A stretch of 32,000 nt of DNA from Amoeboradix gromovi X-113. Its lineage: Eukaryota; Fungi; Sanchytriomycota. This document shows positions 1-32,000 of this stretch, in pieces (within the stretch, counting starts at the first letter, position 1; every line of letters begins with the position of its first letter). The notes under the pieces are model-generated. The model was given only the letters and a program-made list of their open reading frames with translations. It had not been told where the DNA came from and searched no databases. A program made the position numbers and the translations under genes. Location of the stretch: NCBI GenBank assembly GCA_018985225.1, contig JADGIF010000003.1, forward strand, positions 23,020-55,019. Reading direction: 5' to 3'.

Positions 1-1092
1 ACAGTTAAGTTCTTTAGTAGATGCTTCAGCTGCTTTAGAGCCTGGAGCAGCTGAAGAGCTAGATAAAGCCATCTTTTGGGTTGTCTGACAATCTTTTTTT
101 TTATTTCTCAACTTTGCTACTTTCTCAACTGCGATACCTGCTGTGTATTTGCTCTTGACTGTAGGTGCTATATTCATAGAGAGGTCTGGTATAATCTTGT
201 TCAATGAATCCGCTTCTTGGACGAATACAGACCCCGTAGTTCTGTATCTGGACCTACTTGTATTTATATCTAATTGAGACGCAGTGTCTATAGCAGGAAG
301 CTCAACCTCTTCCACAACGGTATCAGGCAAATCGTCTTGAATTGCACTTAAATCTTTGACTTTGGATGAGTCCGATAAATTTAGTGACAAGTCGTGTCCG
401 GATCCACTTGCAACATTACCAGAAATTTGGTCGTTATTAGCAGATTCTAGGGAAATAAGGTTATCAGAAACTGTAGTTATTGACTCAGATCTAAGACTCG
501 TTGAATCAAAATCACCAAAACTAGAATTAGTGCTCAGGTTTATAGCTGAGTCAATTGAATGCTTGAAAACTAATTGAGGAGTTTTCTTCAAATGCAGACA
601 AGATGAGCCATCTAATGATCTACCAATACTTAACTTAGACGATTCTTTTGATGCATTCGATGTTACATCATTAGATGGACTTAGCTTCTGCTTTCTATCC
701 TGTACTTTATGTTTAATATTAGGACTGGACGGTGTATTACTTTTAGATTCTAAAAAACGCTCGTCTAAAGACTCATTTTGAATCGCTTCAGGTTCGGTGT
801 CGATATCTATCCATGGTGTTTGATTGTATTTATGGTACTTGTGGTTTAAACTGTCATATGAAGTATCAATAGTATCATCGATAGATGTACTTTTGTGCAG
901 CAGCGGGATGACGCTCTCAGAAATCTGCTGAGCATCTTTGTTGATGGTTGTAGCGATGCAGCTAATTGATTTTTTAGTTTTAAAGTTGGGCTCATTTGAA
1001 AAGGAGTAATTCTTAATAAATCTCAAGAGTTCAGCCCTTCTATAACTCTGGTACTCTAAGTATTTAAGATGTTGAGATTTCTTTTGCTTCAT
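1..1092 (-). CDS. Ser/Asp-rich low-complexity hypothetical protein, runs off the left edge
   Basis: Manual translation: ATG at 1092 (MKQKKSQHLKYLEYQSY...) stays open for 364 codons to base 1. It is absent from the ORF track because its stop lies outside the window. Confidence 0.75.
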   Translation of the reverse strand, partial: MKQKKSQHLKYLEYQSYRRAELLRFIKNYSFSNEPNFKTKKSISCIATTINKDAQQISESVIPLLHKSTSIDDTIDTSYDSLNHKYHKYNQTPWIDIDTEPEAIQNESLDERFLESKSNTPSSPNIKHKVQDRKQKLSPSNDVTSNASKESSKLSIGRSLDGSSCLHLKKTPQLVFKHSIDSAINLSTNSSFGDFDSTSLRSESITTVSDNLISLESANNDQISGNVASGSGHDLSLNLSDSSKVKDLSAIQDDLPDTVVEEVELPAIDTASQLDINTSRSRYRTTGSVFVQEADSLNKIIPDLSMNIAPTVKSKYTAGIAVEKVAKLRNKKKDCQTTQKMALSSSSAAPGSKAAEASTKELNC

Positions 1093-1198
1093 AATACAAA
1101 TCTCCTGATTGGGATTTGTAATGACAAGAATTGCGAATCGGCCAATCAGGAAAGAATATGTGGCATTTTACAGACTTAAAAATTTATTTTGATTAAAA

Positions 1199-1993
1199 TC
1201 AAATTGACTTTGGAGATTTGGGAGGAAGTTTATCTTCGTCAAGGATATGGTTAACAATGTTGTTGGCAATATCATCAGAGTTCTGATCAGATTTAGTTAA
1301 ACGGACATAATGCCAGCCTAGATCAAGATGCTTTGCAATAGGATCATTTTTATCCATAACATAAATAGGCATAAGAACTTGTTTATCGTTATCAGGGAGA
1401 AATTCTTTTAGCAAATGAACTGACTTAGTCTGGGAAAATGACATATTACCTAGATCTTTGCAAAGAATATCTTCACTGACATCATTTTTGCAGAGAGCTG
1501 ATGCTATACTGGAATTGTTTTGCATTAGTTTACCATCTTTGCTCAAAATTGCACTGGAAATTATAAAGGAATTACCGCGCTGTTTGTCTTTCTCGCTTAC
1601 AGAAAGAACTTTCGTTTCCCATCCGGGAGAGGTCTGTTTATCCGAAAATGTTCTAGTTGTCCATTCCTGTGTTTCTGCAGTAGGTTTAGATTTACGATAA
1701 GTTTGACGAGGCTCTCTTTGATTGTCTTTTTGGTTGTGTCTACTAGCGCCACGCTTGACTTTCCCCCCTCTAGAAGTAGTGGGAAGCACTTTGCTTAGCT
1801 TGTTTATCTCGTTATCCAACGTTTTTTGAAATTCTTCTTTTTCTTTTTTAGCCTGATCAACGTCAGAATCTTTTTTGCTCTTACTTTTCATGTTAGGGTT
1901 ACTCTTCTGGTCCACAGCATTTGGATTTAAACCAGGTAACTGATTAAAATCTGGTAACGGAACAGAGCTATCATTCATATTCTTCCAATCCAT
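1199..1993 (-). CDS. hypothetical protein (charged/disordered N-half)
   Basis: 264-aa ORF, TAAATG start context; no motif recognised. Confidence 0.7.
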   Translation of the reverse strand: MDWKNMNDSSVPLPDFNQLPGLNPNAVDQKSNPNMKSKSKKDSDVDQAKKEKEEFQKTLDNEINKLSKVLPTTSRGGKVKRGASRHNQKDNQREPRQTYRKSKPTAETQEWTTRTFSDKQTSPGWETKVLSVSEKDKQRGNSFIISSAILSKDGKLMQNNSSIASALCKNDVSEDILCKDLGNMSFSQTKSVHLLKEFLPDNDKQVLMPIYVMDKNDPIAKHLDLGWHYVRLTKSDQNSDDIANNIVNHILDEDKLPPKSPKSI

Positions 1994-2249
1994 TTATAAT
2001 ACAAAGGAGGTAAATCCAAAATCATCTCATCTGGGAACAGATTTGTGAAATTACCACTAAAATTTATTAAACCTGGACACCTGTAAATATTAGGGAATAG
2101 AAATCGAGTAGAGATTAGACTTTTGACATGTTTGGATTTACAGCGATATAGCGGTTCAAATTCATCTCCATTGTTTAACAAATCGAGATTATTTATATAG
2201 TAGGTGGTGTTATTGCGGCAATAAATGATTTACAATACATCCTGTTAAG

Positions 2250-2800
2250 ATTATGCGAAATGAAAAGATTGCTAGTTGATTTGAGTTGCTGTTCTCAAGA
2301 AGGAATTCGATGCGTCCGATACTCAGTTGCGAAATTGGGCAGACGAAGAGTCTACCTAGAAATCAATGAGAGATATGAAGTCACTTAGAAATAACACTTT
2401 GAAGCAGAGACTATTCCATAAATGCAAGTCAATACAACCAGAAACTGTTTATTATAAATCAGGGGTATCGACCATTTAGTGCTTTTATGCAACTATCAAT
2501 CGAGGGAAAGCGTACATTCTAGAATATTCAAATGCATAAATTACGGTCATGATGGCCATATAGATGTCAATCCAAGGCAAAAACATGCTAAATGGTATCT
2601 AGCCAAGTTCTTCGACATCTAGGAATTAGTCCAAGAATTGAAGTATATATTATTTTTATCTGTTTCCATGTGCTTAGAGAGAAAACATTACAAAGAATGG
2701 CAATGCAGGAAAGACATTCAAGACAAGACTCAAAAGCAACAAGGATGGCTATTGCATTAACAGCATTAGTTTACAATGCGTAAACTACTCTCGTCTTCTT
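2250..2800 (+). pseudogene. possible decayed LINE ORF1 (gag-like zinc knuckle) relic
   Basis: At ~2521-2600 a frameshifted RIFKCINYGH..RCQSKAKTC resembles CxxCxxxGHxxxxC knuckles; many stops. Confidence 0.3.
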
Positions 2801-3086
2801 ATTCACTGAACAATGTTTTATTCAACTATTTCAAAAGTCCGTAATTAAAAGTGCAAAAGGAGTCTAAGGGGTTAGTTGTCAGCTTAGCTACTTTATGATT
2901 AAAAGAGTCTGTCTTCACTTATGAACTACTGTAGAGTATTTGATCGCAAATTTGTAAAACAGCTTTAGATTTTGTAGAATAAATTATTTATGAAGAATTT
3001 TTATGCATTTTTATATTATTAGGTGAATTTTTTAGGGTTTTCAAATACCTCAAACACTCGATATTCTTCATTTTCGCATATAGTAA

Positions 3087-4702
3087 ATGGATGTAATCCT
3101 GAACATGTCAAAACCTGGTTGGTTGGAAAAATGTAAAATTTTGTCATGTTGTACTCTCAAACGTCTACAATTAGTTCCACAAGATCTACTGGCTTTATTT
3201 TCTGATAAATCTCAAGCCCTTACGAAACAGGAACGTGATATATTCATCAAAGGTGTTATCGTAGCTTGCGAAGTAACAAGTTTATCTGCCAATACTACCA
3301 AGAAACGATTCAACTATACAATTTATCCATTTGGAAAAGTATGCAGAGGTGCTCTGACGACCTTGCTAACCATCTCGTGCCAACAATTTCAAAATATCGT
3401 AAACGATTCAAATCAATTCAAGTCTAGACACCATGGCAACAAGGGTAAAGTATTCAACCACGCACTAAATTCTCAAGAAAAAGCTTGTATCAAAGAATGG
3501 CTTTTTGACTTTGCTGAGATTTATGGCGAACAAAGACCTGGAAGAACTTATATGTATAAACAAACCAAGAGGACAAGAGACGTTGCACTTCTCCGGCTAC
3601 CTGCAGACTTTACCATTATCAAATTACATCAGATATACTCGAACTCTGAAAATGCCATTGCTATCGGATATGAGACTTTCAGACGATTATACCAGGAGTG
3701 TGATAATATACGAATAAGATCACCTAGAAGTGACATGTGATACATGCATCGAATTTAAACTGATTTTATCAACTAATGAACTTGCAGAATCAATGTTACT
3801 AAACATTACAACGAAATTTCAAGATCACTTAAGACAAGCTAAGGTTGTTAGGGTAGACTACAATAATTACAGGACAAGGGTTGGAAAAACTACACTTTCT
3901 TTTGGCTTTAGTCAGAATCTGTGTCTCCCTCAATTAAAAGATCAACCTTCAGAGCTTTACTTTCTATCATTATTAAATGTCTCTTTATTTAGGATTTACA
4001 ATGAATCAAGCAAGAGACAAGTGAATTATATTTACAGAGAAGATGTTGGAAAGAAAGGTAACAATAATGTAGCCAGAATGTTGGTAGATTATACCTGTAG
4101 ACTCTCTGAACAAGCGAGAAGGTATCCAGTGTTATTCGCAGATAATTGTGTAGGACAGAATAAGAATAATACTATTGTGAAATTACTTTGTTGGCTATGT
4201 GTGTCTGGTGTATCCGAGTCCATTCAACTCACCTTTATGATCAAATGTCATACTAAATCTAGTCCAGATAGCTGTTTTGGCCATATCAAGAAGAAATTTT
4301 ACAGTCAAGATGTGTATACTGTAGGTCAGATATCAGAGGTAGTAGAATTATCTTCCACTTCTAATAGTAAGTGTATTGAATTTCCTGGAAGGAGATTTAA
4401 AGAATATCGTTCCAAGTTGGATACCTTTTTCAATGATATCTCAGGTATTGCAGGCTATCAATCCTTTTTCATTCAAGTCTAACACTCCTGGGAAAGTCAT
4501 TTTGAAAAAGTTTATCAATGATCCAGATATTTTAGACACTATAATAGATCTTAGGTAAGATTTTCAGTTGAGTGTAGAAGAGTATGCATTTCAACCTGAA
4601 GTGTTAGAACCACCTTTTCTCACAGAGAGAAAGAAGAAAGATTTATCTAAAGTTAAGAAGTACATGCCTGAATATCTGAGAAATACTTTGTTATTTGAAT
4701 GA
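3087..4702 (+). pseudogene. Sola-type (probably Sola2) DDD transposase pseudogene
   Basis: Motifs RSD-CDTC, LSF(G)FSQN, FADNCVGQNKN, (C)HTKSSPDSCFGHIKK and C-terminal PPFLTEKKKKDLSKVKKYMPE. Frameshifts near 3735 and 4470; premature TAA at 4556-4558; expected first catalytic Asp reads Gly. Confidence 0.8.
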
Positions 4703-4769
4703 AATAAAATAGGTTTACTTTAAATTCAATCATATAAAATATTTATCTTTGTAATTTCGATAAAAATTG

Positions 4770-4798
4770 TCTAGTCTAGTTTTTACATAGCATGTCCC
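4770..4798 (+). repeat. right TIR of the transposase element
   Basis: tctagtctagtttttacatagcatgtccc; reverse complement GGGACATGCTATGTAAAAACTAGACTAGA shares GGGACA and TAAAAACTAGACTA with the four-copy repeat TIR. No left TIR found. Confidence 0.7.
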
Positions 4799-4888
4799 AA
4801 GTTGATGTTAATTAATATATATATTATATTTAAAGATTTTATATGAAGGCAGTAATATCTAGAAGATTGCGAAATATGTTTTTCAAAC

Positions 4889-6722
4889 ATGGTAGATAAT
4901 AATCTTAAAGATTCATTTCAAAAACTAGTTGAAAGAGCCTACAAACTTGAAAATATTAATGATGAATTGATAAAAGAAGGTGTCAATATATGTTATGAAA
5001 TGGCAACTAAGTCAGGCTTTAAACTATACAAGTCTGAAAAAGTCGAAGAATATTTGGTTGATTTGGTTTATGAGATGGTTCGTTTAGAGGTTTTGATAGA
5101 ATTTGGCTTTGAAATCTGTACATCTGTTGGTAGAAATAAAATTATCGTGGGTTGTCGAGGTGTTGGTAAAAGTACATTGCTGAAAGTTGGTGCTAAAGTA
5201 ATAGAAGCACTTTGTAAACATATTGCAGTTTACGAGTGGAATTTCGAAGAAAGACCAGCTTTAAATGAGGATGCCAGACCTACAAAACACTTTGGCATCA
5301 CATCACCTGATAGTCAAGAACTAAAAGCGGAAATCATATTGAGAAAAAAAACTGTGTTTTTGTTTATGGACGAGTTTCAAAAACTAGATGTTGATCTGCA
5401 AGACCCTAACGCTAGCGTTTCCAAAATGATTCTAAGTGACATGATGCTTTTTGCAAAGAATCCATTTTCAGTCGTATTTGTTGCCAGCAGTGTCAATTCA
5501 ATTACTCGGATCGTATTTCGACATACAGGTCCTGTAAAATCACTTCTACCAAACATGAATGATCAGGTGTTTACTGTGTTACGTGTCCCGGAACTAAGAA
5601 ATGAAAACGAGATTAAGGAATTTATTGGTGGAAGAAAGCCAAATATTGACATGAATGAGTTGTTTTACTATAAAGGAGGCATCGGTCGTGAAATGTTGGA
5701 TTTCCATAAGCCTTAAACATAATGAAACAAAAATCATTATTTTTAAGGAAAAATTAAATTCATCATTATTCTTCCCAAAAATTGTATATTGTTTATGTTC
5801 AAAGCAGCTTGAACATATCGGAATTAAATCATTTGATGACTTTGATCGTGGAAAAGCAATTCAGAAAGTTTTTGATAGAACAACTATTCCGAGTTGCTTC
5901 ATACACAATCTTTTTCACAAAAAGGATCATTCTGATCTGGGAGAAGAGTTATTTAGCCTACAAGACTTGGGTTACTTGTCGCTTATTGGTACAGATCAAT
6001 ATGACCTAACTTATCCAATTTGGATTGAGACAGTTGTAGAATGGTTCAAAGAAGTACCAATGAGAAATTTACATCTAGCTACAGAAATTACACTAAATGG
6101 GTTAGGTGATGGTATAGGTTCGCCAGGTGCTTGCATGGAACGCCATATTATTGAAAAGTTTCCATCTTATCTGGAAGGCATCATTGAATTCTATGGGATT
6201 TTGGATTTGGAGAACATAGATATTGACCAAATTACATCAAAATTATTTACATTTTCGCAAGATAAAGGCTTGGACGCTATCTTTTTCATTGAAAACGATG
6301 ACAAAATTCAAATAAACTCTGTACAAGTTAAATGCGGAAAATCATTTATTACACTTGGTAACATGAAGAATCCTGATTCAGATAATGAATCATTTGCATC
6401 TATCTTTCACAAAGCACATAAACAATTAGCTCATTTTATTAAAAACGTAGAAAATCAAGATTGGGGGAGGTTTGTCATTGGACCATTGTATATAATAACG
6501 AGTAGATCATTAGGCCAACAAGTTACTAAAGAATTTTTAAAAAAAGAACATAATTTCATTATTGGTAGGAAAAATAATGTATTTGAATCAACCGATGACT
6601 TCTTTAAAAATACAAAGATGTCTTTCGAGTTGATCTGTGGTTCTGAATTTGCAAAGCTATTTGGTCCTGATATTCTAAAAGCTGCAAATGTTTCAATTGA
6701 TGAAAATACTGAAGCAAAATAA
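4889..6722 (+). CDS. P-loop NTPase + PD-(D/E)xK-like nuclease (Crinkler/RHS-type architecture), split near 5700
   Basis: Walker A GCRGVGKS, Walker B FLFMDE, GGIGRE motif; downstream ORF has GLDAIFF...SVQVKCG (D...QxK). The two ORFs overlap and are joined by a frameshift or a 16-nt GT-AG (5695-5710). Confidence 0.6.
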
Positions 6723-6970
6723 ATTAATTTAATTTTTCTTATTAATTAACTATTACAAAGTAGCGTTTTGTTTTTACAGAAATAAGAAATATGGCCTGAT
6801 TTGACAAATTGTACCTAGGTCGTTTTGAGACCAAACGAGATAAATGTTTGATCTGATGAAATGTACCTACTTGATGTGATTGGATAAAAATTAATTTAAA
6901 TTGAAATACTTTTGATTAGTTCAAAATTTTAACTATTTAGATGATTGGATCATGTAAACTTTATACAAGT

Positions 6971-7443
6971 GAGACATCAAATATAAAAACCGGACTAACT
7001 TTCTTTAACAACTTGGAACATTATTTAAGAGGCGAGTGGACATTCAGCTAGTTGCGGAGTTGACGAGTATAAAAGGAGAATAAATATTCTGTACAGCTAT
7101 TCTCTTACTCTTTTATCCAATCTTTATTTCAAATAAACCTCTGATTAATATCACTGTTACTCTGTAAAAACTAGAATAGATAAGAGTAATGATGTTAGCA
7201 TAACATTACAAAACGACTCTAGAAAAGAGTACCGTCTAGGAAAATGCACCCTTTGCTTAGATGCTCAAAGACCTTTCATGTTTGAACAAGATGCAGGGTC
7301 TTCTAGTTTTATTTTAAAAAGAGGAATACAATTAATGAGAGAATCTTGGTATAATAGAAGATCTTTTATTAATGATAGCATTTCCTCTGTATGGTGCACC
7401 TCCTTTAAAAATGAGTTAGTCTAGTTTTTATATTTGGTGTCCC
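6971..7443 (+). mobile_element. non-autonomous TIR element with Fanzor/TnpB C-terminal remnant, copy 1
   Basis: TIRs GAGACATCAAATATAAAAACCGGACTAACT / AGTTAGTCTAGTTTTTATATTTGGTGTCCC; open frame ...RKEYRLGKCTLCLDAQRPFMFEQDAGSSSFILKRG... Confidence 0.9.
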
Positions 7444-7476
7444 AGATGCTTATTTTTAAAATTTTGATACATTTTG

Positions 7477-7505
7477 TCTAGTCTAGTTTTTACAGAGTGT
7501 GTGCC
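7477..7505 (+). repeat. orphan TIR of a related subfamily
   Basis: tctagtctagtttttacagagtgtgtgcc matches the 4770-4798 terminus. Confidence 0.55.
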
Positions 7506-7509
7506 ATAT

Positions 7510-7655
7510 AGAGGCCTATGGTAGCATAGAACATATTCTTATATGAGCCTGTTCATTCCCGCCTCAGGGTAGTAGAATAGTGAGCAGCTGGATAACGGAG
7601 TGGCCGACTAAGTCAGTTTTTCTGTTCAGCTTCTAGATTTCTTGTAAACTAGCGT
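7510..7655 (-). pseudogene. LINE APE-endonuclease relic (family B, copy 1)
   Basis: Nucleotide similarity to 22984-23085 (cagggtagt.gaa...taacggagtg...ttcta.atttcttgt). Confidence 0.45.
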
Positions 7656-7714
7656 CATCAAAAGTGGTATATAAATAAAATGATTTTTAACTTTGACCCT
7701 TGTTTTATGCTCAG

Positions 7715-8522
7715 ATGAATGGATTACTTCCAAACTCGCACTCGGGAGAGAAGAAAACTAAATCTCAAGAGGAACTGAGAATGGAAAGTACAAGACATTC
7801 TCCTTCAGGCTCAGTGCAATCTGCACCAATTCATCAAAATCACTTACCACCAATAAAATTTGATGGTAAAATAGATCTTCGCAGAATATTCAGTCTAATT
7901 GAGTATAAAGGACTCAGGTTTCTAATACTAGACTGTCCCACTGAAAGCACACTTCCAATTATAGTGAATGAGTTCAAAAAATATAATGTCACAGACGTAG
8001 TTCGAGTGTGTGAACCAACATATAACACGAAAAAACTAACAGAGGAGGGGATTTCAGTACTAGATGTGCCTTATTTAGATGGCGGAACCCCTCCGCAGCA
8101 TATAATCTTAAAGTTTCTTGGGTTGGTCCAGCAAAGATATAATGATTTTCCTTCCAAGAAGTCAATGCTAACTGCGTCATCATCGCAAATACTGGAGCCG
8201 ATTTCCCCAATGAAGCAAGAAGAGCTACTCTCAGTGTCTATGCCGACTGTAGCTGTTGAAAACCCGACAATTGCAGTGCATTGTGTAGCTGGTTTAGGTA
8301 GAGCACCTGTATTAATAGCAATTGCACTGATTGAGCATGGAATGGCCAACTTAGATGCTGTTGATTTTATACGTGAAAAGAGGCGCGGTGCATTTAATAA
8401 TCTTCAGATTGTGTACATTGACAGGTATTTTACGATAATTTAGATATAAGCGTGTTTTAACCAAGGAATCAGATAAAAATTGGTTTCGTACATTTGTAAA
8501 TAAAATTAAAACAAGAGAATAA
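7715..8522 (+). CDS. PTP4A1: PRL/PTP4A-type protein tyrosine phosphatase; exons 7715-8424, 8444-8522
   Basis: VVRVCEPTY, HCVAGLGRAPVL, RRGAFN. Removing the 19-nt intron gives IDRYKR, matching PRL LEKYRP. Confidence 0.92.
8425..8443 (+). other. 19-nt spliceosomal intron
   Basis: GTATTTTACGATAATTTAG. Confidence 0.8.
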
Positions 8523-8627
8523 ATTTAATTTAAGCATTCATTTATGACATTCAAGCACTGCAGGAGTAGCATCTAGAGTTCTACAAATACTTGCTAGTTA
8601 GTTTGAATATAAAATACAATTTACTTA

Positions 8628-9125
8628 CTACTGGATTCTAAAAAAAGTTGGAATAGAGTCCTTGTCTACAAAAAATCGGAGCACCAATACAATTGGCTCA
8701 GAGTAGTGATGACTTAAAACTTTATGAACAACAGTAATATTGGATGGAGTCATGTCTTCATACGAAAGAACATTATTCCAAAACCCTTCCAATGGGTTTA
8801 AAAACTTGTTTCGCTCATGTATGACGAGAAGCTGCTCATCATTTACAAATAAATAAGTATATGACTCTATACACCCTTCGTCTAATGCCATGTATGTAGA
8901 CATAGAGTTTCTACACTCTCTTAACGGAAAGTTCAAAATAAAAACTGGAGTTTTCGCGTCATAGTATACCTTCAAATTTAAATTTTCTTTGATCTTTCGT
9001 ATTGGTGAATCAGTAACTGTGATACCGACTGTCTCTCCATCAATGATAAAAGCATAATGAATCTTGGGGAGAAGCTCGGCCATAATGTTGGCTTGCTTTT
9101 TGTAGTTTTGATTTATCCAGCTCAT
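8628..9125 (-). CDS. hypothetical protein
   Basis: First ATG of the open frame is at 9125 (MSWINQNY); no motif recognised; may be part of the upstream gene. Confidence 0.45.
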   Translation of the reverse strand: MSWINQNYKKQANIMAELLPKIHYAFIIDGETVGITVTDSPIRKIKENLNLKVYYDAKTPVFILNFPLRECRNSMSTYMALDEGCIESYTYLFVNDEQLLVIHERNKFLNPLEGFWNNVLSYEDMTPSNITVVHKVLSHHYSEPIVLVLRFFVDKDSIPTFFRIQ

Positions 9126-9296
9126 GTTTAGTAAACGAACCTTTATGTGTCTAGTAGCTTGAAATGTAGGATTAATACAAACCAATGCCTTGTTTGTTTC
9201 ACGGGTATAAATGAAGTTGTTGAAAGGAGTTAAAACCAAAAATAGTTAATTTCTATTCACAGTCAACACAAACTAGTTCTTAATAACCAAAGGAAT

Positions 9297-9984
9297 TTAT
9301 TTATGATAATGAGAAATCGAAAGAATGGCATGGCCTTTTGGTGATGCAAACAAAGAGTAAATAAACTTTCCAAGATCATCATCAAGTTCTAGGAAATTAG
9401 CACGACTCTTGAATACCAGTTCCAGCAGACCGCATGGATCAGAAAACGGGAATAAACCATCATCATATTTTAGCCTACATCTTAATTGCTTCTTGATATA
9501 ATCGAAAGGAATATCAGTCGTAAATAATCTTATATCTGCTTGGTATACATGCTTGTTTCCCGAGGACAGTGGGGACATTAACAAGCCATTTTTAACTATC
9601 TTACTGCAATTATGTACTAGAAAAACAACAGATTCGTATTTCTAAATTAACATAAAGTACCAAAAAACACTCATTCAGCCTCTCCTGTTTTGACAGTGAA
9701 AATTTGAAAGTTCCCTGCTGTTGATGAGAGTGGAATATAGATTCATGGACAAGAAAGTACTTGGTATCATAGTACATTTGCAGTGTAGGCGTAGAATTTA
9801 GATGAGGAATAGAAGAGCATTTCATCGCATCCAGCATATCCGCATAACACTTGAATATCAGGATTCCACTTTTGCCTTCTAATTGCAAAGATGCAGTAGG
9901 ACAATGCCTGTAAAAGTAGTTTTTTGCAGTTTCTTCAGACCAATGATAAGGTAGTTGGATTTTCAATTGTAGATTCGGCTGCAT
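9297..9984 (-). CDS. hypothetical protein; exons 9984-9661, 9641-9297
   Basis: A 19-nt intron joins ORFs 9610..10200 and 9297..9584 in frame (ECFL|KYESVVF...GLLMSP). Start uncertain (9984 or 10200). Confidence 0.5.
9642..9660 (-). other. 19-nt spliceosomal intron
   Basis: GTACTTTATGTTAATTTAG; restores frame between two ORFs. Confidence 0.65.
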
Positions 9985-10229
9985 CTTTGACCTTTGTTTT
10001 AATGATATGCCCCGAATAAACAGCGAATAAACACGTGATCGCAACAACTTTGACAGTTCGGGATTAAAGATGAATAAACTATATAGTGTGATAACATAAA
10101 TCATATCGCTACAATGCGCTCTTTTTCTAGTATTTTTTAATTTCATAAAAACTCGATTATCTTTTCTTTCATCATGGTAAATCGCTACAAGTCGTCTCAT
10201 TCTAAACTTGTGATATATAGAAAGATCGT

Positions 10230-10675
10230 TTATAAATTGAGTTTATATTTTTTCATTTTAGAAACTCTTCTAGCGATGAAATTATTGTTCAAAAAGGGAA
10301 ACAAATTGGTGGGCTGTAATAATACTTTTACCAGCAAAACGAGTTGAAGATGTGGAAAATCAATTTGGAAAAGTACTTGTATGCAATCCCTTATCTGGAA
10401 GTGGATGGAGAGACCATATGGCAGCAAGAAACATGTATTTTAAGTAAATTTATCAACATTTAATTCAATATCAGGTTACTGGAAGTTTAAGTAACCACTG
10501 TAACAAAGCGATTGGCTTTTTCCGTTTTTTCATAGAAATTCTTGATTTTCTCTGAAATCGGGACTTTGGTGAGGATATAGACTTTACAGAATAACAGAGA
10601 ATCCAAAGCGGTTCTCTTATCCTAATCTTTCTATCCCGCTATTTTTATGAGTTTATACTGAAGGCAAAGTTTTTA
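10230..10675 (-). pseudogene. LINE APE-endonuclease relic (family B, copy 2)
   Basis: LCLQ..TH-like motif at ~10647-10669 and LVKVLLQP (VYxxP-like); 10499-10567 aligns with 23027-23093. Confidence 0.5.
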
Positions 10676-10697
10676 CTTGAAACAAAGTAGTTTTTAC

Positions 10698-13600
10698 ATG
10701 GGTTTAATTAAAAAGAAGAAAGAAAATGATGATGATATGAAATCGATGGAGAGCGTATCCCCAGATAAAGAAAACAAGCTGAGGAGGATTTTCAAGAAAA
10801 AGGATAATGATGAAGATGATATGAAATCTATAGACAGCATGTCTCCAGAAAAGGAAAGCAAGCTCAAAAGATTGATGAAGAAAAAGAACAGAGAAAGCGG
10901 CGAATTTTTGTCGTCTGCTGTGTCTTTGAACCCTGAAAATAGTGATGAGAAAAAGAAGCATTGGTATTCCATGAGCAGAAAGAGGCGTGAAGATGGGCCT
11001 AGTGTTGAGAGTTTGGGAAAGTCGCATGCAGAAGTAGAAGAGGAACAAATAATTCCAGAAGACCCGCCACCAAAATCCAAAAGTCGTGAGCAAGTGAACG
11101 AGGACAGCTCTCAACGATCAAGAACCAGCAGTGGTAGATCCAGAAGACGGCCATCAACTTCTGAAAAAAAGGAAGACTTTTCTACGGCATTGATGCGAAA
11201 AGATAGTAGTCCATCTGGTAGTCGAAGCAGAATGAGGGAAACAACTAAAGGTAAATCAAATGATAGCATTGAACAACCTGTGCCTGTGCCGCAGCGAACA
11301 ATGTCTCGCAAGAGATCTGCATCTAACAAGTCACTGGAAAGGTCCCGCAGTCATTTAAAACGAAAGGAATCACCTCCACCACCTATACCAACCGGAATTG
11401 TATACAAGAGTAATCCTCGCGTAGCGGAACCATCAACATCAGGACGGGAACTCCCAAAAGAGCAACTAATTGATAGGGAAGGTCCTAAGCGCGATAAAGA
11501 AAAAAATGGGCAACCAGTTGAGCGAATTCCGTCTAATAAATCCCTCGGCCGTCGCACGTCTGAGAAGTCTATAAACAAGCCAAATTTCCAGTTGCCTGCA
11601 GCCCCACCACCTGCTTTGAAAAGGAACAGAAGCCAGCATAGTGAGGACGAGTTTTTTCCAGATGCAGACGCAACTATGAATCTTAACTCTATAACTTCAA
11701 AAACAAAAACTAAGCTAACTAAAGATACAAAGTGGCCCAAGGAAGCTCAAGAACTGTTCGATTATTTTCAGTCTGAATTTCCTTATGTTTTTGAGGAAGA
11801 TTTCTCACCCGTTGTATTGGCTCTCAGTATTATGTTGGAAAAGGGACCCATTCAAGATCTTCAAACTCTAAGTCATTTAATATTGAAAGCTGAAAAGGCA
11901 TTTGAATTACTCGTGAGTGACAGATATGACCAATTTCAATCGTCCTTGGAGACATACACTGCTTTGATTTCTAATGTATCCTTGTCAATGGAAGCTACCA
12001 AAAAGTCATATCTCAAAGGAAACGAAATTAAAGACTTCTTGGTAGAGAGAAACGAAGATTTGCTATCACTGTACAACAAGTCATTAAAACTTCAAAACAC
12101 TCTGAAATCAGTTGAAATCATTCGCAAGATACAACTGGACATAGAATCTGTCGATTCTTTATTGGACAAACACCAATACCTTCAGGTTAGTAAGTTATTA
12201 AAGAAATGCCAACTCAGTTGTGACAACCCCAACTTAGAAGTCATACATAGCATGGCAAGTATTAAAAGAGACCTGTTATTTAAGATAAATGTTGTGTTTG
12301 AACGAATACTCCATGAGTTACAAGACATAATATTTTTAAATCATTCTAAATGTGCTAGCCGATGTTTATTACTGGAGGATGCATTCATCACTAAGGAGGC
12401 CACCAGAAAGGACGCTATCATAGCTGAGCTGGTACTGAAACCCACAGATGGTGCAGTTAACGAGGATTATGAGAATATGTCAGTTTTAGAGTACTTGCAG
12501 GTATTAATACTATCCGTAATAGAACTTGATAGGCAAAATGAACTAATTGATACCATATATAGGAGTGCACAGTCTCAAATGGATGAAATCATGGAGAACG
12601 CTAAGGCAGCAACAATTAGAGAGTTTGCAAATTATAAGTCAACTGCAAAACAGCCAGACACATTAAATATAGACGACTATGCTGTTAAGGTGTTGGACGC
12701 ATATTTTCAATATCTTTACTCCAAGTTAATTGGCATTTTGCACTTGTTGGGATTGGTACAGGATATTTTGAAGAAATTTGTTAAGGTTAAAATATTTGAA
12801 GAATGCTGGGCCATATTCAGAAAAGAGCTTATCAATCTAATGGAATCGTTGCTTCTAGGAAACACTCTCGCAAGTCTAGAATCATTAAAAAACGAGAAAG
12901 CCAAAAGCTTAATGTTCAAGCTTAAGAATGTTGATTTTAAACATTCACTATTTATGAAAACTAGACTGCAGCAGCAGCAGCCATCCCTTTCTTTCGATCC
13001 GTTCTCCATAAAGCTGGATAATAACACTATGCATTTGGCCAATTCCAACATATTTAATATGCTGAGCATATTCCCAAATACCTTGGTGTTTCTCGAGTTA
13101 AGCATGAAATTAACTAGTGTGTTTAAAGATTCAGATTTAATTATGTTTTTGGATGAATGCTTTCAGCAATATTACTTTCCTCAGGTTCAGTCTCAAATAA
13201 ACGACATTGTTGATCAAATTGTGATCGACAGTGATGCATTCCACCTAGAAAGCAATCAGGATTTAAGTCTACGTATAATTAAACGAACTTGTAGATTAAT
13301 TAAAAGTTTGGCTACGCTGATGAGTTTATTACCATTTCATAACAATGAATATTCTCTAATTTTGTTCAACCTTATTAAAAAGATTCACGATAGATGCAAA
13401 TCATATCTAGTTACTGTTTGTGCCCATAAAAGCACTTACAAATTTCTGCAAAATGATTCAATACTTAATTGCCTTGAAAACGAATCTAATTCAATGGAAA
13501 GCAACACCTTATTGATTCAAAATGAGTTCACGTCTAACATCTGTAAAGACATAACCAAAGATGCTCTAATGAATGATTTTACAAGTTTAGCGACTATTGC

Positions 13601-14423
13601 CAAGTTAAATGCATCATTAAGCTGGTTGTTAGTGGAGCTGTCAAGTACAATGACTGTTGAATCTGTAAAGATTGAATCGAATCTGGTTAGTATTAACAGT
13701 ATGATTAGTTTGATGGAGGACACTGTAACATCAAGTGATTCTTACTTGGACAAAGCAAGTACAAATCTATTGCAAAGCCAGCAACAAGTGCCTATTAATG
13801 CAGAGAACTTTAGAACATTTGCTGGTATCAAACTGGATGTATCAAGGCTATCCAAGCAATGCTTGTTCTCACTTAAAATGGAAATGCGATGCCATTGCTA
13901 TTATTACATGGATTTGATATTTCGAGAGGGAAACTATGAGTACAACGGTAATAAGCCTGAGCCTGATCACTATGTTTATATATTAAACCATACTTTAAGC
14001 TTAATAGAGGATGTAATCAAGGAGCATTTGACTGCGAAAGAATTTAAATTTATCTTTTTAAACATTCAAGCGCTGTTTGAGCATTTGTTCATGACAAACC
14101 TCAAGTATATCAAGAGGATAGATGATAGCGGAATAGTAAAGATGAGAAAGAACATACTCTCGATTGAACAACATTTGAGAGACATTGTGGATAATGTTAG
14201 CTTATTGCAAGTGGAACATTTTTATGCGAGTTTCAAATACTTTGATACAGGAAACTATGTAGATTTTATTTGCAAGGAGCAATACCAGTATAAGATGGAA
14301 GATGTCAAGTATTTATTGGAGTTAAAAATGACCGGGGTTGCTGAAGCAGACGCAAAGATAACAACCCAGATAACAATGATATTAGATCAACTAAGAGCCA
14401 AAAACAAAATTAGTACCAAATGA
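10698..14423 (+). CDS. SEC8: exocyst subunit Sec8/EXOC4 with long disordered N-terminal extension
   Basis: DFSPVVLAL, YDQFQSSLETY, LKMEMRCHCYYY, GIVKMRKNILSIEQHL. Confidence 0.85.
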   Translation: MGLIKKKKENDDDMKSMESVSPDKENKLRRIFKKKDNDEDDMKSIDSMSPEKESKLKRLMKKKNRESGEFLSSAVSLNPENSDEKKKHWYSMSRKRREDGPSVESLGKSHAEVEEEQIIPEDPPPKSKSREQVNEDSSQRSRTSSGRSRRRPSTSEKKEDFSTALMRKDSSPSGSRSRMRETTKGKSNDSIEQPVPVPQRTMSRKRSASNKSLERSRSHLKRKESPPPPIPTGIVYKSNPRVAEPSTSGRELPKEQLIDREGPKRDKEKNGQPVERIPSNKSLGRRTSEKSINKPNFQLPAAPPPALKRNRSQHSEDEFFPDADATMNLNSITSKTKTKLTKDTKWPKEAQELFDYFQSEFPYVFEEDFSPVVLALSIMLEKGPIQDLQTLSHLILKAEKAFELLVSDRYDQFQSSLETYTALISNVSLSMEATKKSYLKGNEIKDFLVERNEDLLSLYNKSLKLQNTLKSVEIIRKIQLDIESVDSLLDKHQYLQVSKLLKKCQLSCDNPNLEVIHSMASIKRDLLFKINVVFERILHELQDIIFLNHSKCASRCLLLEDAFITKEATRKDAIIAELVLKPTDGAVNEDYENMSVLEYLQVLILSVIELDRQNELIDTIYRSAQSQMDEIMENAKAATIREFANYKSTAKQPDTLNIDDYAVKVLDAYFQYLYSKLIGILHLLGLVQDILKKFVKVKIFEECWAIFRKELINLMESLLLGNTLASLESLKNEKAKSLMFKLKNVDFKHSLFMKTRLQQQQPSLSFDPFSIKLDNNTMHLANSNIFNMLSIFPNTLVFLELSMKLTSVFKDSDLIMFLDECFQQYYFPQVQSQINDIVDQIVIDSDAFHLESNQDLSLRIIKRTCRLIKSLATLMSLLPFHNNEYSLILFNLIKKIHDRCKSYLVTVCAHKSTYKFLQNDSILNCLENESNSMESNTLLIQNEFTSNICKDITKDALMNDFTSLATIAKLNASLSWLLVELSSTMTVESVKIESNLVSINSMISLMEDTVTSSDSYLDKASTNLLQSQQQVPINAENFRTFAGIKLDVSRLSKQCLFSLKMEMRCHCYYYMDLIFREGNYEYNGNKPEPDHYVYILNHTLSLIEDVIKEHLTAKEFKFIFLNIQALFEHLFMTNLKYIKRIDDSGIVKMRKNILSIEQHLRDIVDNVSLLQVEHFYASFKYFDTGNYVDFICKEQYQYKMEDVKYLLELKMTGVAEADAKITTQITMILDQLRAKNKISTK

Positions 14424-14697
14424 AACGACGTGACTATGCATTTCCAACAATTGATTTCATAAGGTTGGGAATAATAAATTTATCTACTGTAACTATCATA
14501 CAAAGTGTGCTGCTGAGCTATGTATCAAATCAACCTCTTCAAGTCGATCATTGACTCTAGTTTAGCAGAGAAGAAAGGACTGCCAACCTTTTTTTCTACT
14601 TATAAGTGACGAAATATGAGGAGCGCTGTGAAATATAGTAAGCAATTTAACAATGGGTGTCCTAAGCTAAGTAAATATAATTTACTAAAATTTCAAG

Positions 14698-15888
14698 CTA
14701 TACCAGGAAGTTATTGAGAATGTAATCAAACTGATCGCTCATTGAAGTATGAGTCTCGCTCTCTGTCCAGTTTTGATCTTGAACTAAATCCAAGATGAGT
14801 TTTAAATTTGGAAGAGTCTTACGCAAATCCCTCATTCTTAAACCACGTAAAAACATTATTTGTTCGACATCCTTGTTTAGCAGATAAACAGACCAGTCCA
14901 ATTTCCCCTCATAGTTGTACAGTTTGATTGATCTGGGAGAATTAGTATTGTCGGGATACTTAGTAATAGGATCCAAAAGGATACAATGAGAACCCCGGCA
15001 CAATATCGGGTATTTTAGGTCAATAAAAAGATATTTACTAAGCAAATAAACAAGATGAGCAGCAAAGCCAAGCGAAATAGAAATCTCTTTAAAATCCACG
15101 TTGACAAAAACACTGTTGGGCAGAAACTTACCATTTATGAAGCAATTGCCGCTGTTCATATCAATATGGTATACAAAACTTAAATCACGAATGATGCGTA
15201 ACTGCATTCCCTGAATTTGAGAAATTATGGAAAGAAGATTTTGTTTATTAACACTATATATTGATATACTGTTATATAATCTAGTAGATTCGTATTTCAG
15301 GTTGGATCTGTAATTATCCAGATGTTGTTGTTTTATTGATATGAAATATTTGAGACTTTCTATTTTGCGTTTAAATAGTGTGACAGTGACTCGCTTTTTT
15401 TCTACTATGTCTCTCATAGCTTGTAGACGTTGTTTAATGGAAGTATCATTTATTGTCTTAAAACTGTCTAATTGAATTTGCAACTGAGATATCTCAGACT
15501 TTAGATTTAAAATTTTTTGACAAGTTTCAGGATTGCACTTGACAGCTTGTTTTGAAGAGTCACTTTTGATTGAAATATTTTCTGCGTTTTCCATATAGTA
15601 GCCGCTATGATTTTGAATTATTATTTGCATTGGTTGCTTGGATAGTTTGGGGAGTTTATCACCAATAAAATCTACATTTACAATTTTGCTAACATGCATA
15701 AGGTTATTGTCAATATAGTATTCTACTTCAACAGTGAAGTTGTGGAATATAGTGCCATTAATTTGAAAGTCAACGTTTCTGCCATGTTTCCAACTTGTCT
15801 TTTGCATGAGGCCATTTTCATTGACAAAATACAATCGAGTCTTGCCAGTGTTTGGCGGCATATTTCTTATTAAGATCGAGTGGAACAT
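14698..15888 (-). CDS. VPS38: UVRAG/Vps38 (PI3K complex II subunit)
   Basis: Coiled coil, then SLGFAAHLVYLLSKYL, YPI.CRGS, VYLLNKDVEQI, DLRKTLPNL. Confidence 0.85.
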   Translation of the reverse strand: MFHSILIRNMPPNTGKTRLYFVNENGLMQKTSWKHGRNVDFQINGTIFHNFTVEVEYYIDNNLMHVSKIVNVDFIGDKLPKLSKQPMQIIIQNHSGYYMENAENISIKSDSSKQAVKCNPETCQKILNLKSEISQLQIQLDSFKTINDTSIKQRLQAMRDIVEKKRVTVTLFKRKIESLKYFISIKQQHLDNYRSNLKYESTRLYNSISIYSVNKQNLLSIISQIQGMQLRIIRDLSFVYHIDMNSGNCFINGKFLPNSVFVNVDFKEISISLGFAAHLVYLLSKYLFIDLKYPILCRGSHCILLDPITKYPDNTNSPRSIKLYNYEGKLDWSVYLLNKDVEQIMFLRGLRMRDLRKTLPNLKLILDLVQDQNWTESETHTSMSDQFDYILNNFLV

Positions 15889-15917
15889 AAAATCTTAAAA
15901 TTATAAAACAAGGGTAT

Positions 15918-15940
15918 GTGACACATTCTATAAAAACTAG
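15918..15940 (+). repeat. orphan left-TIR-like sequence of a related subfamily
   Basis: gtgacacattctataaaaactag, 17 bp upstream of copy 2. Confidence 0.45.
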
Positions 15941-15957
15941 TTAAGCCTTTTACAAAT

Positions 15958-16436
15958 GGGACATCAAATATAAAAACTGGACTAACTTTCTATAACAACT
16001 TGGCACATTATTTCAGCTTTATTACTTTATGGATTTAAGAGGCGAGTGGACATTCAGCTAGTTGCGGAGTTGACGAGTATAAAAGGAAAATAAATATTCT
16101 GTACAGCTATTCTCTTACTCTTTCATTCAATCTTTATTTCAAATAAAATATCACTATTACACTTCAAAGAAATAGATAAGAGTAATGATGTTAGTATAAC
16201 ATTACAAAATGACACTAGAAAAGAGTACCGTCTAAGAAAATGCACCTTTTGCTTAGATGCTCAAAGACCTCATATATTTGAACGAGATGCAGGGTCTTCT
16301 AGTTTTATTTTAAAAAGAGGAATACAATCAATGAAAGAAAATTGGTATAATAGAAGATCTTTTATCAATGATAGCATTTCCTGCGTATGGTGCACCTTTA
16401 AAAACGAGTTAGTCTAGTTTTTATATTTGGTGTCTC
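15958..16436 (+). mobile_element. non-autonomous TIR element with Fanzor/TnpB C-terminal remnant, copy 2
   Basis: GGGACATCAAATATAAAAACTGGACTAACT ... AGTTAGTCTAGTTTTTATATTTGGTGTCTC. YYTSKK at ~16155-16172; stop-free frame 16172-16417 IDKSND...RKEYRLRKCTFCLDAQRPHIFERDAGSSSFILKRG...NELV*. Confidence 0.9.
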
Positions 16437-16444
16437 AAGTGTCT

Positions 16445-16920
16445 CAGAAGTGGAAGCAAGCAACATTCCCGTATCTTGCTACCTATACTGTAAGTGAATA
16501 CTTGTTGCTATCAATGACTTAACTTTGATACTCTGGTCGAGCACAGTTACTCAGTAGATACTAAGATTTGAAGATTGTTACAAAAAGCACCAACTACTGC
16601 ATTCAACCTCATCAAAGTGGGAGTACTGGCATAAAATTGGCCCATCATCAAAGTAAATGACTTTTTCATCCTCTTCACTTTCTCGCTCTTTTTGGAAGAC
16701 GATGGCACAAGAATTATTGTGCTTGTTGAACTGGTCGCTTAAGCCGAGTTTTTTGGTGAATTTTACGACTTCAGTACTATTACAACGTGCTGATATGACT
16801 TTCATAATGTAGTTCTACTTACCTTTTCGGTAATTTTTTGGACATGTTATTCGATATCCCTTGCGCTCCCCATGTCTAGTTTCCATAGATTGTGCCATGC
16901 GTATACTTTTGTTACTCATT
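16445..16920 (-). pseudogene. possible decayed IS630/Tc1-like transposase fragment
   Basis: ARCNSTEVV...VIYFDD...KYSLTV*VARYGNVACF, interrupted by stops; weak resemblance only. Confidence 0.25.
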
Positions 16921-16949
16921 CTTGATAAAAGGGCAACAAACATTTGTTG

Positions 16950-17200
16950 AAATATACTTTGTTATCTGTGTTTCTACGTAATTGCAAATGCGTTGTCGAA
17001 AGGAGAATAGAAAATGAGATTCAGAGTGTATAATATTCCGCTAAGATTTTTATTATCATAACAAATGAGTTGCGAACAGAGAAAGTAAGATTTTGCTATT
17101 TTGCGCTTCAACAAGGAAAGTATGAAGATTAGGCAATGCCATTTACTGGAGAAACAGTTCAAACCCAGCTTGTAGTTTCCAATGGCCAATTAAAACTATA
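16950..17200 (-). pseudogene. possible decayed LINE reverse-transcriptase fragment
   Basis: LQAGF (QxGF motif) ...NLHTFL...LSLFATHL and FDNAF in broken frames. Confidence 0.3.
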
Positions 17201-17292
17201 TCACGCTCTTGAACCTCATGACGGCAAATCATAAAGCTAGAGTGTACTCAGTTTCCAATATGTTCTCGGGGAAAGGGTTGACTTCGAAACTG

Positions 17293-18725
17293 ATGAACCA
17301 GACCATTCTTGAGAGAATTGGCAACACGCCGCTCGTTAAGCTTCAGAATATACCGCAGAGCGAAGGGATCCAGTGCCAGGTATTGGTCAAATGTGAATTT
17401 TTTAATGCTGGTGGAAGCGTGAAGGATCGTATTGCTAAAGAAATGGTTTTGCAAGCTGAAAAAGATGGAAGGTTAAAACCTAACTGCACTTTGATTGAAC
17501 CTACCTCTGGCAATACCGGTATAGGTATCGCATTATGTGCTGCTGTCAAAGGCTATAGATGTATCATAACTCTCCCAGAAAAGATGAGTAATGAGAAGGT
17601 CTCAGTTCTGAAAGCTCTGGGTGCTGAAATTATTAGAACACCAACTGAAGCTGCATGGGACTCACCTGAATCTCACATTAGTGTTGCAAAAAGATTAAAT
17701 GCCAAGATTAAAGATAGTGTAATTCTTAACCAATATGCCAACCCCGCCAACCCTGATGCTCACTACAAGTACACTGCTACTGAAATTTGGGAGCAGTCCG
17801 GTCATAAGGTGGACATGTTTGTAGCCGGAGCAGGTACAGGTGGCACTATAAGTGGTACAAGTCGTCGGTTAAAAGAGCTAAACAAAGACGTTATTATAGT
17901 TGGTGTTGACCCAGAAGGGAGTATACTTGCTAGGCCATCTTCTCTTAACAAATCTGAGGGTTCTTATCAAGTTGAAGGCATTGGTTATGATTTTATTCCT
18001 GAAGTATTAGATCTTGGACTTATCGATAAGTGGTACAAATCCAACGATAAGGAGTCTTTTACTTATGCCCGCAAACTAATAAAAGAGGAGGGGCTGCTGT
18101 GCGGCGGCTCTTGTGGTTCCGCTCTTGCCAACGCCTTTAAAGCTATACGAGAGTATGGGTATGACAAAGATCCTTCAAAGACAGTTGTTGTACTCTTACC
18201 TGATTCTGTTCGTAATTACATCACCAAGTTCCTATCCGACGACTGGATGAAGATTAATGGGTTCTTGCCAAGTGACCCTCAGGTTAAATCCCCGATAGTA
18301 GAAGAGATTAATGCTTTGAAGGGATATACGGTCAAAGATTTAAAACTGTCTAGCCCTTTGACAGTGTTTCTGAATGTAACATTGAGCTAACTTAGGAGAG
18401 CTGTAAAGTAGCAATTGAATTGATGAAAAGTAACTCATTTGATCAATTGCCTGTTGTTGACAATGATAATAAGATCAAGGGATTGATCACATTAGGTAAC
18501 ATTCTTTCAAAGCTATCATCCGGTAAAATTGATAAAGAAACTACCGTGGACAAGGTGATGTTTAAATTCGACAAGTCAAACAAATATATTGAGTTGAACA
18601 CTAGCGCGACCTTGAGTGAATTAAGCAAGTTTTTCGATAAACACAGCGCTGCAATCATTACCGAAAATGATAAAATTGTGGGAATTACAACCAAAATTGA
18701 TTTAATTACGTGGATGATGAAGTAA
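17293..18725 (+). CDS. CYS4: cystathionine beta-synthase; exons 17293-18375, 18396-18725
   Basis: [38 protein letters not shown], plus a C-terminal CBS-domain pair joined by a 20-nt intron (LTVFLN|[10 protein letters not shown]). In-frame upstream ATGs at 17218 and 17260 are possible starts. Confidence 0.95.
18376..18395 (+). other. 20-nt spliceosomal intron
   Basis: GTAACATTGAGCTAACTTAG with GCTAAC branch site abutting the acceptor. Confidence 0.92.
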
Positions 18726-18734
18726 ACAAATTTA

Positions 18735-19268
18735 TTAAACTACATATCTATAAAACAAGTACACAGTTAGAAAGAACAAGACAATGAGAATCCAAAACAG
18801 CCATAAATCGCTAGACAGTCGGGTATTGATTTTGGCAATTAAGCTTTGAGAGACACCCAGGGTGCTCAGACTGGTCAATATTTTATTTTTCATTTTACGC
18901 ATCGTTTGGTTTTGGCTGCTCAACTCACCAATATATTGCTTTCCTTGATTTATCATGGAATCAACTTGTGTGTGAGCATACTCCATCTGCAATTGTTCCA
19001 TCTGGATATGGGTGTGATCACTACCTTGAAATAATGCTTCTCTATTTTTCAGCTCGTTTTCCTGAGCTGATTTTGAATTTTGCTTCGTCATGATAACTGT
19101 GTATTTATCTCTTATGTTTGAGAGTTCGGCTTGTATCTTCCTTTTTTGGACAGGGTGTTCGTGCTGAATTAACAAGTGCTGCTCATCAATTAGCAGTCTC
19201 AGGTCTTTTAACGTAGCATCATTAGGTCGTTCTTCATATGTTCTTAATTTTTCATAAATTGATTGCAT
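18735..19268 (-). CDS. BOS1: Qb-SNARE Bos1/membrin (GOSR2), shortened
   Basis: SNARE helix ELSSQNQTM..KNKIL..LSTLGVSQSLI..I..R..SD plus C-terminal transmembrane segment. Confidence 0.75.
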   Translation of the reverse strand: MQSIYEKLRTYEERPNDATLKDLRLLIDEQHLLIQHEHPVQKRKIQAELSNIRDKYTVIMTKQNSKSAQENELKNREALFQGSDHTHIQMEQLQMEYAHTQVDSMINQGKQYIGELSSQNQTMRKMKNKILTSLSTLGVSQSLIAKINTRLSSDLWLFWILIVLFFLTVYLFYRYVV

Positions 19269-19310
19269 AAGTGCAAGTATGTAACACGGGAATACTCTTC
19301 AGAATTTTAA

Positions 19311-20108
19311 ATGTCGAACGCAGCAACTGAAATACTATCGAAAACAGCCATTCCTTTAAAATTTCAAGACCACAAATTGATACCTGAATCTGTCCCAAAC
19401 AACATTAAACCTAGCAACCAAATACTGCAAGGAAGGCTATGCGATATGGCAAATAACATAAAAGAGTGGTCTAATGTTATAATTAATAGTGCTAAGCAAA
19501 ATAAGAACTGGATGCCTGTTAACACTACAGCTGATTTATTAAAATCAAGATTGGAGGATCTTTTAAAGGAAATGGATGAATATCACAAGTCTCTAGACGT
19601 AAAGCCCCCGTCAGTAGACGAAGTTATCTCTGAAAAAGAAAAAGTGGCAAGCATAAAAAGCAAACCACCGGCAAACGTGCAAATCCCTCAAGAGCATTTG
19701 CCATTTTTAGACTCTAATTTTGCATCTGCTGTAGCGTATCAACAATACTACCCATATTTCTATCAACCACAGTTACAGCAGCAATCTCAATCAGTTCCCT
19801 ATTCACAAAGGCCACTATATTCGCAGCCGCCAATGCTACAACAATCTTCGAGCGATTTGTCAAATTTGTCTCCGTTGCAAATGCAGCAATTATATTCACA
19901 ACAGCAGTTTCAAATGCAACAGAATCCTATGTTTATGATGCCGCCATATTCTTCCGAGCAGCCTCTGCAGCAACAATATCTTGTGCCAATCTCGTCTTTT
20001 CCATCTCAGATCCATTCACCGATATCTCCGGAAGAAAAGAGTCAAGAGAGAAGCGGAGACACTGATTTCACCAAACTTTTATTTGAAGACATGGAAAATC
20101 AAAATTAA
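19311..20108 (+). CDS. hypothetical protein with Q/P/Y/S-rich C-half
   Basis: 265-aa ORF tightly packed between neighbours. Confidence 0.75.
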   Translation: MSNAATEILSKTAIPLKFQDHKLIPESVPNNIKPSNQILQGRLCDMANNIKEWSNVIINSAKQNKNWMPVNTTADLLKSRLEDLLKEMDEYHKSLDVKPPSVDEVISEKEKVASIKSKPPANVQIPQEHLPFLDSNFASAVAYQQYYPYFYQPQLQQQSQSVPYSQRPLYSQPPMLQQSSSDLSNLSPLQMQQLYSQQQFQMQQNPMFMMPPYSSEQPLQQQYLVPISSFPSQIHSPISPEEKSQERSGDTDFTKLLFEDMENQN

Positions 20109-20119
20109 TTAAATAAAAA

Positions 20120-20536
20120 TTATTTTTTTGATTTCCACTTTGATTTCTTAATCTTCATTGGCCTTCTACCTAGAAATGTGTTGTTTTTTTCTTTCAGAGC
20201 TTTTAAGAAATCGGGCCCGTCTTTGAAGCTAACAAATCCGTAGCCTTTTGATCTACCGGTTTTGTAATCTTTAACTACTTTTGCTTTTTGAAACGATTTG
20301 AATTCCTGGAAACAATCTAACAGCATCACGTCTGTTACTTCATCCCCAAGATTTCCAACATATATTCTGAAATGAGACGGATCAAAGTCATCAACATCAG
20401 TTGCAATTCCATCGAATTTTCTGGGTTTTTTAATTGGAATTAATGGGACAGATACAGTGCTCGGAACTTTTTCTTGAGAAGGTTCTTCATTCTTCACAAT
20501 ACCTTTCTTGAAATAACCATTCAACATATTGCTCAT
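20120..20536 (-). CDS. RBM42: RRM protein RBM42-like
   Basis: FRIYVGNLGDEVTD...SFQKAKVVKDYKTGRSKGYGFVSFKD...GRRPMKIKKSKWK. Confidence 0.85.
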   Translation of the reverse strand: MSNMLNGYFKKGIVKNEEPSQEKVPSTVSVPLIPIKKPRKFDGIATDVDDFDPSHFRIYVGNLGDEVTDVMLLDCFQEFKSFQKAKVVKDYKTGRSKGYGFVSFKDGPDFLKALKEKNNTFLGRRPMKIKKSKWKSKK

Positions 20537-20604
20537 TAGTATCACGCAAAATTACAAGTTTCGAATGGAGATTAAAAAATTCAAGTGAGTATTTAGAAAC
20601 ATAT

Positions 20605-20908
20605 GGGACATCAAATATAAAGACTATACTAACTTTCTGATACAGTTTGAATCATTATATCAAGTGTGTGTTAACCGATAGCAAATTACATTAAATTAAT
20701 CAAATTGGTTGCACCTTTTACTTAGACACTCAGAGATCTTATATATATGAAAGAGATAGTGGGTCATCTTGTCTTATTTTAAAGAGAGGAATGGCATTAA
20801 TGAAAGAAAATTGGATTGAAAGAAGGACTCTTATTCATAATAGTATTTCCTCCTTATGGAGTACCTACTTTGAAAACGACTTGGTCTAGTTTTTATATTT
20901 GGTGTCCC
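20605..20908 (+). mobile_element. non-autonomous TIR element with Fanzor/TnpB remnant, copy 3 (diverged subfamily)
   Basis: Same TIRs; frame CTFYLDTQRSYIYERDSGSSCLILKRGMALMKENW...NDLV*. Confidence 0.85.
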
Positions 20909-20944
20909 AATTTACAATAAATTTTTTTAATAAAATTTTAGGCC

Positions 20945-21728
20945 ATGATTTTTCTCAATCTTTTCTTTGGCAACAGTTTAGAATTTTCAGTAGGAAATGC
21001 AACTAGTTTTTTAAATGCTAGTCTAGGAATTCCTTCAAATGCTGTAAGAGATAATTCTTTTTGTGCAAGATGTAAAAATGACAAAAGTAATTCATTTTTT
21101 GGAGACGAAGCCAGGCAAGGATACCAAAAATCATCTTCTGGATTGGGTGCAGTCCGATCTGTAGACAAAGTATTCTTGATAATCCAACAGAATTCGACAC
21201 ACATGGATACTGAGCACCCAGCAGCAGATGGATCCTTTAAATCATACACCAAGTTATATGCTTCTCAGCATTATGCTGAGGTCGACAAGTACACTGTGCT
21301 TAGAACAGAAGCACAGCAGCCGTACGGTAAGATAGCTGTTGCAATTTATACGTGGAATTATGCTCTGAAAAGATCGGTGCAATACCAGGTGCCATTTCAA
21401 AATTGGTTCTCAAACTTAACCGCTACAACGGACGACATATACGTACAATCCAACAGAACAATAGCTTTAAAATACAAAAAAGGGATCTTAACATCTATGT
21501 ACTGGCAAAGCCAAGTAATAAAATGTAATGCTGCAATTAGCAAGCATTGCATTGATAACCAGTTCAATGGAATTAAATGTAACAAAGACGGCGATGGTAA
21601 TTTACTTTGCCCTATCTTCGTTAACGTTGTTTTTGAGGGTACTGATGGAAATGGAGCTCTAATGGAGTCTGTTGGTTTCTTTTTTTTACTTAGGATATTC
21701 TGACGCTAGATTTTCAGTTCAATTCTAA
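20945..21728 (+). CDS. Cys-containing, probably secreted protein, paralog A (Expp1-like C-terminus); exons 20945-21674, 21694-21728
   Basis: Hydrophobic N-terminus; paralogous to 23226; last exon GYSDARFSVQF*. Confidence 0.8.
21675..21693 (+). other. 19-nt spliceosomal intron
   Basis: GTTTCTTTTTTTTACTTAG; same position and phase as in the paralog. Confidence 0.9.
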
Positions 21729-21744
21729 TGGTTTGGGACTTTAG

Positions 21745-23205
21745 TTGAGTAAACCAATTATCGCAATTACACGAGGGTATCTCCCAAGAAACTCTCTTTC
21801 TAGACCTTTTTAGTTGCATAAAACTGGATATTCGTCCTTTCAACTGCGACAAACGAGACATGCCATATGAAAATGACACAAACTAATGGCCAGGAATTCT
21901 CCGTCTAGTGTCCTCTTAATACTTTTGAATTCCTTCTTTAACAAGATCTGTTAAGTAGCATCCATTTTGGTATTTGGATTACTGTATCATAATTGACATA
22001 AACAATTCCATAAATCTTTATAAATTCTTCTTGTATAGCGCTCTATATTATCATTCTTCCTATAGAATTCATTCAGATTCGTTAGGATAATTCTAGCTTT
22101 ATAGAAAATTAAACTTTCAGGTAAAGTTCTTTTCTTGTGGATGGGATAGATAGAATCAAACTGTTTAAACCAATACTGAAGCTGAATGATTTAAAATTAT
22201 TTTCTGCAGAGCCCAATAGCTGTTGAATATCTTGAAAATCAGCTTCCAATTTCTAATTGATCGAAATTTAAGTCAATGATTCTTGACTACATTTTTTTCG
22301 ATTTGATGTCTATAATTAAAATCCTTAGCATTTCTGTTCTTGAACCAAGAATTGTCGAGTAACCTTAATCCTCTTCTGATGGTTGTGTCTCAAATAAACA
22401 ATTAATAAACAGTAACTGTTGTACTTTCGGATAAGCAATTTTGAATACGGACGAATCTCCTTTGCGATCTTTCATTTCTCTTTCACAGTGGTACAATGAA
22501 TCTTTATTTCTTCAAATATAGATTTCTTAGTTAGAAGACCTAGTACTACCAGGGCTTCTTTTCATTTCTTGGCTCTTGCATGTTTACCAGCAGGATACTT
22601 GTATTGGTTTATAAGAAATAATTATTGAAATATGAAACATTTTGTTTCAACATTGAAGAGGTCAGATCTAGAGAGTTAACAAGCAATGCTAAATGTTGCT
22701 TTTCTACAGGAATTACCCGCGCCTATCCACACCGGCATACAGACTCTTTTAGCATTTCCAAGATATTCTAGAGTCGTTCAGTATCTCAATCTCTTTCACA
22801 ACAGAGATCCTCATATTTACGAGGGTGTTATACAATAAGAAAAATTAGGATATTGGGTGCTAGGTCAGCGTATTGTTTATCAAGTCCTTAAAGCCAGATA
22901 TATGAAAGACATTGGGAGTTGTCAATTAAAGGTAGATACATGCCAGAAGGCAACAAATGGTACATACTTGTAATAGTCGCAATCCTATTTATCCCTGCCC
23001 AGGGTAGTCGAAGCTTGAGCCAGTGATGTAACGGAGTGATAGCTTTTTCATTTTCTTCTGAAAATTCTAAATTTTCTTGTGAATCGGAACTTTAAATAAA
23101 TAGTAAATCATTGAATCTTTTAGAATCACTTTTATTCTTGAAGCGTACTGCGTCTTCATTTTCGCATTAGTTTCCTTCTAAGATCAGAAAACATTAAGTT
23201 TGATT
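21745..23205 (-). pseudogene. decayed LINE ORF2 5' part (APE endonuclease + linker; family B, copy 3)
   Basis: In order on the minus strand: LIKLNV, DAV.LQE.K (23154-23135), YPGQG*IGLR, IFLIV*HP; many stops and frameshifts. Confidence 0.5.
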
Positions 23206-23225
23206 AAACAGGCCGTAGACGATTC

Positions 23226-24037
23226 ATGATTTTATTAAACTTATTATATTCTATATTATATAACTTCACAGAGTCAAACTCAACAGACTCATTGCAAGTA
23301 AAAATAGAGGGACTGCCGGAATCTGCTTCGCTAGCTACCGGCTTTTGTTCACGATGCAGAAACAGCGTAAACGGTTCATCCTTCGGAACTGAAGCTAGAG
23401 AAGGGTATCAAAAGCGGGTTTACAATGGTGCGGCAATTGGAGTTACACGAGGAGATACAGTATTTTTAATAATCCAGCACAACGCTTCTTACTTTGATAC
23501 TGAAAACCCAAAAGCTGACGGAACTTTTAACTTGCATACTCAGCTTTATACTTCACAACATTATGTAGAGGTTGACAAGTATTCGGTCCTAAGAACGGCT
23601 GCTCAGCAGCCTTATGGAAATTTCAGTATTGCAATATACATTTATGACAACAAATTGGCAAAATCGGTACAGTACCAAGTCCCTTCCGACAATTTTTTTT
23701 CTAATTACACTTCAGGCTCTGCATCAGACAACCTTTTGATACAAACAAACAGAACCGTTTCTTTGAAGTTTAACAAAGGAATCCTCAAAAATATTTATTG
23801 GCAATCCCCTACCGTAAAATGCGTTCCGATCAATATAGGTTCTACTAAAAAACAGTGTGTGCGTGAACACTCAGCAGTTGAATGTGCAATTGATCCGGTA
23901 TCTGGAAACGCAGTTTGTCCTATATCCATAAATGTAGTTTTTGAGGGAACAGATTACAAAGGACAATTAATGCAATCAGTCGGTATTTCACTTCTAATAC
24001 AGGGTATTCGGATGCAAGATTTTCTGTTCAATTTTGA
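23226..24037 (+). CDS. Cys-containing, probably secreted protein, paralog B; exons 23226-23982, 24003-24037
   Basis: Shares FC.RC.N, EAR.GYQK, LY.SQHY.EVDKY.VLRT, CPI..NVVFEGTD with paralog A; last exon GYSDARFSVQF*. Confidence 0.8.
23983..24002 (+). other. 20-nt spliceosomal intron
   Basis: GTATTTCACTTCTAATACAG (CTAAT branch). Confidence 0.9.
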
Positions 24038-24097
24038 TCTATTAGTAAATGTGTTTATTAACATACTAACGTATTTCTTTTTCTTACATTAGTGGTC

Positions 24098-25404
24098 ATG
24101 GTATCACCAGCAAATCAACTGAGTTTATACAACAGCTATCCTTCACCCGAATATCTTGCAAACACAGACCATTTAATATCAATTGTATCTAAAAGAGCTG
24201 CATTGTTGACAAAAGTGAAATCTTTAACAAGCAATTCGTCGGATATTTCCATGCAGGATTGGGTCACTCAAATAGAAAAGAACTTCTTCAAAAACATGGA
24301 AGATGACTTAATATCTCATTTGGTCCTACGTCTTGCACTTTCGAGTTCAGAAGATTCCTCTAGATGGCTGACTGAACTTGAGTTAGCTTTTTTTTCCAAC
24401 AAATTTGCAAAATCCAGTGAATCTGAAAGAATGGGATTCTTAGACTCTTGTGGCTCCTTTGAAAGAATTAAGCAAAAGAATAGAACATGTTTTAAAGTAA
24501 ACTTTGAACAAGTCCCCTCTTTGGTGTCGCAGCGCAAAGTCGAACTTTATGACGGCTCAGCCCTCGTCGCTGAAGATGATTTATCTGAATTTGCCAAAGA
24601 ACTATTTAGGTTAGAGTTGGAAAAGAACCTGGATATCAGCCGGAAAGTCATTCATTTTTTTGAGGAGGATCCAAGACTATTAAGTATCCTTAAGATGTTC
24701 TCTAATTGCCATCTAGAATCTACTTCTGGTACATCTCAGATAGACTTTAGCGCCGGTATATCTGTTTCGGTTGCCGAAGATATTAAAAAAGTTAAACATT
24801 TGTTTCCACCTTGTATGGCTAATCTACAAGATAACCTCGAATCCAAGTCACATTTGAAGCACGGTGGTAGAATGCAGTATGGGTTATTCTTAAAAGCGCT
24901 TGGCTTGCCTGTTCAAGAAGCATTAAAGTTTTGGCGTCTCTCATTTAAGAATATTACTGATGATGTATTTCAGAAGCAATATGCATACAACATTCGTCAT
25001 AATTATGGTTTGGAAGGTAAAAAAGCAGATTACAAAGCTTTCAAGTACTCTTTTACTAATGAAGTTGTTCCAAAATTATAATGAACAATCCTGGTGCTTC
25101 TGATAACCATGGCTGCCCGTTTAAACATCGCGGTAAAGAGGCGTTGCGTAGCGCTCTTTTAAACTCAAATTGGGGCATCAATAAAATGGGTAACTTCTTT
25201 GATCGAAAAAGAGTTGGCGAAGCATTGCGGCGTGTGGATGACATCGTCACTTTGGCTGGCGATAAACATCATCAAATAGCTTGCTCTAAATGGATGGAGA
25301 GCAGGGTTTACGTCCAGACAGGTCAAATTGCCGATATTCCGCCAACTGAACATCCAAATGGGTATTCTTGTACAATGGCTGGATTACTTGAAAATAAAAA
25401 GTAA
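24098..25404 (+). CDS. PRI2: DNA primase large subunit; exons 24098-25044, 25065-25404
   Basis: DLISHLVLRLA, FPPCM, HLKHGGRMQYGLFLK, YNIRHNYGLEGK, FN|CSKII, HGCPFKH, HHQIAC, HPNGY. Confidence 0.95.
25045..25064 (+). other. 20-nt spliceosomal intron
   Basis: GTACTCTTTTACTAATGAAG; removal restores the Fe-S ligand Cys (YKAFNCSKII). Confidence 0.92.
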
Positions 25405-25413
25405 ATTTATTTA

Positions 25414-26796
25414 TTATTTAGCAACGTCTAATAATGGATTCATAAATACGCCAATTCCTTCACCTTTCTTCAATAATTCCTGTACGACACATACTGTTTG
25501 TCTATATATACTCTCCAACTGGGGAATGCCTGGTCTACCCGTATGCACTACGTTAATGACTTAAATACTAAGTATCGCACTGTTCAGCTCGTCAGCTAGT
25601 ATTCTCCTTTGAGTATCAAGTAACAAATGACTTACTGTTGATTTACGAGGATCATCATAAGCAACCAAACTGAATGTTTCTGTTAGTTTCGTTTGGTAAT
25701 CTTCCTTGTTTATATTTCTATATGCATTCTGCAGTTCTTGGCCGTATAGCAACGTATTTTGTAGCAGGTTATCAAATTCAACCAAATTATTGTTTAATTT
25801 ATGTTCCAGCATAATTCTAACCATCTCAATGAACTTTCTACATTTTAGCTTAAAAGTTATGTCCTCATTCTTTATAAATAGATTAGGAAACATATTGTTG
25901 GTGCATTCAATGACTTTATCGATTTCACCACTAGTGACTAACTCGCGAATAACATGTCTATTTTTAATATCGAGAATTGTGTCATTATCAAATGCCAGAT
26001 TTTGAGTGCGCCTTACATTCTGTGAGAACACGCTAGCAGTTCCACTGTAGCCATGATGAATCAGATAACTTAGAATTAACTCATTTAAGACACTTTTTAA
26101 ATAAGCATCACCATAGGATGAATTCGGGGTGCATGGTAGCTTAGAGTTGACTATTTTGTCCCATATCTTCATCTTCTCTTCCATCATAAATGAATCCATG
26201 TCGAATTTAAAAGGACGAGAACCAAAATTCGCACCAACCTTTTCACCAGGTGTGCGCAAACCAACACAAGGATAAAGATACTTTGGAAAGTTGTCCTTAC
26301 CCAAATTGTTTAAAGGAAGATCCTTAAATGCAATACCTAAATTTACGCCATTTTTAGTATAAAAGGCATAGTTCTCAATCAAATGGATTCCGCATCCAAT
26401 TACATCACCAGTAGTGAATGTAGGACCATATGGCTTCCCGTTTCCAGTACATGCAAATATGTTCCCATCATCGCCATGTAATCCCCATGAATAATTCTCC
26501 CAGCCAGGCAATCTGTTCAAACTAACGGTTTCTGAACAAAACCCAACTCCGATGTAGCCATCCCTACCTTTACTGACTATTTCTAGCTCATAGTAATAAA
26601 TGCCACAGCATTGCGGTATGGCGCTATTTGATCTTATACTTGCTGCGTCTGTGTCACTTTTACCTGTTCCTGAATAATTTACAATACCGTCCTGAACTTC
26701 TAGTAGATTGCATTTGTCTTTTGGATTCCAATGAGTAGGAAACTTAGTATTAGGATCTATGAGTGAATTCTGAAGGTAACTTGGAATTTGAAGCAT
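25414..26796 (-). CDS. RANBP9: RanBP9/10-like GID/CTLH subunit (SPRY-LisH-CTLH-CRA); exons 26796-25569, 25547-25414
   Basis: GIYYYELEIVSKGRDGYIGVG, LPGWE, HGDDG, LKCRKFIEM; spliced tail ELNSAIL|MHTGRPGIPQLESIYRQT completes the CRA domain. Confidence 0.92.
25548..25568 (-). other. 21-nt spliceosomal intron containing an in-frame stop
   Basis: GTATTTAAGTCATTAACGTAG. Confidence 0.9.
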
Positions 26797-26829
26797 AAGG
26801 AGATTTAAATATAATAATTTACCTTTTTA

Positions 26830-26950
26830 ATTAGATTCAGCAAATTTCTGCAATTTTAAAAAGCCATGAGCTTGTCACACACTCCGTTTCTCGATTGCTT
26901 AAGCGACTCTATGTTTTTACTAGATGTGCGACCAGTTATTACAAGTAGAC
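26830..26950 (+). pseudogene. LINE APE relic (family B, copy 4)
   Basis: cactccgtt...gcttaagc...tgcgac...tattacaagta matches the reverse complement of 22965-23090. Confidence 0.4.
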
Positions 26951-26962
26951 TTCAAGTGATTT

Positions 26963-27543
26963 GGGACACCAAATATAAAAACTAGACTAACTCGTTTTTA
27001 AAGGTGCACCATACGGAGGAATGCTATAATTAATAAAAGATCTTCTATTATACCAAGACTCTTTCATTACTTTCAATCCCCTCTTCAAAATAAAACTAGA
27101 AGACCCTGCATCTCGTTCAAATATATGAGGTCTTTGAGCATCTAAGCAAAAGGTGCATTTTCTTAGACGGTACTCTTTTCTATTTCATTCTCACAGACAC
27201 TACATTTCTTTGAAGTGTAATCTATGGACAGTCTCCCTGACTCTTGTCTTGCTGAATTTCAGTTTTGTTTTAACTGTTCCAACAACTTAGTACTATGAAT
27301 TAGTACTATGAATCAGAGGTTTATTTAAAATAAAGATTGGATGAAAGAGTAAGAAAATAGCTGTACAGAATATTTATTTCTGAAATTTCGATACAAAAAT
27401 TTATTTATTTTCCTTTTATACTCGTCAACTCCGCACAACTAGCTGAATGTCCACTCGCCTCTTGAATCCATAAAATTAATAAAGCTAAAATAATGTTCAA
27501 AGTTGTTACAGAAAGTTAGTCCAGTTTTTATATTTGATGTCCC
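26963..27543 (-). mobile_element. non-autonomous TIR element with the longest Fanzor/TnpB remnant, copy 4
   Basis: TIRs at both ends; KLLEQLKQ, YTSKKCSVC (27219-27193), CTFC (27157-27146), RD (27115-27110). Confidence 0.92.
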
Positions 27544-27654
27544 TTATGTTTAATTGCTTAAAAAAGCATTCAGGTCCTTAGCCAATAACATGAGTGACAG
27601 ACGGGCTTTACTTTATTAAAAAATAATAACTTTTTAGCAAATTTAATACATTTA

Positions 27655-28737
27655 TTAAGTATTTGTCTCTAATTTATTATGCATGCCCCGGTTACTAGTG
27701 ATAGATTCTAAACAGCTAGATTGCTCAGTTTCCAGATACTTGATCCACTGATAAAATCTATCTTTTCCCTCTAATTCTTCTTTAATCATGGATGGAAATA
27801 TTTGATTATTAAAGAAATTATTCATATCTTTTTCATACAACGAGAAGTCAAGTTTTGGTTTTGATTCAAAGGCCGAGTTAGTTTCAACAAGTCTCTCTAA
27901 CTTTGAATGATAAACATCAAATTCAGGGTGAAATAACAAGAGACCCAGGGCAGGTGCTTTCGGGATATTAACTTTTGAGTCTTGGTCAAATATAAACGGA
28001 AATATTGAGGCAATGTCCAAGTCATATCTAATTATAAATATCGCCATAGCCATCATCTTTCTGATTTGATGCAGCATGAAGGACTGCCCATGAATGACAA
28101 CTTTCATCCATTCACCATCGACAGACCTTGAATTACTAGGATATTCAACAATAATAGGTTTACCTAGCTTCAGTGAAATCATATGCCTTCTTGCCTTGTC
28201 TTGCTTACCAGAAACCTTGTTGGTAAAGTTATGGAACAAATGAGAACCGACATAAAAATCCAAAATTGATTGAAATTTCATCAAAACCTCATGGGATGCC
28301 CTGAAGGCATCATTTGGCTCACTAGACTTGTTCAAAATATAAGTAGGTAGCCAGTAGTTATAGTGCCTGCTTGAGCAATGATCTTTGCAATGAAAAGACT
28401 TCGTCGTAGGTAAGATATCCCATATTTGAAAGCTCTGAGGTAAGATAAGATTCAATTGGCGTTTAGCCTCCAATAAGTCTTCAGACTTTAGATCTAGTTT
28501 GATGTTTATAACTTGGCCAAGAGCATGCACACCCTTGTCGGTTCTAGCGCACCTCATTAAGTTAACTTTATTACAATCATTGGCGTTACATGGAGCAATC
28601 AAACCTGCTTCGGATAATGCTGTTAACATTTCCTGTTCAATTGTCCGCACATCAGGCTGTATTTGCATACCATGGAAACCGGTACCACTATATCCAAATA
28701 AAATTGCCACTTTGACTTTTCTGGTGCTTCTCAACAT
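27655..28737 (-). CDS. PUS1: tRNA pseudouridine synthase (TruA family)
   Basis: GYSGTGFHGMQ, ARTDKGVHALGQ, HNFT, GQSFMLHQIRKM, IPKAPALGLLL. Confidence 0.93.
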   Translation of the reverse strand: MLRSTRKVKVAILFGYSGTGFHGMQIQPDVRTIEQEMLTALSEAGLIAPCNANDCNKVNLMRCARTDKGVHALGQVINIKLDLKSEDLLEAKRQLNLILPQSFQIWDILPTTKSFHCKDHCSSRHYNYWLPTYILNKSSEPNDAFRASHEVLMKFQSILDFYVGSHLFHNFTNKVSGKQDKARRHMISLKLGKPIIVEYPSNSRSVDGEWMKVVIHGQSFMLHQIRKMMAMAIFIIRYDLDIASIFPFIFDQDSKVNIPKAPALGLLLFHPEFDVYHSKLERLVETNSAFESKPKLDFSLYEKDMNNFFNNQIFPSMIKEELEGKDRFYQWIKYLETEQSSCLESITSNRGMHNKLETNT

Positions 28738-28799
28738 CCGTGTTTTTTCCTTGGGACTTCGAAGTTGTGGGTGTTCATTAAAACTATGATTTAAGAGAA

Positions 28800-29040
28800 T
28801 ATCATGAATTTCTTAGATAAATCACCCGTTACAGTCCTTGAGCACGATTCGGCCACCTTGACGGGGGATTAAATGAGGATGCATATATTTCAGACAAGTT
28901 TTCCTCGCTGTCCTTTGATCTCTCTGGTTAAAATGACACTGTCAGCATCCATACTAATTCTGACGCATGTAAAGTCCTTAAATTTATCAATGGCTGTTCA
29001 AGGAGACTCTAATGCGATTAAAGATAACCCAGTAAACTGA
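28800..29040 (+). pseudogene. LINE APE relic (family B, copy 5)
   Basis: atcacccgttaca...ttcggccaccttg...gggattaaat; FGHLDGGL and VQGDSNA (GDFN-like, ~28996-29016). Confidence 0.45.
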
Positions 29041-29102
29041 GACAACTTAGATTTATGGAAGAGACATCATTTTACGTCAGCGGTTATGACGTTTCATATA
29101 AA

Positions 29103-30842
29103 ATGTCAGAAACTGTTAAAGTAATAATTCGAGTAAGACCTTTTAGTACTAAAGAAAAAAATGAGGGGCATTTTGATATTATACAGTCAAATGAACAAGA
29201 AGCCACTATCACCATAACTGATCCAAAGCAAAATCAAACTAGAAATTTTGTTTATGATTCTGTTTTTTCTAGTCAGTCCACTCAACTTCAAGTCTATTCT
29301 TCCGCTAGACCAGTAGTTATGAGCGTTTTGGATGGTTATAATGGGACTGTCTTTGCTTATGGGCAGACTGGAACTGGTAAAAGTTTTACAATGGAGGGTG
29401 ATAGAAAGAATCCGGATTTACGCGGAATAATTCCAAATGCTTTTGATCATATATACTCAGAAATACAAAAGAAAGTGGGCATTACTTGTTTAATGAGGGT
29501 CTCGTATATGGAAATATATAATGAAGATATTAGGGATTTGCTAACCGATACTGGTAAATTGGAAATTAAGGAACATCCTACTAGCGGAATATATGTTAAG
29601 GATCTTACTAGTGTAGTAGTGAAAAGTCCTGAAGATATGTTCAAAGTGATCGAGCAAGGAAGTAAAAACAGATCAACAGGTGCGACCTTAATGAATGAGC
29701 ATTCATCCAGATCACATTCTATCTTTCAAATATTCATTGAAATGGAAGATAACGGTAAATTCAGATCTGGTAAACTATCTTTAGTTGACTTGGCTGGAAG
29801 CGAAAGACAAGAAAAGACAAAGGCAACAGGCGATAGGTTTAAAGAAGCCACAAAAATAAATCTATCTTTGACAACACTTGGAATTGTAATAAAGCACCTG
29901 GTAGATGGCAAAAGCACGCACGTACCTTATCGCGATAGTAAATTAACGCGCTTACTTCAGGATAGTTTGGGCGGAAATTCAAAAACATTGATGATTGCGA
30001 CTTTATCACCTGCTAGTTATAACTACGAAGAAACTATGTCTACTTTAAGGTACGCATCCAGAGCCAAAATGATTAAAAACAAACCTAAGATTAATCAGGA
30101 CCCAAAAGATGCTCTTTTGCGACAATTTGAAGACGAATTGCAGCTACTAAGATCCTTATTGTCTGAAATGGATAGCAAGCCTACTTCTGGGAAAAAGAAG
30201 GACTCGTCAGATGAAGTGAATAGGAAGCTTGAAGAGCATGCCAAGAAAAAGAAGGAGCTACTTCAACAAATGGAGGAGTTGCAAAACCAGTTGATTAAGT
30301 CAGAAAACGTTGAAATAAGCTCCGCGGAAATTGAAAGATTAGAACTATCTAAAAAATCTGAATTGATAGAAGAGGAGCGAAGAAAAGAAAGAGAGCTAAA
30401 ACGTCAATTGATAGAAAACTCTGATAAGAAGATTTCTTTGCAAACCAGTTTTTCATCTTTGGAAGAAGAAGCACAGATACTTGCTAAGAAAATAAAACAG
30501 GCTCAGCAGCAGCTAAAAAAAGTTAAAACATTACATTTTGATACGCATGCTGATTTCGAGCGAGAATTGGCTGAGCTGAATGCAGAATTGGATAACGTGT
30601 CTAAAACTAGTGAATATTATAATAAGATATCATCTGATTTATTCCTTGAATCTGATATTGATATTCTTGCCCAAAGTAGCTTTGAGTTTAAACCCAAATA
30701 CAGTTTGAACTTTGAGTCATCAGGTTCCATTGAATATCCAAGCTATCAAGAACTTTTAGGAATTTCTCCTAAGAATCACAAAATTCAATCAGAAATACAA
30801 GTACCTCATGGATTGATACGATTTAGAAAGTTAGTGAATTGA
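29103..30842 (+). CDS. kinesin-2 family motor (KIF3/KIF17-like)
   Basis: GQTGTGKS, SSRSHSIF, VDLAGSER and the kinesin-2 neck NKPKINQDPKDALLRQF. An upstream in-frame ATG exists at 29055. Confidence 0.9.
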   Translation: MSETVKVIIRVRPFSTKEKNEGHFDIIQSNEQEATITITDPKQNQTRNFVYDSVFSSQSTQLQVYSSARPVVMSVLDGYNGTVFAYGQTGTGKSFTMEGDRKNPDLRGIIPNAFDHIYSEIQKKVGITCLMRVSYMEIYNEDIRDLLTDTGKLEIKEHPTSGIYVKDLTSVVVKSPEDMFKVIEQGSKNRSTGATLMNEHSSRSHSIFQIFIEMEDNGKFRSGKLSLVDLAGSERQEKTKATGDRFKEATKINLSLTTLGIVIKHLVDGKSTHVPYRDSKLTRLLQDSLGGNSKTLMIATLSPASYNYEETMSTLRYASRAKMIKNKPKINQDPKDALLRQFEDELQLLRSLLSEMDSKPTSGKKKDSSDEVNRKLEEHAKKKKELLQQMEELQNQLIKSENVEISSAEIERLELSKKSELIEEERRKERELKRQLIENSDKKISLQTSFSSLEEEAQILAKKIKQAQQQLKKVKTLHFDTHADFERELAELNAELDNVSKTSEYYNKISSDLFLESDIDILAQSSFEFKPKYSLNFESSGSIEYPSYQELLGISPKNHKIQSEIQVPHGLIRFRKLVN

Positions 30843-30866
30843 AAATAAAACGTATTAATTAGTAAA

Positions 30867-31901
30867 TCAAGGTCTATAAATATGCTGCTTGAATTTAAAA
30901 TTCAAATGAAGTGTCCCGTTCTCAAATACACAATTAAATCCACTTTTGTAGTTGGTGTCCCATTCTCGTTTATATATTCTAAACCTTATGTCTGAATATG
31001 GCCCACCGCTTTTAAAAATAATTATTTCCTTGTCTCTATGAATTGGATCAGGAACCTTACAATAATCTGGAATTTCTTCTAACTTTGGATAAAAAATAGC
31101 AAATTTATAACCCAGTATTTGTGTAGGTGGCAAATTGTCAGCATCAAAGTTGGCTTGGTTATAGGAAGTCCATTCTATGCCACACAGTACTCTTGAGAAA
31201 TGTTTGGGCTTTGAGGGAGTGTCTGGATCAATATCGTTTATTACAGACTCTCCTCCGGCAAGAGGCATCTTTTCTATTTGCTCTAATAGCCAAGGATCAT
31301 CTTGCAGTTTTTTATCAACAATTTGAAACGGAACAACTTCTATTTGCTCAAGAATTTTAGCATTTATTAGATCTATCACATCTTTGCTATCGCCAGATAT
31401 ATTGAATCTTTTCTGCAGCACTCTGCCATATCTTTCAAATCGTTGATTAATGAAATCGCTCAATACTATTTGAGATATCCTGTTGTGTATTTCAAATAAT
31501 AAAAAATCCCAATAGTCTTTATCAATTAACCCAGACCCATTTATTCTTGATTTTACAACCTTTTTAAGCTTTTGGAATTCATCCATGCTTTGGTTTTCCA
31601 GAGTAGAAGATATGTCTAACTGAATTTCAGGATGTAACTGAATTGCACATTCTTGGTAGTACTGTTCAAGAGATGCAAATATTGTAGAATAAAAAGGGAA
31701 AAGTCTTTTATAATGCTTGATGTCTTTCGAATCCACTGTTTTGTAATTTAGATTAGGCAACAATAACAAGGGCAATCCCTTGACTAAGTCAGGATCTTCC
31801 ATGTAGCATATCTGAAGAAGGACTATATCTATAAGATCGTGACGACGTTGCTTTATTCGCAATATGCTTCTACCAGCATAAGTCATTCTCAAGTTTGACA
31901 T
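30867..31901 (-). CDS. CACTIN: cactin (spliceosomal factor), reduced and divergent
   Basis: GIEWTSYNQANFD.DNLPP..ILGYKFAIFYP; GGPYSDI.FRI..REW; first ATG at 31901, with in-frame stops upstream. Confidence 0.85.
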   Translation of the reverse strand: MSNLRMTYAGRSILRIKQRRHDLIDIVLLQICYMEDPDLVKGLPLLLLPNLNYKTVDSKDIKHYKRLFPFYSTIFASLEQYYQECAIQLHPEIQLDISSTLENQSMDEFQKLKKVVKSRINGSGLIDKDYWDFLLFEIHNRISQIVLSDFINQRFERYGRVLQKRFNISGDSKDVIDLINAKILEQIEVVPFQIVDKKLQDDPWLLEQIEKMPLAGGESVINDIDPDTPSKPKHFSRVLCGIEWTSYNQANFDADNLPPTQILGYKFAIFYPKLEEIPDYCKVPDPIHRDKEIIIFKSGGPYSDIRFRIYKREWDTNYKSGFNCVFENGTLHLNFKFKQHIYRP

Positions 31902-32000
31902 GATACTTGGAGCAGCTAAAGCTAGAAATAATTGAGCAGAGGGTTCCGACAATTTGCAGCCTGTGGTGCAGGCGGTGTCGCACTACTAGTTCCTCTTCTC

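Follow-up and report, generated by a model that had tools for sequence, protein, structure and literature searches.

The closest known system to the repeats described here is the Fanzor1 transposon Spu-1 of the chytrid Spizellomyces punctatus together with its derivatives, termed 'ghost Spu-1'. Spu-1 is bounded by inverted repeats of 30 nt and preceded by a conserved CA at its left end, and 134 further loci of the genome are ghosts without an ORF (Saito et al., 2023; PMC10432273). A second set of Fanzor1 elements, the Sola2-type DFa-1, DFa-2 and DFa-3 of Dictyostelium fasciculatum, is associated with 4-bp AWWT duplications, and DFa-1 and DFa-3 have lost most of their transposase and are non-autonomous (Bao and Jurka, 2013; PMC3627910).

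We analyzed a window of 32,000 nucleotides (positions 23,020 to 55,019 of contig JADGIF010000003.1, here C766) from the genome of Amoeboradix gromovi X-113, a member of the Sanchytriomycota. A first-pass annotation made from the sequence had read a MITE family in this window as a set of internally deleted Fanzor elements. Our analysis makes it very probable that these repeats are non-autonomous, internally deleted 'ghost'/MITE derivatives of a Fanzor1-type transposon with terminal inverted repeats (TIRs).

Results

Four copies of one repeat family lie in the window

Four copies sharing TIRs of about 30 bp had been annotated, and we recovered all of them at the same positions (Table 1). Their TIRs are 30-31 nt long and 87-93% complementary within a copy, and a search of the window with a 16-nt TIR core gave 12 occurrences, compared with 0.09 expected by chance. 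Copy 3 retains the 5' TIR with about 25 nt next to it and, at the 3' side, about 250 nt including an ORF remnant (20710-20862). In the fuller copies the 3' TIR contains the stop codon of the ORF remnant. Copy 4 is flanked by C-A-T-A-A on the left and by A-A-A-T-C on the right. The host context is eukaryotic, as genes for kinesin, Sec8, cactin and primase lie among the repeats.

Table 1. Positions of the repeat copies, their parts and related features in the window.
Feature	Position	Strand	Description
MITE copy 1	6971-7443	+	473 bp; ORF remnant 7176-7421 open (= C766:30195-30440)
MITE copy 2	15958-16436	+	479 bp; ORF remnant 16172-16417 open, 81 codons
MITE copy 3	20605-20908	+	304 bp, divergent short subfamily
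MITE copy 4	26963-27543	-	581 bp, very probably an internally deleted Fanzor transposon; TIR pair 93% complementary
Copy 4, 5' (left-end) TIR	27514-27543	-	inverted-repeat pairing
Copy 4, 3' (right-end) TIR	26963-26992	-	inverted-repeat pairing
Copy 4, N-terminal remnant of the parent gene	27230-27286	-	19 codons, VVGTVKTKLKFSKTRVRET; frame differs from that of the C-terminal remnant
Copy 4, DYTSKKCSVCENEI	27181-27222	-	TS-K motif and first CxxC of a TnpB-type zinc ribbon (TNB); tblastn with the L088 ORF and L085
Copy 4, second CxxC, RuvC-III 'ERD-A-G-S-S-S-F-I' and C-terminal tail	27020-27178	-	tblastn
Candidate mobiliser, transposase-like gene in two frames	3087-4799	+	frames 3087-3740 and 3730-4482, DUF7869
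Decayed P0007-like Fanzor relic	21868-22190	-	N-terminal region and C-terminal tip; separate from the MITEs

The complementary deletions ascribed to copies 2 and 4 are real. In copy 2 a stretch of 22 nt that includes the first CxxC is missing; in copy 4 the missing stretch measures 43 nt and falls between the zinc-finger halves. Both deletions are flanked by short direct repeats. The 43-nt deletion puts the stretch with the second CxxC out of frame with the one that carries the first. Joining the two copies nevertheless yields a natural frame and not a splicing artefact, since the frame runs uninterrupted in other genomic copies (L008:1752-2072 with 107 aa, L044:1-297, L048 and L050). One detail had to be corrected: the 'frameshifted PLIHSTKLLEQLKQ' that was placed ahead of this frame is not part of the C-terminal frame and consists of a 13-nt tandem repeat followed by the N-terminal stub of the parent, read in the wrong frame. 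The correct reading of this stretch ends in VVGTVKTKLKFSKTRVRET (window 27286-27230). Longer copies carry the full N-terminal stub with its ATG, and in L085, a longer relative described below, the same KFSKTRVRET runs on into N-terminal helices that align with residues 30-104 of P0007, a metagenomic protein of 616 aa. At the other end of the gene, the C-terminal stretch of copy 4 (27020-27178) is 65% identical to residues 371-425 of the L088 ORF and 67% identical to residues 569-601 of P0007.

Longer relatives share the ends of the MITEs, and intact genes exist elsewhere in the genome

A search of the genome for longer ORFs between the same TIRs returned L085 and L088, whose TIRs equal the MITE TIR with two mismatches. 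Both ends are present in L085, an element of 1.66 kb that spans residues 30-104 and 270-583 of P0007. This element is frameshifted and deleted, the end of the motif layout described below is missing, and it holds no serine recombinase. L088 has an open frame of 436 codons that stops 24 bp before the TIR and is cut by the end of the contig. These longer TIR relatives align with P0007 along their full length (L088 ORF: E 6e-64 over 354 aa), and they also match the intact genes of 685 and 734 aa described below. The short-read assembly yielded no copy of this exact subfamily that is both complete and intact, and a search for a full-length ORF via the N-terminal stub gave 143 aa as the longest open frame.

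When the MITE ORF was compared with 1.8 billion proteins, it matched P0003 of A. gromovi with 80% identity and P0007 with E 7.9e-4; P0003, an entry of EukProt for Amoeboradix gromovi, matches contig C33 with 100% identity. P0007 in turn matches intact genes of 685 and 734 aa on contigs C363 and C1184 (E 2e-18 and 4e-16). Given these intact genes, the earlier claim of a present or past RNA-guided nuclease family in this genome is upheld. The intact genes L093 and L094 are of another subfamily, with 23% identity to P0007 in the family alignment, and no TIRs were found around them or around P0007. A separate IS607-type (Fanzor2-like) family is also present in the A. gromovi genome. Relatives of the family are rare in public data: two word-indexed protein searches gave two to three proteins each, and scans of viral and metagenome contigs for relatives gave none. 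The window itself holds one further relic (21868-22190), which corresponds to residues 136-199 of P0007 at 42% identity (E 8e-11; P0007 match at C766:44988-45446) and has no recognisable TIR.

Sequence profiles and motifs support a TnpB/Fanzor identity of the family

The identity of the remnant as TnpB/Fanzor, proposed from its zinc finger and RuvC-III signature, is supported by the sequence and fold matches of its longer relatives. The bare MITE peptide had no match in Pfam. Close relatives that keep the '(V/I)(D/N)E-x-x-TSK-x-C' lead-in intact scored 26.1 and 24.6 bits (E 1e-5 to 3e-5) against PF07282 (Cas12f1-like TNB / OrfB zinc ribbon), for which the gathering cut-off is 26.3 bits, and the homologous intact genes of 685 and 734 aa exceeded it with 33.2 and 36.0 bits. 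PF07282 was matched at E<=1 by nine of ten family members.

Searches of PDB sequences returned less. By plain sequence the family had no PDB match below E 9.7, the full-length family profile found nothing, and the intact L094 gene gave chance-level matches in a phmmer search. With a profile of the RuvC/TNB half, eight of ten matches were Cas12m, Cas12f/TnpB and SpuFz, all of them weak, and the RD of the family was aligned to the canonical DRDxNAAxNI. Comparison with the canonical TnpB family of the same genome by hhalign was weak as well (E 0.0047, probability 7%), and BLASTP of the MITE ORF against its member L076 gave nothing meaningful.

The superfamily is described by the motif D-X(125,275)-[TS][TS]-X-X-C4-X(5,50)-RD (Bao and Jurka, 2013; PMC3627910). 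P0007 fits this motif with D346, a spacing of 201 residues, T548/S549, C552/C555/C574/C577, 10 residues and R588/D589. The L088 ORF and L085 share this layout, except for the truncated end of L085, and the MITEs hold it from TS onward only. The family conserves D346, E545 and D589 (numbered as in P0007). Judged by sequence, the D/E/D triad of the RuvC domain thus appears to be present: the D of 'DPG' is found in eight of eight covering sequences and E545 in at least 90%, and RD is retained in most family sequences, with P0001 (RG) and P0013 (KD) as exceptions. Fanzors have a rearranged RuvC-II, with G or P in place of the canonical glutamate and an alternative conserved glutamate about 45 residues downstream (Jiang et al., 2023; PMC10530073). 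In the A. gromovi family, 'W-G-(D/N)-G' at residues 508-511 of P0007 is the putative canonical position, and the conserved E545 follows about 35 residues on, directly before the TS motif, a spacing that would fit the published pattern. The observation that RDAGSSSFI departs from the usual RDxNAAxNI stands, and it extends to the entire clade: RD-x-G-S-S is a clade trait and not a sign of decay.

The predicted fold resembles Fanzor1 structures

The fold evidence derives from a medium-quality model of one half of the protein. AlphaFold (AF2) modelled residues 325-616 of P0007, the RuvC/TNB half, with pLDDT 62 and pTM 0.53. A full-length model of P0007 built from a 10-row alignment was unusable (pLDDT 36).

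In a Foldseek search of the PDB with the model of the RuvC/TNB half, the 50 best matches were without exception Fanzor, TnpB or Cas12 structures. The Fanzor1 structures SpuFz and GtFz (Spizellomyces and Guillardia) were the best matches of the predicted model and occupied ranks 1-4 and 6 (E 3.8e-5 to 1.3e-4, best probability 1.0, TM 0.38-0.44); Cas12f, ApmFz2 and TnpB were among the others. The best fold matches in BFVD were TNB-domain 'transposases' of a nudivirus, a granulovirus (second-best) and giant viruses. The Atlas model of P0007 reached TM 0.56-0.64 (by hit length) with bacterial TnpB clusters, and the nearest ESM Atlas neighbours of P0007 and of the L088 ORF were automatic clusters of DUF8286 + Cas12f1-like TNB proteins, mostly from Nucleocytoviricota. 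The models support a predicted RuvC (RNase H-like) fold with an inserted zinc ribbon.

About 1000 copies form a nested deletion series at AT-rich target sites

At first look the A. gromovi assembly (10.5 Mb) holds about 1000 copies of the family. A protein search gave 1022 first-look candidates, all 150 of the scored ones having E<=6.5e-34, and a DNA search gave 1422 candidates. This amounts to approximately one copy in every 8 kb, and the family is estimated to take up 5% of the genome; the MITEs are inserted in the spacers between genes. The copies form a nested deletion series of 304, about 480, 581, 660-726 and 1660 bp with common ends. Among 43 copies, the last 30 nt diverge by 1.8% from the consensus compared with 5.2% for the ORF remnant.

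The flanks of the copies are conserved. On the left, C is found at -5 in 39 of 43 copies and A at -4 in 42 of 43; on the right, A is found at +1 in 55 of 56 and T at +4 in 44 of 56. The resulting site profile is C|A-W-W-T|G with a 4-bp A-W-W-T target duplication. Perfect 4-bp duplications were present in 10 of 36 copies compared with 3.25 expected, a number that was reached in none of 2000 shuffles, and the central dinucleotides agree directly (11 compared with 5.2 expected, p 0.006) and not as reverse complements. Only about 28% of the copies have kept the perfect duplication, and none of the four in the window has. An AT-rich 4-bp duplication (AWWT) is a feature of the Sola2 superfamily and is present here. 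The 30-nt TIRs and the 4-bp duplication are those of a Fanzor1-type association, and with Fanzor1 structures as the best structural matches of the model, the family is a candidate member of the Fanzor1 clade.

A multi-copy DUF7869 gene is a candidate mobiliser

The MITEs were probably moved in trans by a transposase encoded elsewhere, for which the multi-copy DUF7869 gene is the best candidate. The copy in the window matches PF25273 with 62.7 bits and is followed by a terminal repeat (4769-4799) in which 22 of the 28 outer bases (4772-4799) equal the MITE 3' TIR. It is this TIR similarity on which the link is based. The gene has at least 47 genomic copies with open frames of up to 687 aa. On contig C418, too, its 3' region is contiguous with the terminus, and on C558 a MITE 5' half lies about 0.9 kb from a DUF7869 transposase-like gene. 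A 5' TIR for the transposase-like element was not found in the window.

Discussion

We observed the anatomy of the copies, their deletion series, their Fanzor/TnpB homology in sequence and fold, the flank motif and the copy number directly, and we propose the following origin for the family. The parent would have been a TIR transposon of about 2.3-2.5 kb whose sole gene encoded a eukaryotic homologue of TnpB, a nuclease of Fanzor1 type with about 600 aa. About 450 codons, spanning the helical/REC region, RuvC-I and RuvC-II, would have been lost by deletion between short direct repeats. Such deletions would have left behind both TIRs of 30 nt, some 200 nt of subterminal sequence at the 5' side that includes a variable tandem repeat of 13 nt, a promoter-proximal ATG stub in the longer copies, and the last 100 or so codons, which comprise the putative zinc ribbon, RuvC-III and a tail running into the 3' TIR. 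As stub and tail are out of frame, the MITEs encode no nuclease. The deleted elements would have been amplified to roughly 1000 copies by insertion at C|AWWT|G with a 4-bp duplication, and the 3' end, which is present throughout, may also act as an omegaRNA gene, by analogy with the ghost loci of Spizellomyces.

The last point can be taken further. The MITEs might be working 'ghost' omegaRNA loci that supply about 1000 guides for the Fanzor protein of a few intact genes, the conserved 3' end being transcribed as a scaffold that reads out into the flank. This reading is compatible with an origin by internal deletion because it only adds a function to the relics. It draws on the retention of about 250 nt at the 3' end in all copies seen, even the one of 304 bp, on terminal 30-40 nt that are nearly invariant between subfamilies, on the intact Fanzor genes of the genome, and on the ghosts of S. 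punctatus, in which the inverted-repeat region of the right end gives rise to functional omegaRNAs (PMC10432273). The apparent 3' retention is, however, biased, since most copies were collected with a 3'-end query, and binding by a transposase explains the terminal conservation equally well; moreover, the intact L093 and L094 belong to the other subfamily that lacks such TIRs. As for the RNA itself, the fold of the 200 nt at the 3' end is slightly better than that of shuffled sequences (z -1.67) and the fold of the 200 nt at the 5' end is not (z +0.5), but covariation is absent from eight diverged 3' ends (term +0.64; compensatory changes in 2 of 28 pairs), one arm of the terminal hairpin is replaced in L088, and a search of Rfam gave no match. 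On balance we regard functional omegaRNA loci as unlikely. A bolder proposal is that the roughly 1000 relics form a genome-wide ghost omegaRNA library, in which every copy would be transcribed past its invariant right end into a flank of its own and load the few intact Fanzor nucleases. The success of the family would then be due to RNA-guided cutting of empty C-AWWT-G sites (homing) and not to a transposase alone. This seems to us distinctly improbable.

Descent could also have run in reverse, with an older MITE family capturing a Fanzor fragment and the longer elements being secondary chimeras instead of parents. The 5' subterminal motifs of the MITEs resemble those of a second, transposase-linked family, and therefore the ends may predate the Fanzor cargo; capture of Fanzor1 by varied transposons is known (PMC3627910). 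The MITEs, however, hold the first 45 or so codons with the upstream region as well as the last 100 or so codons of one gene, and both ends are collinear with the 1.66-kb element and with P0007, an arrangement predicted by internal deletion and not by the capture of a fragment. The breakpoints at short direct repeats and the overlap of ORF tail and TIR that the long L088 ORF has in common with the MITEs also speak against capture, to which we assign very little probability. Selection for the remnant of about 100 codons as a functional small zinc-finger protein gene would explain why the 81-codon remnant is free of stops in some 70% of the 150 copies that were scored and why substitutions are biased to synonymous ones (147 synonymous, 249 nonsynonymous and 9 stop, compared with 138, 550 and 41 possible). 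We set the synonymous excess aside because the analyzed copies were chosen by protein similarity, which favours open and conserved frames. Much of the variation, in addition, represents subfamily differences inherited from coding parents, and copies that are only about 5% off the consensus will in many cases be open by chance. An in-frame start or promoter is not conserved, the remnant has suffered deletions in 10 of 43 copies, and in the window copies 2 and 4 are each disrupted in a different way, so that a functional small gene is highly unlikely. Finally, the CxxC...CxxC...RD remnant might stem from an unrelated zinc-finger protein and resemble TnpB by chance, in line with the failure of the bare peptide to match Pfam and with an RD-x-G-S-S unlike the usual RD-x-N-A-A-x-N-I. 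Full-length relatives show the whole D...E-x-x-TS-x-x-C4...RD layout and match the TnpB family by sequence, embedding and fold, which leaves a chance resemblance with next to no probability.

Internal deletion of a Fanzor1-type transposon, the origin we favour, extends Fanzor transposons and their ORF-less derivatives to the newly described fungal phylum Sanchytriomycota, for which we found no mention of Fanzor in the literature searched. It makes the stepwise internal deletion of a nuclease gene visible as the origin of 'ghost' elements. By our estimate, the relics of one nuclease transposon would account for 5% of this very compact genome, and they occupy a large share of its gene spacers, a load that bears on genome annotation and on views of spacer evolution. 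The rare, divergent Fanzor clade with ERD-x-G-S, the intact genes of 685 and 734 aa and the IS607-type family are candidates for compact genome editors. If the homing library were true, no eukaryote would be known with a denser natural system of RNA-guided nucleases than A. gromovi. The present picture of what Fanzors are is unchanged by these results.

Comparison with known systems

Bacterial TnpB of IS200/IS605 and IS607 shares with the A. gromovi family the RuvC and zinc-ribbon core and the TS-x-x-C4...RD signature. Bacterial TnpB elements have neither TIRs nor target duplications and use HUH (IS200/IS605 TnpA) or serine (IS607 TnpA) recombinases; non-autonomous TnpB-only/omegaRNA-only mini elements of bacteria likewise keep the right end. 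Unlike bacterial TnpB, the proteins of the A. gromovi family are about 200 aa longer and have a basic N-terminus and a Fanzor-type glutamate beside the TS motif. Giant-virus proteins with DUF8286 and TNB are of similar length (600-670 aa) and scored 0.97-0.98 with TM 0.70 over about 500 residues, in a comparison of language-model embeddings and predicted structures that carries no alignment or E-value. Those are viral genes annotated as 'transposase', whereas in A. gromovi the gene is cargo of a chromosomal fungal transposon and its relics.

Like the DFa elements and the Fanzor1 families of baculoviruses and ascoviruses, the A. gromovi family consists of TIR elements with AT-rich 4-bp target duplications. 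The TIRs of those families measure 12-13 bp compared with 30 bp in A. gromovi, and their elements are multi-kilobase and present in a few to tens of copies.

The likeness to Spu-1 goes further. Spu-1 and the proposed parent are small elements of zoosporic fungal hosts with a nuclease of Fanzor1 type as the only gene and no transposase inside. In both, the inverted repeats measure about 30 nt and C-A directly precedes the left end, and no structure matches the predicted RuvC/TNB model of the family better than SpuFz. As with ghost Spu-1 (about 550 nt), many short derivatives share the ends and lack the nuclease. The differences concern number, content and sequence. A. gromovi holds about 1000 copies in 10.5 Mb compared with 134 ghost loci in 24 Mb (PMC10432273). 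In contrast to the Spu-1 ghosts, its derivatives retain coding pieces, namely the start stub and the last 100 or so codons, and therefore descent by internal deletion is directly legible in them. The 3' TIR is reached by the ORF, whereas that of Spu-1 stops about 80 nt short of it. The family forms a clade divergent from SpuFz, with 12-16% identity in the structural alignment and ERD-x-G-S-x-x-x-I as RuvC-III. An omegaRNA has been demonstrated for the Spu-1 ghosts (PMC10432273) and is putative, by analogy, in A. gromovi. The A. gromovi family is a further case of the published Fanzor 'ghost' kind, and it is denser than the chytrid example.

The MITE family and its joined frame

The first-pass annotation had described four short elements (MITEs) with shared terminal inverted repeats (TIRs), and repeat search and MAFFT alignment recovered all four, each located in a spacer between genes. 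The TIRs are 30-31 nt long and 87-93% complementary within a copy, and the window has 12 occurrences of their 16-nt core where 0.09 are expected. The complementary deletions described for copies 2 and 4 were also present: copy 2 lacks 22 nt, the first CxxC among them, in copy 4, 43 nt are missing between the zinc-finger halves, and both deletions are flanked by short direct repeats. The frame obtained by joining the two copies is natural rather than a splicing artefact, since it is uninterrupted in other genomic copies (e.g. L008:1752-2072, 107 codons, and L044:1-297). What had been read as a 'frameshifted PLIHSTKLLEQLKQ' turned out to consist of a 13-nt tandem repeat and, after it, the parent gene's N-terminal stub in the wrong reading frame.

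Coordinates of the elements and genes analyzed
Feature	Location	Position	Strand	Remarks
MITE copy 1	window	6971-7443	+	repeat search, MAFFT alignment
MITE copy 2	window	15958-16436	+	repeat search, MAFFT alignment
MITE copy 3	window	20605-20908	+	repeat search, MAFFT alignment
MITE copy 4	window	26963-27543	-	repeat search, MAFFT alignment
Candidate mobiliser, transposase-like gene in two frames	window	3087-4482		217 + 250 codons; DUF7869, 62.7 bits
Second short family, right end	window	4738-4799		TIR TAGTCTAGTTTTTACA...GTCCCA
Second short family, right end	window	7450-7506		TIR TAGTCTAGTTTTTACA...GTCCCA
Intact Fanzor gene L093	stretch L093 of contig C363	1460-3517	-	685 aa, passes PF07282
Intact Fanzor gene L094	stretch L094 of contig C1184	288-2492	+	734 aa, passes PF07282

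The MITEs derive from a single-gene element by deletion

We read a composite layout from an alignment of the longest copies. The 5' TIR leads into a subterminal stretch of ~200 nt and the 13-nt tandem repeat in two to eight units; next come an upstream region, an ATG at which a basic stub (MAKRKQKLSYTSKSKKKKPDTD...KLKFSKTRVRET) begins, the breakpoint, and the last ~100 codons (D-Y-TS-KK-CxxC ... CxxC ... ERD-A-G-S-S-S-F-I ...), whose stop codon lies within the 3' TIR. The tandem repeat (unit like CTAATTCATAGTA) occupies the element's 5' half, at 27286-27319 (minus strand) and in the matching part of other copies. Stub and tail are in different frames, so the MITEs can make neither a nuclease nor a fusion protein.

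The search for longer ORFs between the same TIRs was successful. L085, a 1.66-kb element on contig C33, has both ends and the TIR of the MITEs; its three consecutive ORF pieces correspond to residues 30-104, 270-332 and 335-583 of the metagenomic relative P0007, and the first opens with KFSKTRVRET, as does the MITE stub. L088 (contig C1157) holds a 436-codon open frame, 63% identical, which lost its N-terminus at the contig start and stops 24 bp short of a TIR that has two mismatches. No intact complete copy of the subfamily was found in the A. gromovi assembly. Several copies break off where a contig ends, a usual outcome when repeats are assembled from short reads. Together, the element sizes (304, ~480, 581, 660-726 and 1660 bp) make up a series of nested deletions from one single-gene element of ~2.3-2.5 kb.

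The parent gene probably belongs to the Fanzor nucleases

The bare MITE peptide had no match in Pfam, and the evidence for a Fanzor therefore comes through its relatives. A HMMER search of 1.8 billion proteins returned P0003 (256 aa, EukProt A. gromovi set), which is 100% identical to contig C33, and the full-length P0007 (616 aa). The L088 ORF is 38% identical to P0007 over 354 residues (E 6e-64), and P0007 matches two intact A. gromovi genes, L093 and L094, with motifs collinear across the entire length. Both intact genes exceed the gathering score of PF07282 (TnpB/Cas12f zinc-ribbon; 33.2 and 36.0 bits), the relatives nearest the MITE score 24.6-26.1 bits, slightly below the cut-off of 26.3, and nine of ten family members match at E<=1.

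A profile of the RuvC/zinc-ribbon half was searched against PDB sequences; eight of ten matches were Cas12m, Cas12f/TnpB proteins and SpuFz, and the family ERD aligned with the canonical DRD-x-N-A-A-x-N-I. P0007 carries the defining motif D-X(125,275)-[TS][TS]-X-X-C4-X(5,50)-RD (PMC3627910) as D346, T548/S549, four cysteines and R588/D589. A conserved E545, directly before the TS motif and ~35 residues past a W-G-(D/N)-G strand, appears, by its position within the family's own sequences, to fit the 'rearranged RuvC-II' of Fanzors (PMC10530073). The RD motif does depart from RDxNAAxNI, as annotated. This is a clade trait rather than decay, since ERD-x-G-S-x-x-x-I is common to members whose mutual identity is only 37-40%.

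Structural comparison agreed with the predicted Fanzor fold. The best PDB matches of an AlphaFold model of P0007 residues 325-616 (pLDDT 62) were Spizellomyces and Guillardia Fanzor (E 3.8e-5 to 1.3e-4, probability 1.0), and all of the top 50 were Fanzor, TnpB or Cas12. The top BFVD matches were TNB-domain 'transposases' from nudivirus, granulovirus and giant viruses. In the ESM Atlas, neighbours of P0007 and the L088 ORF were giant-virus 'DUF8286 + Cas12f1-like TNB' clusters (0.97-0.98) with TM 0.70 over ~500 residues; bacterial TnpB clusters reached TM 0.56-0.64 by hit length.

Insertion site and copy number

The flanks of 43 left and 56 right ends follow the pattern C-A-W-W-T / element / A-W-W-T-G, in which 39/43 left ends have C at -5 and 42/43 have A at -4, while 55/56 right ends have A at +1 and 44/56 have T at +4. 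Of the 36 complete copies, 10 are flanked by a perfect 4-bp direct duplication, compared with 3.25 expected when partners are shuffled, and none of 2000 shuffles gave that many. The central two bases match directly in 11 cases versus 5.2 expected (p 0.006), with no matching excess as reverse complement. Flank pattern and duplication excess together identify the target as C|AWWT|G, of which 4 bp are duplicated; in most copies no perfect duplication is left (0/4 in the window). AWWT duplications are likewise found in Sola2-type Fanzor1 elements (PMC3627910), and the C-A before the left end resembles the conserved CA before the left inverted repeat of Spu-1, a Fanzor1 transposon of Spizellomyces punctatus, and its ORF-less 'ghost' derivatives (PMC10432273).

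The published sanchytrid genome is a single-cell short-read assembly of 10.5 Mb and 36% GC (PMC8371127), and the genes of the window are eukaryotic and compact (kinesin, Sec8, cactin, primase subunit). The 1248-codon Sec8-like ORF contains an 84-nt tandem duplication of 70% identity (10710-10877). Genome searches gave 1022 first-look candidates with the 81-codon remnant as query (E<=6.5e-34 in all 150 scored) and 1422 at the DNA level. Together with four copies per 32 kb, these counts suggest ~1000 copies, by our own estimate ~5% of the genome.

Other Fanzor and TnpB genes in the genome

L093 and L094 are 70% identical, and both have a canonical DRDVN(A/S) RuvC-III; no flanking TIRs were found. 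They are possible active nucleases. The window also holds a decayed relic of a different P0007-like subfamily (21868-22190, minus strand); it is 42% identical to residues 136-199 of P0007 and lacks a recognisable TIR. Internally deleted copies of this subfamily occur on C574 and C1001 (L096, L097). A separate canonical TnpB family is found on contig C542 (L076) and in at least 150 further places, among them L067-L075; it scores up to 74 bits with PF07282, gave 560 first-look candidates and survives mostly as C-terminal relics of 100-150 codons. One 569-aa copy adjoins an IS607-type serine recombinase fragment, a Fanzor2-like arrangement. On L082, the ENA metagenome contig encoding P0007, the gene lies among small genes that have no introns (AAA_25, dCMP deaminase, U-box), and no TIRs surround it; the contig may come from a giant virus or a protist.

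Probable movement in trans and the retained right end

As the MITE relics are immobile by themselves and encode no nuclease, they would have to be moved in trans. At least 47 copies of a DUF7869 transposase-like gene are present in the genome, some with open frames of 579 aa to the maximum of 687 aa. Within 3087-4799 of the window, the gene is followed by the end of its element, a repeat (4769-4799) sharing 22 of the outer 28 bases (4772-4799) with the MITE TIR; a 5' TIR was looked for in the window and not found. Via this related TIR, the DUF7869 protein might move the MITEs. The same end also terminates a second short family, which is abundant (at least 90 first-look matches, of which many lie at contig ends); its other right end in the window starts 6 bp past MITE copy 1, with no partner end nearby. 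On contig C558 of the assembly (G000), a DUF7869 transposase match (3769-4500) and a MITE 5' half (5365-5620) share a strand and are ~0.9 kb apart, and C558:3769-5620 could be an autonomous element sharing the MITE left end.

At Spizellomyces ghost loci the right end was shown to be an omegaRNA gene (PMC10432273). By analogy, an omegaRNA gene in the right end of the MITEs is a conceivable but unlikely reading, supported by nothing more than the retention of this end and its terminal conservation: the last 30 nt deviate by 1.8% from consensus versus 5.2% in the ORF remnant. The MITE 3' end showed no covariation and had no match in Rfam.

Comparison with known systems

Fanzor-derived ghost-type elements are a known kind, to which the A. 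gromovi family adds a phylum for which the literature searched makes no mention of Fanzor. The closest known system is Spu-1 of the chytrid S. punctatus, with 134 ORF-less ghost loci (PMC10432273). Both elements have a single gene and no transposase inside, carry inverted repeats of 30 nt and a CA motif, and occur with short derivatives. In contrast to Spu-1, the A. gromovi family has an estimated ~1000 copies in 10.5 Mb, its copies retain readable coding fragments that record how the deletions proceeded, its ORF extends into the TIR, and its protein comes from a rare, divergent clade.
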